Assembly (NCBI GenBank): GCA_004022145.1
Contig: RCNU01000014.1
From: Paecilomyces variotii
Lineage: Eukaryota
Strand: one strand, 5' to 3'
Length of the DNA: 64,000 nucleotides
Shown here: positions 1-64,000 of the stretch, piece after piece
How the letters are laid out: each line of letters starts with the position of its first letter
Position numbering within the stretch: the stretch's first letter is position 1
The notes under the pieces: generated by a model
Database searches by the model: none
Seen by the model: the letters and a program-made list of their open reading frames with translations, nothing else
What the model was told of the DNA's origin: nothing
Made by a program: the position numbers and the translations under genes

Positions 1-1245
1 GGGGTTGAAGACCTGGGGCCTCAGCAGATAACTAGTGCTTGGGTACAAGAAGCTGCTGGCTTGACGCCGCAGCAGGTGTAGAAAATATTCGCTAATAAAA
101 TTAGTTAAATGCTATTATATATAATTGAGAAAACATACCTCGAATTGAGTCCGCTGAACGTTTCCCTGAATGGAAGACTTGCTGTATATAGATTGCAAGA
201 GCGGCCAGGGTAAAAGACTGTGCGTTTGTGGCTGCATCTTCTGGGGAGACTCGGCCCAATGTAAACACCACGCCTCTAGGTTTTCACTAACAGTATCGGT
301 TCTGGCATGCTTTATCCATTTGACGAGCCCTGTCCGCTGGTCCCACGCAACCACAGATCTTTATCAGCATATAACCGGGGCCTCGTGTCTGACCAGCCTG
401 CCTCGAGCACAATGAGTGGGATTTGCCTGCCAATAGGCATAATTTCCAGATCGGGCTCCTTGGTAGAGCCAGCATAAACGCCAGTAGAGTTAGTAAGTCC
501 TGATATGAAATGTTAGCTAAGAGTATACTACAGATAATCCATGACATAACTCACTGTCTCCCACAGCAGTGACAAGTGTTGCACTTTCTTTGGCCGTAAG
601 AAGTACCTGGACATAAGCCGCGTAGAGGCATAAATTGATCCATACCTGTGGGGTATTATGTATAGAGATTGGCATTCATTAGGACAAATGATAAGTGGCG
701 CGAGGGAGAATAATAACCATATCTTAGAGATCGTTTCTCGAACAGGCGGTCGATTTCATTGGAAACTTCAGACGTAGTGTCTGCGGTGATGTCTTCAAAT
801 TGCACTATTATCTAGTAACAGAATCAGGCGATTCAAAATTGTATGTGTCTCAGTGGGATATCTTTCGCGCATTATAAACTAATAGTGAAGTTGTATTAAG
901 CTGCACGAAGATAATATAGGAGTCTCCAGGATTGCAGAAGTAGTGTAATACTTTTATGCGGTATATGGTCTTCGAGGCAGCGTATGCAAAAGGTTAATGA
1001 CCGAACACTGAATATAATCAGTGGCATCGTTGGTTAAGAGAAATGACTAATTCAATGTCGAATAAGTATAATAGATCTTGATGAAACTGGGGATTATAAC
1101 TGATAGTCTTGATGCAGTTCAATAATAGGAAAAATCCAAATAAGTGTGGTTTCATGGGTAGGCAGCACAATACCACTAAGGATGACTTAATCAACGACAG
1201 CAGCTCTTGTAGTTATTTCAAGTCAGATCCATAGGGACTCTGAAT

Positions 1246-1530
1246 CTAGACTTGATAGGATTGAATATGATAGGGGAAAAAAGGTACTGGTGGCATATAA
1301 CGAAGAACTTTAAGCTGGAGAGGGGAAAGGGGAAGGATTTCGAGAAAGTTTTGGGGTAGTTTATGTTCTGCCGGCAAATCTATCCCTCCAGTTCCTCTTT
1401 TAGCAATGGACTTGTGCCACATGTTGTATTGGATCTGTTCTAAAGGGGTGAACGAGACGGTCAGACGGATACTATGGGCCGGTGGAATTGTGTCACCGAT
1501 CACCTGCCCGACATGAAAAGGGATGCGAGA
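1246..1530 (-). pseudogene. Gene fragment, possibly from a SNF2-like helicase, truncated at a solo-LTR-like element
   Basis: The minus frame reads SRIPFHVGQVIGDTIPPAHSIRLTVSFTPLEQIQY, which resembles the 'LPPK...V.LSP.Q...Y' linker after the SNF2 N-terminal lobe. It has no real start codon, and the resemblance stops at 1531. Confidence 0.3.
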
Positions 1531-1730
1531 TGTCAGAACAGTTGTGGGCGCCCGGCAAAAACACCTAGGCTATATGTACAGGCAGGAAAGGAAAGAAACC
1601 ACTTTCAGACGTCTATAATGAAGATATAGTCTCTAGCAACTAGCTCAGCCTATTTATCTCTGTGGGTGGGGGTAGAAAATGTGGGAGAAACCCGACAAGA
1701 GGGAGGCCTGCATGTAGGCAGGCTCCGACA
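1531..1730 (-). mobile_element. Solo-LTR-like remnant (200 bp)
   Basis: TG...CA ends with an imperfect terminal inverted repeat (TGTCAGAAC at 1531 vs GCTCCGACA ending 1730; 7/9 match, both mismatches are transitions). Internal TATA-like ATAAATAGG on the minus strand. No target-site duplication found. Confidence 0.5.
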
Positions 1731-2295
1731 TATACTACTAAATTAATGGGGCAAGCCCCTGGTCTACTAGTCAGATATAAGAGGTGGAAGAAGCTCGAAT
1801 GCCTATTCACTAGGAGCGGTAGCTGAGTACTTTTGCTAGGTAAGGTAGAACCCGGCCGTTGAGACCATTAACTAACGCAGGAACTACCCCTCCATCCGAC
1901 CTAGCATCTCAAACCTCCATAGTCACCAAATATGGGTATCGTATTAGCTCAGGGCATATGGTGCTAGAATAGGTAATCAGAATAGAGGGCGGCTAAAGAT
2001 CAAGTAAACTTTTCAAGTTGTAACTAGTTTATTCAACGGTTCCACAATCGAAGTTTCGCTCGATAGATTGCTCCATTCCGGTGTCATTCGCATCTACTGC
2101 ATTGTGACGCATCCAAGCACCAGGATATAACATGAAAAGATCTCGAATACTTGATTCGAGCCATATTGTTAATTTCAAGATCAGCTATCTAAGACCCTGG
2201 CCGGGTTAGAGGGAACTCAATGCGGGAGGTGTTGGAGATCGCGCTCCATAGGCGCAAAGAAGTCTCAAGAAAAGATAATCCAGCATCCCATCTTT

Positions 2296-3432
2296 TCACA
2301 GCATGGATTGAGTAGCGTCTCTTTGGCTTCTTCCGTATTTCTGATGACTCCTGGAGAACTCCCCGCATGCTACTGCAGCTGCACTGCTAAGATCTAGCGC
2401 GAGTGAGAAAGATGCTATCAGCCCGGCAAGGCGATGCTTGCTGCCAGGACCAGTGCAGCGAAGGAGCTCCAGAGCTTCTTTCTGTGTTGGATACGTTGTA
2501 CCACCACCGATAGTGCCAACAGGGAGGGACGGGAACAGACATGTGAGCTTCAACTCCTTCGTATCTGAATCGTACTCCACAGTCAGATGGTTCCCGGCAG
2601 CTTCTGCGACACTTGCAGCATCTTGACCGCAGGCAATGAACATAGCAGCAATGACATTGCTCATGTTCACGCAATATCCCACTTGACCGTTCCTATGCGC
2701 CCCCTCCTTGCCATTGAGGAGCACGCGGTACAAGTGGTCAGAACCGCATCCAAGGACTTTTCGGCACGCTGAATCCGAGATAGTTCCCCATGCTAGGACC
2801 TTGACACCGCGAGTTCGCATCATGTTTCCCGATGAGAGGTTCTTATCACTTCCTGTTTGGCCGACGATTGTGATATTTTGGAGATTCAGTGCCTTCGCGA
2901 GAGACGAAGCCCAGAACTTATCGCAAGCTGCCTGGGTAGCAACGGTGGCCATATTTTGGCCCGCCGCGTCGCCGCAATAATACTCAAAAATAACATGAAC
3001 AGTGGAACCCACAATATTGGGCACTGCACGTTGAAATTTCAAGTACTTGCTTGTCGACTCAGCGTCTCGTTTGAACTGGGACTGCAGGTCGGGGATCAAT
3101 TCAGCGAAACGAACCGCATCCGCGGTATTCGTGAACCAGAACACGGGGTCGCGAGACATAGCCTCATGAAGAACTTTGAACTGAACTCCTCCACAGAGGT
3201 TAAAAGTCTTACATCCGCGGGCACAACTAGCTACCAGTGTCCCTTCGGAGGTAGCCAAAGGGGCATAGAATAGCCCATCCGTATCGGCGCTTCCTCTGAC
3301 GCGGAGGGGACCGGCAATGCCAACGGGGACGCGAGTAAACCCAACACAGTTCTCAATCCTGATATTTCGAATCTCGTCATCATCAGCCCTGATGTGCTTT
3401 AGCTGTGACAGAACCTCAGCCGGGATCTTCAT
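2296..3432 (-). CDS. Soluble class I HMG-CoA reductase-like protein (378 aa, catalytic domain only, intronless)
   Basis: Motifs ENCVG, PLATSEGTLVAS, GDAAGQNM, SDK, ACGQDAA, GTIGGGT and C-terminal SHQKYGR. No N-terminal membrane/sterol-sensing domain. Confidence 0.92.
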   Translation of the reverse strand: MKIPAEVLSQLKHIRADDDEIRNIRIENCVGFTRVPVGIAGPLRVRGSADTDGLFYAPLATSEGTLVASCARGCKTFNLCGGVQFKVLHEAMSRDPVFWFTNTADAVRFAELIPDLQSQFKRDAESTSKYLKFQRAVPNIVGSTVHVIFEYYCGDAAGQNMATVATQAACDKFWASSLAKALNLQNITIVGQTGSDKNLSSGNMMRTRGVKVLAWGTISDSACRKVLGCGSDHLYRVLLNGKEGAHRNGQVGYCVNMSNVIAAMFIACGQDAASVAEAAGNHLTVEYDSDTKELKLTCLFPSLPVGTIGGGTTYPTQKEALELLRCTGPGSKHRLAGLIASFSLALDLSSAAAVACGEFSRSHQKYGRSQRDATQSML

Positions 3433-3938
3433 TGTTGGTGGGAAGTTCTTGTGAGCTGATGACGGATTTCACGAATATAGTAGAAAAACGAATATAATAA
3501 GTGCTTCATATAGGGCTATCAATACAGGATATTCTGACCTTTATATGGTTTATCTAATATGATGTATCTCATTCAGTCTGCTTCACATGTGTCCGTCTGC
3601 TCTGCTTCGGGCTTCGACGGATCACATCACGTCCACAGGTCAAAGCCCGAATGAATTTTACAGCTATTGGTTTTGGATTGGTCCAAGAGAACATCACCAG
3701 TTACAACTTTCCGAACTAATCCGGTATGAGAGTTTCAAGGGAGTGAAGATCGAAGTTTCCTGGAGCCCTCATAATCCTATGATAATGCACCGGCAGAGTG
3801 TAAGCCCCATCCTTAACCATGTTACGCCAGTTCGCCGAACTGCTCCACACATGTAGCCCGACAAGAGTAGCTAAATATTTAACCTTATCTGTTCAAGTGG
3901 GTGACTGCATTTGACTCAGGAATATCAGAACTTTCCGG

Positions 3939-4388
3939 CTAACAACCCCTGCCGGCACGCCTTAAACAGGCCCCCGGCCATATGGGAATCGAAGGCAACA
4001 GGACTGCCAATACACTCTCCAATAAAAGCGTCTTCTGCACCTCTCGATAAAAGGGCCGGAGTCCCTCCGGATAGTTCGTGGGATATAGACTGGCTATAAA
4101 GCAATGCTCGTGTGGAATGAGGGGCAAGTCTCCACTAAACTCTGCAAATGGTATAAATGCTGGGACTAATATTGCACTTACAAATTCAAGCTTCTTCCGG
4201 AGCTTGGTCTACACAACCCTGTCCTTTACCGATAGCTTACCCTTAGATTCTCCTGTAGGAATTCGAACTAGTATTGTTGCAATGTCCACGATAAAAGTCA
4301 CTAATTTTATTTGCTCATGCAAATGCCGTAAAAGCCTAGAACGGCTTATTCTCTGCTCCAAAGCATAATATAGCCTTAGCCAATGGTT
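3939..4388 (-). pseudogene. Decayed coding fragment of unknown family
   Basis: About 150 codons in one minus frame (WLRLYYALEQRISRSRLLRHLHEQ...PEGLRPFYREVQK...) with a single internal TAG at 4209-4211. No recognisable domain. Confidence 0.3.
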
Positions 4389-5030
4389 CTATCATCCTTT
4401 ATTCCTCTTTTTCAAGCAGGAGGTGCTTACTTACTTTTAATCCCTCGGTCCTAGGGAGTTCACAGGGTTCTTTAGCATTATAGAGTTCTACTCAAAACCT
4501 GCACCCGCTAAACCCAGGCAGGATGTCTAATATACTAGGGCCTGCCCGGAATAAGGTTTGGGTTGTAGATAAAGATTGTATGTGGATCACGTATCGTCTG
4601 GAATCGTCTTCTCTTTGACAGACAGCACCACTGTACGTGTCATATAAACGGTGTAAGGAGAAGAGCCTTGTCTTCCGATTGCGCAGTCACATTTGTGTTC
4701 TAATCCAGAATGGCTCCGTCTAAATTCAGCTACAACGATCGTGGATGATCTAGCAACCTCAATAGAGAACGGCAAATCTATATCCACCAGTACCGGCTTA
4801 TTGGGTTCTGCCGTGGTTTCGTAAGGCCTTGATGAGATAGGATGGTGCAATTGTAAGCAGACCTACATGAGCAATATGACTACTGGTCATAGAGCTCAGG
4901 TATTTAATGACGAGGTACGCACTAGTGGACAAATAAATCCGCCCTTGTGTATATCAAGATAACTAGATTGTCTTTTTACGTCCTCGACGTGAGTTCGTTG
5001 AAACAACGTTTATTATTATAACATTCAGCC

Positions 5031-6407
5031 ATGGCAACACTCACAGCAACTGTAGCGTCTCATGACCTTTCGCCAACTATATCGCTGACCGAAGAATCGA
5101 GTTCCAACAGTGCAGACGCCCAATTGAGTGACCTTTACGGAGACAAATTCGAATTCCCCGACTTCACCATCAAGCAGATTCGTGATGCGATCCCTCGTCA
5201 CTGTTTTGAACGTCCTGCCTTTACTTCGTTATATTACATGGCCCGCGATTGTATCGCGTTAGCTGTGGTCTTTGCTGTTTTCTATCGTTATAATACCCCT
5301 GATTTCGTGCCGTCTGCAACCGTGCGGTGCCTTTCGTGGATATTATACTCTACTATACAGGGCCTTTTGGGGACTGGGCTGTGGGTTATAGGCCATGAGT
5401 GCGGACATCAAGCTTTCTCTCGGTTCAAGGTTTTGAATGACTTCGTTGGCTTCGTCTGCCATTCATTCGTGCTTGTGCCATACTTCTCGTTCAAACTTTC
5501 CCACAGGCAACACCACAAAGTCACAGGAAATATCTCAAGAGATGTGGGGTTCGTCCCGATGACGAAAGAACAGTTCGCTTCTCATCTTCGCGTGACAGTG
5601 GACGAACTCAATGACCTGACGGAAGAGATCCCTTTCGTCACGGCTATCAACCTTCTTGGACAGCAGCTCTTTGGATGGCCGCTATATCTTCTCTGCAATG
5701 TGAGCTCTCACAATCACCATGAAAGCAAAAAGTCAGGCCGCGGAAAAGGAAAGCGCAATGGTCTCTTCGGTGGAGTCAACCATTTTAGCCCTTCCAGTCC
5801 CCTATTCGAAGCCAAAGACGCAAACGTGATCCTATTGAGCGATCTTGGCCTCTTCTTGATGGCAAGTTTTCTTGGTTATATCGGCTCCAGATTCGGCTGG
5901 TGGAATCTGTTCGTCTGGTATGGGTTACCATATATATGGGTGAATCACTGGATTGGTAAGTTATCGTGCAGCTGAATGATGATCACCACCATTAACGATA
6001 CGTTTTCAGCTGCTATTACGTTTCTTCAGCACACAGACGCTTTTGTCCCTCACTACGAACCTGAGGTGTGGAGCTTCTGCCGTGGAGCATGTTCTACTGT
6101 TGATCGTGACATGGGCTTCATTGGGCGTCATATTTTTCACAGGGGCACTGATACCCATGTGCTCCACCACTTCGTCAGCACCATCCCGTTCTATCACGCT
6201 GAAGAGGCAACGGAGGCGATTAGAAAGGTGATGGGCAGACACTACCGTAGATCTGATAATACTGGTTTGATAGGTTTCCTGAAAGATCTGTGGAAGAGCT
6301 ATCGCCTTTGTCAATGGGTCGAGCCTGTCGATGGTGCTGAGGGGGAAAATAAGGGGGTTCTCTTCTACCGCAGTCACAATTCCCCACCAGTTCCTCAACC
6401 GGAGTGA
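5031..6407 (+). CDS. FAD2/delta-12-type membrane fatty acid desaturase-family protein, divergent (about 440 aa; exons 5031-5955 and 6010-6407)
   Basis: His boxes HECGH, HRQHH and HVLHH; PDFTIKQIRDAIP N-terminal motif. The GTAAGT...CAG intron (5956-6009) joins NHWI-AAITFLQHTD in frame. Confidence 0.93.
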
Positions 6408-6497
6408 CGTTTTGATATTCCTGCCAGACGGGACAAGAATGATCATTATGGATTCCTGTCTCTGGCAATCATTTCTATCTGCTGGAATGTTCTAACT

Positions 6498-6677
6498 TGT
6501 AATAATGTTCGGGGACCTCCCTAAGTACCCTTAGGAATCCTGGAGAGCACGCTCCGGATATGGCATAGGTCAACCCACCGCGGGGTTTTTAGATAGCTAG
6601 GTAAAACAGCTACATAGGTGCTAAACTTGTCATTCATTCAGCATTGCAGCTTCGAGATAATGTGCTATCCCGTCACA
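6498..6677 (-). mobile_element. Possible second solo-LTR-like remnant (180 bp)
   Basis: TGTAATA...CGTCACA ends differ from a perfect inverted repeat only by transitions. It abuts a decayed minus-strand frame (6678-6910). No TSD. Confidence 0.25.
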
Positions 6678-7894
6678 TGTGAATCGATATGCTTTTTGAT
6701 AATATCACCGTCTGTCCTATAAGAAGGTAGTATCTGACGTCTCTCCGAACCATACTAAACAATGCTGCAGCTGGTGTACGTAGGTAAGATTTCCCCATGC
6801 ACATCAGCTGGGAGTGTATAACTATCTGCGAGAAATGCCGGTGCGCCAATGCTAAGCTTATGGAAAGGGTCCATGTGGCGGCCAATACCCATGAAGAAGC
6901 TATTCTCTAGGTAAGTAGTTCGCTGCTCCGTATTCTCAGTAGCGTCGATCGCTGGAAATTAGGCTTTTGATATTTGAAATATAACTAAGGCGGGCAGTGA
7001 GTTAGCGAATAATGTCCTATTTCATACCATCATGATGTTTCCATTGCTCACAAAAGTACTAATATAGAACAGAGAAGATCTAAAAGATCCGCCAATCGGA
7101 GCGTTATCATCATCCTTGTTCGCAGGAATTATCCCGAAATGGCAAGCTATCCGCCGTTACATTGATCTAAAGATTTTAGTAGCAATATAACTTATGATAT
7201 GTGAGGTCTGTGAACCTCGACCGCGTGCTTAATGGCGTAAACTCTTCTCTTCCTGCTAGATTTCCGCAGATCCCGTTCATGACGGTCGATGCTAGTCGAG
7301 AACTTTATCAAGACGAGCGATGTATACTCTTGATGGCGGGCTGAGCCTTGGCTATGCCTTTGACAAACGGCCGAATAGAATAACCGGTCTGCTCTATTTC
7401 AGTCAGCGACGTAATCATACTCTACTCTATACATACGTGTGTGGGTGTGAGTGGGCCATTTGGTATGAATATAGCTGACGCTTGGTTCTTTTTTGCTCAC
7501 TTCGAGCCCTCCTTCGGCCCATCTATAACCACCGCATTCGGTCGTAATTGATAGTACATTGTGACATATCAGATACAGAGCGATGATGAGGAACACCGTG
7601 GAATAGAGGTTACTTTCTGCTGTGAAGTCATCAGTCGGGAACCCAGCCGTGAGCAGTCGTAGTATACTACATGGTTATCGCCGTACGGTACTCCCTCTTG
7701 TCAGACACACCGTCTTGGAACTCTCAATTCCCTTCCGGCTGCAAATTCCCACCTGCACTCGAAGCAGCCAAAACATGGATTTCTTTGAAAGTTGCGGCTT
7801 TGGTGGGCTGCTCATACCACTCTTCGACACGCAGATAAGTCTCCTCTGCTCACTTTCATTTTCCATCATATCCTCCGGACCAATAGTTATAGAA

Positions 7895-9708
7895 ATGCTC
7901 TTCGGGTCTCAGCCCGACGGAGACATTTCTCTCTTTCATTCAGAAACCAGTACCCTTCTTCTTAGTAAGTCGTCAAAAAACAGACAGGACGAGATCTCGC
8001 TAGTGAAACTATGTCGAGATTCCATTCCCTCGAAATGCTCCCCTAATAAACTTCTCTTCAACGGCCATCTGCAAACAATCTGGACGGTTCTGAAATCCAG
8101 CCATGTTCCCGTATACTACAAGCGGAAAATATTCGAGTCGAACAACAGTCTCTATCCAGGTCAATTTGCAGTGGACTTCGTGGTTCCTCCCTACGATTCA
8201 TCATCAGATGATCCTGAAGTCATCGACGCTGCGAGGAAATACACCCTCCCTGATGGATTACCATCTCTGACGGGGCTTTTTACGCATAACGAGGCTCAAG
8301 GATTATCATCACAGGACTCCAAGCCGATGCTGGTCGTTCTGCATGGTCTTTGTGGAGGCTCTCATGAGGAATATCTCAGACATGTATTGGCTGCATTGAC
8401 AGCCGATGGTAGCTGGGAAGCATGTGTACTCAATGCTCGAGGCTGCTCTCAAACAAAGATTACTACCGGTGTACTCTACCATGCTGCGGCAACGTGGGAT
8501 TTACGACAGACCGTCGAATGGCTACGTGAAACGTTTCCAAATCGTCCTCTATTTGGTATCGGATTTTCACTCGGTGCAAACATCCTTGCTACGGTATGTC
8601 CTCTCGACAATGAACCAACTACGTACGTACGCTAACTCCCTCCCCTCTCCCCTGTAAAGTACTTAGGACAAGAACAAGAGGCCTCTCAACTTAAGGCAGC
8701 GGTATTCTGCGCAAATCCATGGAATATCGAAATCTGTTCTGTCAATCTACAAAATTCAAGAATCGGTCTTGGAATATACAGTAAAGCAATAGGTACAAGT
8801 ACAAGACGGCTTTTTGAACAGTACGTACTTATATTTCGACCCTCTTTCCAGTCTCATCATGAACTAAACAAAAACTGTCTTGTTAGACATTACTCAATCC
8901 TTTCCAAGAATCCACACATAGATATTGATGCAGCACGAACGATCGTCTACCAGCATGACTTTGACCGGTGCGTCGTGCATCCCCCCCTAAACCCCTCAAA
9001 CTGACGTTGAAAGATGTACACTGCTTACTGAACGGGTTTTAGAATCATACAATGCCCAACCTGGGGCTATCCAACAGAAAGAGCTTATTATCGAGACGCA
9101 TCTTGCGTTGATGCTATGCTAGCTATCAAAATCCCCTTCTTTGCATTAAACGCAGAGGATGATCCAGTTAAGTCTAACTTAGTCCATCACCCCCAAAATT
9201 CACAACCATCGGTAGGTAACTACTTATCGCACAAGACTAACAGACAGACATCAAATAGATCGCTACTCGTCACGCAATCCCATATCAGGAATTCAGAAAA
9301 ACGCCCTACGGAGTCCTGGTCACTACACCGTGGGGTGGACATCTTGGTTGGTTTGAACGTAATGGCGAGAGATGGTTCGTTAAACCTGTAAGTTACCTAG
9401 TTACCTACCTAAAGTATCTAAGGTTTTTGGAAAAATCATTCTCGCATAAGCGTTCGTCTGCCGATTGATGACTAGCTGACAGATAAATCGATGACTAGGT
9501 GTGTAATTTTCTTAATAAGATGGCGAGTGAAATCGATCTTGAGTCGCCGTTGGTTATACGAAAGTCCGGGCGGGAATCTGGCAAATCGCTTGCTTTGGTT
9601 GGGAAGAAGAAGAAGAAGAACTTGCACGTGGGACCCAAGCAGGGGGTTTTTGATCCTATGAGGCGAAAATTACTGCCGCCAGGTTCTGAACTTAAGGATG
9701 CAAGTTAG
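7895..9708 (+). CDS. EHT1/EEB1 (ABHD1/3, YheT)-family alpha/beta hydrolase: acyl-CoA:alcohol acyltransferase/esterase; 6 exons
   Basis: FNGHLQT, HGLCGGSHEEY, NARGC, nucleophile GFSLG, acid NAEDDP and His GGHLGWF. Manual splicing over five GT-AG introns (first donor at 8594) gives an uninterrupted frame to TAG at 9706-9708. Confidence 0.9.
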
Positions 9709-11000
9709 TATACTATGTAGATATAGATTGGAGTTTACTTTATATATAGAGAGAGAGTTTCGGTAGCAATCCTTGCCAGAGAATATTTCAGTTCCTCCTA
9801 TGTAAGTATTCGGTCTGACTATCTAGATCTAGATCTCCGCATACTTACGGGCCGGCCCGCTGCAATTTGATAGCGAACTAACTTTAACTTGAGAGAACCT
9901 ACCTAGGTAGATAGAACTTCTTTTCGGAGTGCGTGTCATACGAAAATCCAATTCAGATACACAGTAAGACACACCTCCTCGTCCCTGAATAGTTACTGTA
10001 TAGTTACCCCTCGAATCCAATGAACTCTGCATGATCCAGCAAATCATGTCACGGCGAGAACATATCTAGTTATAAAGAACACTAGAGTCTAGTAGAGTCT
10101 AGTATAGGCGTGAGCTCATTAATAAAACATTCAATGTTTTTCTAGAACCCTACATCATAGGCTAAGCCACGGTGCGTATTTTCCGCGAAACACACTCCGT
10201 GACGAGTAGTCTCAGCCACAGCCACAATACCCTTTAGATCTGTCCGGGTCAGTCACCCTGCAAGGGATGAGATCCGATCGAGATCCCATCCCGGAACTAT
10301 CACGCACGTGGTGAAGTTGTGTAACATTATTGCGGCTGGAATTTTCCTTGTTTTAGTAAAATGATATGACTTATTTACACTGCCAACGTGTCAAGTGGTG
10401 AGGGTTTTCGTGGTCGCAACGTCATTGTGACATCGATACCACGAGACTATCGAGGACATCAAAAGAATGATGGACGAATTAGATGATATTCGGGGAATTA
10501 GGTTCCCAGGGCGGATGTGGGGATAACGCTCATATTATATGTGCCATGGTCAAAGGTTAAGGTTCAGGGACAATTTCGGGTGCTTTATAGATTATCCAAA
10601 TTATATATAGTATAATACTAATATTTCGTTTATTTGGTTTGTTGTACACGAGCGACTAAGTAGGTAATAAGTGAGGTATCTATAAACGACCGGACTCTGG
10701 GTCTACCACTCCCAGTCGATCTTGCAACTCACACGAGTGCAAATATCATTTCGCGACTGGACGTGCCGTCATTCTCCATCGAGGCGATAAGGCCTCCAGG
10801 GAAGAGGCTGCGTCCAGCCAATCATTATCAATTGTAGTATGTCGTTGAAGCGAAAAAGCAAACACCAGTCATGCAGGTTTGGTATCGTAGAAATGATTAA
10901 TGGTATCGTTTCGGCCATAAACCGCGGGCCCACCAACATAGGGCTTCATCACATCTACCTCCACATTAAAATCTCCGTTTCACAACGCATGTCGATGCGT

Positions 11001-11803
11001 TCAGTAGCGGCCGTTGCCGTAGGCCGAGGTTCCGTAGCCGAACTTGCCACCGTTCTCAACTTCACCAGGAGTGGGGTGTCCAGGGAGAACATCGGCACCA
11101 TCAGCGACAGCGGGGGCGGCCTTGTTGCGGCGCCAGAAGGGACGACGAGTACCAGCAGTGTAGCCGTTAGCCGGGGAGGGACCGAAGCGCTTCTCACGCT
11201 TGTGGTGGCGAGCCAGACCGATCTGGAAAAGGATGCCAATCGTGAAGAGGAAGCTATTTGTCCCAAGTTAACAGCAGCTCACAGACGGGAAGCAGAAGGG
11301 AAGCCAACTTACATTCCAATGATGGAGACGGCGAAAACAGCCTTCTCGAGACGGCATGCCGTGGACAGCTTGGGGAAGTAGGTCGTCTCCTTTCCAGTAC
11401 CAATACCGAAGCCGCCCGCTCCGTAGCCTTCAGCCTTGGCGTTGGCCTGGCCAGTTCCCAACGGGGTGTGAACTGTTCCAGTGCATTTCTGGGTACCGTC
11501 GCGGGTGAGGACGGCGATGGCGATCATCACTCCGACAAAGGCAACATCCAGAACCACTGCCACACCAGCAAAGAAGGCAATTCCACCCAGGCAGCAGGTG
11601 AAGATAGAGCCCAGCAGCGCGTATAAGCAGGCTGCTCCCGACATACCTTCAACGGCTCTCATCCAGGTAGCGATGGTCATTTTATGGTCGGCCAGGACCG
11701 CCAAGAAGTAGGAGTAGATTCCCAGAATGACAGCCGCGGCACATAGTTGCAGGACCCGAATGAACAGGTTCAGAAAGCGTAGAATCACGCCGCCAGCACC
11801 CAT
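11001..11803 (-). CDS. MARVEL-like four-TM membrane protein; 2 exons
   Basis: MGAGGVILRFLNLFIRVLQL... with four hydrophobic segments. An intron after VSIIG continues into IFLFTIGILFQ...KRFGPSPANGY..., ending at TGA 11001-11003. Confidence 0.8.
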
Positions 11804-13854
11804 TTTGGCGGTTGTTGATGTTGTGATACTGCCACGTAGAACGACCAGGGATGACAGCACCGGTCGAAGAGGTCGAGATTCGAGATAAATTCAGGTACAA
11901 GCCCTATCAGGGGGATAAGGCCGGAAGTCGCGGATGTTGAGTAGTGGTAGAGATTGCGGTGAACCGGCAACAACAACGGTTTTAAAAAGAAAATCAGGCA
12001 CCCGGCAAAGGGAGAACCTGGAGTTTATACGGGTTGACGCTGGACCTGGAAAAAAGACTGCCTGGGCGGTGGACCGAGTGGGGAACAGTGGGGATGGCCG
12101 CCATGTTGATCGGCGGAGGTGGAGCAGTGTTTCTCTGTCTTGATTGGCTACTGAGCAGACAATGGGCACCTGATGGGGGGCGATTAACGGGTCTATATTC
12201 TGCTTATGTCCCATTCAGGACTAGCCCTGCAACCGAAGAGATGACCCTGCACATGATTGCGGGTCTCCGTGACGTCAAAGCGGCCGATAGAAGGTTTCCA
12301 GTAGCCAGAAAATCACCAAAACAGCAGGTCCTGTGGGCGCATCCCGCGCAAATCCTCAATTCTATTGGTGATACGCAGTCCATCGCTGCCCAAAAGGGAA
12401 TTGTTCCTTGTTAGTCATCCCAACCGGGCAAAAGTGAGTGGCTCCGTCGACTGCCGAACCACGGAACATTCTCGGTACTGCCACACTCGTGCCGCCAAAG
12501 CCACAACACAAACACGACTCAGCCACCTTCCCAGCCTCTGCCATGAAAAGAAAAGAACTTCCTTGACGCCAGAGGAGACAGGATACTACGATATGATAAG
12601 GTGCTCTTGTTAGCAGAAGAACTCTATTCATATCCTCAAGGTTCGACTGCTTTGTGAAGCCATGACATCTTTGAGTAGCCTAAATAAATCAGGTTCGGTG
12701 ACACAGACTCCCGCGCAAAGATTCAACAGTATATTCTCATCGTCCAACGCCTTAGATGATGACCTCATCGTTTCACAGACTGGAAGTCCTGGTTACGGTC
12801 GAGAAAGCCATTGCTGATAATATACATATCTCAAGTGCCACAGAGCGCTAAATCCATGTATAAGCCCTGAATCATACTTACAGAACTCATCGACGGTTGA
12901 CTAGCAAAGGCACGTACCTCGCCATAATGTGATGATGTTATATATAACTTCAACAAAATGCATATTCGAGATTCGTATTAGTAAGTCATTATGTCCGAAG
13001 TTGTATGGTTATATAGATGATACTATTTTGCATCCATACTCGAATAGAAAATCCATCTAATGGGCTCTCTCCTTCCTAGAGAAGACTCGTCAGATATATA
13101 CATTGATATAACCATCGTCGTCTTCGAGAGTCGGTCAACTAGCTGTCAAGGAGCGTCATCAGCAAGTAGCTGTTTGTATATTGTGTCGTCGCTTTTAATT
13201 TTTCTAACTTGAGGTGATTAGCTGCATGTTGAAAGTTTCCATGTCTGAGGCTACCGCAGAATACGTGTCCAGGAGTCCTGGGTGGCAATTAAGCATTGCG
13301 GGGAAAGAGGGTCCTCTGTGGGTCATGCAGCCGCGCAACACGAGCAGAATCAACTTTCTTAGGATTGTAGAGCTGGCGGAAAGAAACTACTCGAGTCTAT
13401 TCGACTGTTGTTGGGTATAAAATGGATTCAGGCTTGCCGTACGTCGGGTCTGGAGGTGAGATAATATCAGTTGGTCTTAGGGTAATACAGAAAATGGTGA
13501 GCTCTAACATTACAGAATCAGGAGACACATGGAAAAGAATTGCTAAGTAGTCTGTATTATTATGCTCGCTTAGCTGCCTTTGCCTTTACGCTCAAGGGAT
13601 ATCACAAACCAGAGCCAGAGGCAATAAACTGTTCACAATAGTAAAGCCAGTGGCCAAGTATAAAAACGAGCAGCCCTGTTATTGCGGTAGCCAGCATATT
13701 GTTCGATTGCAAGGGAACCAATATCTGCACACGCAGTCTGCACCTTCGGCCTGCCACTGGTATCGTAATGCTTTCCATTGTCCGCAGTTATAGAATTGCA
13801 ACAAGGTTAAACCTTCCAAGACCCCGGCCGAGTGACCCTATAAGGAGAGAATCT

Positions 13855-15258
13855 TCAACCTTGGACGTCTACCAAGATCTTGCAATGACCATCTCGATCT
13901 TTGATCAGTGCTTGGAATGCCTTCTCGTCGACTTCGTCTAGCTTGACCTTCCCTGTGATCATCTTTTCTGGTTTCAATTGCCCTGTGTGAGAGTTCCTGG
14001 TCAATCACTGATCTAGTTGAATACAGAGCTCTTCTGAAGGCTCACTCACCATGACACAAGGCTTGGATGACGTTTGTGAAGGCGCTCTCATCATATAGAG
14101 CAGCTCCAGTATATTTAATCTCTTTATACATCAGGTCATTCACATTGATATGGGGCCGTTTCTCCCACACGGCGACATTGACAATAGTTCCGTGAGTGCG
14201 GCATGCAAGGATGGCCGAGTTCAGTGCGCCTTCCACACCAGCGGCATCGAAGACAACATCTGCTCCAATGCCGTCTGTCAACTCTCTCACTTTCTGCGGG
14301 ATATCGACCTCCTTCGGGTCAAGAACATGCGTTGCACCAAACTCCCGCGAGAAGACCTTGCGGTTCTCCGTCACCTCGGCCACGATGATGTGTTTGGCGC
14401 CTTGCAGCTTGAGAACTTGCACAATGCCTATACCGATAGGGCCACCTCCGATGATAAACACGGAGTCGCCCATCTTGAACGGCGACAGATTGACTGCGTG
14501 CCATGCCACTGCCAGCGGCTCGATCAAGGCGGCAGTTTCCAGAGAGATGTCGTCGGGTAATGCATAGAAATGACCTCCCGGAGCGACTATGTGCTCCGAC
14601 ATGCCACCGCCAAAACCTAGGAACTTCTCAGCGGATTGTCCCTCGTACGGATTATCAACGCATCCTAAACTCACCACTCAGCCCGATAAACCCAATGTTC
14701 TCACAGCAGTACTGATATCCTTGTTTGCAGGATGCGCATGTCCCGTCGAAGATGGTAGGTCTCACAACTGCTTTCTGCCCGGGGGAGACATGCGTCACGC
14801 CTTCGCCTACTTCCTCGACAATGCCACCAAATTCATGGCCGATTGAGACCGGCAGACTCGTACCAGTGATGCCGTGCGGCTTGCCGGGGATTAATACGGG
14901 ACCCCCGCTGTATTCGTGGAGATCTGTCGCCGTATAAGCAATTGTTTGGCCTGTCGACTAAGTAAGTGGTATGAACTCACCGCTACCGCAGACTCCAACA
15001 AAAGCTGGTCTCAACTGTTTGGGCACGAACTCAGTCAGCACGGCACGACCAGGATTAGTACACTGCCGGATATACCTTCACTTGGCCTTTTCCACACGTA
15101 GGCTCCTCAATTGTATCCACGCGGACGTCACCACGGCCATGGAAACGGACGGATCTCATTGTCGGTGATGACTTGAGTTTCGTAAGGAACGACTCCCCCT
15201 TGGTCATCGGTAGCCGAACGCTGGTCTGCTCCGCAGTAACGGATCCTGAAGGGGTCAT
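13855..15258 (-). CDS. Zinc-dependent medium-chain dehydrogenase, (2R,3R)-butanediol dehydrogenase-like (alternative start at 15159); multi-exon
   Basis: MRSVRFHGRGDVR, spliced GVCGSDLHEY, GHEFGG, LIEPLAVAWHA, GGGPIG NAD-binding motif and C-terminal HCKILVDV. Confidence 0.88.
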
Positions 15259-15984
15259 GTTGGAAAAAGCTCTAGCATTGGATTTTGCTTGCTAAGACGA
15301 ATAGACAATATATCCATTGCTACACATATGGGAATCCGAAACTTAGCATCCATCGCTTTTATATGCTTCAGATAACAGCTGCCGTGGCGACCCATGGAGT
15401 GCCATGGCCAAAATGATGGTGAAAAGCGAGCAAGTAGAATGTTACTTTGTTAGCCAGGCAAGACAGCTTGCCCCGGCCACGCAAGCCCGGTCATCGCTTC
15501 TCGAACGAATAGAACGTACGGCATCTTGTCACGAGAACAGCTTCAGGGTGTTTCACTGACGCTAGCCTGATGCCATAAGGGAGTTTCCAGCCTTGGATCT
15601 AACCCATGCTAGTCCCTGCAACGTTATCGGAAAAGATAGCCCTTGTTCGCAGACTCAACTTTCCCCACAAAACGCGATGTAGATCATGGCGTCACTGGTG
15701 TCATCAACCTCGACATCAGTGGACGTTGAGGCCTTGTACAACCAGTGGAAAAGAAGAAACGAGCTCAGTCAGACTGGAGAAATCTACCGGCGTGAGAGTA
15801 TGCTCGTCGAGCACTGGGCGTTGGAAGCATGGGGTAGATCCGCAAGTGCCCCGGAATAACCAAAGCCAGTAATAATACTCTGTCAGGATCCGAGCACGCG
15901 GCGAACATGATAGCATAGCCATCGTGCGTATTGTCGGATTCTGTGTACAGAGTACCATTTACTGCCAAGCCGGAAATACGATGC

Positions 15985-16578
15985 TTATCTGATTTCTGCC
16001 TCTCGGGTGGCAGCCTCGCGCTGTTGATCGACAAAAGCACGCAGGATCGATTCCAGGCCTTCGTTACGGCGCGTAAGCAGCATCACATCCGCAACATTGA
16101 TGGTCGAGCGGCCGGCATGTCTAGAATAGGAAATCCGATCGTCAGTCTCCCGACCCGCCAATGATATATCAAATTGCGGCTAAAAAGACAGCACAAAGAA
16201 GCTGGCGTTACTCACTTTGCGAAGGATTCCAAATCTTGGCTCACCGTCTCTGTAGAATCATCGCGTTCAGTCTGACTGTCTCATGAACGCTCTCTGATGC
16301 AATCTCTTCTCCCCAAATAGGAGCGAGATTAATGAAATAAGAATCAGCGTGCACGTACCTATCTGTGCCCAGACCATTTCAGTCAAAGCTCCGATGAACT
16401 GTGGCGTTGCATTAACTCCCAGCTTGATGGTCTCCTCGTCCACGATCTTGCCGATAGAGAGCCAGAGAGCGGACTTGAGACGCTGGTACATGTCAGCAGG
16501 CGGGCGGCAGGAGGAAAGAAAAAGAAACCCGTAGCATACCTCCTCGAGACCGACATCTTCATTCTGTTCTGAGGCCAT
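15985..16578 (-). CDS. MHF1: CENP-S/MHF1 histone-fold protein; 4 exons
   Basis: Spliced product MASEQNEDVGLEE-RLKSALWLSIGKIVDEETIKLGVNATPQFIGALTEMVWAQI-ETVSQDLESFAK-HAGRSTINVADVMLLTRRNEGL, ending at TAA 15985-15987. Confidence 0.9.
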
Positions 16579-16672
16579 TGTATCCTCTCTCAACTGGATT
16601 ACAACTGTTATTTCTGCTCTGAATTGTAGAGATAGAGAGGGAACTTCCAACACTCGCAATAATCGATATGAA

Positions 16673-16716
16673 GACGCGCCCGCGTTGTTCTTCCCTCTGA
16701 TTGGCTATCAACGCGT
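16673..16716. promoter_or_regulatory. MCB-like cell-cycle boxes plus a CCAAT box in the MHF1/PGA2-like divergent promoter
   Basis: GACGCGCCCGCGTT at 16673-16686, ATTGG at 16700-16704 and a perfect ACGCGT at 16711-16716. Confidence 0.45.
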
Positions 16717-17121
16717 TCCTTGGATAAACAATATTCCGGATAATCACCACGCTAAACCTCAAATGGACATGACAATTGAGAATTACCGTAGTTTAATTGC
16801 TGGCTTTATCTACGAGGACTTGTCAACAGCGGGTCTTTCGTACAATCGTTTCGAAAAGAGACTTCAATTCTTTAATCCCAGCCTCTGTGTTTTGCAAGAA
16901 TAGCATTGCTCTCATTCTCCTGTCTTCCTACATCCTTCCAGATTCACCATCGGAGCTTCCGCGGAGAACCGCCAGAAAGAGAGAAAAAAAAGCACACAAC
17001 TGTCAAAACATATCCAACTACATCTCGAACCTCCTAGTTCGCAGCTACGGCAATCCAGAGAATCCTGAAGCGGGAGAGGAAAAAACAAGGATAGAGACGA
17101 TAATTAATCACAATCCACAAA

Positions 17122-17664
17122 ATGGCGGACACCTACACACCCCCCACGGCCTCTGAGCTCCTGACCGACTTCTTCAACCAGCTCCTCGGCGGCGTGGAGA
17201 ACTACTTCGCCAATTTCTACAAGAACTTTACTTCCATTTCAGCCAAGCGCTGGATCCGCATGGGTGTCATCGTCGGCGCGTACCTCCTCGTCGTCCGCCC
17301 TTTGGTCGACATGTTCTTCCGCTGGTCATTCGACAAGAAGCAAGCCAAGGAAAAGAAGAAGAGGGAGGAGGACCAGGCTGCATTTGGCGCGGACGGGAAG
17401 ACAGCGAAGATGTCACCGAACTCATTGCGGGGACCGGGAAAGGTGCTGGGAGAAGTCGAGACGGATGATGAGGATACGGTCAAGGGACAGGGCAAGGATA
17501 CGGGAAAGGCTACGGGTGTGCCTGAGTTGGGCAAGGGCGCCAGGAAGCGACAGAAGAAGCAGATGAAGGAGGCAGAGAAGAGTGCAGGTGCAACGATGGA
17601 GGGAATGACTGAGGAGGAGCTGTTGGAATTGTTGGACTGGAGTGAGTCCGATGAGGAGAAATGA
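17122..17664 (+). CDS. PGA2/DUF1531-like ER trafficking membrane protein (180 aa)
   Basis: Single TM segment KRWIRMGVIVGAYLLVVRP, a charged region containing GKGARKRQKK, and an acidic tail ending LLDWSESDEEK. Confidence 0.7.
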   Translation: MADTYTPPTASELLTDFFNQLLGGVENYFANFYKNFTSISAKRWIRMGVIVGAYLLVVRPLVDMFFRWSFDKKQAKEKKKREEDQAAFGADGKTAKMSPNSLRGPGKVLGEVETDDEDTVKGQGKDTGKATGVPELGKGARKRQKKQMKEAEKSAGATMEGMTEEELLELLDWSESDEEK

Positions 17665-18149
17665 ATCAAAGTATAATCGCTATGAGGACTGGGGTGGCTT
17701 TGGTTGATTATTTTTGCTCCTTTTCTTTTCTAAGACTCTGGAAGGGACTTTTTTTCGCTTATGTTTTAATTATATGCGGATACCGGTCCGACAGACCAGT
17801 CGGTGTATTATGATAGAAGTGTTGGTGTCTCAGGGGATATGTTTTAGGTTGTTTTATGATACCTAACTAGTAATAGAACGTGCCGCAGTAGTTGCTTGTG
17901 ACTGCGGGCGTCAATTTATCTGTATACTATATAATTTACCGCAAAATTATAGAAAAGCTGTAGCTTCCTGCACTGGCGGATCCCGAGAGATCTGGTACAC
18001 AAATCCACTATGGCGGCATTATGCCTCATGTCTTTAATATTCCGATAATCTTTATAAATTCTAGGGCCCTTTGTATAACGGCGTTTTCCGACATCCATCG
18101 TCAATACGTAACATAGACTCCGTAGCAGAGGCTCGCTAGAAAGACTGCT

Positions 18150-21100
18150 CTAATGCAACCTCCTCAGAGCCTCTATTGTCGCCTTCACGCCTTCTACGTC
18201 GACCTCACCACCGAGGAAGCCCACTATCTCCTCCTGGATCTGGGGTTCGCAGCTCAGGAATCGCTCGATTAGCTCACCATCCACGAACCGGAACGGCTCT
18301 TCCGCTTCGCGCACGGCACTCCGGAAAGCGCGGAACTTGTTGAACGGCATGTTCCCAAGAGAGTCGACATACGCGGCAATATAGCCCTGCAGACGCATAA
18401 GGAAATCTTGGTGATCGGGATTGATCAACGCAAAGAGGTAGATCGAGCCTTCGACCTGTTGGGTGATTCTACGTTAGTTATCCAATAATATCTTTAGAGG
18501 CGACAGTGAGAATCTTACCGTGGCTAAGAAAGCCTTCGGCGTCACCGTCACACTTGCCAAGTGCGGGATGTTCACCGGTCGGATTCGGTTGACCATCTCT
18601 CCCAAGGATACTTCACTGGTTACCTCCAGTCGTCTCTTATCATCCTCCGTGACGCCGTTGACATTCCGGCGAAGGACGATGAGATTACCCTCTGCGTCGC
18701 TCTCCAGGAAGGTGTTCTCTTCGACATTAGCAACAGCAGTGGCCCAGACGGTCTGGAAGTGACGCGCCACTTCATTCAACGAGTCTGGGAGGCCGTTGTC
18801 TCCCTCTTTATACTCTACGATGGAGACACTCTTCATCAAATCTGACACGGCAATCAAATTTCCGGTTACCGAGATGTCAATAGGAGCGGTTGAAGTGCGA
18901 TAGGTAGCTGCCTTTTCCAGCTTCACCGCGCCGAAGCTGCCGGTAACAACGTTATAAACGACAACCTAGAACCGATTAGAATGATCCAGCGCCTGTGTGT
19001 GGGGATACTCACCGTCTTGACAAGAGCAGCCACAATCTTTTCTCCGAGCATGGCTAGAGCTCTGCAGGCTCCCTTAACCGGAAGCTCGGCGACCTGCGTC
19101 AACATTCGGTTCTTGTCCACTTCGAAGACCAATATCCGTCCCCGAATAGAGTCCTCTTGCTCTTCATCCAAATATGCGGTACCAACAATAAATCGGTCCT
19201 GGAACGTATCTTTGCCTGCTGCGTCCTTTCCAGCTGGGAATTCTGCGCGAATCACGCTTTCCACAAGTTCGTCCTTCTTCAAGTCTACTGCATCAAGCGT
19301 TCGGAACATAATCTCATCTGCAAGCACGAACTGGCTTTCGACGATTTCCACTCCATCTTTCAAAGTCCGTTTGATCGTACCAATTCCGAAAGCTTTCTCT
19401 GAAGGAGAGTACGCCACTCTGCGGACAGTGGCATTCACGGGCAATGTCTGTATCTGGGTTGTCCTTTCTTTGTCAACTAGGGCGATCCTTAGATCACGGG
19501 GCGTAGCGACAGCTATGGACTCTGGATACGCCTCGGAGTTAAAGTGACAAATTCTCGAGGCGCCCTCAGAGTTCACCGCAGAGTATATAATCCTGCCCTC
19601 AGATCCATAGATCAAGCTTGGATGCTCGCACGTAGCGAATACGTTGTACAAACCGTCACCGCGTGGGAGCTTCTTGAATGTAGGCTGCTCTGAACCGAGG
19701 ATCAACGTGTTTCTTCCCGTAAGCGAGTAATCTGTCGTATTAAATGAGAAAGTGATGACGCTGCCATCTGCCATAGAGATGAAAAGCGTAGGCGGGCTGT
19801 CTGCAAGAACATCGGCCACAAGGACAGACCGCGGGAAAGCCTCGCCAGTCGGTCCCAGGGATTGAGTCTGCAATTCTTCGAGATCCCTAAGAGCCAGTAC
19901 CGAAACACTCGCACTTTGAGGGAAGCCCACAATGCATACTTCCGCAGGGGAGGAAGGTACAGTAACACCCGATATCTGGCTATCCGCCCCAAAGTCTTTC
20001 TGGATGATGACCTTGATATCATCCTTGATATGAAGAACAGACAGCACCTGGCCTCCAGTTACGAGGACCAAGTGCTCGTCATTCACAGATGCGGCCGTGA
20101 TTGCCTGTTGGCTTGGTGGAGACCACTGAGAGATAACCATGCCACCATCGGCATCTGCTATTAGTACGTTATGTTCTGTCACCTGCACAATCCGGTCCTT
20201 TGGTAGATTAGCTGCGAGCAAGGTATTCTCCGACAGACTCAGCCCTAGGAATTGTTCCAGCTCTTCAACCTCTCCATCTGGGCTGAACTTGAAGACTCTC
20301 GTTTCGTCGACAAAGGTCACCAGGAGGGTATCCGAAAAGGGCTCCGGGCTCGAGGTTCGCAGAGCCCAGAGATCGGTGACATGTTCCATTTCACCAAGCA
20401 GGCCGAGTTCCTCCATACCGACGCCACTCCTAACGCTACGGAGTGTGCCGTCATCAAACGCGCCAGAACCAGTGATAATCCGTGCTTGACCTGAGGAGAA
20501 CTCCTGCATCTGAGTTTCTCCCGAGCGATTTCCAAGGTCCATAAGAGTGAAATCCAAAATGGGTGCAATGTTTGAGAACGTCTGGATGACTTCAAACGAA
20601 CCATCGCCGATCCTGATGACCTGGGAGTCACCATGATGGGATCCAACGAAGGTCACTCCCGCACCAAGATACACCAGCACGGATGCACGAGACGTCTTTC
20701 CCAGATAGTCCAGCTTCCAACTCTCGACTTCATTATCAGGGTCCAAAACTAACATCAGGAAATAGAGTCTGCCATAGTCGTCTGCCAACAGCCATCTCTG
20801 GCCATCGACCTGTTCCCATGCCACGAATATGGTGGCTTCTTCCAGGGGCCGAGAAATTGTCTCATTACTCGCATCGTCGATGTACTTAATCGATGTCTCC
20901 CCGAGAATCAACAGACCGCCTGAGAACGTTAGCTTCCTGATCGTGTAATTATAGCTTCTTGTCAGCATACCTAGGGGAGCCGGAACTGGAATCAGATGAG
21001 AAGCTCCGAGGTCGAGCTCCTGTGCAAAGACCTCGACCTCTTCAAAGGTCGCGTCTGCACCAGTACTCGAGGTCGCCGCGTTGAAATGGAGTTCCCGGAC

Positions 21101-21812
21101 CTTCAACTTCACTCTTCGCTGATTATCTTCGTGTAGCAGAGCCAACCGCGGCAGGCCCTTTGATTCCACATGCAAGAAAGCAGACGAGCGCACGAATAGC
21201 TCATCGATTCTTGCCGTTGTCGGCTCAGCCAAGTCTCCCACCCGCGGTGCATCCGCACTATTCGTCCAAGCAGGCCTCCCTCTCTTCTTCCCGGGCACCT
21301 GTACAATAGGAATAACTGTGATCACTCCTTCGTATATCTCTAGCGTCATAAACCTTCCACTCGGGTCGATCAAGCATCGGTTTCCAGTCTGCGAATCTCG
21401 AGACGACTTGTCCGCTAAGTCGACATAGCTCTTCTCCGTCTGAACCTTTCCTGAAGCATTGTCCCAAGATAGTGTAAAGTATGTATACTGATCAGTACCG
21501 ACGAAGAGGTGGTCCGTTGGAGAATCTGCCGGTGCAGGTAACCGAGCGAGCATCGTCACCTTTGCATAGAGAGCGCGCGATGTCGCCAGAGTGAGGCCAT
21601 CAGGAGTGAGTGTGTAGAATTCGAGACGGTTCGCTTTTCTATGTCAGAAGTCAGATGTCGCTCAGCTCACAAGTAGACAAAACCGCATGGGTTGAAACGC
21701 GGGCCAGCAAGACGTACGCAACTACCAGACAGTCCTCCTCAGGGTTAAGGAATTGCAGCTTCACCGCATGGCGAATGCTGCTTGCCCGGTGAACGGGCAC
21801 CACATACGCCAT
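18150..21812 (-). CDS. DDB1: DNA damage-binding protein 1 (CUL4 adaptor); multi-exon
   Basis: MAYVVPVHRASS start, DPSGRFMTL, GSHHGDSQ, NIAPILDF, GSGAFDDGTLRSVRSGVG, DRFIVGTAY, VSDLMKSVSIV and RFVDGELIERFL...LRRLH. Confidence 0.95.
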
Positions 21813-22312
21813 CGCAGCACACTCTCTGTCCCTCAATTCCTAGCAATGCGAGATGTTGGTCCAAGCTCTAGTTATCGACAAGCCACACTGCGGGGAGATC
21901 ACGATCAATGGGGATAAGAACTTCAACGGTAGTAACCTCGAAAAGAAAGCTCGAGGCACTCCGTGCTAACCATTTCAGAGTGCCGTCGACAGAGTAGAAG
22001 CGTGCTGTATTGTCAGCGGAGTGCGGAGGAAGATAGATGTTTCGGCAGCCGATGGTTCTGCAAAGCGCCAATGACGACGTCCCCGCGACCGCTTACCAAC
22101 GCCGATAGAAGAAAACCGAACTGAGCGCCGACTGGGACAGAATGCATTCACAACAACAGATGACTGCATCCAATATGCTTTTTGCGCGGATAAGCCTTGA
22201 AACAAAGGCGCATCGACAGGAGTCTCTACTCATGAATTCTGATTCGTTGATGTCTGTTGAATCGTACACAGGCATTCCTGATGATGATTATCTTGCATGT
22301 ATGACAGGCTAT

Positions 22313-24144
22313 CTACATCCGGGCCCTGAAGGGCTCAGGCTTGATCTGCATAATTCTTCCAAAGTATAGTTCCAATTCTGCAATGGCAGCTGGTGCCAAG
22401 CTAACCATGGTCCCAATCCACCCATCAGGTCTCAAAACAATAATTGCTCCCGAACCAAGATCAACTCTGTACCGCGCATGGGCTGTATGCTGGCTATCAA
22501 AGAAGACTTTCCCCAGAGGCTCCGTTCCCAGCATTTCATAGGGAGATGGCCCTTTTCCTGCAATTATTGTCCTCCATGACACTGGTAATCTTGGATCTGA
22601 AAGATAATGTGACTTTCTAACGGCATCAAAAACTGTGCAAGCAGTTGGGGATGTGTAGACTGTGTCCGCCACAAATACGACAACATGGAAAAGGGCAGTA
22701 TTTGGTGTCTCCCGGTGTAAGCGTGTTGCTTCAAATGTTCCTGGCTTTTGCAGTTCCACATCCGGTCCAGGCTCACCAGGAGCAGGTACTCTGTTGTCCC
22801 GTAAAGCTTGCTTGAGAGAGCCCTGCACATTGAGGAGATCATCAGACTCATAACAGATCGAAAGGCCGCTGGTGAATGCGGCAGCTTCGGCCATCACTTG
22901 ACCCAGTATAACATTCGGGTCGGCATTAGGGTCCCCTGTCCATCCAATGGGCAGTTGCATCGTCATTAACCTTGAAATATCTTTGTCATAGTTGATCAGT
23001 TTCTGCACGTTTGGTCGTCGTTCGCTCTGGTATGTCTTCAACACTTCGGGCCTGAGTTTGCCCTGAAGGACGAGTGAGAGCTTCCATCCTAGATTCACCG
23101 CATCATGGATTCCAGTATTCATGCCTTGGGCTGCGCCCGAGCTATGCGTATGACAGGCGTCACCGGCCAGAAACACGCAGTCCTTGACACAGAATTTCTG
23201 CGCGACACGTTGGCCTACAGAATAGATCGTATACCAATGGACTTCCTTGAAGGACAATGAGAACGGTTTAACCGATGCAATGGCTTCTTTAACGGCAGCT
23301 CCTTCGTCAAAGTTGGGGTATGCTTTTTGCCGTTCAGCAGTAAGGGCAAACCCGATTCGAGTAGCTCCACGGTCCAGTGCAGCCCATAGAACGTTGCCGT
23401 GCGTGGGCGACTCGATGGCGCAGTAAGTCCTGGGTTTGGGAAGATTTGTTTCAATAATACCATCAATTCTCACCCACTTGTCCTCTGTCGTACTTCCTTC
23501 GAAAGGAATCTGAAGAGCCCGTCTCACGAAAGACCGTCCGCCATCCGCGCCCACAAGATATCTGCATTTAACAGCAGACTGCGCGCCGGTCAACTCGTCC
23601 TGGATCGTTGCGGTGACTCTATAACCTCCCACCTGGACTGTGTCGTCTACAGTAACGTCGATTAGCTTCATTGGGGCTTCCAAGTTAACACCGTGCTTTT
23701 CCAGCGCTTGTCTAAAGACCTCCTCCTGATACTTCTGGCGCAATACCAGGGCGAAATCCCACACAGTGTCTCTCATATTTTCCATAAACGCCCAGCCTCT
23801 GCCCTGGACCTCATTCCCATTTCGGTCATAAGATACAGTATCTCGACAAGCGAAGCACTGCTGCGAGAGCGCCTCGGCAAGACCCAATTGATCGAGCATC
23901 TCAGACGTTCGGGGGAATAAAGTGATCGCGCGGCCGTATTGATCCTGCGACGATTTCGGATGTTGCTCAATTATTCTGATCCGCTTGTCATGTGGGAGAC
24001 TCAACGCAAGCTGATATGCCGTGACGAGGCCTGGGTTTTGTAAGAAATGCTGGTCTTCAAAGTTCTACTCGCCGAATTCGTACCTACTGGGCCTCCTCCT
24101 ACGATGAGAACATCGAGGTGTTCTGTCTTGTCGGTATTTGCCAT
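22313..24144 (-). CDS. FAD-dependent monooxygenase, phenol-hydroxylase (PheA/TfdB)-like; 2 exons
   Basis: Exon 1 MANTDKTEHLDVLIVGGGPVG; VGADGGRSFVR; FLAGDACHTHSSGAAQGMNTGIHDAVNLGWKL; thioredoxin-like C-terminus with VLRPDGWIG. Confidence 0.92.
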
Positions 24145-24358
24145 GGCCTCGAGAGTTCAGGGCTTTGGCTAAGTGCTGATATGGATCTTTGGGTGGGACT
24201 CGTTCTCAGGGTTTCAACATGGAGGTAGATGGAAGCCAGTAGGCCCTGGCACAGTATAGGATTGAAATATGCCTCTCCGACTGCGAATAACTATATCATC
24301 TATAGTTCTGAAGTCTTCCCTGAACAATGCCATCATCGGCCTATGCGACAGAGCCGAC

Positions 24359-24398
24359 AGATAAGATAGTCGGTATGATAAGCATGAGCGGGAGATAA
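24359..24398 (+). promoter_or_regulatory. Cluster of GATA-factor sites upstream of the monooxygenase
   Basis: HGATAR sites at 24359, 24364, 24376 and 24393, about 215-255 bp upstream of the ATG at 24144. Confidence 0.45.
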
Positions 24399-24690
24399 GA
24401 TGCAGGGATGAAGTATGGGATAGAAGTAGAGTAGAATTAAGAGCTTATGGCCGCTTATCCCCCGATATCTTCCGCACGGGCTGGGAGCGTCTTGCAAGTA
24501 GGTTTCGATACACGACGACCAGGAAAATAGTTCTACATGTGCTGATGCTGGTTTTCAGGAAGGAAAGTGCCGGTCCAAAGTGAGAGCTCTAGGGACGTGG
24601 AAATAATGAAGGCTCGCATTTCATAGATACGCTTCGTCAAAGCAAGAGGCTAGCTGATAAAGTTCCTTAGGTTCCTTCATCTCAACAATT

Positions 24691-24762
24691 GGCCGGCTGG
24701 CCCAATGGCAAGGCGCTTGACTACGAATCAAGAGATTGCAGGTTCGATCCCTGCGTCGGTCA
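24691..24762 (+). tRNA. tRNA-Arg (anticodon ACG), intronless
   Basis: Acceptor stem GGCCGGC/GTCGGTC, anticodon arm CTTGA-CT-ACG-AA-TCAAG, T-arm GCAGGTTCGATCCCTGC and a downstream T-run. Confidence 0.96.
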
Positions 24763-26042
24763 ATTCACATTTCTTTTTGCATTTTTGGATAATTTTCCGC
24801 GCTGCCCCATGGTCGCTGGAACTTTTCTTTTTTGCAGTCTCTAGATACTGGCTGTTCTTTTTTTTGGCACTTCTTAAGGCCTGCATCTAGCTATCACTTG
24901 TCGCCGTGTCTATCGTAGCGATAGAAGTAGTAGCGATAGACTTTAGCGAGCCGTGTAGACATTCCCTATGCAAAAGAATGCGCTGAATATACGAGTAATA
25001 GAAAATTCTGTACTGTCAGAAATGGTGAGAGGACGCTATTTGAGCTCTATGTATTTTCTACCAGTGTCTCCTGAGACTTCTTTAAATCGCCAACGTCGCA
25101 TATAACGATCACGATAGAGTATTCCTGGCTCAAATCTCCCGTTTGTATTTTTTCTCACTGCGCGATAGTAACTGTAACATATCCTGTGTGCTCCCAGCAG
25201 CTTCCTTGTGGTAGAAAGGGTGGTATGTTTCTCGCGACAGTAGTAGTTACCGGGTGTATGTATGTCTTTTCCGGGGGAAAACAGAAAACTCTTCAGGCGC
25301 ATCGTGGAGGTGTCTGTGATTTTAAAGAAAAATATCAGAAGTTTCATTTTATACTTTTCTGGCTTCTATTGCTGCTAACCGTCCTTGAGCGGCCTTTCAC
25401 TCAGGCCTGCCTATGCGCTTGGCTAGCCACTCCTTCATTGTATCCGGATGTATAGATGCAAGCTATATTTGACAGGCCTCCTATGCAAGTAGACCTCGGG
25501 CTACATTATCTACAAGATATAGAGCAATTCGGAATTACAACTATACTGCGCTTTTCACATATGTGATATACTTAGCGGGAAATCCACTCGTCTCTTGTTG
25601 TAGTGTTGTTCTATCGGGCGGATCTTACCAGCACAGAGCAAGAGCGCAAGTTAGAGTGCGTAGTACACAAATTTGCAAATCTTCTGGTGTGGCAATCTCG
25701 ATTACTCTATCGCATACGCTGGATTCTTCTGTGTGCCAATCTCCCAACTATCGTTGCTTAATAGCAAGTAGAGGCAGTGCGGTTAGTAAATATATATTTG
25801 CGATGCCCTACTCTATATTTCCGCACAATGTATAGCAACCTACCCCGCTTAATTGTCGGACAATGAAAAATATAAAGTCCAGTTGATCTTTGACATCTCA
25901 CATATTACAATAGTATGTCTTAAAAACCGGCCAAAGCTCTCCGCTATCATAGAAGCGCTATGGATAAATCGAACCAAAATATGGTTAGGGAAAGTCGTTA
26001 GGTTCTTCAAACACACTTTGGAAACCCAATTCAACAATCAGC

Positions 26043-26130
26043 GCCGGGCTAGCTCAATCGGTAGAGCGTGCGGCTCTTACCAATCATACTGGAAACCGCA
26101 AGGCTGCGGGTTCGACCCCCGCGTTCGGCT
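26043..26130 (+). tRNA. tRNA-Lys (anticodon CTT) with a 15-nt intron (26080-26094)
   Basis: Acceptor stem GCCGGGC/GTTCGGC, D-arm AGCTCAATCGGTAGAGC, anticodon arm TGCGG-CT-CTT-A[intron]A-CCGCA, T-arm GCGGGTTCGACCCCCGC and a downstream T-run. Confidence 0.93.
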
Positions 26131-26542
26131 CAATTCCGAACATTCGCTGTCTTTTTTTTACATTTTTTTTTATCTTTCCCCTTCCGTGATATCATCTACT
26201 CATACGAATTTGCCCTTATATTCTCTTTCGACTTCACTTTAACTCCGCCATAGTATTTACAGGCTGGACTCTCACCCACAACCAGCGTCGATACCGATAA
26301 CTATTCAACCTTTGGCAAAGAGATGTTGCCGGGTATAAATAGCAGTCTGGCCTCTTCTGCCGATATATTTGAAAATAGTAATCCAAGGCACTGAAACAGA
26401 AACTGGCCACAGATGCCGATGTAGCCTGCATTATATACCACCTAATAATTATATACATATATCTGCCAACCTGCACAGCGATGAGCAAGAGGACGTCTGT
26501 GTTCATCTCAATCCCCGAAAGCCACGCCTCTGAAAAGAACCA

Positions 26543-27443
26543 TTAGCTGTAATTCCGAGTATCATGACCCTTCTGACTACATAACTCCGAGACAGGGTTA
26601 TGAGCCAACTCTGCGGGAGCGACGCTATCCGTGAAGTGGCCACCAAAACCGGATAGACCCTGAACTTCCATCTCTGATCTCTGCGACACTGCTTTTAGTC
26701 GACTGCGACGCTCCCAGAACGCCCACGCGATCGACGCAATGGCAATAACGCCGAGGGGGACGCCCACACCGACCCCGATGACCGTACCGCGTGATGAGTA
26801 GTTGGACGTGCTGCAGTGGCTCGAATTGGAACTGGGATTGGAAATGGAATTGTTGGAAGCAGGAGACGCCGTGGATGAAGAAGAAACAGCAAGGGCTGCT
26901 ACTCCCGGCATGGCTGTCCCTGCTGGTACTGAGGCGGTTCCATGTCCGCAGGTAACTGCGCCATTATCATAACTTGCGGTACCGCAGCAGTACGTTGTGG
27001 AATTTCCGTCATATGAAGCGGCGACGATAGGGAATCCTGAGCTCGGGTTTATTTCCCCTTTTTTTTCATGTTAGGATGTAAACCTTTTCTCTTATTCTTA
27101 TACTTTTCCTTCCCTCCTTTCGTGGAAGATTCAAAGGACAAGTCAAGGAGTGAGTGATTAGGTACTCACAGCAGTATTGATAACAACCCTCTGCATTCCA
27201 AGAGCTATCAGTACAGCTTGCGCGGGAGAGTGCGAATCCTCCATTTTCTTGCAAGTAGCATAAACCATTTGACATGCAGACGTCGTTTTTGTTACAACAC
27301 CACGTGGTAGCGTTGGATGTGCAAGGGACATCGTACAATGCCTGTGATCCATCGGGGTTATAACAGGTTCTGTTGTCGTCGGCAGCTTGGACTGGTGAGA
27401 TGCAGAGCAGACTCGTTATGATCAAGGATGATGACCATATCAT
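26543..27443 (-). CDS. Type I membrane protein: signal peptide, Cys-rich ectodomain, Ser-rich stalk and one TM (Mid2-like architecture); 2 exons
   Basis: MIWSSSLIITSLLCISPVQA signal; CYNPDG..PC..WCC...DVCMSNGLC...RASCTD..W ectodomain. An intron starting GTGAGT at 27169 with an AAG acceptor rejoins in frame. TM segment VIGVGVGVPLGVIAIASIAWAFW. Confidence 0.82.
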
Positions 27444-28190
27444 TGTAATAATGTGCGTATGTGGTGCGGAACGTATATGTTCGAAGAATCGTCGCGACGA
27501 GGGTTCCGAGAGATAGAATTTGATCAAGGAGATTATGGAAAATATGAGGTTATGAAGCAGACTATTGTTCACTCCGCTTGGAATGGTAAATAAATAAAGA
27601 AAAAAGAATTCTACCGCGAATTCAGGAGTAGACTTAAGAGTAATCAGGAATTGTTATGACCCATTCACTCGACGTAGTCTAGTAATACGTATATCGAAGC
27701 GACAATAATACTCTATGGTGATTGGCCCCAGATGTCCACCTTTAATTCTGAACCGTTTAAAATATGTACCCGAGTGTTGGTATAGCTGGAGGCTAATACT
27801 GGGTCTCCCGCTGTAATACGGGTTTATAAGGAGTTTCAGATCTAGTGGTGCAAATCATATCCTAGGTAGGTAGTAGGTTGTAGGATAGAAGCGGTTAGAT
27901 AAAATATGGGGGCCATTTTGTGACTGGAGTGGGAATAACTACAACAGATGATTTTATCAACTATCTCTCTTGTGGGGTCTTAGTTCCCCACCAAAAGCTG
28001 GACGTTATGAAGATCAGCAGTCTTTATTTTTCGTTGCCTTTCTCCGTCGAGATGTTTGGATATGGTCTTTCCGTAGAGACAAAATTTACAAACCCAACAG
28101 CAGCCAAAACCGTCGTAGACAACGACAAACAAATATACTTGAATCACGTCACATGTTGAAATAGTGGCCACTATATCTTCCGTCCTGTGA

Positions 28191-31100
28191 TCATGAGGTA
28201 ATAATATTTCCTGCGGCTCGCTCCTCCTCCACTTGAGAGTCATACATCTGGATTAGGGCCTCTTTATCCCTGATTCGAGATTGTTCGAGGAACGCCCGGA
28301 ATGATGGATATACGAAACATAGGTCACCCGAACAACGTAGTCGGAGCTTGACCTTGAACGGCTTTGCAGAGTGACCGAGCTTCATGGTTACACCAAAAGA
28401 GTTATGAGTTCCATCGTTTTCAATAATGTCCATGGTCATGGAGAAATACAAACTAGGTTTGAATTGAAGCATTAACCTTAGCACTCGACGGGATAAGCAG
28501 ATGCTATTCGCTGGCCGACGCAATCTGTGTTGAAGATAGATCGATGCGAGGAAATTGTGCCATAGGCTCATTTGTTCAAGGCCGTGGCTGCCGTCGCGGT
28601 CAAGTGCTTCGAAATAGAAGTGCTGAATAGATGGTCCTGCATCATTGGGGGATAGAGCGCCGCGCGCCAGTAGCGCTTCTAGAACAGACATCCCTTTAAC
28701 TCTTGTAGAAGATTTGCCACTGAAGTCGCAGAACAGATCACAATATGCTAAGATGATGGCCCTTGCAGGTGTGGCGGTTGCGTCCTGGTCCTGGGAGATC
28801 TTCCATACCGGATATTCATGATATCCTAGGTAGGTCAAGATGTAGATGGGTGCAAGCAATAGCACACGGATCATCGTCTTGGAAGGGTCCTCGCCTCGAC
28901 ACAAGGGGGTGGTACAACATATTTCACTCCGCATCTCTGAATGTCTGTACATGTACATTGTGAGAGGGTCTCCACTGTCAATCAAATTCCACGGTAAAGG
29001 ACCGTAGATATCATGGAGGAGGGACAGAAATGAATAGGGGGCCTGATCGAGCTCATGCTCCGCTCTCATACGAAGGAGCCCGGTAGAAAGCGAATACCCA
29101 CGTTCCCACCACCCATGTTCCACCGTCCAGTTCATGGGCGCTTCCCCGAGCCGCAAGTCAGCAAGCAATATCTGGGAAAATGCATCCGGCGCATTGAAAG
29201 AACGTAGGTATTGCGCCATGCAGGTCTCTTTGTTCGGATCTTGTAGGAACTCGTCCACAGACCGGTGGCAAAAGTCGACTCTGTTTCTGGCATCCGGCTC
29301 CAAAAGTCCCTTAAATCCGTTCAATCGCCTCACCCCGTGCTCTTCCCTCTCCTCTTGTGTAATGTACTGGACGTTCTCTTGAGGGTAGTCCTCAGCCATG
29401 GCAAATTCGGGATTTCGTTCATAATCTTCGAGAAGAGAATAGCGCAGCAATGTCAACGATATGTCGTAGGTCTTCGCGAGACGAAGAATAGCGCAGGTGT
29501 GGTAGAATTTGCGTCGCACCGTCTTGCTGAGAGAGTTAAGAATATACTCATAGAGCCCGCTCAGCTCATCAGGAAGCGAATTAAGTTCATCCTCCAACTC
29601 AGCAATGCTGGCACCGTCCTCCCATTGCTCGCGAATGGACCTAATCACCAGCGCCACCCATAAGAAAATACCCTGCGCTTTTTCTACGACTCCACTGACG
29701 AGCCTTTCTCTGGCCTCCACATCGGCAAGATGAGCCAGTCTATCTTCGCTGAAAGCTCTCATATCCTGCCATGTCAACTGATGGAGCCGTAGCCTCCTCT
29801 CGGAGGCAAAAGTATTCATGAAGATACTGTGCTCACGGCTGGAAACACAAAGCTTGACGTACCCGGATGAGACTTCGGACCACTCGCACAGTTGTTTAAC
29901 AAGATCCCTGTGGTCATACTGAGTTGTCTCCTCGAACTCGTCGAGACCATCGATAAGAAAGCAAAATGAACGCTGTTTGTTCACCGGCCCCAGCTCAATG
30001 AGCCGGTTGAATGCTTCGAAGATCTCAGAGTCGGATATTTCGTTCGCTGACTGCACCTGCCATGGCGTTGCAGCCGCCTTAGTCCAGGCCTTATATAGCA
30101 TGTGCTGTATTAGCTCAGGACAAGCTTGCAAGACACCATGAAGAAGGGCGCGACAAAGACCGGCGAGAGATTTCTGGAGGACTGTTCCTGGCTTCCAGAA
30201 GAAAAAATGTGCGAAGACAAGAGTCCGGTCGCCTAGTGGGACAGTGAACAGAGGCAACATACACTTGGGACCACGGCAACGTACCTGCCCACTTTTGTAA
30301 CTCTGTTCTCATATTAGGGTGAGAGGACAAGAACTTCATGAGCGTTGACTTCCCAGACCCCAGCTTGCCTGATATGTGAAAGATACCTTCTCCTGACGAT
30401 AGCCATGTATTGAGCCTCTCTCTTGCAAGGCGTTTATCCGCATCAAGGGAAACATTGTCATGGTCATCGAATAACCATTGGAATGTCTTCGAATGCGCTT
30501 CAGGCACCGTTTCATACCTTCCTTGTATCCCATCGAGTTCCAGACTAGCCAAAACGCGCTCTTGGGTTATTCTTGTCAAGACATCCTGTGGGACGCGAAG
30601 AAGTGCACTGAGCTGAGCCTGGGCCGCTGCGCCGAACGAGTTGACAGACAGTCCCTGCATCCCCGTAACATCATCTTGGAGTTTCTTAAGACGAGCAATC
30701 TCCTCTTCAGAGGAATCCACCAAGCTTGCAAGCCTCTCTCTGATATCTTGGCTACGACAGTTAGCTCCAATCAGAATAATCGCAATCTGCCACAGCTTAC
30801 CTCGCCAAATAAGAAAGCTGTAACTCAAGCTGGCTGCGGCAGATTTGCAACCTTTGTTCGAGGTCTTGCTTGTCTTTTTGGTACCACTTATTCCTCACAG
30901 AAGACTTCACGCTGTGGAACTTCGATTTAGGATCTTTGGCTTTTAGTTTGTCGAGCAGCGAGATAAGATCGCGAGATATCTTCTGACATTCCGTCGCCAG
31001 GTCAAATATACATTTGTCTGCTCCGGTTAAATGTGCGTTGTTGGAGACAAGCAGTCTAGAGGCTAAGCTTTCAGTCTCTCGCGCGATGACCCCACGCTGC

Positions 31101-31225
31101 CTGTTCTCCTCCAAGCATCCTGCGGAAGAAGCATAGACGTCTTTGGCGCCGTTGAGAATCTCTAAACTGAAATCGACAAATGTAAAGATGTTGCCCACGA
31201 GCCCGATGACCGTCACTGGATCCAT
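28191..31225 (-). CDS. NACHT-domain (fungal NLR/STAND-like) protein; exons 31225-30801, 30751-30285 and 30232-28191
   Basis: Fungal STAND N-terminal helical domain MDPVTVIGLVGNIFTFVDFS; Walker A GKLGSGKSTLMK; HFFFWKPG; Walker B FLIDGLDE; KLCVSSRE; KAQGIFLWVALV; LPDELSGLY. Confidence 0.9.
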
Positions 31226-31384
31226 CTTGTCGACGCAAAATGGCAAGGCGGTGGTATATTGACTGGTGGCTACATCTCGATGATGCGATCAGCGAGGGAT
31301 TAAATATAAGCGATAGATTAGTTCGACACGCGGCGAGGCTATGCCAGCCCGTCCACTCTCAGTGTCAGACCCAACTCACAGGAA

Positions 31385-31836
31385 TAGTCTCAATTTTGCC
31401 AGATCAGATCCACTTGCGTCATATCCCAAATCAACCGGGAAGAGACCCAACGTCGCTCGAGGCCCATCCAGAATAATGAAACACCCATATTTACTGCTGC
31501 GGTCCGTCTCGAGTCGTGGACGTTGTATCATCTGAAGCGAGTAAATGCGGTATCGCACCAGACCATATCCACTTCGAGACGTTTGAGATGCCACCTCTGG
31601 ACGGTTGAGATCGAGTCGACGAAGAAAAACGGTCCAGATATATGGGTGTCGGACACTTCTGGACGCGCTGAGAGAGGCAGGAGCGGATATTCCTAGTTCG
31701 TGCTAGGCGATATGTCGTGTGGGATATCTGAAGAAGACGGGCTGATCATCGTGGAACGAGCCTGCTGGAATCGGAAAAGGACTTTGCGTAGTTTAGTTGT
31801 GCGTCGAGGGGGATTAGACATATCGACTGGATCTAG
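31385..31836 (+). pseudogene. 3' remnant of a PDR/VanB-type (FNR + 2Fe-2S) oxidoreductase gene
   Basis: Across frameshifts and stops it reads HIYCCGPSRVVDVV...HIHFETF (from 31486), TLLDALREAGADIPSSC* (31653-31706) and ADHRGTSLLESEKDFA*FSCASRG. These match the NAD-binding and ferredoxin segments of phthalate-dioxygenase-reductase-like proteins. Confidence 0.75.
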
Positions 31837-32850
31837 TGATCTATAGGATATTGCTATATGCTAAGCTATAGAATTATTATTATAACAGAAGTATAACCAT
31901 AATAAGCAATTTAAGCAAGTAACAGAAGTAGAGAAGATAAAAAATAAAAGGCGCTATTCTTAGCGCTGAAGATAGAAAACCTTATTTATTTATGAATAAC
32001 AATTGAAAGATTATGATAATATTAAATACGCATTTAGAAGACTTAATTTAAAAGTACCCCTCGATCGCGAGATGTTATAAAAGTGACTGGCTACAGGTAG
32101 TAAGCATAGAGTATAGCCTGCATAATACATTACGTATGTACACGGGCCTGGTATCTCTCCAGCCCTGAGAAAATAGATAGATACCCCTGAAACAGAATTT
32201 ATCCTCCACCTCATATTACATATTCGGAGCCGGAACTGCAGTATAAACTAGATTTCAGGAAACTATTGTATGAAAATATACCAGAATCACTGATCCATGA
32301 ACAGGAACAGAAAAAGCAAAGACAGCAACAAAGGCATGAGTCAAAGCTGCCCCCAGGAAAAGGACCAGAGCAGGCAAAGAAGCAGGATTACAAATAGAAA
32401 ACCCGTAAATAAGTAGCTTGAGGGTCTATGCATATGCATCGCTTGTATTACCTGTCGAGCTATTATCGACGTAGTAGCTTCGCTGCATACTCAGCCCTAG
32501 AACCGAGGGTTACTAGTACGTGCTGGATATGGTTCTAGCTGTGGCTGTTGTATTTTAGTTAACTTGGAAATCACTGATAAGTAGATATGTGTTGGTGGGC
32601 GCCGTGGTTTTACTTCGGTTTGTATGTATTTGTAGGCTTTGGCTACAGGTAGTAAGTAAGCATGAAGTATGGCATAGGTAGTATTACATAGGGCGGAAGC
32701 TACGCGACAGCACAATTGCAGTATATCTATATCAGGAAAAGTCATAATTCATTCAGGTATCTGTACATCCTGGTATCCAAACCCATGCGCCTAGCCTAGA
32801 ACCCTAAGCTGTCCAGGGACAACATGCAAATGCACACGCTAAAAAAAGCA

Positions 32851-32873
32851 CACATACACACACACACACACAC
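32851..32873. repeat. (CA)n microsatellite
   Basis: cacatacacacacacacacacac directly downstream of the dehydrogenase stop codon. Confidence 0.8.
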
Positions 32874-32879
32874 GGGTAC

Positions 32880-34053
32880 CTATCGGGACTTGTCCAACAG
32901 ATGCTGGTATACGACTGAGAAATCCTTGCCGCGATACTTGTCCTCTGTGGCATCGTACACACCGCGTGCCGTGTTGGCCAGATCGAGGGGCGTGCCGGAC
33001 TCAGCGGCGGCTGCGATGGCCAGCCGCAGGTCCTTCTTCATCAGACTGACGCCAAACCCGCCGGTGTAGCCGCGCGAGGCCGGGGCTGTCTCGACGACAC
33101 CAGGGACGGGGTTGTTGACCTCGCTGGGCCAGCAGCGGCCGGTGGATGAGTTGATCATGTCAGCAAGGACTTTGGGGTCGAGACCCCATCTGATTCCCAG
33201 ATTCATCGCCTCAGCCGTTGCGATATTGTTGATGGCTAGGATGTAGTTGTTGGCCAGCTTACCGGTCACGCCTGCGCCCTGCTCACCGAGGTGCCAGGCC
33301 TTCTTGCCCATCAGCAGGAGGATCGGCTTGACCCGCTCGACCAGCTGTCCGGTCTTGGTGGTCGCCCCGAACATGAACGATAGAGTGCCGGCGCGCGCCC
33401 CGACAACACCACCGGACATGGGGGCATCGACGAAGCGGCCGGCCTGGGTCGAGTGGACGGCAGTGGCGATCTCCTTGGAAGAGGCGGGATCGATGGTCGA
33501 GCAGTCAATGAAGAGACGTTCCTGGGCGACGGGGGGCAGTTCACCGTGCTTCAGGATGCAGTGGAAGACGTCCTTGACATGGCTCGGTTCGGGAAGGCTG
33601 GTGATGATGACTTCCTATAGACACAGGAAAAATGGTTATCAGATTAGATGAGTATACTAGCGCACGGGAAGGAGTGACAACATACCGACTTCTCAGCAAC
33701 CTCACGCGCATTACCAGCCACCTCAACACTCAGCCTCTCTTTACTGGAAGCACCAACCTCATCGACAAACTTCTTCATAACATCACTATCGATATCGCGA
33801 ATGACAAGAGTATCACCGGCAGGGATCTTCGAGCGCAGATTCTTCGCCATTGCATAGCCTGCCCTTGTTAGGTTCTTCCTTTCTTTTCCCTTCTTTTCAC
33901 AGAGTACCACTCACCCATCTGGCCCAAACCAATGAACCCCCAGGTGGCATCGCGTGGTCGTGAAACTGAAAATGCACGCCGCGAGGCGGGAATGGTACGA
34001 ACAGAGCATCTCAGTCTCCGGAGAGGAGCAGATGTCAGGGACGCAGCACACAT
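32880..34053 (-). CDS. 3-hydroxyisobutyrate dehydrogenase, mitochondrial; 3 exons
   Basis: Arg-rich presequence, WGFIGLGQMG-YAMAKNL, DAPMSGGVVGARAGTLSFM, GKLANNYILAINN, SSTGRCW and GGFGVSLMKKDL. Confidence 0.93.
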
Positions 34054-34535
34054 GGTGGGTGCCAGATTGAAGGAATAGTAGAGAATAGCAACGATGTGAT
34101 TCCGGGCTGAGTAGCGGTCCTGGACGAAGGGGAGGAGAAGAAGTGCATGAAGAGGAGAGGAGGATCTAATAAGGTCTGTAGTTGTAGTATATACTGTCTT
34201 CTCTTCTGTCTCTCTCTGTCTCTCTGTCTTTCTATACCGATGGAATTCCCGAGGTTCGACCACCGGGCGGGGAGAGGAGAGGATATGGGTACATCATAGA
34301 TACTTCCCATCACAGCGAAGATAGCATACAAACAGATGTACCTAACAAGTACCCAGAAGTAGTGACGGCAATGCGGGGATGATCCCTGCTTATCAGGCCC
34401 GTCTGGGGAAGTGGGGATGCGGTTTTCACCAATGAAACACGGCCAGCCAGACCCACTACGGAGGACAGAAATCCTGGAGATGCTGATTGGCCAAAATCAA
34501 CGGACTGCTGCTGTCCGTCGGAAGGAGCCGGAGGA

Positions 34536-34572
34536 TTTTATTTATGATTTATTTATGATTTATTTATGATTA
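34536..34572. repeat. Short AT-rich tandem repeat (about 11-bp unit ATTTATTTATG, x3)
   Basis: ttttatttatgatttatttatgatttatttatgatta. Confidence 0.7.
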
Positions 34573-35232
34573 TTTGAGGATTAATTGACTATATTTAATT
34601 TATTATTCAATACTACAGGAGTCGTGATATCGAGTAGAGTATGGAGAGAGTGATGGAGTAGGGTAATTATGCTGGTATATCTTCTCCACCGATCGGATCG
34701 ACGGGAACGGTGGCACTAGTACACCCGCCAGGCACATTCCGGGGAAATGTTGAGGAGGAACGCAGTACGGAGTAGTTACTTATTCCGAACGTAATTTATG
34801 GTAGTTCATATTGGAGGAAGAACAATCAGTGTGAACTTTGAAGCATTAGGTTATACTCCGAGTATAACCAAGTAGGGATTGGATTGCATTGGATTGGTGA
34901 TGGTGGAATGCTTGATTGCCGACAATAACCGTCGGCCCGATCGGCTAGATACAGGGCAAGAAACACCAACATGCAGATAGATGATCGCCAGGAACAACAT
35001 AACAACTGCACCGCAAGACGCCATGCTCTCTCTTCTGAAGGACGCCAATAATAAGTAGCAGATGATTCCCCCGAGCACTCCATTCAAAAACATCACAACC
35101 ATACAGCCATACAGCCGGACCCATAACAAAAGAAACTTCCAGGTTCCGAAGCCATTCTCAAAAAAGAGCATTGATCCATCAGCCAAAATGAAGATAGAAA
35201 AATTGACAAACAAAAATGCAAGACAGAACCCC

Positions 35233-38200
35233 TCAATACTGTCCCGGCGACGTCGGACTGCTGGTCGGCCCCGACAGATACTCCTGCGGCACCTTGGGCA
35301 CCCGCGGTGAGTTGGCCGTCTGCGCCAGAGCCCGATGCTGTGCCCGCAGCAGATCGCGATGCCGCTCCTTGTCCTTGTTGGCCGTGCCGCCCGTCAGTCG
35401 TCGCATCCCACTCCGGATCATCGACTCCAGCGAGAAAGGCCCGTCCGACACGTTGCGCGTGGGAGGCGCCGCTGCCACCGACACCGAGGGCGTCCCCAGC
35501 CCGAACCGGTCGTCCATATCCGACAGCGACTCCGCCTCGTCGTCCGAGAAGAAGGCCACCTCGTTGAACCCGCTGGGAGGCGTCGTCATCTGCGATGTCG
35601 GCGAGAAGAGATTGTTGGCGGGCGAGGTCACCGACCGCATGTGCATCGACGGCCGGATGTTGTTCAGCGATTGCTGCAGCAGCAGTTGTTGTTGTTGTTG
35701 CTGCTGCTGCAGCGGCTGGCCGGGGGTCGCGCTCAGCAGTGAGCCGTCCATCCGCGACGTCGATGGGCGGGATTCCGCCAGCCCGTTGTGGAAGGACGAG
35801 GTCGACGCTGTCCGCGCCAGCGACTTGCGCAGGATGGGCGCCGTTTGCTGATCGTACAGATTCGCGCTCGTGTCGGGAAATCCACCCGAAAAGCCGCGCA
35901 GCGTCGCGTCCGACATGGACGAATGGCTCAGCTCGGTCTCCTCGAAGAAGTCGTCCAGGCTGTCCAGCTTCTGCACGATGTCGCCCATGTTGCCGTCCGT
36001 CTGCGTGTCGATCGACTTCATCGTGTCCGCCCGCATCGGGAAGAAGGCGTCGCCGTAGTCGTCGGCGTGGAAGGCCACCTCTGGCGCCTCCGTGACAGGC
36101 GTTTCGATGCGATCCGTCTCCGCGCACGTATAGAAGACGGCGTGCACGTTGTTTCGTGTGATGGCCGACTGCGCCGCCGGCATCGGGATCGACCAGCCCG
36201 TCGGCTCGGGGATGCCGTACAGACTCTGCACCCGCTCGTACTCTTTGCGGATCGCCCGCGAGGACGTCGACGACGCCATACTCATGCGCAGATGATGTCG
36301 CTCCATCGGGTTGCCGGACACGGTCATGATGTGGTCCATCACCTGCAGCGCTTCCCGGCACAGATCCGTCTGCAGCAGACGCAGCAGCGGCGAGATCAGA
36401 TCGGGTCCGTGGCACGTCACCTCGTTGCGCCGCATATCGATCTCCGGGATCATCACGCACAGGATCTGCATCGTCTTGAGCCGGAACCACGTCGTGGCGT
36501 TCGTCAAAAGGCCCATGGTGAACACCAGACTCTGCACATCTTGCTCCGGGAAGAAGTAGGCCTTGATCTCCGTCACAATGTGGTCCAGGAAGTCGCGCGC
36601 GGATTTGTATTGTCCATTGGCAAAGCCCACCAACGAGGCCGCCAGCCGCGGGCAGTTCTGCCGTTCTGCTACCGTCGCCAACAGATTGGCGCGATCAAGG
36701 ATCGCCGGGTCGCTCTTTTCAAGGTCGTAGTGGTATAGGAAGTGCGGCAGATTGGCCAAGGTCGTAAAGAGCAGGCGGTTACTGTCCCCAACCAATGCAT
36801 TGTTCGGCAGTCTCATCAACCGCTGGAGCAGATCCAGCGTGATGAGGAACGACTCGGACGACTTCAGTCCTTTGTAGATCAGATCCTGGATCCCGTCAAA
36901 TCCCCCCTCCCACTTGGGAGGCTGACTCTCGAGAAGCCTCGTGATCACGGCCGGGTCGCCCAGATCCACCTTGTTCAGGAACTTCTCCAGCATCCCCACA
37001 CTCTCCATGAACTCTCGCTCGTGGATCGTATTGAGACAGGCACACGTAGTCCAGAAGAGCTGCGGATATCGCATCAGATCTGCCGGCGCAAGAGAATCGA
37101 TAATGACCTTCAAAGTTGTCAAGATCTCCATCGAAAAGGTCTGGTAATCCGCTTCCTCGTCTGCAATCGTGTTAGACAACCGCGCCAGCATGTCGGCAAG
37201 CATTCTCGAGTCCAACGAAGTCGAGATGCATCGGAACACCTGGAAGGACCGGCATGCGAGGTGCCGCACCGGGCATGAGGTCGCCCAGTTCAGAGCCTCT
37301 TTGGCCCAGAGATCCCCAACCCCTTCGTAGGCGAAGCTGAAGAAGTTGATCACTTCACGCGTGACCCGAGTCATCGCAGAAGGCACTCGACTCACGTCAT
37401 CACGGTCATGTTTCCCATTATTATCCTCGTATTCCCAGATAACCGCCGGGTCGCTCTTCCGGATCGACTCGACGAAATCCTCAATCGACTGTCGAGCGTC
37501 GGCGGGCGCATCGTCCTCGATTTTCGACGCGATCAGTTCGTGGATCAGATGGACAAGCATCTCTCGAGCTTGTTCCTGGACGGTCAGCGTGTAATGATCC
37601 CAGAGGATCAAGACAACGTGTAGAAGCTTGATGACGCTGTCCAGGCCAAGCGTAACTGGCGCCACCATCAAGTCCACAAGGAAAATAAGCGCAACTTGCC
37701 CAAGTGACAGACCCGCCTAGACAGAGTTAGTCGAACTATAGATAGATCATCATGATTGTTGAGACTTACCTGCTTGTTACCAACTGGCAGCACGCTGCTC
37801 AGATCGGCAACATAAGGAAGCCCCTTGGTCTCTGGCGGCGTCGAGATGACTTCTTTTCTTTCCTGCACCATGTTCTTGGGAATAACTTGTAACAGGAAGA
37901 ACTCGATGACCTTGGATCCAGCCGGAGTGCCTGACAAGAACACCACGATCTGCTTGGCGTATTCGACAAAGTTCTGTTCTTTGCGCTCCAGACAGAGGCT
38001 GATAATAAAGTCAAGGACCAGCTGCACGTTTCCGCCATGCGGTCCAGTTGCAAGCGCCTGCCATAGTGCTTGAACCTCGTTGGGCAGGATCGTGCTGCAT
38101 CGGATGGTGATCTCGAACAGATTGGCCAGAAGCATGTAGGACCGAGCCGTTGGAGCTCCACTGGGTTCGATCTGCAACTCCATCGTCTGAATCCAGGGCA

Positions 38201-41200
38201 GGATTGCCGCTACCATGTTGCGCTGGCTGTCGGGTTGGAGATTGCGGAAATGCAAGGAAAACTCGGAGAAGATCGTGAACGCCAGATCGGCGTGCTGCTT
38301 GGCCAGCCGTTTCGACGTCTCGAACTGTGCTAGCTTGTAGACGGCCGTGGTCTTATCGGAGATACTGATGTCAAAATCTTGTAACCGCGAGCTTTTCTGT
38401 TGGCGTTCCTCTAACGTGCGCAGGAGCCTGGCCGACTTCATTCGGATCTCGCGTTTCTGATTGCCCAGTGTGAAGAGCACAGCACCCAGGATCCGCCAGA
38501 ACGCTAGCGGATAATCAGTGTGCTCGATCAACACCTCCGTGACAACTTCAAAGTAGCTCTCTAGGGCCTTGGGGCGTTCGCTGATATAGCACATCTCGAC
38601 CGAGCGCTCTAACAGGTAAGGGTATTCCTTGTTATGGGTGATCAGGTTCTTCAGCGCTCGTCGGCCGATCGTATGCCACTTGTCGCTGACCGTGTTGAAA
38701 ATGATATCGATCCATGATAGCATCCGGCCCACGTCAAACTGCAGGACAGAGCCGCTTTCCGTTGTGATGCTGATCGGCCCGGCACAAAGGGATGCCATAG
38801 CACTGAGCGCCGCTGCCCGCAGATTCTTCTTCTCGATCTCCATCGCGGCAGCCGTGTTTCGTATCTCCCCGGTCTCGTGTTGATGGGCTAGCGCGAACTT
38901 CCGCATATTCTCTTCCCGCTGGGAGATCTGGGCTTGGTTGGGGGAATAGCCACACCAGTCCTCCATCAGAGAAAATGCCGATTTTCTTGATTCGAAAGGC
39001 AGCCAGCGAGATGGATCCTTAGTTCGGTTGATGCCTTCGAAGAGTTCCTCCATCAAGCCGCAGTAGTGAAACCGGAGTTTCTGGAACTCCCAGTCATTCT
39101 GCACTTCAACGTCACTCAGGAAGATCCGTAGATCCTTGGTATAGGTGACTAGATTATTAACGATCCAGTCGTCATTGTATACCTCCGGCTCCTTCAGAAA
39201 ATGCGACGTTAATTTGTAGACGTGTGTCACTTCAGTGCGCAGTCGGTCCGTCCTGCGATTGCGACGTGGGCTGCTTGGTGTCCGATGGTGAGCACCAATA
39301 CGGACCTTGGCCTCTTCATTGCACGTGGTGACAGCATACTGCAATGATTCCAGCAAGGTGCGATAAAGATTCTTCTTAATAGAGCCAAGTGCGACTACTA
39401 TCGCATTCCTAATTGAGTCCGGCTCAGCAGACAGCAAGGGGATGACAAAGGCAAAGAGAGCCCTCGCGGAGCTAATCTTGTCCTGTGCTTGCTGCCCTCC
39501 TTTGGAGGCTTTGCGGGCATGCTGATTAGCCAGCTGACTTTGAGATTGGGCACCAACAGTATTCACAGTTGTGCAAGCCATTACGAGATAGAGCTTCCAC
39601 TGTTCGATCAGGATCTCAGCGGCCGCGTTATTCCGGCCGAGCGTACGCCCATTGCCAAGGTCCATCGGTGCATACTGAGGACCACGAGGACTCTCAGCCA
39701 GCGCAGCAATGCTCTTGTGCATCTGCACCAGTCGCGCACATACAATCTCACGGCTCAGAGTGACGGCAAACGGGCATGTATCGAAACTGATGCGGATAAT
39801 GTTCGGAAACACTTTGGACCAGAGCGTCGAGTCATACGATACCTCACTGCTGCAGAGCTCGATCAACGTATTTTGCAACGTGCTTCTTCTCTTTCCCTTC
39901 TGCAGTCGACTCTTTTCAGCTATCGTAAGCTGCTCGTCGTTCAAATCGAGTATCTGCTGAGAGTCCGCCTCAAGAATCCGGATAACCCTGGTGTTTTCTT
40001 TTCCGAGGGCACTGTCAAATTCTGTGACAAGCCGCAGGACAGTGATTGCAAAAGCGCGGACTCTTCGAGACTGTGAGCATAAGAAGAAGAGACCATGGGA
40101 CTCAATCTCCTCAACATGTGCAAGCACGCTGGAGAGGTCGAGTTTCAACGCTCGACTTCCAGATCCGTTTTTATCCGTGGGCTCTGCCGCCGCCGCTTCT
40201 TTTGACTTCTGCTTGATCTCCTCGATCCAGATCCGTAGTAGTTCGACATAAAGCCGCAGAGTAGACTCGATATGGCCCGGCCCAAGCATACCCTCATCGG
40301 ACATGGTTGAGTACCGCGCATCAAAATTGAATATGAAGCGTGCGAAGCCGATGGTAACCTGCTGCGCATGGGATTGGCGTGCAATTGACTTCAAGGACTC
40401 TGCGGATGAAATGGCGATATTGGATTGGACATGGGCGGTTCCGGTGCAGAGGAGGTTGATGAGCGAATTGAACGGAATATGATCGGATAGGCAGCGAGGC
40501 AGAGCCTGCACTGCCACGTGCAGCAAGTCGTAGAAGCTCTGCTTCTGATCTGGGCCAGCGGAGTGATCATCTCTCCTTGTAAAACTAAAGGCCTCAGAAA
40601 TAGGCGTTTTTGGTGTCGACCCGCTGAACTTCTCATCGAGCGCAGCCTGGCCACCAAACGTATTGTCGCAGAGCAGAGTGATCTTACCTAGGATCTCACA
40701 GAAGCGAACGTAGTGTTCTCTGGATTTATCACTCAACTTGCTTATATTGACCGGGCGGGACAACAGATCATCCTTGTTCTCGAGTGTGGTTGAGAGCCTT
40801 GGGTCCGTGAGGAACTGGGCCCGATGGATCTGCGACGATATCGGCACGTCGGTGAAAGTATTCGCCATGGAGCCCTGAGGGAAAGGAGGATAGAGCTGAC
40901 TGCTGTTCTCGAGATCGCTCATTATGGCCAGGAACGAACGGATCCCGATAACCACCTTTTCGGGTTCCATTTGTTCGATTTTTAGTTCTTTTCCAGAAAG
41001 AATCAGGTCGGAGTTTATAAGAGGGAAAATAATATTTCGGAAGCACAGGTCAGGATGCTTGAAACCAATCATCCGGACTAGCTGTACAAGGGGCTCTGCC
41101 ACCGATGGTTCCGTTGTCAAGTACGTGCGTCTCCCAGCCGGCAGTGCAACCTTGACTACTTCCTCGACCTTCTTCAAGGCAGTGGTAGGGTTATCGGGAG

Positions 41201-43415
41201 ATCGAAACAGGTAGGTCCAGAGTAGGCGGCACATAGCCTGAAGTGCTGGACCTCTAGTCGGACGATCTTTCAATTTCGGAGGCAGGCTCATAATGATGGA
41301 GAGCCACTGGGAAGAGAAAGATGACGACACGCATAAGAGCAGGATGTGCAGAGGGAAACCGGACGACCAGTGGCGCGGTTTCGTGAGCAATTGCGCCAAT
41401 CTAGGCTGAACCAATTCCAGGAATTCCTTCCATTTGGGGTGAGATAGGTCGCAAGCGGGGTTCTCTGCCACCGGGAGTAGTAGCTTCTCGAATATATAGC
41501 AGTATGCTTGCTTGATCCGTTGGCCATGAGCGTTCACGAAGAGCCGCGCCAGTGACCGCATAAAGTCGCAGGATCTACTCCATACATCGTCGGGGTATGT
41601 CTTGATGCGAACGTGCCGCATCCCAAGAACCAGCAGTTCCACCTTCGCATCAGCATCTTTCGATGGGCCGCGAAGAGGCTCGTCCTTCTGGTAGCGTTCG
41701 AGCTCGTTCAGGAACCTATTTGTCACGCTTGTAAAGTTCGTCTCGCTCATGATTCCGAGCAACTGTCCGTAGATCCTCCAATTGGCCATTCGTAGCGGTG
41801 AAGCAGCAATTTGATCTGGATCCACGGTCTTCAACTGGCCAAAGACAATGTCTTCCAAGCGCTCCGCCATCTCAATAGTTATCGCGGACAGAGTGCTCTG
41901 GTGAAATATTTCGATCAAGACTCTACACACCAGGTAGACCGACACGGTAGCTCGACGCTCCGCTAGGATTACATCTTCATGTCTGGAGAGAAGTGTGTGC
42001 GGCGGATGCGTAGAATCCCCGTTCGTCGGATGAGATTCGCCTGTTGGAGAAGGTTCTGTATTACGCCGCATTATCAACCCATGGTCTAAAGGCGGTGGTT
42101 TCTGAATGTTAAAAGATTGGCATTAGTAGCTGTCAGAATGTCTATGATTCAGCCGCAGTTAAACATACCTGAGTAGCCATCTGCTTGGCCATACTCGCGG
42201 CTTCGCCTTTCGCTTTCCGCCAGAACATGATCGTATCGATCAAAGGCTTCGGCTTCTGACGTGCGATATGACCAAGAGCCGATATGAGCTGATCGAAGGT
42301 GGGATCTGCTCCTGGCCCACAAACTTCCTCCACAGGAGCTTCTAGCTCCCCAAGCTTCATTATACATTGGTTGATCTTATTGTCGGCTTGGCCGACGAAC
42401 TGGATGTGTATTAGCGAGATCCTCTTGGCCCTAATGGAAGAGGGGTATTTACTGAGTTGAAGAGATGGTGCAGGGCATATTCACCCACGGTCTTCGATTC
42501 CGGTGGATGGTGATGATGATGCTTCGAGGTGGTTCGGGCGTGCGATTGCTCCCGCCGTGGTCTCCCGTTTGTTGATACCATTTTTCGATGTGTAGGGTTC
42601 CTGGGCTGCGCGGCACTGGGCTCATCCGTATCATTATCCTCGATCGTACTCAAGCCCGGCGGCTGCACGTGGCTTGTTCCATTGCTCCCTGGACTAGTAT
42701 AACTTGTCTGCTGATCAGGCTGCTCCAGACGGCCAGCTAGTGTCGACTCCGCCTCCGAACTGCCACTGCGGCCAAACGATGCGATTATCTCCGGACTCAA
42801 GGGGTTTGCGGTGGTGGAAGAGGCGGCGAAGCTCGGGTTCCGCGAGTGCTGGATGCCATGCACGATGGAGGTCTGACGGTGGTGGCCGTATGAGTTGGAC
42901 GGTCTCCTCTCTATGTTTGGTTCGTATCCAGGACCGGGACGAGCAGAGCTAGGTTCAGGACTTTTCGATTGGGATTGGCCGCGATGGCGTTGCTGGGATT
43001 GTAGCGTCGAGAGACCCGAGACGGAGGTATCGCCCGGCCTCCCTCTGGCAGCGGATGTTTCTCGACTGTGGACAGTCGACGATGACTGTGGATTCCGGAC
43101 GGGCACGCGCTCTAGTGGAGAGGGACCATTATGGTGCGACGCGACGTTGGACTCATCAGGGATGAGGGGCATCGTTGACTGAAGGGGCGCAGCCTGCCGC
43201 ATAGCATGAGGTGCGGCTATATTAAAAAGAAGCGTTCCAAGTTAGATATACACATGTCTTCCGAGTTCTTACAACGTCGATACAGGCAGGTCCAGCCGCG
43301 ATTCGACCATTCCAGGGGAGGGGATCGAAGGGCAGTAGTCGAATATCAAACGAGGGAAGCTCCGGATGTTTGAGGCGGGCAAAAAAAAAGGGCTTAACTC
43401 ACCGTTGGGCTGCAT
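35233..43415 (-). CDS. TAO3: Cell morphogenesis scaffold TAO3/PAG1/Mor2 (Furry family); multi-exon
   Basis: Large helical-repeat protein: KTVGEYALHHLF, GPGADPTFDQLISALGHIARQKPKPLIDTIMFWRK, ERRATVSVY, LNWATSCPVRHLACRSFQVFR, YPQLFW and a polyQ tract near the C-terminus. A 13-nt first coding exon at 43415-43403 is inferred from splice phase. Confidence 0.93.
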
Positions 43416-44472
43416 CTTTGGCGATCGCCATTCACTAGCCACCAAGGGCTCAGCTAAAGTCAGGCAGAAGACAATGGAAGGACCAGAGTGACTCGGTCAT
43501 TGTCGTCCATGACGGACTTCGGGAAAAAGGGATGCCTTGGAGAGCTGGTCCTTGCATGAACGTTGACGTTGAGCGAGCTGGTGTCGTGCTTCGCGATGGC
43601 GGCTTAGCACGGACGGCGGTCCGCTCTGCAGGTGCCAAACCTGGCCGACGAGCCCGATGTCCAGATGCCAACTCCAGACTTCTTCCATCCACCATGCTGA
43701 GCTCATGCTCTCTGATGGCCTCGGCGTCATCCCCTGACCCAATCACTGCTGGTCCCTGAGCCTGAACCCCTGAAATATCGGACCGACACCTCGTGGAGAA
43801 CCACGTTGCGCCGTAGTTTCATCAAGCTAGGCCGCTAGGGAGCCCATCTCCTCAGTGCAAGCCACGCCTGTTGAGAATGCCAATACAGATCAGATCTCAG
43901 GTACTGCTACACTACGGAGGACACAAGACGTCTATGTTTCCCCCGTCATCTCCAGGACGTCACCTCATCTCGACTCTCCCACGTTCGACTGCGGGGGATC
44001 CACGATGGCCCGGTCCCTGTTTATATTATTCGAGTAATAAACCATGGTCATGATCTTCATACCCCAGGAGAGAGAGTCGAGCGAAGATAATAATAGTATA
44101 GTAATTTCTGGAAGCCTGGGCCCTTAAGGAACAGGGTTGACTGTGCGCTCTAGTATTGAGTCTACAATCGAAGGACTCTCGTGAAAACTGGAGGTGATTG
44201 ATAGACTACCCCTGGGGTATAATGGCTATTTTAATCCTGCTCTCGAACACACCTCATAGACTCTTACTCATCTCTGCTCTATTGAGTCTCCGGTGAAGAC
44301 CGCGAAATTCCGGTCATCATCGCTGACGATGCGGTAAGATCGATAGCTAGTTAGTTAACTAGTTAGAGCTTTCTAAGCTTTCTAAGCGATCATATCACAC
44401 GAGTCGTAGATAAACTTTACGCCAAAGATGGGTGTTTTGATAAGATAAAATAATAATAGCCTTTCACTGTAC

Positions 44473-44496
44473 CATGCACCGTGTTTACGGTGCATG
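44473..44496. repeat. Perfect 10-bp inverted repeat with a 4-nt spacer
   Basis: CATGCACCGT-GTTT-ACGGTGCATG in the TAO3/cprA divergent intergenic region. Confidence 0.8.
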
Positions 44497-45725
44497 ACAA
44501 CCTCTGCAAATCAGCATGAAGTTGGATACTGATTTCTTTTCTCTAGGTTTTGTTGTAAGAAGACAACGCGAGTACATAGTATATATATCGTCCGGTTGGC
44601 GTCTGTTTCATTACTGGCGCGGAATATGCCCGCAGCTCGAACATCCGATGAAGGCAAGAAAACCCTGAAAGAACAAGGAGCAAAAATTGAATTATTTGCC
44701 GGGGCATTCGGATAAGTATCTAGCACGAGGGAGAGCATCTGATTGTTCTGTGGTCTGTGGTATCCCTGGCTTCAGGGTGCGACCCCGCAGAGTGCTCTCG
44801 TGCCGAAAACACTCCCATTCTCTTTTCTCTTGTGGGCTTTTCCCTAGGTACCGTCTATCCTAGAGTTGGATGCCAGGAGAAGGCGGCATTCTTCGGCTAG
44901 GGCTTGCTGTCGGCAAAGCTATCGGAATGGCGCGTAGCAGTTGATACCGCCAGGCGAAGATGTCTATGGTAATTACCCCATCTTTGGCCGTGTGGGGTTT
45001 CCGTTTTGCCCTTTGGCAGTGAAGGTTCAGGATCTGAGGTCCGATTCCTTCTGTTCGGTTGACGGATCCCGGATCCTGGGGACGCAAATATATAAGTACG
45101 TAGTAAGTATTTAGCCTGCGAGATAGTTAGATAGATAGGCGATTATTCATACCACCCCTGTCGCCTCTTCCTCTTCTCTCTTCTCTCTTCTCTCTGTAAT
45201 TCTCCTCCTCCCCTAACATCTCCGGTACGGACGGGATCCTCCCTTACCTTGACAGGAGCTGTTGTCCGCACTAAGGATTGCTTAGTAGGACTTCGACCCC
45301 CCTGGCACGGAGCATCTTTACTGTCATAGACATAATCTGACCGATACACACAAGAACAGCGTGTCCTCAACGCCGTTCCACTCCCCTATTACTTCTTTAT
45401 TTGTTGTTCCGCCTGGGGGCCAAGAAGCATCGTCGACGAGGTTGTTCCGGTTCCCGGCGGCGCAGAAAGTGGTTCAGCTAGTTCAGCTGGGCAGCGTCCG
45501 TGCTCAGGTCAACGCCCCCAGTACTTCAGAATACGGGCTGCTCATCAGACCACCTAACCTTCAGCTGCTTTCTCCCGGATCTATCTTTCCGATAATCGGT
45601 GCACCGTCGCGCGTGCGAATTGGTGTCTGGTATCGTGAGAAAGAGTCCTTGACTCTCGAGAGGGTTCTTCTCTCCTCTCACTGCGTCCGGCGACTCTCAT
45701 ACCGTGTTTCTCTCTCAACGGCAAG

Positions 45726-47882
45726 ATGGCGCAGATCGACACCCTCGACCTGCTCGTCCTGGTGGCCCTCTTGGTAGGTAGCGTGGCCTACTTCACCAAG
45801 GGAACCTACTGGGCAGTTGCAAAGGACCCGTATGCTTCTTCCTATGGCGCCGTCAATGGCGCCAAAGCTGGCAAGACCAGGGACATCATCGAGAAGATGG
45901 AGGAAACGGGCAAGAACTGCGTTATCTTCTATGGCTCCCAGACTGGTACCGCGGAGGATTACGCTTCTCGACTGGCAAAGGAAGGATCCCAGAGATTCGG
46001 CCTGAAGACTATGGTTGCGGATATCGAAGAATACGACTATGAGAACCTCGACAAGTGGCCCGAAGATAAGGTCGCCTTCTTCGTTCTCGCTACCTACGGC
46101 GAGGGCGAACCTACGGATAACGCGGTCGAATTCTACCAGTTCATCACCGGCGAGGATGTTTCGTTCGAGAGCGGCGACGAAAAGCCTCTGTCTTCTCTCA
46201 AGTATGTGGCTTTCGGTCTGGGAAACAACACCTACGAACACTACAATGCCATGGTCCGCCATGTTGATGCGGCCCTGACCAAACTGGGTGCTCAAAGGAT
46301 CGGAGCTGCTGGCGAAGGTGACGATGGTGCTGGTACAATGGAAGAGGATTTCTTGGCCTGGAAGGAACCCATGTGGGAAGCTCTGTCCAAGGCGATGGGT
46401 CTGGAAGAGCGTGAGGCTGTCTATGAGCCGGTGTTCTCGGTCACTGAAGAAGAGCAACTGTCCCCCGAAGATGAGAATGTCTATCTGGGTGAGCCCACCC
46501 AGGCTCACCTGGAAGGTGGCGGTCGCGGTCCGTACTCCGCTCACAACCCGTACATTGCACCGATCGTGGAGTCTCGCGAACTGTTCACCGTTAAAGATCG
46601 TAACTGTCTGCACATGGAAGTCGACATCTCTGGAAGCAATCTGAACTACCAGACTGGTGACCACATCGCGGTCTGGCCCTCCAACGCTGGCATCGAGGTT
46701 GATCGTTTCCTGAAAGTCTTCGGTCTGGATGGTAAGCGCGACACTGTCATTTCCATCAAATGTCTCGATGTCACCGCCAAGGTTCCTTTCCCGACCCCAA
46801 CCACGTACGATGCCGCTGTCCGATACTACATGGAGATTTGCGCACCGGTTTCTCGACAGTTTGTTTCCACTCTCGCTGGCTTCGCCCCCGACGAAGAGAC
46901 CAAGGCAGAGCTTACCCGCCTGGGCAGTGACAAGGACTACTTCCACCAGAAGGTTGCTGGTCAGTGCTTCAACATCGCCCAGGCCATCCAGAGTGTTACG
47001 TCAAAGCCGTTGTCTGCTGTCCCATTCTCGCTCCTGGTTGAAGGAATCAACAAGATCCAGCCTAGATACTATTCGATCTCCTCCTCGTCCCTCGTCCAGC
47101 CGGACAAGGTCAGCATCTCTGCCGTCGTCGAGTCTGTCCGTATTCCTGGCGCTAGCCACATTGTCAAGGGTGTCACGACCAACTATCTTCTGGCGCTTAA
47201 GCAGAAGCAGCACGGTGACCCCAACCCCGACCCCCATGGCCTTACATACTCGATCACTGGGCCAAGAAACAAATACGACGGCATCCATGTCCCCGTGCAC
47301 ATCCGTCACTCCAACTTCAAGCTGCCCTCTGACCCGTCCAAGCCTATTATCATGATCGGCCCCGGAACTGGTGTTGCTCCGTTCCGTGGCTTCATCCAGG
47401 AGCGCGCTGCCCAGGCTGCCAATGGTGACAAGGTTGGCACCACTCTTCTGTTCTTCGGATGCCGCAACCGCGAGGAGGATTTCTTGTATAAGGATGAATG
47501 GGAAGTATGTAGCAGACTCTCCCTATATTTCCGTTTCTATATTTTTCTTTCCTATATTCAGACTCATGCTGACTCCCAGTTCTAGTCTTACGGAGAGAAG
47601 CTTGGTGACGCATTCAAGCTCATTACCGCCTTCTCCCGTGAAGGGCCACAAAAGGTGTATGTACAGCACAGGTTGCGTGAGAACGCGGATCTGGTGAACG
47701 AACTACTGGAAAAGAAGGCCAACATCTACGTCTGTGGTGATGCATCCAACATGGCTCGCGAGGTTAACACTGTCCTCGGCCAGATCATCGCTGAGAAGCG
47801 CGGTCTGTCGCCAGAGAAGGGTGAAGATATCGTGAAGCACATGCGGAGCAACGGCACCTACCAGGAAGACGTGTGGTCTTGA
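45726..47882 (+). CDS. cprA: NADPH-cytochrome P450 reductase; 2 coding exons
   Basis: N-terminal anchor, FYGSQTGTAEDYA, ATYGEGEPTDNA, FGLGNNTYEHYN, QPRYYSISSS, MIGPGTGVAPFRGF, YVCGDA and C-terminal YQEDVWS. Intron after EWE. Confidence 0.97.
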
Positions 47883-50049
47883 ACCGGTTGTCCTCGTCTC
47901 CGTATTGAGGAGGTTTTATCTTCACTTCTCATGTGTAAATCTCCTTGGGGATCTATTTTGATTCATATATAATGTCTCTGCTGTATGACCGGAGTCGCTG
48001 GTGGACCGATTCGTCTTGCTGCCCTATGACAAAGCTAGGTGTTATTGTTGACTCGGGTCGCATGCATTTCTTTTTGAACATATATAATGGATGAAATAGA
48101 CAATGTTTTTGATCGTCAATCGGTCAGGACACCGATGGGTTACTAGCCGTCCGGGTCAATTGGTCGCGAATACGGCGCTGGGAAATAGCCTACCTGCAAG
48201 AAATCCCACCGCATTGGGTGGGTATCTGAGTCTCATGATGAGTTTTCAATTTCTTTGAAGAAAATACAAGTTCCTTTTTTTCTCCACGGATTATATTTCT
48301 ATATGTTTATCGACAGAATGCTGTACCTATTCGTCCTGTAGGTAATGATTCATGACACTTCAAGTTTAACCGTGCTCTGTTCCTCGAGTCCGACCTTGCT
48401 GCTATCCTCAGACCTCTCTATACAGAACTGATTATTTCCTAGTTCGGAAATATGTACTCCTTTAGCCATTCTGATCCGCTGGATACACGGTGACGTCTTT
48501 CCCCCACAGTACTACTACTGTCCCTAACTAGCCTGGCAAATAACTCCGGCTCTCTGCTTTTCCGAACCTATATTCCGGTGGCATTATTATTCCGAAGCTG
48601 CACGGAATACTCCGTACTCAGGGCGGTGAACTTTCTCAGACAAGGGGATGGCAGAAAGCACGAGAGTCCTGATTTAATCATGTCACATTTATTATTAGCG
48701 GCAACCCCCTTGAACACTAAACAAACAACACTTCATCTTGGGATTCACGGCATTTAATACCTCTCTTAAGAACCAAAATCACAGGCAACCCTACACTCCT
48801 CCCTTGCGTGCTCAGCCTCTTTGATGAAACATTGACAAATAAGATCTGTGGCGCAGAACGCTAAAGCACGGACGAGATCTCGCATCCGCGCGGGTAGTGG
48901 AGTTGGAGGAGACGGCTCGGAGATTTCCCCTTGCTAGAACCGTGCACTGTGTGGTGATAAGTGACCATGTTGGGTGTCGGGAACTTAGCTGTCGCTGTCG
49001 CTAAAATAATGTTGCTGTGTGAAGTATGCTGAACAGTTGTCCTAACAAGTGCATAACTGACAAGTTGTTAAGGTACCTAAGACAAAGAGAAATGATGGAA
49101 GATACCTCTCTTCTTGAATCTCCGGAAAATTGGCAATAACATGCTGCCGCTCTGTATCATTGTTGGCTGTGGTCTTCAGTTTTGGTGGTCTTCCACCGCT
49201 CTCTGGATCAAGCATCCTTGAACAGAAACATATGTCATGCGTAATCCCGCAGTGCTGTCCGCGATAATTCTGGCCTGAATCCATGAGGCTAGACAAGTGA
49301 AACTTCTGACACGAGCTATACATAGTTGCCGGTCAGCCTGGCCGGACTGCTCAGGAACCATGAAATTTCCGACGGAAGGGTTCTATGCAATTCGTTATTA
49401 TTCTCCGATATTGGATTCCAAGGATGAAAACTTACTCGGCAGCAAATGGCAAGGATGCCATACAGACAGCTTTGTGGAGATCGAAATAGCTATCCAACGA
49501 CCGTGCAATGTGGCTGGTTAAGCGGCAGGAATATCCGCGAGCTAATATGAGATCCACCTCCAAGCGCATCCTGGATCTGATATTTCGAGGCCAGCTGAAA
49601 GTCTTGGTCGCTTATTCGTCCATGATAAGTCGGCTCAATGTTGCCAAGAAGGATAGTTAGGAGTTCCCAACCCCAGCAGTGGCTGTCCTTTGCTTGCTCC
49701 GTTGCCCTGGATTGACTCGGACCAGTTTAGGATGACTGGGGGGCGGAAAGAAAGACCTTTTTCCCTTTCCTCATTTATGCCACAGGTCCCTACGATCGTG
49801 GGGAATGGAGAAAGGCGTAGGAAAGTCCGCTGTCATAGAGAACTCAGCCTAGTCTTCCGTGAGACGCAAATTCCGTGTGCTTTTCCTTCGATGCTGTGCC
49901 TGAGGTGTTCCTATGTGCCTTCTTGTTTCTCGTGAACAAACCCAATTGGGACCATGAGATGTGCTCCTTCCCTGGTAGGAGCTTCCTGCAGGCACAGCAT
50001 CCCTCCTCCCACGCCCTCGTCCTCGTCTTGGTCTCCTCGTCTCCCGTCT

Positions 50050-50095
50050 CTTCATCATCCTCTTCATCCTCTTCATCCTCTTCATCCTCTTCATT
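50050..50095. repeat. 9-bp minisatellite (CTTCATCCT, about x4)
   Basis: cttcatcatcctcttcatcctcttcatcctcttcatcctcttcatt upstream of the RRM gene. Confidence 0.8.
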
Positions 50096-50703
50096 CTCAT
50101 CATCTCATCTCCAGTTCTCCATCTTCCTTGCCAGCTCTCAGCTGATTGCATCTCTCTGCCCTTATTTACCTTATCCGTGCTCATCTGCACTACCTCTACT
50201 GTAGCCTCACTTTACTCTCGTTCTTCTCTAGTCGATCCGGCGATCATTTACCTCACCTGGTTATTGAAGCTCAGGTGGACTGGCTTCGCCATCCATCTGA
50301 CGTCTTTGCTATATCCATCCAGACATTCCGTAAGTTTTATCCATCGGAGCTCAAGAACCAATGTCCTTCGTTCTGCTTGGTTCTTTTGGCCCGACCCAAT
50401 CTGCTGACGTTGGGTCCCAACAAGCAGGGAGGATCAAGACCGGTCTTCTTCCTGTTTTTTTAAAAGTTCGTTCAGAAGATTGAGTAGTCGAGGTAAGGAT
50501 ACCACTGTCTGCTTCAAATCTATTCCTCCTCCGTGATCAGAGACTCTCGGTACTTTGTTCCGTATTGTTTGTTTTGCTGCACCTGTAATATGATTTCATC
50601 TGTACTTCGTCTGCGGCAGAGAATGAACATACTGCTGTTATTGCCTTTGCCGATGATATACGGGGAAATGAGACTAACATCATACTCAATGGGTGCGTTC
50701 AAG

Positions 50704-52851
50704 ATGTCTTCCGTTCACAACCAGGGCCAACAGCCACAGGTGGTTTCGAGTGATGGAAACCACAATCAGCAGTTCCAATCGACTTATCGCCAGGATGTTC
50801 AGCCTGCTATCACTTATGGTACCGGCCAAGGCTATGCTCAGGTGTCAATGAACAATGGCCGTGATACCAATATCCCAGGTTTGACTCACCTACTTGGAGG
50901 CTTGAACCTCCCGAATCAGCGCCCCGGCGCCAAGTATGGTGCTGTCAAGGGCAGCATGCCAGGACCTATGGGACCTAATATTGAAATCAATGGAGTCCAA
51001 CGTCCTCCTTACAATGGACAACTCATGCTTGTTCCAGGTGGCCCTATGTACGGTGGCATGCCGCAGGGACCCCCCTACACTCAGGCCCAGTATCCTGGCC
51101 ATGACCAGATGAGTCCAATGCACTATATGCCCACTGGAGTCTATCCAGGCTATGTGGCTGGTGCGCCCATGATCCCAGGCCCTATTCAGCAGTATGTCTC
51201 TATATTACCCCGTTGTGGAAGGTTGTGGAACTAACTATAACAGCAACGCCTGGACTCCCCCCGAGGAGAATGGTCCAGCTACTCCCATGGTCGATGCTAG
51301 TGGTCACATGGAGTATTATCCTATGGATCGTTCCACTTATATGGGATACGCTTATCATACACCTCCTCCCCAGGTGCCACAGCCGTATCTTCCTTACCAA
51401 ATGATGAAGAGTCCCAGTGGCTACGTGCTTCAGGACCTTGACGCTCTGACTCAACAGGATCCGCCAATTCCGCGCGCGGTCCCTGCAATGTGGACTAATC
51501 CTTCCGACCTTACCCTTGCAAAGTGTCTAGAGAACCGCGAAGGTATCACTAATGTGTACATCCGTGGTTTCCTTCCGGAAACGACTGATGAGATTCTGCA
51601 TGCTTATGCCTCTCGCTTCGGAAAAATCGATCGTTGCAAGGCCATAGTTGACCTGGAGACAGGTCTTTGCAAGGGGTCAGCCACACTCAGCCACACAATT
51701 GAATCGTATTAACTCGTGCTTACTTGGAGTAGGTTTGGCTTTGTCCAGTTTTTCAATTTCGACTCCTGCGAAAACTGTATTCGCGGCTTCTTCCATCTCG
51801 GATACCAAGCTAGCTTTGCTCAGGTATGAGCTGTCGTCTGATCTAATCTACAATGGTCTCTCATATTGTCCAGAAATCTCGCAACTCGCGCCTCAAGGAT
51901 CTGGAGGACAAATCTTCCGCAAACATCTATTGTACCAATGTCCCCATAGACTGGACCGAGGCCGTAAGTGAAGCGATTCTGGCTGCCTGGTATTGCCATG
52001 ATTGTTAATATCTATTTTTACAGGATCTTCGTCGTCATTTCCAGCCGTACCATGTTATCTCCGAGAAGATCAGTCGTGATGAGAAGACTGGTGTGAGTAA
52101 GGAAGTGGGATTCGCTCGGTAAGGAAACTCCATCCGTTAATGCGATGCACATCTGACGTGACTTATCTTCTGCCCAGATTCGAGTCCCGTGAGATCGCAG
52201 AGAAGGTCTTAGCTGAATTCCACAACGTGACTGGCAAGGACGGTGTAAAGCTGCTCCTTCGTTTCGCAGACACGAAAGCCCAAAAGCTTCTTAAGCAGCA
52301 GAGCAATGAGCGCCGTGCCTACCGTGCGGGTGAATATAACTACTCTGTCGAGGTAGTCCAGGGATCTACTCCATCCCCTTCCTTGAATCGTCTTCAGCAG
52401 ACAACCTCTCACCTGAGCCCGAACTCTCAGGTTAGCTACCCGTCTCCGATCGGGGTCGGCCCTGTCTGGACACCTGCCACCTCCATCTCGCCGTCGTAAG
52501 TTGAATTAGAATGATCGCACCTGATTATATCACCTGGCTGACGCTTATAGTGGTCCGTTGATGAAGAATTCAATGAGCAACTATCGTATGAACTCTTGGC
52601 CATCTCGCACTCCTTTGGCCAATATGGAGAATACGCCCGTCTACCGTGGGCGCATCTCCTCTATGAACCGCAACCAGAACCCGGACAATGTTTCGGTTAG
52701 CTCCTCGAAGACTGCCCTCCCGATGTCTTCGCAGCCAATCATCAAGGCAGAGACCCCGAGTCCCAAGAAGGAGAACATGAAGGCCGGTTCTCTCTCACCT
52801 ATTCCGTCCCACAAGGAAGTGATCCTGTCTACTCCGAAGTCTTGCATGTGA
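50704..52851 (+). CDS. Two-RRM RNA-binding protein (MSSP/RBMS-like); multi-exon
   Basis: P/Q/M/Y-rich N-terminus, TNVYIRGFLPETTDE, spliced CKG-FGFVQF, DLEDKSSANIYCTN, KEVGFAR-FESRE and LLLRFADTKAQK. Confidence 0.88.
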
Positions 52852-53509
52852 GACACAACCTGAGGCACAACCGACCTCAAGGTATCCTCAATTCGACTCT
52901 TTTTCATAATTCTGTTTTGCAGCAGGAAGCGATAATTCCGACGCAAACACACAACTATAAACTGTATGCACTTATGACCGACTACGATGTTATGTTGAGC
53001 AGCTTTTCAGACCAGATGAGCGTGTCGAAGATATGTCTTATTTGTTCTCATCAAGACATGTATTGCAACTGGGATGTACAATTATGCGGTTCTATTTGTC
53101 ATCTGGTGATGGGTAACGGGCTGTTAAAGGTGTAGGCGCCTTGTTTGATGTTTGTGTCTCGGAGTTGTTATCACGGGGAGGCTCCCAAAAGTTGATTGTG
53201 TTTCGAGAGCTACGGCGTACTTCTCTGGGGAGAAGGATTATGGAGTTTTATTTCCAGTATTTGTTACAAGGGCCTGTCTCAATAATGAAATTGTAAACTA
53301 GCTTAACATAGCTGATAATGAGACCCGTCATCCCACATAGGTCTATTTGTAGAGGTATATGAATATATATCCCAAATCTTGAATTAGCAGAATCCAGAAC
53401 GATATAATGCCGACATGTCTATATGCACCGAGAGAACCGACCGTCTCCTCCCACCTTGGTACCCGAGCGCCCAACTACTTAGCTAGCCAAGACAGTTACC
53501 GAGATTCAA

Positions 53510-54424
53510 TCAATGTCGGCCTAGCCTTTCTTCCTGGTCATCCATCAATTCGTACGCCGGACGGTAGCGCTGGTCGTTAGCATCTTCTGCGGTCTTCAGC
53601 TTTGGATTTGGATGGGTGTTACTCGTGCCACCCAGGCTGGTGAAGCCTTGATCATATAGCGAGCAATAGTCGATGCCCAGGCGTCGGATAAAGGCCCAGA
53701 TCTCGGCATAGTGCCAGTCAATCACAGGATGTATGCGCATAAAGTCCGGCCACCCATGGTCTGTCCGATCAAAATGCGTCAACTTTGCACCGTGGGGATC
53801 TGTCCGCCTCGTGCCGACGAAGATGGCCTTGACATTGGGATTGAGTGTCAGGTAGCTTGCGAATGCCGACCGCAAGGTGGTCTTGGGCGGCTCGGTCGTA
53901 TAGCGCGTCAGACTGAGATGATACATTCGCGACGAGGACCGGACGAAATCCTCGACCAAGGGAAATGGATCCGGTGGCAGCGCATAGATGGCAGGAATGG
54001 TAGAAATGCCGCCGTCCGCGGGGCCAGGGAGCGGATGTAAGCCGGCGAGGAAGAGGATGAGCAGGACGAGACAGTCCTTGCCGCCATTATAGGAGAGGGA
54101 GAGTTCGCTGATCTTATACTGTGCTCGCGCGCGCTCGATGACCGATAACGAGATTCGAGTCTGCTCTTGGACGCGAGCGAGCAGCGAGTCTGGAGGATGG
54201 GATTCGGCGAGGAAGCTATGCACGCGACTGTGGAGATCGGCCGCGACGGCGCTGAGGGGAGGAGGAGGTGGTAATTGAGCGTCTTTCTCATGTGAGCATT
54301 CGGGCTCTGGGTCCGGAAGTTGTTCTAGACATGGTGGCACCGTAGTCGTTTCTGTGAGGGTTGAAGAGGCGTTGTGGTTGTGGTTATGATTCTGGTGGTG
54401 GTTCTGCACACCGTTGGCGAGCAT
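53510..54424 (-). CDS. FAD1: FAD synthetase (FMN adenylyltransferase, PAPS-reductase fold)
   Basis: LSYNGGKDCLVLL, VGTRRTDPHG, WPDFMRIHPVIDW, LYDQGFTSLG and ERLGR. Confidence 0.93.
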   Translation of the reverse strand: MLANGVQNHHQNHNHNHNASSTLTETTTVPPCLEQLPDPEPECSHEKDAQLPPPPPLSAVAADLHSRVHSFLAESHPPDSLLARVQEQTRISLSVIERARAQYKISELSLSYNGGKDCLVLLILFLAGLHPLPGPADGGISTIPAIYALPPDPFPLVEDFVRSSSRMYHLSLTRYTTEPPKTTLRSAFASYLTLNPNVKAIFVGTRRTDPHGAKLTHFDRTDHGWPDFMRIHPVIDWHYAEIWAFIRRLGIDYCSLYDQGFTSLGGTSNTHPNPKLKTAEDANDQRYRPAYELMDDQEERLGRH

Positions 54425-55284
54425 TGTGACGTTGCGGGATAATCTAGCAGCGGCGACGATACCAGGACGAGTTTCTCATCACGAATAATAGATGATCTTC
54501 TTTTTTCTTCTTCTTCTTCTTTTCCTCTTTTGTCTTTTTTTCCTTCTTCATGCAAAAGAAAAGAAGTGTAGATCGTTTATTTCTTATTGCGGGGAAAGTC
54601 AAGAAGCTGAGAGAAGAGTAGGGAAAATGTCCCGAGGGGTTAAACGCATTCATTGCTTTAAGAGTCGAGACCCTCGGGGCGGCGCGGAGAAGGGCCAAAT
54701 CGGTAGTTAATATGTATGTGTCTTTTTTCCTTAAGGGAAAGAAAAATAAAAAAATACGAGAAGAGATATACTATCTCACCAATCCCGTCTCTCCTCTTTT
54801 TCTAACTTCCCCGTTTAGTTTCCGTGGTCTCTCATTCTTGCCCCTCTTTAGTTTGAGGAGGCGTTGGAGTCATTCATTTTCTCGGGCCGGTTAACTAATT
54901 AAGACGATCAGCGAGCGAACCTTCTGGAGCCCCGCGATGGTTGTTGCGGCTGTTGTTTACCTTTTGAGGATATTATTATTATTATATGGAGATCAAGTAC
55001 TTATGTACAAAGCTGGAGTTGGGTTCTGAGATTTAAGATCGGAGATTTGCTGGGTGAGTCTCCTGGACTATGTATGTATGTACATACCTGTACGTACAGT
55101 ACATGAGAATAACCGGTTGAAGTGAATAATATCTAGTGGATAGCAGAGGGCGTGGGAAAAATATGGACTGCGATTTTGATTCCTCAGTAGGGTATTATTA
55201 TAATCATACAACTAATTAATCTGCCTCTTTTCCTTGACGCCTAGTGAGACCCCGAGCAACGCTGGAAACGACTTCTGGCAGGCT

Positions 55285-56072
55285 TCATCCCAGCACTTTC
55301 ATCTTTTTCTTCTTCTTGCCTCCCTCCCCCTTATCCTTCTTATGGCCTTTCTGCCAATCCCTCCAGCTGCCGATTCTCTCGTCGCGCGTGTTCTCCCATG
55401 CGTCCTGCGCCTCGCGCTTCCGTTTCCGCTCCGCCAGCTCCTCTTCCTCCTTGCGCTGCTGCCGTCCCTCTTCCTGCAGGCGCGCCTTCATCTGTCGTCG
55501 CCGTCGCGCTTCTTCTTCCAGCAGCACCTCGACTGTCTTCTTCCGCCATTCCTTCTTGAACTCCTCCGTCTTGAGCTCGGGCGAGTCGAGCGTGTACTTG
55601 TGCTCTCGAATCAGGAGCCGGCGAGCGTCCGCAATACATTCGTCGAGGTACTCGCGCGCCTTTTCGTCTAGTAATGTCGTCTGTGCCTTCTTGAGCCGGT
55701 CGAAAGCGTCCGGAGCGGCGGGATTCTTGGTCTTATCCGGGTGGATGAGAAGAGATTTCTTGCGATACTGGAGCTTGATGTCGGATTCAGGCACTCCGGG
55801 CTGGAGATCGAGGACGGCGTAGCTGTAGCAGGTTGGAAGGAAGATTAGTATTCATATACAATGTCTTCTCTAGCAATGGTGTATTCGATAATTAGCGAGG
55901 GGGTCTACTTACGCATCGAGTGAGAAGGCATTTCGAATCCTGTCGATCTCCGCATCCTGAGGTCGCGTGTCAGCAGTCTTGCCTCGCGGCTTGGAACATG
56001 ATGCCATACCTTCTGGAACTCGGATGCTTCCCTCTCGAGAGCATCGAGCGCATCAATCTCGTCATCAGGCAT
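55285..56072 (-). CDS. DnaJ-domain protein (Spf31/DNAJC8-like); 3 exons
   Basis: MPDDEIDALDALEREASEFQK-DAEIDRIRNAFSLD-YAVLDL, YRKKSLLIHPDK and WENTRDERIGSWR. Confidence 0.9.
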
Positions 56073-56328
56073 CTCGAGATAGTCGTCCGCCGGTAACAGA
56101 GGATGTCCAAGCGCAGCAAGAGTAGCTTCTTCGTTCTCCAACCGGTGTGGGGAAGATTGACGCTCTTATTCGGTCTTGAGGTGGTTCAACTTAGTTATCT
56201 TATCGCGGAGATGACTAAGCACGACCGGCAAAGAAAAAAAGTCGCGGAGAAAGAGAGAAAATCACGCCGAAGCAGACTGGAAAGTTGGACGAAACCACAA
56301 ACAACCGTCAAGAGGAGCAGAAGACAAT

Positions 56329-58734
56329 ATGGCTCCTGCGCGCGGTGGCCATCATGGCAAAACGAACAAGCCTGTCCGCACGACAGCAAGGACCCTGAAG
56401 CGCAAGCGTGGTGAGGAGGAACTCGAGTCGCTCAACCAGCGCGTGGAGGAGCTGGATCCCAAGAACAGACTCGAGTCGTTTTCCGAACTGCCTCTCTCTG
56501 AACCCACGGCTGCTGGACTGGAGGCCTCTCACTACAAGGCCCTGACGGATATTCAGTCTCGTGCGATTCCATATGCGCTCAAGGGCCGCGATATTCTGGG
56601 AGCTGCAAAGACCGGTAGTGGTAAGACGCTTGCGTTCATCGTCCCGATGCTCGAGAACCTATATCGCAAAAGATGGACCGAATATGATGGACTTGGCGCT
56701 CTGATCCTCTCCCCGACCCGTGAATTGGCTATCCAGATCTTCGAAGTCCTCCGGAAAGTCGGACGAAACCATACTTTGTCTGCAGGTCTGGTCATTGGTG
56801 GAAAGAGTCTGAAGGAAGAACAAGAAAGATTGGGAAGGATGAATATCCTGGTCTGCACGCCCGGACGAATGCTGCAGCATCTGGACCAGACGGCCTCGTT
56901 CGATACGTACAATCTCCAGATGCTGATCCTAGATGAAGCGGATCGGATTATGGACATGGGTTTCCAGCACACCGTTGACGCTATTATCGATCACCTGCCC
57001 AAGGAACGACAGACGATGCTTTTCAGCGCTACGCAGACGAACAAAGTCTCGGATCTCGCACGGCTGAGTCTGCAGGACCCCGAGTACGTTGCGGTCCATG
57101 AGACTGCTTCTAGTGCAACACCGTCGACTCTGCAGCAACACTACGTCGTCACGCCACTGCCTCAGAAGTTGGATACCCTGTGGAGTTTCATCCGCAGCAA
57201 CTTGAAATCCAAGACGATTGTGTTCTTCTCGTCGGGAAAGCAAGTGCGGTTTGTCTACGAATCCTTTAGACACATGCAGCCGGGTATCCCATTGTTGCAT
57301 TTGCACGGACGTCAAAAGCAAGGAGGAAGACTAGATATCACAGCCAGGTTTTCAGCGTCGAAGTCCTCCGTTCTATTTGCTACGGATGTCGCAGCACGAG
57401 GATTGGACTTTCCTGCGGTGGACTGGGTTATTCAGGCTGATTGCCCTGAAGATGCGGATACTTACATTCATCGAGTTGGCCGTACGGCGCGCTACGAACG
57501 TAACGGACGTGCGGTTCTGTTCCTGGAGCCTAGCGAGGAAGAGGGGATGCTGAAGCGCCTGGAGCAGAAGAAGGTGCCTATCGAGCGCATCAATATCAAG
57601 GCGAAGAAGCAGCAGAGCATCAAGAACCAGTTGCAGAACATGTGTTTCAAGGACCCGGAGTTGAAGTACTTGGGTCAAAAGGCGTTCATCTCTTACGTCA
57701 AGTCGGTCCACATCCAGAAAGACAAGGAAGTCTTCAAGGTCAAGGAGCTGCCCTTGGAGGAATTCGCTGCTAGCTTGGGTCTACCCGGTGCTCCTCGAAT
57801 CAAGTTCATCAAGGGAGAGGACACCAAGTCAGCCAAGAACAAGCCGCGAGCGCTGAGAGAATTGTCCAGCAGCGGCGAGTCAGATGAGGAGGGTGACAAG
57901 AAGAAGGAGAAGGAGAAGAAGGTCCGTACGAAGTACGATCGTATGTTCGAGCGACGCAACATGGACGTTCTGGCGGAACATCACACCAAGCTGATCAACG
58001 ATGACGGAACGGCCGTTGATGGAGCAGCGGAGGATGAGGAGGATGATGAGGATTTCCTCTCTGTCAAGCGCCGCTTCGATGCCGGCGACAAGCAGCTCGA
58101 CGATGCCGTCTCGAATCTCAACATCAAAGACAAGGACGTCAAGGTGGTTAATCTCAGCGGTAATGAGCCGCTCATCATCGACTCTAAGCGCCGTGAAAAG
58201 CTTCTAAAATCCAAGAAGAAACTGCTCAAGTACATGGGCAAGGGAACCAAGCTCATCTACGACGAAGACGGCAACCCTCACGAGGTCTACGAGCTAGAGG
58301 ACGAGGAGAAGTTCAGGGCAGCAGGAGCACCAGAGGAACAACGTGCCAAGTTCCTCGAAACCGAAGCCGAGAGGACCCAGCGGGCAGATCTCGAGGACAA
58401 GGAGATCGCCAAACAGAAGCGCAGGGAGAAGAAGGAGAAACGCAAGGCGCGCGAGCGCGAATTGGCTATGGCGGAAGAAGAAACCGAACCGGTTGCCACG
58501 CTGGCCCCATTCGAAGGCGAGGATGGAGCAGAGGCAGACCACATGTCATCCGAAGAGGAAGAAGAACGACACCCTCCGGCCAAGAAGCAGAAGAAGTGGT
58601 TCCAAGATGCTTCCGAAGACGAAGACCAAGCACGCGGCTCCAAGGGAAAGAAAGGCAAAAACCAGCGTGCGGAGCCGATGGAAGTCGAGACATTGGAGGA
58701 TCTCGAAGCTCTCGCTACCGGACTACTTGGTTAG
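56329..58734 (+). CDS. DBP4: DEAD-box RNA helicase DBP4 (801 aa, intronless)
   Basis: [52 protein letters not shown] and [12 protein letters not shown]. Confidence 0.96.
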
Positions 58735-59392
58735 AGATGACGGGATTAAAAACCATTGTCGGTCCGACATATCCCTCCTCCCTGCTAGCCTTTTCTTTTT
58801 TCTTTCTTTCTACTTGTATGGCGTACATTTGTTGTATTTACTCGCTGTCGATATATCCCTCTGTTGTGCATATTAGCGTTTGCGGACGGCATATTCATCT
58901 CATGGAGAGGAAGGGAAAAGTTATCAGTTATTTATAGGGGTTAATTGTCTATAAACCAGAACATTTGCATCAATTTGCCATGTCTTTCTAGTCTTCGATT
59001 GTATCCCCGAACTCACTACAGTTAGAGCGTATGTTCCTGAAGATGCAATCTTTGGTGACCTTTTTGCCATATTCAATATTCTGGGGCCCATCTTGGGCTA
59101 TAGTCCCGTCGCACCTACCTACCAGTACGAAGTACTTAGCCCAAACACAAGCAAGCTGAATGGTCAGTCCATCTTCCAATAAGCAACTACAGTACAATAG
59201 CGCCGCATATAGCTAGAACAGCCAATAAGACAGGATGGCGCTGTTAGTTCAAAGAGAATCTATTTTAGGAAAATAACTGATTACCCCTCGCAATAACAAT
59301 AATAATAGCTACTTATATAAGCTACAACCACCATATACATACTCTCGAGACCCTAAATTACTATACATACACTTCCTGCACCATCATCCAAC

Positions 59393-59806
59393 ATGCCTCC
59401 AACCACCGGCCTATACATTGCTTTCTACAACGACCCAGACAGCGTCTACAAACACTGGGCCCTATTCATCGACGGCCCCACTCACACCGATAAAACCATC
59501 CTCAACATCATGGGTTCGTCGACACGATACCGATTTGAAATGAGAACTTCAAACCCTCGCCAAGAGCAGAATCTCTTGGAACTATTCTATCTATGTGATA
59601 TCGACACTTCCAGGATCAGCGCTATCAAACATATTGCTGAGAATGAGGTGGTGATTCACAATGAATATCCGGGATATAATTGTCAGGATTATGTGCTGGA
59701 GGTTTTGGAGGAGTTGGAGAGTAGAGGGATTGTTGATGGGGATGGGGATGGGGGTTATGGACAGAGGAAGGAGGAGCTTGTGAGGAGACAAGAGGGGTTG
59801 ATGTAG
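59393..59806 (+). CDS. Small fungal hypothetical protein (137 aa) with HWALF...NCQDY motifs (DUF6540-like)
   Basis: Clean ATG-to-stop ORF with an upstream TATAA; motif pattern typical of a small fungal family. Confidence 0.75.
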   Translation: MPPTTGLYIAFYNDPDSVYKHWALFIDGPTHTDKTILNIMGSSTRYRFEMRTSNPRQEQNLLELFYLCDIDTSRISAIKHIAENEVVIHNEYPGYNCQDYVLEVLEELESRGIVDGDGDGGYGQRKEELVRRQEGLM

Positions 59807-60716
59807 ATTCTTCTCCGCATTATTATTATTATTATCGATCTATTCTCCAGATCACTAGTACACTTCTGTTTCTGGTATTATTGGTGTGTTTTGTTTTAAT
59901 ATGTTTTCATGTTGCAGTTTCTATATCGGAATAGCCGGATTTTTGTTAGAACCCCTTCGCTTACTTAGCTTATCTATAAGGTAGGTAGGTACGTCCATAA
60001 TGTCGATAGTGGCAATAATGTATGACAAGATCGCTCATTAACTAGATCAGTAGTGTCCATTCCATGGGCCAATGTGAAATCATTTGGGTAATTCTTCCTG
60101 CTTGCATTTCTCACAATTGGAAGTTGGATGCATACCGACTACTTGAACTGTCTCTGGAAATCGCGATATGATCTAGACCGTAAATCGGCATTGCGCCGGG
60201 GGAGATCTTTCGCATTTTCCTCAAGATCTAGTGCGTCGAGTACTTGTGAGATGGGGGAGGTCTTGAAGATGCTTTCTGACAGGCCTTGTTTGAGTCGTTT
60301 TCAATTGCCGAGATAGATCTTCTCCAGAGTGAATACTTGCTCTCTTATGATTGTTTCCGTTTGGGGGATTCCTTCTTTGTCCTGGCTACCGGGTGGTTCC
60401 ATACCGTGAGCTTATTTTGGCTAAAGTATGGAAATCGAGAATCTCGTCATGTAGCTGAAGCGAGTTCAGATATGACCAATGAGCAAGATCAGATGGGATT
60501 CGAGAGGGTAGTATCAAGTGGAATGAAGGTTAAGTGGGATGAAAGTGAGTGGGATTAAATAAGATCAAAGTTCTTGTTGTGACCATCTACGGTATTAGTC
60601 AGATGTCTATGCAGACTTTAAAATCAAGAAGACTCAGCAATGATCTAGCAGTGGTATTAATTATCCGATAAGTAAAGCAAATCCACCGACTCCAAGTCAG
60701 TACTCCGTTCCAGTAT

Positions 60717-63573
60717 TTATTTCCCAGCAAGTTCAGCCATAAGGGATTCCCCGCCTGGCTTGGTCTCGACGGCACGGAAGGCCGTACCTTCTTTGTCCAG
60801 ACCCTTCTCAGCGCGAGCATATGCTTCTTCGCTCCGGTCAGTGAGGATATCCAGATCCTTCTGCGATAGAATAGCCTCGGGGTTGCTGCCCACGTCGAAT
60901 CGCTCAAAGTCGTCTTCGCCAAGGGCCTTTCTCAGGTCCTCGATGTCGTTCTGGGCGGTGCTGTTACTAGGGTCGAGAAGACTCTTGAACTTGCCTTTTT
61001 GAATGACTAGACGTTCAAGACGACGTTTCGAGTCCGCCTTCTCCAGGAGGGTCTGCTCGACTGTACCCTTTGTTGCGAGACGATACACAATCACGGGCTT
61101 TGTCTGGCCGATGCGGTGGGCCCGGTCTTGCGCCTGAAGGTCCTGTTGAGGGTTCCAGTCCGAGTCGAAGAGAATGACGGTGTCTGCCGCGGTAAGATTG
61201 ATGCCTTGACCACCAGCACGGGTGCTGAGCAAAAAGATCTTGTAGTTGCGGTCTGTATTGAAAGCTTTGATCTGGGCCTGACGGTCGGCTTGGCTGACTG
61301 CACCGTCGATACGACAGCATTTCCATGAGCGTAGCTGTGTGGCCCAGTCTTGAAGAAGATCGAGTTGAGTCTTAAATTGAGAGAAGATGAGAATCTTGTG
61401 GCCCTTGGACATGAGACAGGGGACAAGACGGTCCAGAAGGAGCATTTTGCCGGATGCAGTTACCAAGGTCTCGTCGACAGTGGACGAATCCTCGCCCCAT
61501 GGCCAGTAGAAGTTGTGTGGAGAGTTGCATGCTAGCCGACTCTGCATAACAGGATTCTGGAGTTTCTTGTTTGCTATTTCCTTTTCTAAAATACACTGTT
61601 AGTCAGAGTCCTTCTTTAGGCAGAATAACGGAACGGAAACACGTACTAGCAAGCTTGATCGTCTTTGCTCTCTCAATCTCTTCCAATTCGGTCTCGCTGG
61701 GGGCCTGCTCTTCTTCTTCCTCAACTTCAATACCGTTCTCCATTTTTCGCAATCGGGAATTGAACTCTCGGTCTGTAATATCTTTGTAGTTCTTGCGAGC
61801 ACGGGACCTTCGGGTCGAGCTTGCAGTACTGGCTGGAGTAGAAGACCGGCTGGATTTGAGACTTTTGCTAGGAGTTGTAGATTCACTCTCGTCACCCGCT
61901 TTTCTTTTTAGGCTTTCTGAGCGTGACACCCTTCCCTTTCCGATTCTGGCTTCGATTCTTTCTGCAGCTTTGTCCTCGAGGTACTGACGACCAGTACCAT
62001 TGAGGATTTCACGGTAGAGCTCTTTCTGCTCCTGGGTTAGTGGTGCGTAAAGGATATATTCTCGCTTCTTGGGAAGGGACGTCTCGACATCTGTCTTGAC
62101 TCGTCTCAAAAGGAAGGGCTTCAAGATAGCGTGCATCGTTGACACCAAATTGCGCTTGCGACGTTCGACAACGTCTTTTTGACCGCTCCTGTCGAGGACA
62201 GACGAGAAATCAAACCAACTCTCAAAACTGTTCAGATCATTGAAGATTTCAGGAAGGAGGAAATGCAACAATGACCACAATTCAGAGATATTATTTTGCA
62301 ATGGAGTGCCTGTTATAAGAAGCCTGTTCGCAGAGTTGTAGGATAGCAACTCTTTGATCAGTCGACAATTCATGTTCTTCAATCGGTGCCCCTCATCCTA
62401 GAATGAAATTAGCTTCCTGTCTTGACAGTTGCAGTACCATGACTTACCACAATGATATATCGCCACTGATACTGCGCGAGGAATTTCCTATCGTTCATGC
62501 AAATCTCGTACGAGGTGCACACGACTGGGAAATCCATCTTCTTCTGATCCTGCATTCTCATATGTTTCTTCCGAATAGCAGCGCGTTCGTCCTTTGTACC
62601 GTGATATAAAACGGTCTTGATGCTCGGTGTCCATCTCTGGAATTCATCGACCCAGTTACTCACGGTACTCAGGGGTGCCGCTATTAGAAACGGTCCTGAA
62701 ATGTTCTTTTCTTTGAAGAATGCTATCATAGAGATGGCCTGGACGGTCTTCCCAAGACCCATCTCATCTGCGAGAATGCCACATAGCCCGTTCATCCAAA
62801 GCGACTTCAACCATTCCAAGCCCTCTAGTTGGTACTTCCGCATCTTTCCACCAGTGACCAATTCTGGTTGCTGTGTAGCAACAAGCTCTTGCTCTCCGAG
62901 GGCCGTGGGCTTGGCCTCGTACTCGTCCGCCACTTGCTCCAACGCTTCCTGAACAGTTGGGTTATCTTCTGTTACGTTCACGTCTGCCTTTTGGAAGTAA
63001 TCTGCGATAGTGTTTGCACCGCCGGCCTTTTTCGGTCGTCCTCTCTTCCCTTTGCTTCCTTTCCCAACGTCGGCTGGTTCTTCCTCTTGCTTCAATGTAG
63101 CTTGCTTCTCACTCCCGCGAGTACTTCGTCTTCTGGAATCCCCCGCAGGAGCTTTATTTTCCTTCTCCATTTCCGCCTTCTTCTTTTCCGCCTCTCTTCT
63201 GGCTTCCTCCTGTTGCCTCTTTTGCTGTTCCTTCATCTTTTCCGCCATGATCGCAACGAATACCTGCAAAGACAAACCGCTGTTAGCTCATATACCAACG
63301 GGATATCAAGAGAGTATCACGTACAGAACTCGTCTTGAGCAAATTCGTCAACGCTTTGGCTTTGTTATCCATTCCCTCTGTATCTTCCTCGTCGATGTCC
63401 ATTTTATCACCTCCATTAGCACCCCCGTCCCCTTCTTGATGCGGTTCCAATTTTGGCTTCATGTCCGGGTCCGGCGTGATGGCTGCCCCTGGCGACGAAG
63501 CTTGCGTAGAATCCTGGCGCGAAATCGGTTCCCCCGACTCCGCTGGAGTGATAGGCGTCTCCGCATCCGACAT
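60717..63573 (-). CDS. SNF2-family helicase of the LSH/HELLS/IRC5 (PasG) type; 4 exons
   Basis: YQLEGLEWL, GILADEMGLGKTVQ, spliced IIV-DEGH, LLITGTPLQNN, FLLRRVK, SGKMLLLDRL, FLLSTRAGGQGINL and QAQDRAHRIGQ. Confidence 0.93.
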
Positions 63574-63708
63574 CGTGGCTAGGTTCAGACGTATAGAAGT
63601 TGCAGATCGAAAAAATAAGATATTGCAACTATGATTCCGGTGCCATTGGTGTTTTCAGGCAACAGGAGTACTTAGTGGGAGGTGGTTGCCTGTCACGCAA
63701 GGGCACCG

Positions 63709-63895
63709 ACGCGCAAACTCAGCACAATGTGAAAACACACACAAAGAAGCGGAAGGCTCCGGAAGAAACTGATGTGTTGTGTCTCCCTAATACTAAGGGT
63801 GACACTGGTTTCTAAAACTGAGACCTTCCTTGATGAATTGCTTATCCTGGTCTGCATCCGCGTGTTCTCATTTTCGGACGCGGATTTTCGCGTTT
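63709..63895. promoter_or_regulatory. CGCG-core (MCB/SCB-like) motif cluster upstream of the LSH-type helicase
   Basis: ACGCGC at 63709, CCGCGT at 63858, GACGCGG at 63877 and TTTTCGCGTT at about 63886. Confidence 0.4.
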
Positions 63896-64000
63896 ATGCA
63901 CGGACCATCTTTATAGTGGTTTCTTAAGTCTGGACCCAAAAATGGCAACACTACTAACGACTACACAGAACCATGAGTAGACCTCTTGCTCCTAGGACCT

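Follow-up and report, generated by a model that had tools for sequence, protein, structure and literature searches.

Gene content and transcription of the locus

The window analysed here, a stretch of 64,000 nucleotides from Paecilomyces variotii, holds three intact genes between positions 2296 and 9708, designated A, B and C. The preliminary description had assigned them to acyl-lipid and acyl-CoA enzyme families, and this is borne out by their reading frames, their Pfam matches and the RNA-confirmed introns. Gene A (2296–3432, minus strand) is a single-exon coding sequence, stop codon included, for a protein of 378 amino acids that matches HMG-CoA_red (PF00368, E=8e-85). Gene B (plus strand, 5031–5955 and 6010–6407 including the stop codon, with an intron at 5956–6009) encodes 440 amino acids with the Pfam domains FA_desaturase and DUF3474. 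Gene C (7775–9708, plus strand) consists of six exons (7775–8593, 8660–8820, 8887–8967, 9043–9166, 9259–9387 and 9499–9708, stop codon included) and encodes 507 amino acids matching Abhydrolase_1 (5.8e-10) and Hydrolase_4. As described before, A and B are divergent; their start codons lie 1.6 kb apart.

All three genes are transcribed, each being covered by separate contigs assembled from RNA runs of two separate studies, X1 and X2. The six predicted introns (one in B, five in C) were all skipped exactly, at GT..AG borders, in contigs of both runs. The transcript of A (minus strand) spans about 1782–3480, with an X1 contig at 2000–3480 that continues leftwards; that of B (plus strand) spans 4984–7205, and contigs of C (plus strand) begin at 7717 or 7763, upstream of the ATG at 7775, and extend past 10000. 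Word depth in X1 was 1035 for A, 321 for B and 861 for C, with about 7 in intergenic DNA, and in X2 about 10, 9 and 17, respectively; such contig depth is no measure of co-expression.

The DNA between the genes had been regarded as decayed, a view we could not uphold: decay is not demonstrable, and the spacers (GC 44–48%) are ordinary intergenic sequence and UTR, the latter making up much of them, as the extents of the A and B transcripts illustrate. The ten spacer and flank reading frames among the 13 scanned against Pfam gave nothing at E≤0.1 except three sub-threshold matches, and no direct repeats were found in the spacers. The A/B spacer (3433–5030, GC 0.44), which separates the divergent start codons and contains the transcript 5' ends at about 3480 and 4984, is presumably a bidirectional promoter; its reading frames had no Pfam match. 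It shares no promoter words with the region upstream of C beyond those expected from shuffled sequences. In agreement with the earlier remark that no PKS/NRPS is visible in the window, 20 chosen of the 47 reading frames of at least 150 amino acids at 9–64 kb included neither a PKS or NRPS nor a terpene cyclase. Outside A, B and C, the window contains mostly housekeeping genes.

Gene A encodes an HMGR-fold protein with altered substrate residues

The product of gene A is a soluble, class I HMGR-fold protein without a membrane or sterol-sensing part, and it matches PDB 6hr7 at 2e-61 and human HMGR at 9e-45. Public databases annotate it as HMG-CoA reductase. The catalytic tetrad E559/K691/D767/H866 (human numbering) and R590/N755 are all kept, and in a family of 121 A-like proteins, which are fungal and roughly 380 amino acids long, E559, K691, D767, R590 and N755 occur in 121/121 and H866 in 115/121. 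Neither of the HMG-binding residues Ser684 and Leu862 is kept, and the K735 site has been remodelled. At the Ser684 site the family carries Glu (107/121), Asp (10/121) or Val (4/121), the four Val proteins being that of the window, its 99% twin and those of Xylogone and Scytalidium; Phe occupies the Leu862 site in 118/121.

In bacteria and archaea, biochemical work has shown a fatty acyl-CoA reductase with an HMGR fold, FcrA. Its marks are Glu in place of S684, a bulky residue in place of L862 and the absence of the Lys that forms the HMG salt bridge (PMC11948995). According to the part of that study used here, FcrA accepts C14–C18 acyl-CoA but not HMG-CoA, and is not inhibited by simvastatin. 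These marks were found in 15 proteobacterial homologues, along with a shared one-residue deletion at the K735 site and the motifs GDAxGQNM and RAPxF; six other homologues carried the canonical marks. In an IQ-TREE analysis of 43 sequences and 366 columns, built without a characterised FcrA sequence, the fungal family and the group of window, Xylogone and Scytalidium proteins each received 100% support, and the key node, which splits the fungal family plus the FcrA-signature bacteria from canonical HMGR, received 79%. HMG-CoA synthase was found in 0/5 FcrA-signature genomes versus 5/5 canonical-signature genomes, where it adjoined the reductase in at least four of the five. WS/DGAT was found in one of the five FcrA-signature genomes and in none of the five canonical-signature ones.

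Judged by these residues, gene A is not a canonical HMGR and appears to encode a putative fatty acyl-CoA reductase of the bacterial type. The HMGR-fold acyl-CoA reductase invoked in the preliminary description thus has a precedent in FcrA, with most of whose signature A agrees and with whose signature-bearing bacteria it groups. A conserved Lys/Arg-Glu pair (K/R242-E243) two residues from the K735 column, with K242 in 95/121 and Arg in 13/121, could still bind a polar group. C-termini of the type x-[KR]-[LI] end 97 of the 121 family members, SKL being found in 44; gene A of the window ends in SML, which would be a weak peroxisomal signal at best.

Genes B and C are divergent copies of lipid enzymes

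Gene B has the His boxes HECGH, HRQHH and HVLHH and is identical to the P. variotii protein P0122 at 427/440 residues. Together with P0122 and the proteins of P. lecythidis, Xylogone and Scytalidium (g7426) it forms a long-branch clade with support 1.0, outside 62 housekeeping delta-12 desaturases that include P. variotii P0219 (60% identity to B). At 22 positions conserved to at least 95% in the housekeeping set, all five clade members are changed; these substitutions include A121G immediately ahead of HECGH, W154F with G159R at box 2, and G353R/I354G/E356D ahead of box 3. The earlier designation as a divergent FAD2 is fully supported by these features. Among the 120 matches listed, the residue before HECGH is Gly in five, all clade-like, and Ala in 114. 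In plants, a Gly here is a mark of FAD2s with divergent functions, hydroxylases excepted (PMC3554562, in the part used here), a rule that would apply to gene B by analogy across kingdoms. Where hydroxylases have Ile or Asn (PMC6771796, likewise in part), gene B retains Thr165.

Based on Pfam and its phylogenetic tree, gene C is a paralogue of the EHT1/EEB1/ABHD1-3-type alpha/beta hydrolase-acyltransferases. It shares its splicing and 457/467 residues with the NCBI model P0243, and its N-terminal 40 amino acids are conserved in P0242. The motifs GxSxG, DDP and GGH, which we take to be those of the catalytic triad, are present. In the tree, C is a Paecilomyces-specific, fast-evolving, long-branch duplicate, and an EHT1-type housekeeping orthologue, P0288, with 62% identity to C, lies elsewhere in P. 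variotii. Of the separate housekeeping copies anticipated in the preliminary description, those of the delta-12 desaturase and the EHT1-type enzyme were thus recovered.

Conservation of the A-B pair

The closest relatives of A and B outside Paecilomyces are Scytalidium lignicola B7463_g7427 and g7426, whose locus tags are consecutive, so the neighbourhood of A and B exceeds chance. Both Scytalidium proteins are listed with a longest contig of 104,425 bases, and the Xylogone relatives of A and B both with one of 8,055,043 bases. The pair has been kept between Eurotiomycetes and Leotiomycetes at 76% (A) and 62–65% (B) protein identity, and the topologies of the A and B trees are congruent. The expectation that the genes are neighbours in other genomes therefore holds for A and B, in a second fungal class, but not for C: in the tree of C relatives, none was seen next to A-B outside Paecilomyces. 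Moreover, the matches listed for A leave a gap from 76% to 99% identity, though P. lecythidis has a B protein at 81%, and the trio is thus no fixed unit. A desaturase was found near A-family genes in none of the 12 metagenome family loci scanned; neighbours of other A-family members were mixed and included P450, FSH1 hydrolase, EF3, rhamnosidase and MFS genes. At one of these loci (L004), the A-family gene adjoins a P450-CPR fusion, presumably of the fatty-acid hydroxylase type.

Proposed route and alternative explanations

We tentatively propose, with a probability of roughly 45%, that a desaturase and an acyl-CoA reductase encoded by the locus together yield a modified fatty alcohol, C serving for release or esterification. 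The locus would be a small accessory lipid-modification unit with the A-B pair as its conserved core. B, as a functionally divergent FAD2, would probably dehydrogenate a C18 chain carried on phospholipid once more or in an unusual way. The outcome could be a conjugated system, a triple bond or one more double bond in a novel place, but no hydroxyl group. A would be of the FcrA type and reduce an acyl-CoA thioester to the primary alcohol with four electrons from NADPH, through the HMGR catalytic tetrad. It would probably act in or near peroxisomes, possibly on a chain shortened beforehand by beta-oxidation. C, a Paecilomyces addition, may free the modified acyl chain from the lipid or esterify the alcohol with acyl-CoA. 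We infer the substrates, step order, compartment, role of C and product from the enzyme families, and regard A-B-C as a candidate metabolite cluster. FAD2 enzymes work on membrane lipids, so the route needs a lipase, an acyl-CoA ligase and peroxisomal import; that no acyl-CoA ligase lies in the locus counts against it. No P. variotii metabolite matching the route was found in the literature. Within the desaturase–reductase–acyltransferase sequence suggested earlier, the HMGR-fold reductase and its pairing with B across fungal classes gain support; for the acyltransferase step, support goes no further than adjacency of C to the pair and occurrence in the same RNA runs, and C is a lineage-specific duplicate. 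The proposal, if correct, implies a hitherto undescribed fungal pathway for making modified fatty alcohols or esters.

The genes could instead be spare paralogues brought together by accident, or A and B a passive block, each enzyme serving bulk lipid or CoA-ester metabolism independently, without a common pathway. The absence of a backbone enzyme, regulator or transporter nearby would fit this, as would the restricted origin of C, the missing A match for the species with the 81% B protein, the unrelated neighbours at other A-family loci and the lack of shared promoter words. We nevertheless consider it rather unlikely, because the adjacency and tree congruence of A and B extend across two fungal classes, both partners are divergent rather than housekeeping copies, Ser684-to-Val is confined to A proteins with a B partner, and both RNA studies contain transcripts of A, B and C.

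It is more doubtful that A reduces a non-plain CoA thioester (short, branched, hydroxy or dicarboxylic, and peroxisomal), the locus making or salvaging a small polar alcohol with B and C possibly feeding A. EHT1-type enzymes favour medium chains, the K/R242-E243 pair is close to the HMG-carboxylate site, and PTS1-type ends are common in the A family. Models in the part of the FcrA paper used here (PMC11948995) also suggest smaller pockets in 12 members of the clade, mainly eukaryotic. Yet the B-paired subclade has a hydrophobic Val in place of Glu/Asp, the conserved partner of A is a long-chain fatty-acid desaturase, and the gene beside A's relative at L004 is presumably of the fatty-acid hydroxylase type. 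Least probable is that A is a true soluble HMGR, either boosting mevalonate or serving as a resistant copy that protects from an inhibitor of the mevalonate pathway produced by B and C. The intact tetrad with Arg590 and the public annotation are compatible with this, and extra HMGR copies are resistance genes in statin clusters (PMC10734572, in part). The self-resistance role proposed earlier for A is, however, not supported, given the loss of the HMG-binding residues, the missing membrane and sterol-sensing part, and the grouping, apart from canonical enzymes, with bacteria in whose genomes HMG-CoA synthase was not found (0/5); characterised FcrA is unable to use HMG-CoA, and no biosynthetic core of an inhibitor was present among the 20 chosen reading frames of the window.

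Comparison with known systems

FcrA, found in Halobacteriales and many bacteria (Grossi et al. 2025, PMC11948995, in the part used here), resembles A in its class I HMGR fold, its catalytic Glu/Lys/Asp/His, the replacement of Ser684 and Leu862 and the altered salt-bridge Lys site, and A groups with FcrA-signature bacteria without HMG-CoA synthase. In contrast, A is eukaryotic, is only about 380 amino acids long and has neither a lipid-carrier (Lad) nor an ACP domain at its N-terminus. In A the Leu862 site is occupied by Phe, where FcrA has Trp, and the Ser684 site by Val, where other members of the fungal family have Glu/Asp. Close to K735 its family has the K/R-E pair, and the C-terminus is of peroxisomal type; A is paired with FAD2 instead of WS/DGAT, and its activity is predicted. 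With canonical HMGR, A shares the Pfam family, catalytic residues and NADPH-type motifs, but it differs in the absence of the membrane/sterol-sensing domain and of the Ser684/Lys735/Leu862 pattern, and its clade is separate from the canonical eukaryotic enzyme of locus L023 and from bacterial mevalonate-operon enzymes. The resistance copies of HMGR in statin clusters include lvrA and mlcD.

Divergent plant FAD2s (acetylenases, conjugases and epoxygenases) share with B a delta-12 desaturase origin, Gly for Ala directly before His box 1 and an altered segment before box 3, and plant modified-fatty-acid genes are likewise clustered with other lipid enzymes. Falcarindiol is the product of such a plant gene cluster. 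Unlike plant acetylenases, B has RGTD instead of (D/N)VX(H/N) before box 3; it is fungal, the Gly rule extends to it by analogy only, and its partner enzymes differ. Claviceps purpurea CpFAH12 is, like B, a fungal FAD2 paralogue, with a chemistry changed by residues near the His boxes, but B keeps Thr where CpFAH12 needs Ile198 (PMC6771796, in part), so hydroxylation by B appears unlikely.

The route suggested in the preliminary description follows the logic of insect pheromone and wax-ester synthesis, from desaturase through fatty acyl-CoA reductase to acyltransferase. Those pathways use an acyl-CoA desaturase, a Rossmann-type FAR and a WS/DGAT or acetyltransferase. At the present locus all three families differ, being a lipid-acting FAD2, an HMGR fold and an alpha/beta hydrolase. 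Yeast Eht1/Eeb1 and mammalian ABHD1/ABHD3 are the nearest counterparts of gene C, which falls among proteins named 'alcohol O-acetyltransferase' or 'AB-hydrolase YheT'; it differs from them as a long-branch second copy with a hydrophobic 40-amino-acid N-terminus and a Lys-rich tail.

Gene models, transcription and surroundings

The HMGR-fold reductase gene A (2296-3432, minus strand) has one exon and encodes a protein of 378 aa (Pfam HMG-CoA_red, E=8e-85). The FAD2 paralogue gene B (5031-5955 + 6010-6407, plus strand) encodes 440 aa with three His boxes, and gene C (six exons, 7775-9708, plus strand) encodes 507 aa of the EHT1/ABHD type. The start codons of A and B lie 1.6 kb apart and their transcription is divergent. 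The preliminary description of three intact genes with a divergent A/B pair is borne out by these models and by spliced contigs from X1 and X2, RNA runs from two studies labelled with the same organism. All six predicted introns were skipped at the exact GT..AG borders in contigs of X1 and X2, which confirms the gene models. Separate RNA contigs from these runs cover A (approximately 1782-3480), B (4984-7205) and C (from 7717 or 7763 to beyond 10000), and between the genes the word depth was about 7 or there were no words at all. Transcripts of A, B and C occur in the same samples, contig depth being a measure that neither ranks nor correlates them. The food-fermentation metatranscriptomes X4 and X6 contained contigs 95-99% similar to the window over 2000-6500; these were unspliced and included intergenic DNA, and are thus no evidence of expression, suggesting DNA of a related strain in the libraries rather than transcripts. 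Runs X17-X22 contained almost none of the words and are uninformative on these genes. Paecilomyces variotii database entries are 99% (A), 98% (B, exon-level match) and 98% (C) identical to the window, and over its full length B shares 427 of 440 residues with its P. variotii entry. Judged by these identities, the source of the window is P. variotii or a strain very near to it.

The DNA between the genes had been called decayed, a view that our analysis does not uphold. Spacer GC content is 44-48%, only one 511-base piece has RIP indices worth remark, and a large share of the spacer DNA is UTR in the X1 and X2 transcript contigs. The spacers contained no direct repeats, no convincing transposon relics, repeats or RIP signal, and no Pfam match at E≤0.1 apart from three sub-threshold ones.

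The remaining window mainly carries housekeeping genes (RSE1, MOR2/PAG1, NADPH-P450 reductase, PAPS reductase, SPB4 and SNF2). We scanned 20 large ORFs, picked from 47 ORFs of at least 150 aa, together with 13 small flank and spacer ORFs of the window, and found no backbone enzyme (PKS, NRPS or terpene cyclase), cluster regulator or transporter among them. The earlier remark that no PKS or NRPS is visible holds for the 20 large ORFs, and the window ORFs scanned do not make up a classical fungal secondary-metabolite cluster. Short open frames at 100-811 (minus strand) resemble exons of one gene (e.g. ...IPLIVLEAGWSDTRPRLYADKDLWL...); no convincing Pfam match was obtained for them, and they may belong to a gene that extends past the left end of the window. 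To the right of C lie a MARVEL-domain membrane protein gene (11309-11890, minus strand) and, 4.3 kb downstream of C, a zinc-type alcohol dehydrogenase gene (14042-15291, minus strand; ADH_zinc_N, E=1.4e-29). Further right, a phenol-hydroxylase-type FAD monooxygenase gene (22313-24064, minus strand) and an NLR-like gene (NPHP3_N + DUF7791; 28191-30894, minus strand) are found amid the housekeeping genes.

Residue signature and relatives of gene A

The best solved relative of A is the archaeal class-I HMGR 6hr7 (2e-61); human HMGR matched at 9e-45. Residues were counted along the solved-relative alignment, in human numbering, with the catalytic residues given in PMC11948995 as anchors. A keeps Glu559 (E63), Lys691 (K197), Asp767 (D271) and His866 (H363), as well as Arg590 and Asn755, and the four catalytic residues are kept in 121, 121, 121 and 115 of 121 sequences (A and the 120 matches listed). 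Other positions are altered. A has Val190, not an acidic residue, at the Ser684 site, Asn in place of Lys692 and Phe359 in place of Leu862, and its Lys735 stretch is one residue shorter, without Lys in the aligned column. Among the same 121 sequences, the Ser684 site is occupied by Glu (107), Asp (10) or Val (4) and never by Ser, and the Leu862 site by Phe in 118; bacterial relatives have Phe or Trp there, and canonical sequences Leu. The fungal family has a conserved Lys/Arg-Glu pair, with the Lys or Arg two residues downstream of the Lys735 column. A thus departs from the canonical class-I HMGR pattern (Ser684, Lys735, Leu862, mevalonate context), and we classify it by sequence as an HMGR-fold protein that is a non-canonical HMGR.

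A precedent for such a protein is FcrA, a class-I HMGR homologue that converts C14-C18 acyl-CoA to the alcohol, leaves HMG-CoA unreduced and is insensitive to simvastatin (Grossi et al. 2025, PMC11948995). Its published marks are Ser684 to Glu (in N. pharaonis FcrA), replacement of the Lys forming the HMG salt bridge by a small residue (printed as Lys795, taken here as Lys735), and Leu862 to a bulky residue (PMC11948995). A shares with FcrA the catalytic tetrad, a replaced Ser684 and a bulky residue in place of Leu862. Eukaryotic members of the FcrA clade are mentioned only in passing in the text available (PMC11948995).

Our comparison took in 21 proteobacterial homologues, found in 20 genomes out of 401 from a single phylum; 15 carry FcrA marks and six canonical marks, "FcrA-signature" being a label that we assigned from the published residues. 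A contig scan matched one bacterial locus only, since its patterns were fungus-specific. The 15 FcrA-signature sequences and the fungal family have in common the deletion at the Lys735 site and the motifs GDAxGQNM and RAPxF. Canonical marks are present in loci L043-L048 and in L023, a canonical eukaryotic sequence with an upstream sterol-sensing domain. Our IQ-TREE analysis covered 43 sequences and 366 columns, with 21 of the 121 fungal sequences. The fungal family was monophyletic (100%) and A grouped with its Xylogone and Scytalidium relatives (100%). The fungal and the 15 FcrA-signature bacterial sequences were separated from six bacterial and one eukaryotic canonical sequences with 79% UFBoot, in a tree built without any characterised FcrA sequence. 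HMG-CoA synthase occurred in 0/5 FcrA-signature versus 5/5 canonical-signature bacterial genomes checked, and at least four of the canonical five have it next to the reductase; WS/DGAT occurred in 1/5 versus 0/5. In the ESM Atlas, the nearest clusters are bacterial HMGR-family proteins, which we treat as a lead only.

The fungal family consists of proteins of about 380 aa and is found in Aspergillus, Penicillium, Dothideomycetes, Fusarium and Colletotrichum, where one species often has several copies (homologue search covering 207-662 aa). The C-terminus reads x-[KR]-[LI] in 97 of the 121 proteins (A and the 120 matches listed) and SKL in 44, an ending that we take to be the classical peroxisomal signal. 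These ends suggest that the whole short HMGR-like family is peroxisomal. The terminal tripeptides are SML in A, SKL in the Xylogone relative and TKL in that of Scytalidium. None of 12 metagenome loci had a desaturase beside the A-family member, and the neighbours were mixed; the scan considered stop-to-stop ORFs of at least 110 aa, so that intron-rich neighbour genes may have been overlooked. In one metagenome locus (L004:277-6144), a P450-flavodoxin/FAD reductase fusion (P450-CPR) is preceded, 1.3 kb upstream, by an A-family member with 56% identity to A; such a fusion is the domain layout of fungal fatty-acid subterminal hydroxylases.

Gene B, a divergent FAD2

B belongs to the FAD2/delta-12 family (Pfam FA_desaturase + DUF3474), with His boxes HECGH at 122, HRQHH at 158 and HVLHH at 358. 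Our tree took in 69 full-length sequences, none of them an omega-3 outgroup that would fix the root. Housekeeping delta-12 desaturases follow fungal taxonomy in this tree and include a P. variotii copy (P0219, 60% identical to B), so that the housekeeping enzyme expected elsewhere in this species does exist. B, with relatives from P. lecythidis (81%), Xylogone (65%) and Scytalidium (g7426, 62%), forms a separate long-branch clade (support 1.0) and is not an orthologue of the housekeeping odeA-type enzymes. At 22 positions conserved in at least 95% of 62 housekeeping sequences, all five B-clade members differ, and together with the separate clade this vindicates the name divergent FAD2. The changes often abut the His boxes: Ala to Gly just before HECGH, SWKISHGKHH to SFKLSHRQHH, and HGIIETHVLHHY in the housekeeping set to HRGTDTHVLHHF in the clade. 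Among the 120 matches listed, the residue before HECGH is Ala in 114, Gly in five and Ser in one. The five with Gly are four clade members and P0239, a 308-aa fragment that also reads SFKFSHSQHH; as it carries the clade marks, the clade has at least one more carrier.

In plants, all known acetylenases and, hydroxylases excepted, functionally divergent FAD2s are reported to have Gly at this position (PMC3554562). FAD2-type hydroxylases (FAH12) carry Ile or Asn, instead of Thr, at the third residue past the box 2 His-His (PMC6771796). B reads HHKVTGN and keeps Thr165, which makes a FAD2-type hydroxylase unlikely. From the Gly before HECGH and the retained Thr165, B is predicted to dehydrogenate other than by ordinary delta-12 desaturation. 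The P. lecythidis relative (P0123), a full-length FAD2, bears the source name 'medium-chain fatty acid ethyl ester synthase/esterase 2'; the name may, as a hint only, have slipped over from a neighbouring EHT1-type gene.

Gene C, an EHT1-type duplicate

C has the domains (Pfam Abhydrolase_1 + Hydrolase_4) and features of the EHT1/EEB1/ABHD1-3 group. It keeps the motifs GFSLG, DDP and GGHLG, to which we assign the presumed Ser-Asp-His triad. It is nested, on a long branch, among Eurotiales housekeeping EHT1-type proteins (source name alcohol O-acetyltransferase), and by its placement is a long-branch duplicate within this group. A housekeeping EHT1-type copy (P0288, 62% identical to C) was also found elsewhere in P. 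variotii. The search used a 273-aa exon and candidates of 150-478 aa, a limit that hides any full-length orthologues (about 507 aa) in Scytalidium, Xylogone and P. lecythidis. The public model of C (P0243, 467 aa) starts at the second Met, at 7895, and lacks 40 hydrophobic N-terminal residues. The 507-aa form is likely the correct one, since the RNA contigs start at 7717 or 7763, upstream of the first AUG at 7775, with no earlier ATG, and the hydrophobic N-terminus is conserved in the relative P0242.

Linkage of the genes and alternative readings

The preliminary description treated A, B and C as one unit, of which the A-B part stands. Outside Paecilomyces, the relatives closest to A and B bear consecutive locus tags in Scytalidium lignicola (B7463_g7427 and B7463_g7426), and for each of them the longest contig measures 104,425 bases; synteny here rests on locus tags and shared longest-contig figures. 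The Xylogone relatives also share such a figure (8,055,043 bases), which is weak evidence of linkage because the piece is chromosome-sized. The A and B trees agree, and among the 121 sequences (A and the 120 matches listed) only A proteins with a B-type partner have Val in place of Ser684. That the closest relatives are neighbours in a second fungal class would rarely be expected from random placement; A and B have been kept together by either selection or joint transfer. A fixed trio, however, is not borne out: C is lineage-specific, and the sequences upstream of A/B and of C have no more promoter words in common than shuffled ones do. No A relatives at 76-99% identity were among the matches listed, though P. 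lecythidis has B. That the genes are unrelated neighbours, a reading that the lineage-specific C favours and the A-B adjacency opposes, we consider rather unlikely.

The reading that we favour, at a probability of about 45%, is the route from desaturase through HMGR-fold reductase to acyltransferase, with substrates, order, compartment and product all inferred. B would modify a lipid-bound C18 chain, whose release and activation would follow, perhaps with a shortening in peroxisomes beforehand; A would reduce the CoA thioester to a primary alcohol with the HMGR catalytic machinery, and C would release the acyl chain or esterify the alcohol. It is improbable, in our judgement, that A acts on a short or polar CoA ester; smaller molecules may be the substrates of 12 of the 59 FcrA clade members, most of these 12 being eukaryotic, and the published modelling hints at smaller pockets in eukaryotic members (PMC11948995). 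The catalytic tetrad alone would also fit a true HMGR serving mevalonate supply or self-resistance, the latter as had been proposed. With Val190, the remodelled Lys site and Phe359 in place of the canonical HMG-binding pattern, this reading is highly improbable.

Wider significance

A broader form of the favoured route is quite doubtful. The HMGR-like proteins of about 380 aa, widespread among filamentous ascomycetes, would be the missing acyl-CoA-to-alcohol reductases of fungi, of bacterial FcrA origin and peroxisomal. Here one of them would work with a medium-chain acyltransferase and a FAD2 resembling an acetylenase or conjugase, the three turning an unusual C18 acid, after beta-oxidation has shortened it, into acetylenic or polyunsaturated alcohols and esters. 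If true, no such route would have been seen in an ascomycete before. In the literature covered, our search found no function for the short fungal HMGR family, no fungal FcrA, no cluster-borne short fungal HMGR, no peroxisomal fungal HMGR-like enzyme or mention of the peroxisomal-type ends of this family, no description of an A-B gene pair, and no acetylenic or fatty-alcohol products of P. variotii. The conserved pairing of A with a divergent FAD2 offers a defined set of two or three genes open to expression and assay, which could reveal a new class of fungal fatty-acid-derived alcohols or esters and, for fatty-alcohol biotechnology, a new enzyme. The annotation HMG-CoA reductase is borne by hundreds of fungal genes, and genome mining treats extra copies as statin-type resistance genes. 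If the soluble family consists of FcrA-type acyl-CoA reductases, fungi would have an unrecognised path from CoA esters to primary alcohols, probably in peroxisomes, and these annotations and resistance predictions would be wrong for that family.

What the first reader, a model, noticed from the sequence alone, without database searches (positions are those of the whole stretch)
2296..3432. HMGR-like enzyme keeps its catalytic residues but appears to lose the HMG-carboxylate/statin-binding residues
This is a by-eye alignment to human HMGR motifs, with human numbering recalled from the structural literature. Retained: catalytic E559, K691, D767 and H866 (here E63 in ATSEG, K197, D271 in GQDAA, H363), plus R590 (R94), D690 (D196) and N755 (N259). 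Changed: the cis-loop AVSGNYCTDKK becomes TIVGQTGSDKN (S684->V190, K692->N198), NKNLVGSAMAG becomes LNGKEGAHRNG (K735->N240), and H752 becomes N256. S684, K692 and K735 are established contacts to the terminal carboxylate of HMG and of statins. Inference: the enzyme is active but uses a different, probably non-carboxylated acyl-CoA substrate, or it is inhibitor-insensitive.
Basis: partly seen in the sequence, partly recalled or inferred. Interest (0 to 1): 0.75.

Follow-up and report, generated by a model that had tools for sequence, protein, structure and literature searches.

The report
HMGR-fold reductase paired with desaturase
This mould gene looks like the cholesterol-pathway enzyme HMG-CoA reductase, but it belongs to a separate fungal branch related to bacterial fatty acyl-CoA reductases and always sits beside an unusual fatty-acid desaturase, so it probably makes a lipid-derived alcohol rather than mevalonate.

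Summary
The ORF at 2296-3432 (-) is real, complete, single-exon and transcribed. It encodes a 378-aa soluble HMGR-fold protein of Paecilomyces variotii.

- **Confirmed:** E63, K197, D271 and H363 are retained. S684->V190, K692->N198 and H752->N256 hold.
- **Not robust:** K735->N240. HMMER and MAFFT place K735 on G241. hhalign places it on K242, which is conserved across the family.

The protein is not an orthologue of eukaryotic HMGR. It lies in a monophyletic Pezizomycotina family of ~380-aa proteins; 85 of 121 members end in -KL, which resembles a peroxisomal signal. The family's sister group is a bacterial clade within the "FcrA/putative FcrA" radiation (Grossi 2025). The one tested FcrA reduces fatty acyl-CoA, not HMG-CoA, and ignores simvastatin.

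V190 and N198 are sub-clade traits. By consecutive accessions or locus tags, the V190 form lies next to a divergent FAD2-type desaturase in all four species that have it.

Best reading (0.55): an alcohol-forming acyl-CoA reductase acting on a modified fatty acyl chain. A true HMGR is not excluded (0.15).

The scan earlier reported a bacterial FcrA-type reductase on other DNA, and a first-reader note proposes this cluster on this window.

The parts
2296..3432 (-). Complete single-exon CDS of the 378-aa HMGR-fold protein (P0001); stop codon at 2296-2298.
   Evidence: ORF list and translation. PF00368 at 7.9e-85. AF2 model pLDDT 93.8, pTM 0.92. Foldseek top hits are 6hr7 and 1dqa, TM 0.87-0.89.
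1782..3480 (-). Extent of the unspliced transcript contig covering the whole CDS: about 48 nt of 5' leader and about 514 nt of 3' UTR. There is no upstream coding exon, so no membrane domain.
   Evidence: Run X1, record 1: 1699 nt, 0 differences. Run X2, records 7-8. X1 and X2 are shown to be RNA by GT..AG joints in the neighbouring genes.
2839..2865 (-). Cis-loop codons V190..N198 (VGQTGSDKN). V190 (2863-2865) stands for human S684, D196 for D690, K197 for K691, and N198 (2839-2841) for K692.
   Evidence: HMMER alignment to 1dq8. Codon coordinates. Family states: E 111 / D 11 / V 4 at 190, and K 99 / S 20 / N 4 at 198, of 126.
2692..2712 (-). G241-K242-E243-G244-A245-H246-R247. This is the segment that carries K735 in canonical HMGR. 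It holds the family-specific motif K-E-G-x-x-R-N-G-Q.
   Evidence: K735 aligns to G241 by HMMER and MAFFT and to K242 by hhalign. Of 126 family members, K242 is K in 95 and R in 14, and R247 is R in 121. The segment lies in model helix 231-247.
2344..2358 (-). C-terminal catalytic helix: F359 (human L862 position) to H363 (human H866).
   Evidence: alignment. F359 is invariant in the 36-sequence alignment A1. The sister clade signature is E/D-N-F.
2299..2307 (-). C-terminal tripeptide S-M-L, a weak or non-canonical variant of the family's PTS1-like ending.
   Evidence: C-termini of 121 family members: SKL 44, PKL 12, AKL 11; 85 of 121 end in -KL; SML 3. The Xylogone orthologue ends SKL and the Scytalidium orthologue TKL.
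3433..5030 (.). Shared intergenic region between the divergently transcribed HMGR-like and desaturase genes (presumed bidirectional promoter).
   Evidence: Gene orientations. Transcript contig ends at 3480 and 4984. Promoter function is inferred, not tested.
5031..6407 (+). Divergent FAD2-type desaturase, two exons with one 54-nt GT..AG intron at about 5955-6008; 440 aa when spliced.
   Evidence: Joint in X1 and X2. The spliced frame is open, 440 aa plus stop. PF00487 and PF11960. Forms a clade of 4 with support 1.0, apart from 66 canonical delta-12 desaturases. 25 clade-specific substitutions.
7775..9389 (+). YheT/EMB8/EHT1-type alpha/beta-hydrolase gene. Exons 7775-8592, 8659-8820, 8887-8966, 9042-9166 and 9259-9389+. 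The 3' end was not determined here.
   Evidence: Joints in X1 and X2. Open frame through 9389. Abhydrolase_1 and Hydrolase_4. Atlas look-alikes EMB8 / YheT, scores 0.85-0.89, a lead only. The 771-aa merged model in P. variotii No. 5 joins it to the desaturase.

Best explanation
The gene encodes a soluble NADPH-dependent thioester reductase with the class-I HMGR fold. It uses the HMGR catalytic tetrad (E63, K197, D271, H363) to reduce an acyl-CoA by four electrons to the primary alcohol.

The substrate is not HMG-CoA. It is probably a fatty-acid-derived acyl chain modified by the divergent FAD2-type enzyme encoded next door. The neighbouring EHT1/YheT-type hydrolase or acyltransferase may then esterify or release the alcohol.

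The enzyme is a member of a Pezizomycotina-specific family that branched from the bacterial 'FcrA/putative FcrA' radiation. Most members end in a peroxisomal-type signal.

**Shown:** fold, retained catalytic residues, phylogenetic placement, expression, conserved gene adjacency.
**Inferred:** substrate class, direction of the reaction, peroxisomal location, involvement of the hydrolase.
For: 1. **Catalytic residues.** E63, K197, N259, D271 and H363 are invariant in the 36-sequence alignment A1; in the 259-domain alignment E63, K197 and N259 are invariant and D271 is D in 125 and H363 H in 120 of 126 family members. The HMGR fold is predicted with pLDDT 93.8 and matches 6hr7 and 1dqa at TM 0.87-0.89.
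2. **Not canonical HMGR.**
   - TIGR00533 scores 244.6 bits against a cut-off of 441.8.
   - In a 450-domain tree rooted on 37 canonical eukaryotic HMGRs (signature S684/H752/L862 = S-H-L), the 125 fungal short proteins are monophyletic with support 1.0.
   - Their sister is a 204-leaf prokaryotic clade with signature E/D-N-F. The immediate sister node is unsupported (0.07); the enclosing nodes that group the fungal family with the ENF clade and a few small clades score 0.84, 0.96, 0.93 and 0.94 going rootward.
   - The best non-fungal hit is an Alcanivorax protein at 41% identity.
3. **Precedent.** FcrA reduces C14+ acyl-CoA with NADPH, shows no HMG-CoA activity and is not inhibited by simvastatin. 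Its diagnostics are S684->Glu, K735->small and L862->bulky (PMC11948995, sections 18-20 read). The query has F359 at the L862 position, and the family has E at 684 in 111 of 126.
4. **Query sub-clade.**
   - In a 27-leaf clade (support 0.974), K198 is lost in 24 of 27.
   - V190 occurs in 4 of 125 sequences.
   - At 13 positions conserved in the rest of the family, all four V190 sequences (3 species in the tree; P. lecythidis was not in it) differ. The changes include W280->G/A, V162->A and K198->N/S, with a net side-chain loss of about 305 cubic angstroms.
5. **Gene pair.**
   - The neighbouring desaturase forms a clade of 4 (P. variotii, P. lecythidis, Xylogone, Scytalidium), support 1.0, apart from 66 canonical delta-12 desaturases. 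Those 66 include a second P. variotii copy.
   - HMGR-like and desaturase carry consecutive locus tags or accession numbers in 4 of 4 species and in at least 11 P. variotii strains. The species span Eurotiomycetes and Leotiomycetes.
6. **Expression and constraint.** All three genes are covered by transcript contigs in runs X1 and X2. 10 of the 13 listed CDS differences from a related strain are synonymous.
7. **Supporting contexts.**
   - No mevalonate-pathway gene was seen among the 55 window ORFs scanned or among 45 ORFs around 7 bacterial sister-clade loci.
   - One other fungal family member (L089) lies 3.7 kb from an alcohol acetyltransferase (PF07247) and next to an MFS transporter.
Against: - The only assayed FcrA belongs to a different sub-clade (signature E-H-W, with an N-terminal extension, near L070 and L065). 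No member of the fungal family or of its sister E/D-N-F clade has been assayed.
- The query has Val, not the diagnostic Glu, at position 684.
- The family keeps a Lys at or next to K735 (K242; hhalign aligns them) and a nearly invariant R247-N248. That suggests a polar or anionic substrate end rather than a plain alkyl pocket.
- Grossi et al. state that 12 of 59 modelled putative FcrAs, 'mainly in eukaryotes', may hold only smaller molecules.
- No wax synthase (WS/DGAT) or ether-lipid gene was seen in the window.
- The query ends in -SML, not -SKL, so peroxisomal import is uncertain.
- No model coordinates were available, so pocket geometry was not examined.
- Adjacency in other species is read from consecutive accessions, not from their DNA.
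Confidence: 0.55

Rival explanations
1. It is a genuine soluble (possibly peroxisomal) HMG-CoA reductase that makes mevalonate. K242, and perhaps R247, take over carboxylate binding from K735, S684 and K692.
For: - All catalytic residues, D196 (D690) and R94 (R590) are kept.
- hhalign aligns K242 with canonical K735. K242 is K or R in 109 of 126 family members, and R247 is R in 121 of 126.
- A cluster-embedded 'HMG-CoA reductase' (AN1593/pbcC) is co-induced with GGPP synthase and a diterpene synthase in A. nidulans (PMC3323652, passages read). If that protein belongs to this short family, the family would include true HMGRs. I could not obtain its sequence or length.
Against: - It scores below the TIGR00533 cut-off: 244.6 against 441.8.
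- It is separated from canonical HMGRs in the tree.
- Two of the three carboxylate contacts are gone in the query (V190, N198).
- F359 sits at the L862 position. Grossi et al. propose that a bulky residue there counter-selects the branched HMG chain.
- Its conserved partner is a fatty-acid desaturase paralogue, not an isoprenoid gene.
- No mevalonate or terpene gene was found among the 55 window ORFs scanned.
Confidence: 0.15
2. The chemistry and fold are the same, but the substrate or direction differs. Either it reduces a short, polar or carboxylated acyl-CoA unrelated to the desaturase, or it runs oxidatively (alcohol + CoA -> acyl-CoA) to feed alcohols released by the neighbouring esterase into peroxisomal beta-oxidation.
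For: - The family has a conserved charged motif, K-E-G-x-x-R-N-G-Q.
- Grossi et al. remark that eukaryotic putative FcrAs may hold smaller molecules (section 19 read).
- The family has PTS1-like ends: 85 of 121 end in -KL.
- An alpha/beta-hydrolase and a Zn-dependent alcohol dehydrogenase lie nearby.
- HMGR chemistry is reversible in the catabolic class-II enzyme (recalled, not tested).
Against: - The tight, cross-class conservation of the pair with a FAD2 paralogue is more easily explained by a shared fatty-acyl substrate.
- The V190 sub-clade has lost charge in the cis loop (E->V, K->N).
- Nothing here tests direction.
Confidence: 0.2
3. It is an inhibitor-insensitive HMGR kept as a self-resistance copy for a statin-like metabolite.
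For: - The statin and HMG carboxylate contacts are altered.
- HMGR paralogues inside fungal clusters are used as resistance markers (PMC10734572: abstract, section 15 and supplement rows read).
Against: - The cluster-linked HMGRs in that study are 955-1048 aa, full-length proteins (supplement rows), not this 378-aa family.
- No PKS, NRPS or terpene synthase was found in the 60 kb to the right. Only 2.3 kb is visible to the left.
- The phylogenetic placement is outside canonical HMGR.
Confidence: 0.03
4. It is a catalytically dead or decaying paralogue.
For: - Several substrate-pocket residues have changed.
- The PTS1 is non-canonical.
Against: - The frame is intact and the catalytic tetrad is invariant.
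- It is conserved at 76% identity across fungal classes.
- 10 of the 13 listed differences are synonymous.
- It is transcribed.
- The model is confident.
Confidence: 0.05

Closest known systems
FcrA, the class-I-HMGR-derived fatty acyl-CoA reductase (Grossi et al., ISME J 2025, PMC11948995; assayed protein from 'Ca. Promineifilum breve', genetic context in Natronomonas pharaonis and other Halobacteriales)
   Same: - HMGR fold with the E/K/D/H tetrad retained.
- Lies outside the canonical HMGR clade.
- An aromatic residue replaces L862 (F359 here, Trp528 in N. pharaonis).
- No Ser at position 684.
- Shares the one-residue deletion after the K735 position.
- Soluble, with no sterol-sensing domain.
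- The paper's 'putative FcrA' set already contains unnamed eukaryotic sequences.
   Different: - The query sits in a separate fungal clade whose sister is the E/D-N-F bacterial clade, not the E-H-W clade that holds the Halobacteriales and Chloroflexia type.
- Val, not Glu, at position 684.
- N, not H, at position 752.
- A Lys (K242) at or beside K735, plus a conserved R247-N248.
- No N-terminal Lad or ACP domain.
- A PTS1-like C-terminus.
- The partner gene is a FAD2 paralogue, not WS/DGAT or an ether-lipid gene.
- Activity is untested.
Canonical class-I HMG-CoA reductase (human HMGCR catalytic domain 1dq8/1dqa; Methanothermococcus thermolithotrophicus 6hr7; fungal Hmg1/Hmg2)
   Same: - Same domain (PF00368) and fold, TM 0.86-0.89.
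- Same catalytic residues, and D690, R590 and N755.
   Different: - 29-35% identity.
- No membrane or SSD domain. A. fumigatus Hmg1 and Hmg2 are 1130 and 1062 aa (PMC8512156, passages read).
- S684->V, K692->N, H752->N, L862->F.
- Below the TIGR00533 cut-off.
- In a different clade.
Bacterial HMGR-kinase fusion proteins of the E/D-N-F clade (annotated 'phosphotransferase' in Photorhabdus and Kosakonia; also A-T-HMGR-kinase and DUF3419-HMGR-APH forms)
   Same: - The nearest non-fungal relatives by tree and score, 36-42% identity.
- They share the E/D-N-F signature with most of the fungal family.
   Different: - Multidomain, 750-1450 aa, with APH/EcKL kinase, adenylation and carrier domains.
- Uncharacterised.
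- The fungal proteins are single-domain.
Divergent plant FAD2 enzymes (conjugases, acetylenases, epoxygenases, hydroxylases), as a comparison for the partner gene
   Same: The neighbour has Gly instead of the conserved Ala immediately before the first His box (A121G). From memory, that change marks functionally diverged plant FAD2s.
   Different: - It is fungal, and no product is known.
- The parallel is recalled from the plant literature and was not tested here.

Membership tests
Canonical class-I HMG-CoA reductase (EC 1.1.1.34) | PF00368 domain and HMGR fold | tested here: met
   PF00368 at 7.9e-85. AF2 model pLDDT 93.8. Foldseek hits 6hr7 and 1dqa at TM 0.87-0.89.
Canonical class-I HMG-CoA reductase (EC 1.1.1.34) | Catalytic residues E559, K691, D767, H866 | tested here: met
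   E63, K197, D271 and H363 by HMMER alignment to 1dq8. Invariant in A1.
Canonical class-I HMG-CoA reductase (EC 1.1.1.34) | HMG carboxylate contacts S684 and K692 | tested here: not met
   V190 and N198. Canonical eukaryotic sequences carry S at 684 in 37 of 37; the signature is S-H-L in 34 of 37 and S-Q-L in 3.
Canonical class-I HMG-CoA reductase (EC 1.1.1.34) | K735 salt bridge to the HMG carboxylate | tested here: inconclusive
   K735 aligns to G241 by HMMER and MAFFT and to K242 by hhalign. No coordinates were available to check side-chain position.
Canonical class-I HMG-CoA reductase (EC 1.1.1.34) | Reaches the NCBIfam equivalog cut-off (TIGR00533) or the eukaryotic subfamily cut-off (TIGR00920) | tested here: not met
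   244.6 against 441.8 bits, and 189.5 against 778.35 bits.
Canonical class-I HMG-CoA reductase (EC 1.1.1.34) | Groups with characterised archaeal and eukaryotic HMGRs in a tree | tested here: not met
   Fungal short family monophyletic (support 1.0), sister to the prokaryotic E/D-N-F clade and away from 37 eukaryotic HMGRs and the haloarchaeal canonical copy L085. FastTree only, with one archaeal canonical sequence.
Canonical class-I HMG-CoA reductase (EC 1.1.1.34) | Reduces HMG-CoA to mevalonate and is statin-sensitive | not testable with these tools
   Needs an enzyme assay or complementation.
FcrA (HMGR-derived fatty acyl-CoA reductase, Grossi 2025) | HMGR catalytic residues conserved | tested here: met
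FcrA (HMGR-derived fatty acyl-CoA reductase, Grossi 2025) | Ser684 replaced by Glu | tested here: not met
   The query has V190. The fungal family has E in 111 of 126, D in 11 and V in 4. In the 125-leaf tree set, V occurs in 4 sequences from 3 species.
FcrA (HMGR-derived fatty acyl-CoA reductase, Grossi 2025) | Lys735 (printed 'Lys795' in the paper) replaced by a small residue | tested here: inconclusive
   G241 by two alignments. The conserved K242 is adjacent, and hhalign equates it with K735.
FcrA (HMGR-derived fatty acyl-CoA reductase, Grossi 2025) | Leu862 replaced by a bulky residue | tested here: met
   F359, invariant in A1. The characterised type has Trp (clade signature E-H-W).
FcrA (HMGR-derived fatty acyl-CoA reductase, Grossi 2025) | Lies in the monophyletic FcrA/putative-FcrA clade | tested here: inconclusive
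   It is outside canonical HMGR and inside the non-canonical radiation. It is not in the 46-leaf clade that holds the Halobacteriales (L070) and Chloroflexia (L065) type. The assayed protein itself was not in my tree.
FcrA (HMGR-derived fatty acyl-CoA reductase, Grossi 2025) | Genomic or phyletic link to wax-ester (WS/DGAT) or ether-lipid genes | tested here: not met
   No such Pfam family was found among the 55 window ORFs scanned. The conserved partner is a FAD2 paralogue. No whole genome was held, so absence elsewhere in the genome is untested.
FcrA (HMGR-derived fatty acyl-CoA reductase, Grossi 2025) | Reduces long-chain acyl-CoA to alcohol, with no HMG-CoA activity and no statin inhibition | not testable with these tools
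   Needs an assay.
Cluster-borne self-resistance HMGR (lvrA type) | Full-length canonical HMGR inside a statin-type PKS cluster | tested here: not met
   The protein is 378 aa and single-exon. No PKS was found in the window. The published cluster HMGRs are 955-1048 aa.

The most novel reading that the evidence does not exclude
A small mobile gene module builds an unusual unsaturated, or otherwise modified, fatty alcohol or ester in fungi. Its parts are a divergent FAD2-type fatty-acid modifier, an HMGR-fold acyl-CoA reductase that is probably peroxisomal, and perhaps an EHT1-type acyltransferase.

This would be the first eukaryotic pathway in which an HMG-CoA-reductase descendant serves as the alcohol-forming acyl-CoA reductase. 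It would also imply that the hundreds of ~380-aa Pezizomycotina proteins annotated 'HMG-CoA reductase' are a bacterial-derived family of peroxisomal thioester reductases with diversified substrates.
Probability: 0.35. Interest if true: 0.7.

Novelty: new variant of a known kind. Interest (0 to 1): 0.55.

Why it matters
**Annotation.** At least 120 listed proteins, out of 1678 hits, from Aspergillus, Penicillium, Fusarium, Colletotrichum, Dothideomycetes and others are named 'HMG-CoA reductase' in public records. If they are not HMGRs, then metabolic models, counts of mevalonate-pathway genes and target or resistance reasoning based on those names are wrong for these paralogues.

**Enzymology.** The family would extend the recently discovered HMGR-to-acyl-CoA-reductase switch (FcrA, 2025) into eukaryotes. 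It would add a distinct pocket motif and a probable peroxisomal location.

**Testable handle.** The gene pair conserved in Paecilomyces, Xylogone and Scytalidium gives a concrete two-gene system for finding the substrate and product.

**Limit.** It would matter less if the enzyme proves to be an ordinary soluble HMGR.

Tried and rejected
1. **Whole-genome look-ups.** No genome is held for this window. I could not check for the canonical Hmg1 copy, WS/DGAT, or the DNA left of the window.
2. **Mis-called resistance markers.** I asked whether published 'resistance-gene' HMGR hits in fungal clusters (PMC10734572) are really this short family. They are not: the rows I saw give 955-1048 aa and 55-61% identity to the A. 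terreus housekeeping HMGR.
3. **A. fumigatus Hmg2.** I asked whether it is the short form. It is not: 1062 aa (PMC8512156).
4. **AN1593/pbcC.** I asked whether the HMGR of the A. nidulans pimaradiene cluster belongs to the family. The two papers holding the name give neither length nor sequence, so this stays unresolved.
5. **Literature.**
   - 'HMG-CoA reductase-like': 0 papers.
   - 'HMGR-like': 5 papers, one relevant.
   - 'FcrA' with 'fatty acyl-CoA reductase': 1 paper.
   - 'hmg3, hmg2, hmg1, Aspergillus fumigatus': 0 papers.
   - The peroxisomal-targeting search gave one review with nothing on this family.
   - Within these searches I found no paper on the short fungal family. The supplement of the FcrA paper, which may name the eukaryotic sequences, could not be read.
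6. **Metagenome contigs for context.** Only 8 of 80 loci were fungal-like (47-53% identity). I scanned 66 ORFs from 5 of them and left out L090 (a near-duplicate of L089), L103 (same as L104) and L091 (short). Contexts varied, with no terpene genes. One alcohol acetyltransferase plus MFS lay near L089.
7. **tRNA search.** The search over window 1-5000, run to explain a pile-up of contig ends near 1630-1733, found none.
8. **Read contigs.** They cannot rank expression. The metatranscriptome runs X4 and X6 also cover the intergenic DNA, so they were used only for sequence differences.
9. **Scan-index look-up by sequence.** It returned nothing.
10. **Complex prediction.** No job was sent. A homodimer pass would mostly reflect likeness to solved HMGRs.
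Full report
**1. What is there**

Window 2296..3432 (minus strand) is an uninterrupted ATG-to-stop frame of 378 codons.
- It matches Pfam PF00368 (HMG-CoA_red) at E 7.9e-85 over residues 8-368.
- A transcript contig from run X1 (1699 nt, no differences) spans 1782-3480 without any joint. Two contigs from run X2 cover 2026-3409.
- The same two runs show GT..AG joints in the neighbouring genes, so they are RNA assemblies.
- The gene is therefore single-exon, with about 48 nt of leader and no upstream coding exon. It has no membrane or sterol-sensing domain.
- The protein is 99% identical to a hypothetical protein of Paecilomyces variotii. No whole genome is held for the window.
- Of the 13 CDS differences listed against a related strain in two metatranscriptomes, 10 are synonymous.
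- An AlphaFold2 model built on a 77-sequence alignment is confident (pLDDT 93.8, pTM 0.92). It matches solved class-I HMGRs (6hr7 TM 0.87; 1dqa TM 0.89).

**2.

The printed HMMER alignment to human chain 1dq8_A, with chain index + 421 giving human numbering, yields these equivalences:

| Human residue | Query residue |
|---|---|
| E559 | E63 |
| R590 | R94 |
| S684 | V190 |
| D690 | D196 |
| K691 | K197 |
| K692 | N198 |
| N755 | N259 |
| D767 | D271 |
| L862 | F359 |
| H866 | H363 |

H752=N256 comes from the MAFFT column table (canonical H in 34 of 37).

K735 does not.
- HMMER and a 450-domain MAFFT alignment put K735 on G241, with K242 one residue later and a one-residue deletion after it. 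The canonical Lys is invariant in 37 of 37 eukaryotic HMGRs in that alignment.
- A profile-profile alignment of the fungal family against 14 canonical eukaryotic HMGRs puts K735 on K242.
- K242 is K in 95 and R in 14 of 126 family members.
- In the model it lies in helix 231-247.
- I had no coordinates, so I cannot say where its side chain points.

**3. The family**
- A word-indexed search found 1678 relatives. The 120 best are all fungal-type proteins of 343-456 aa. Those that carry a source name are from Pezizomycotina, often with several per genome.
- An exhaustive search of cluster representatives found 2710 proteins at E <= 0.001.
- Of 121 family members, 85 end in -KL: SKL 44, PKL 12, AKL 11, and others. 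That is the pattern of a type-1 peroxisomal targeting signal (the consensus is recalled). The query ends in -SML.
- In a search of longer proteins, all 113 hits were either bacterial-type fusions or canonical sterol-sensing HMGRs. No long fused form of the fungal family appeared.

**4. Where the family belongs**

I extracted 450 HMGR domains, aligned them, trimmed to 374 columns and built a FastTree LG+gamma tree. The set comprised fungal short proteins, nearest representatives, canonical eukaryotic HMGRs from the 'longer' search, and prokaryotic loci from GTDB genomes.

Rooted on the 37 canonical eukaryotic HMGRs (signature S-H-L at positions 684/752/862):
- The 125 fungal short proteins are monophyletic, support 1.0.
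- Their sister is a 204-leaf prokaryotic clade with signature E/D-N-F. It includes an Alcanivorax protein (41% identical), a Flavobacteriales protein, a Streptomyces protein and many fusions. The immediate sister node is unsupported (0.07); the enclosing nodes that group the fungal family with this clade and a few small clades score 0.84, 0.96, 0.93 and 0.94 going rootward.
- A separate 46-leaf clade holds proteins of signature E-H-W with N-terminal extensions, from a Halobacteriales archaeon (L070), a Thermoplasmata archaeon (L032) and a Chloroflexia bacterium (L065).
- The second HMGR copy of the same Halobacteriales genome (L085) has the canonical S-K-H-L pattern with the K735 Lys.
- The query scores 244.6 bits on the NCBIfam HMGR equivalog TIGR00533, whose cut-off is 441.8.

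**5. The precedent**

Grossi et al. (ISME J 2025, PMC11948995; I read the abstract, sections 18-20 and term passages; the supplement could not be read) reported the following:
- A large monophyletic group of class-I 'HMGRs' is distinct from the characterised archaeal and eukaryotic enzymes.
- One member, Pb-FcrA, reduces acyl-CoA of C14 and longer to the alcohol with NADPH. It does not reduce HMG-CoA and is not inhibited by 10 uM simvastatin.
- The catalytic residues are kept, while Ser684 becomes Glu, Lys735 (printed 'Lys795') becomes a small residue, and Leu862 becomes bulky.
- The words 'fung', 'Aspergillus', 'peroxiso' and 'kinase' do not occur in the main text.

The fungal family fits this radiation by tree and by two signatures: the acid at 684 in 122 of 126, and Phe at 862. 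It is not in the assayed sub-clade. It also has its own nearly invariant motif, K242-E243-G-x-x-R247-N248-G-Q250, in the very segment that forms the end of the substrate pocket.

**6. What is special about the query**
- Within the family, the query lies in a 27-leaf clade (support 0.974) of Eurotiales and two Leotiomycetes. There K198 (human K692) is lost in 24 of 27, and D196 is Glu in 18.
- Val at 190 occurs in only 4 of 125 sequences in the tree: two P. variotii, Xylogone sp. and Scytalidium lignicola.
- At 13 positions conserved in at least 75% of the other 98 family members, all four V190 sequences (3 species in the tree; P. lecythidis was not in it) differ. The changes are S71A, A95D, I141V, V162A, E190V, K198S/N, F251L/V, T257M, A258C/S, W280G/A, T350S, L366Y and A367G. 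The net loss of side-chain volume is about 305 cubic angstroms.
- Whether these positions line the pocket was not tested.

**7. The partner gene**

The desaturase is transcribed divergently, 1.6 kb away. It is a FAD2-type enzyme (5031-6407, with a 54-nt intron confirmed by RNA joints; 440 aa).
- Its closest relatives are P. variotii (98%), P. lecythidis (81%), Xylogone (65%) and Scytalidium (62%).
- In a tree of 70 full-length hits, these four form a clade of support 1.0 on a long branch. They stand apart from 66 ordinary delta-12 desaturases, which include a second P. variotii copy.
- They share 25 substitutions at positions at least 90% conserved in the 66. The substitutions include Ala->Gly just before the first His box, Trp->Phe and Gly->Arg at the second box, and three changes before the third. 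From memory, the Ala->Gly change marks functionally diverged plant FAD2s. This was not tested.
- Cluster look-ups show consecutive locus tags or accession numbers for the HMGR-like and desaturase proteins in at least 11 P. variotii strains, in P. lecythidis (KAL1852552/KAL1852551), in Xylogone (KAH8812302/KAH8812301) and in Scytalidium (g7427/g7426). That is 4 of 4 species, spanning Eurotiomycetes and Leotiomycetes.
- Adjacency outside the window is inferred from numbering, not read from DNA.

**8. Further neighbours**
- Downstream of the desaturase lies a multi-intron alpha/beta-hydrolase gene (7775 to at least 9389). Its look-alikes are EMB8/YheT-type hydrolases, which is a lead only.
- A 771-aa gene model in P. 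variotii No. 5 merges the desaturase with this hydrolase (83% identical over 207 residues).
- The P. lecythidis desaturase model carries the name 'medium-chain fatty acid ethyl ester synthase/esterase 2'. So the three-gene order holds within Paecilomyces.
- Further right are a MARVEL-domain ORF, a Zn-dependent alcohol dehydrogenase and then housekeeping genes.
- No PKS, NRPS, terpene or mevalonate gene was seen among the 55 ORFs scanned. Only 2.3 kb lies to the left, with no Pfam match.

**9. Reading**

The best-supported mechanism is HMGR-type chemistry: thioester to hemithioacetal to aldehyde to alcohol, using two NADPH. Here it is applied to an acyl-CoA other than HMG-CoA. For this sub-clade the substrate is most likely a fatty-acyl chain produced by the FAD2 paralogue. 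The product alcohol may then be esterified or released by the neighbouring hydrolase or acyltransferase. Confidence is 0.55.

Rivals:
- A true soluble HMGR with K242 standing in for K735 (0.15).
- The same enzyme type acting on a short or polar acyl-CoA, or running oxidatively in peroxisomal catabolism (0.20).
- A statin-resistance copy (0.03).
- A dead paralogue (0.05).

The main points against my reading:
- The assayed FcrA is distant.
- The query has Val instead of Glu at 190.
- The family motif is charged.
- No wax-synthase or ether-lipid partner was found.
- It is unresolved whether the terpene-cluster gene AN1593 of A. nidulans belongs to this family.

**10. Novelty**

HMGR-derived acyl-CoA reductases are in print (2025), and that paper's tree already included unnamed eukaryotic members. 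Within my searches, I found nothing on:
- the fungal family as such;
- its peroxisomal-type ending;
- its own pocket motif;
- the V190/N198 sub-clade;
- the conserved pairing with a divergent FAD2.

I rate it a new variant of a known kind, interest 0.55.

The scan's index holds a first-reader note on this same window proposing the HMGR-like + FAD2 + EHT1-type cluster (e1-7221463). It also holds a follow-up on another genome describing a bacterial FcrA-type reductase in an ether-lipid operon (e1-5027386). I saw both after reaching the same reading.

Noticed in passing
window 5031-6407 (+): FAD2-type desaturase paralogue with 25 clade-specific substitutions at positions that are at least 90% conserved in 66 ordinary fungal delta-12 desaturases. 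Several flank all three His boxes: GHECGH instead of AHECGH, HRQHH instead of HGKHH, and HRGTDTHVLHH instead of HGIIETHVLHH. It may have a non-desaturase outcome such as hydroxylation, conjugation or acetylenation. The product is unknown.
   Followed up: partly
window 7775-9389+ (+): Alpha/beta-hydrolase of the YheT/EMB8/EHT1 type with at least four introns. Public gene models in P. variotii No. 5 merge it with the desaturase (771 aa), and the P. lecythidis desaturase model carries the EHT1-type product name.
   Followed up: partly
Loci L003, L007, L011, L020, L024, L037 (genome contigs); proteins P0134, P0142, P0171, P0272-P0341: The bacterial sister clade consists largely of HMGR-fold domains fused to an APH/EcKL-type kinase. 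Some carry an adenylation domain plus carrier domain in front (P0171), a DUF3419 domain (P0142), or PF07238 by precomputed Pfam (P0292, P0308, P0312, P0323). Neighbours in 7 loci include MMPL/RND transporters (2), PPDK-like enzymes (2), UbiA-type transferases (2), a CarS-like protein and a fatty-acid desaturase. No mevalonate genes were seen. This looks like an undescribed acid -> alcohol -> alkyl-phosphate lipid pathway.
   Followed up: partly
L089:9698-16303 (and its near-duplicate L090): A fungal family member (49% identical to the query) on a 1.19-Mb contig filed as a metagenome. It lies next to an MFS/TRI12-like transporter and 3.7 kb from an alcohol acetyltransferase (PF07247). This fits an alcohol-forming role for another member of the family.
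   Followed up: no
Proteins P0007-P0024, P0030, P0038, P0122 (Penicillium/Aspergillus sub-clade): In 18 of the 27 sequences of the query's sub-clade, the Asp equivalent to human D690 is Glu and the following K692 position is Ser, Cys or Ala (cis loop '...SEKS...'). This is a second, different remodelling of the cis loop.
   Followed up: no
window 2296-6407 versus Xylogone sp. PMI_703 and Scytalidium lignicola: The closest non-Paecilomyces relatives of both genes of the pair are in Leotiomycetes (76% for the reductase, 62-65% for the desaturase), not in other Eurotiales (at most 63% for the reductase). This patchy distribution suggests transfer of the pair between classes, or extensive loss.
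   Followed up: partly
window about 1630-1733: In all four runs laid, many contigs end or start here with unrelated loose ends. Word depth is high at 1500-1766, as at a repeated or widely shared short element. ARAGORN finds no tRNA in 1-5000.
   Followed up: partly
P0225 / P0271 (Fusarium culmorum, 2221 and 2268 aa): Long hypothetical proteins whose only Pfam match is a partial HMGR domain at the extreme C-terminus. They may be merged gene models.
   Followed up: no
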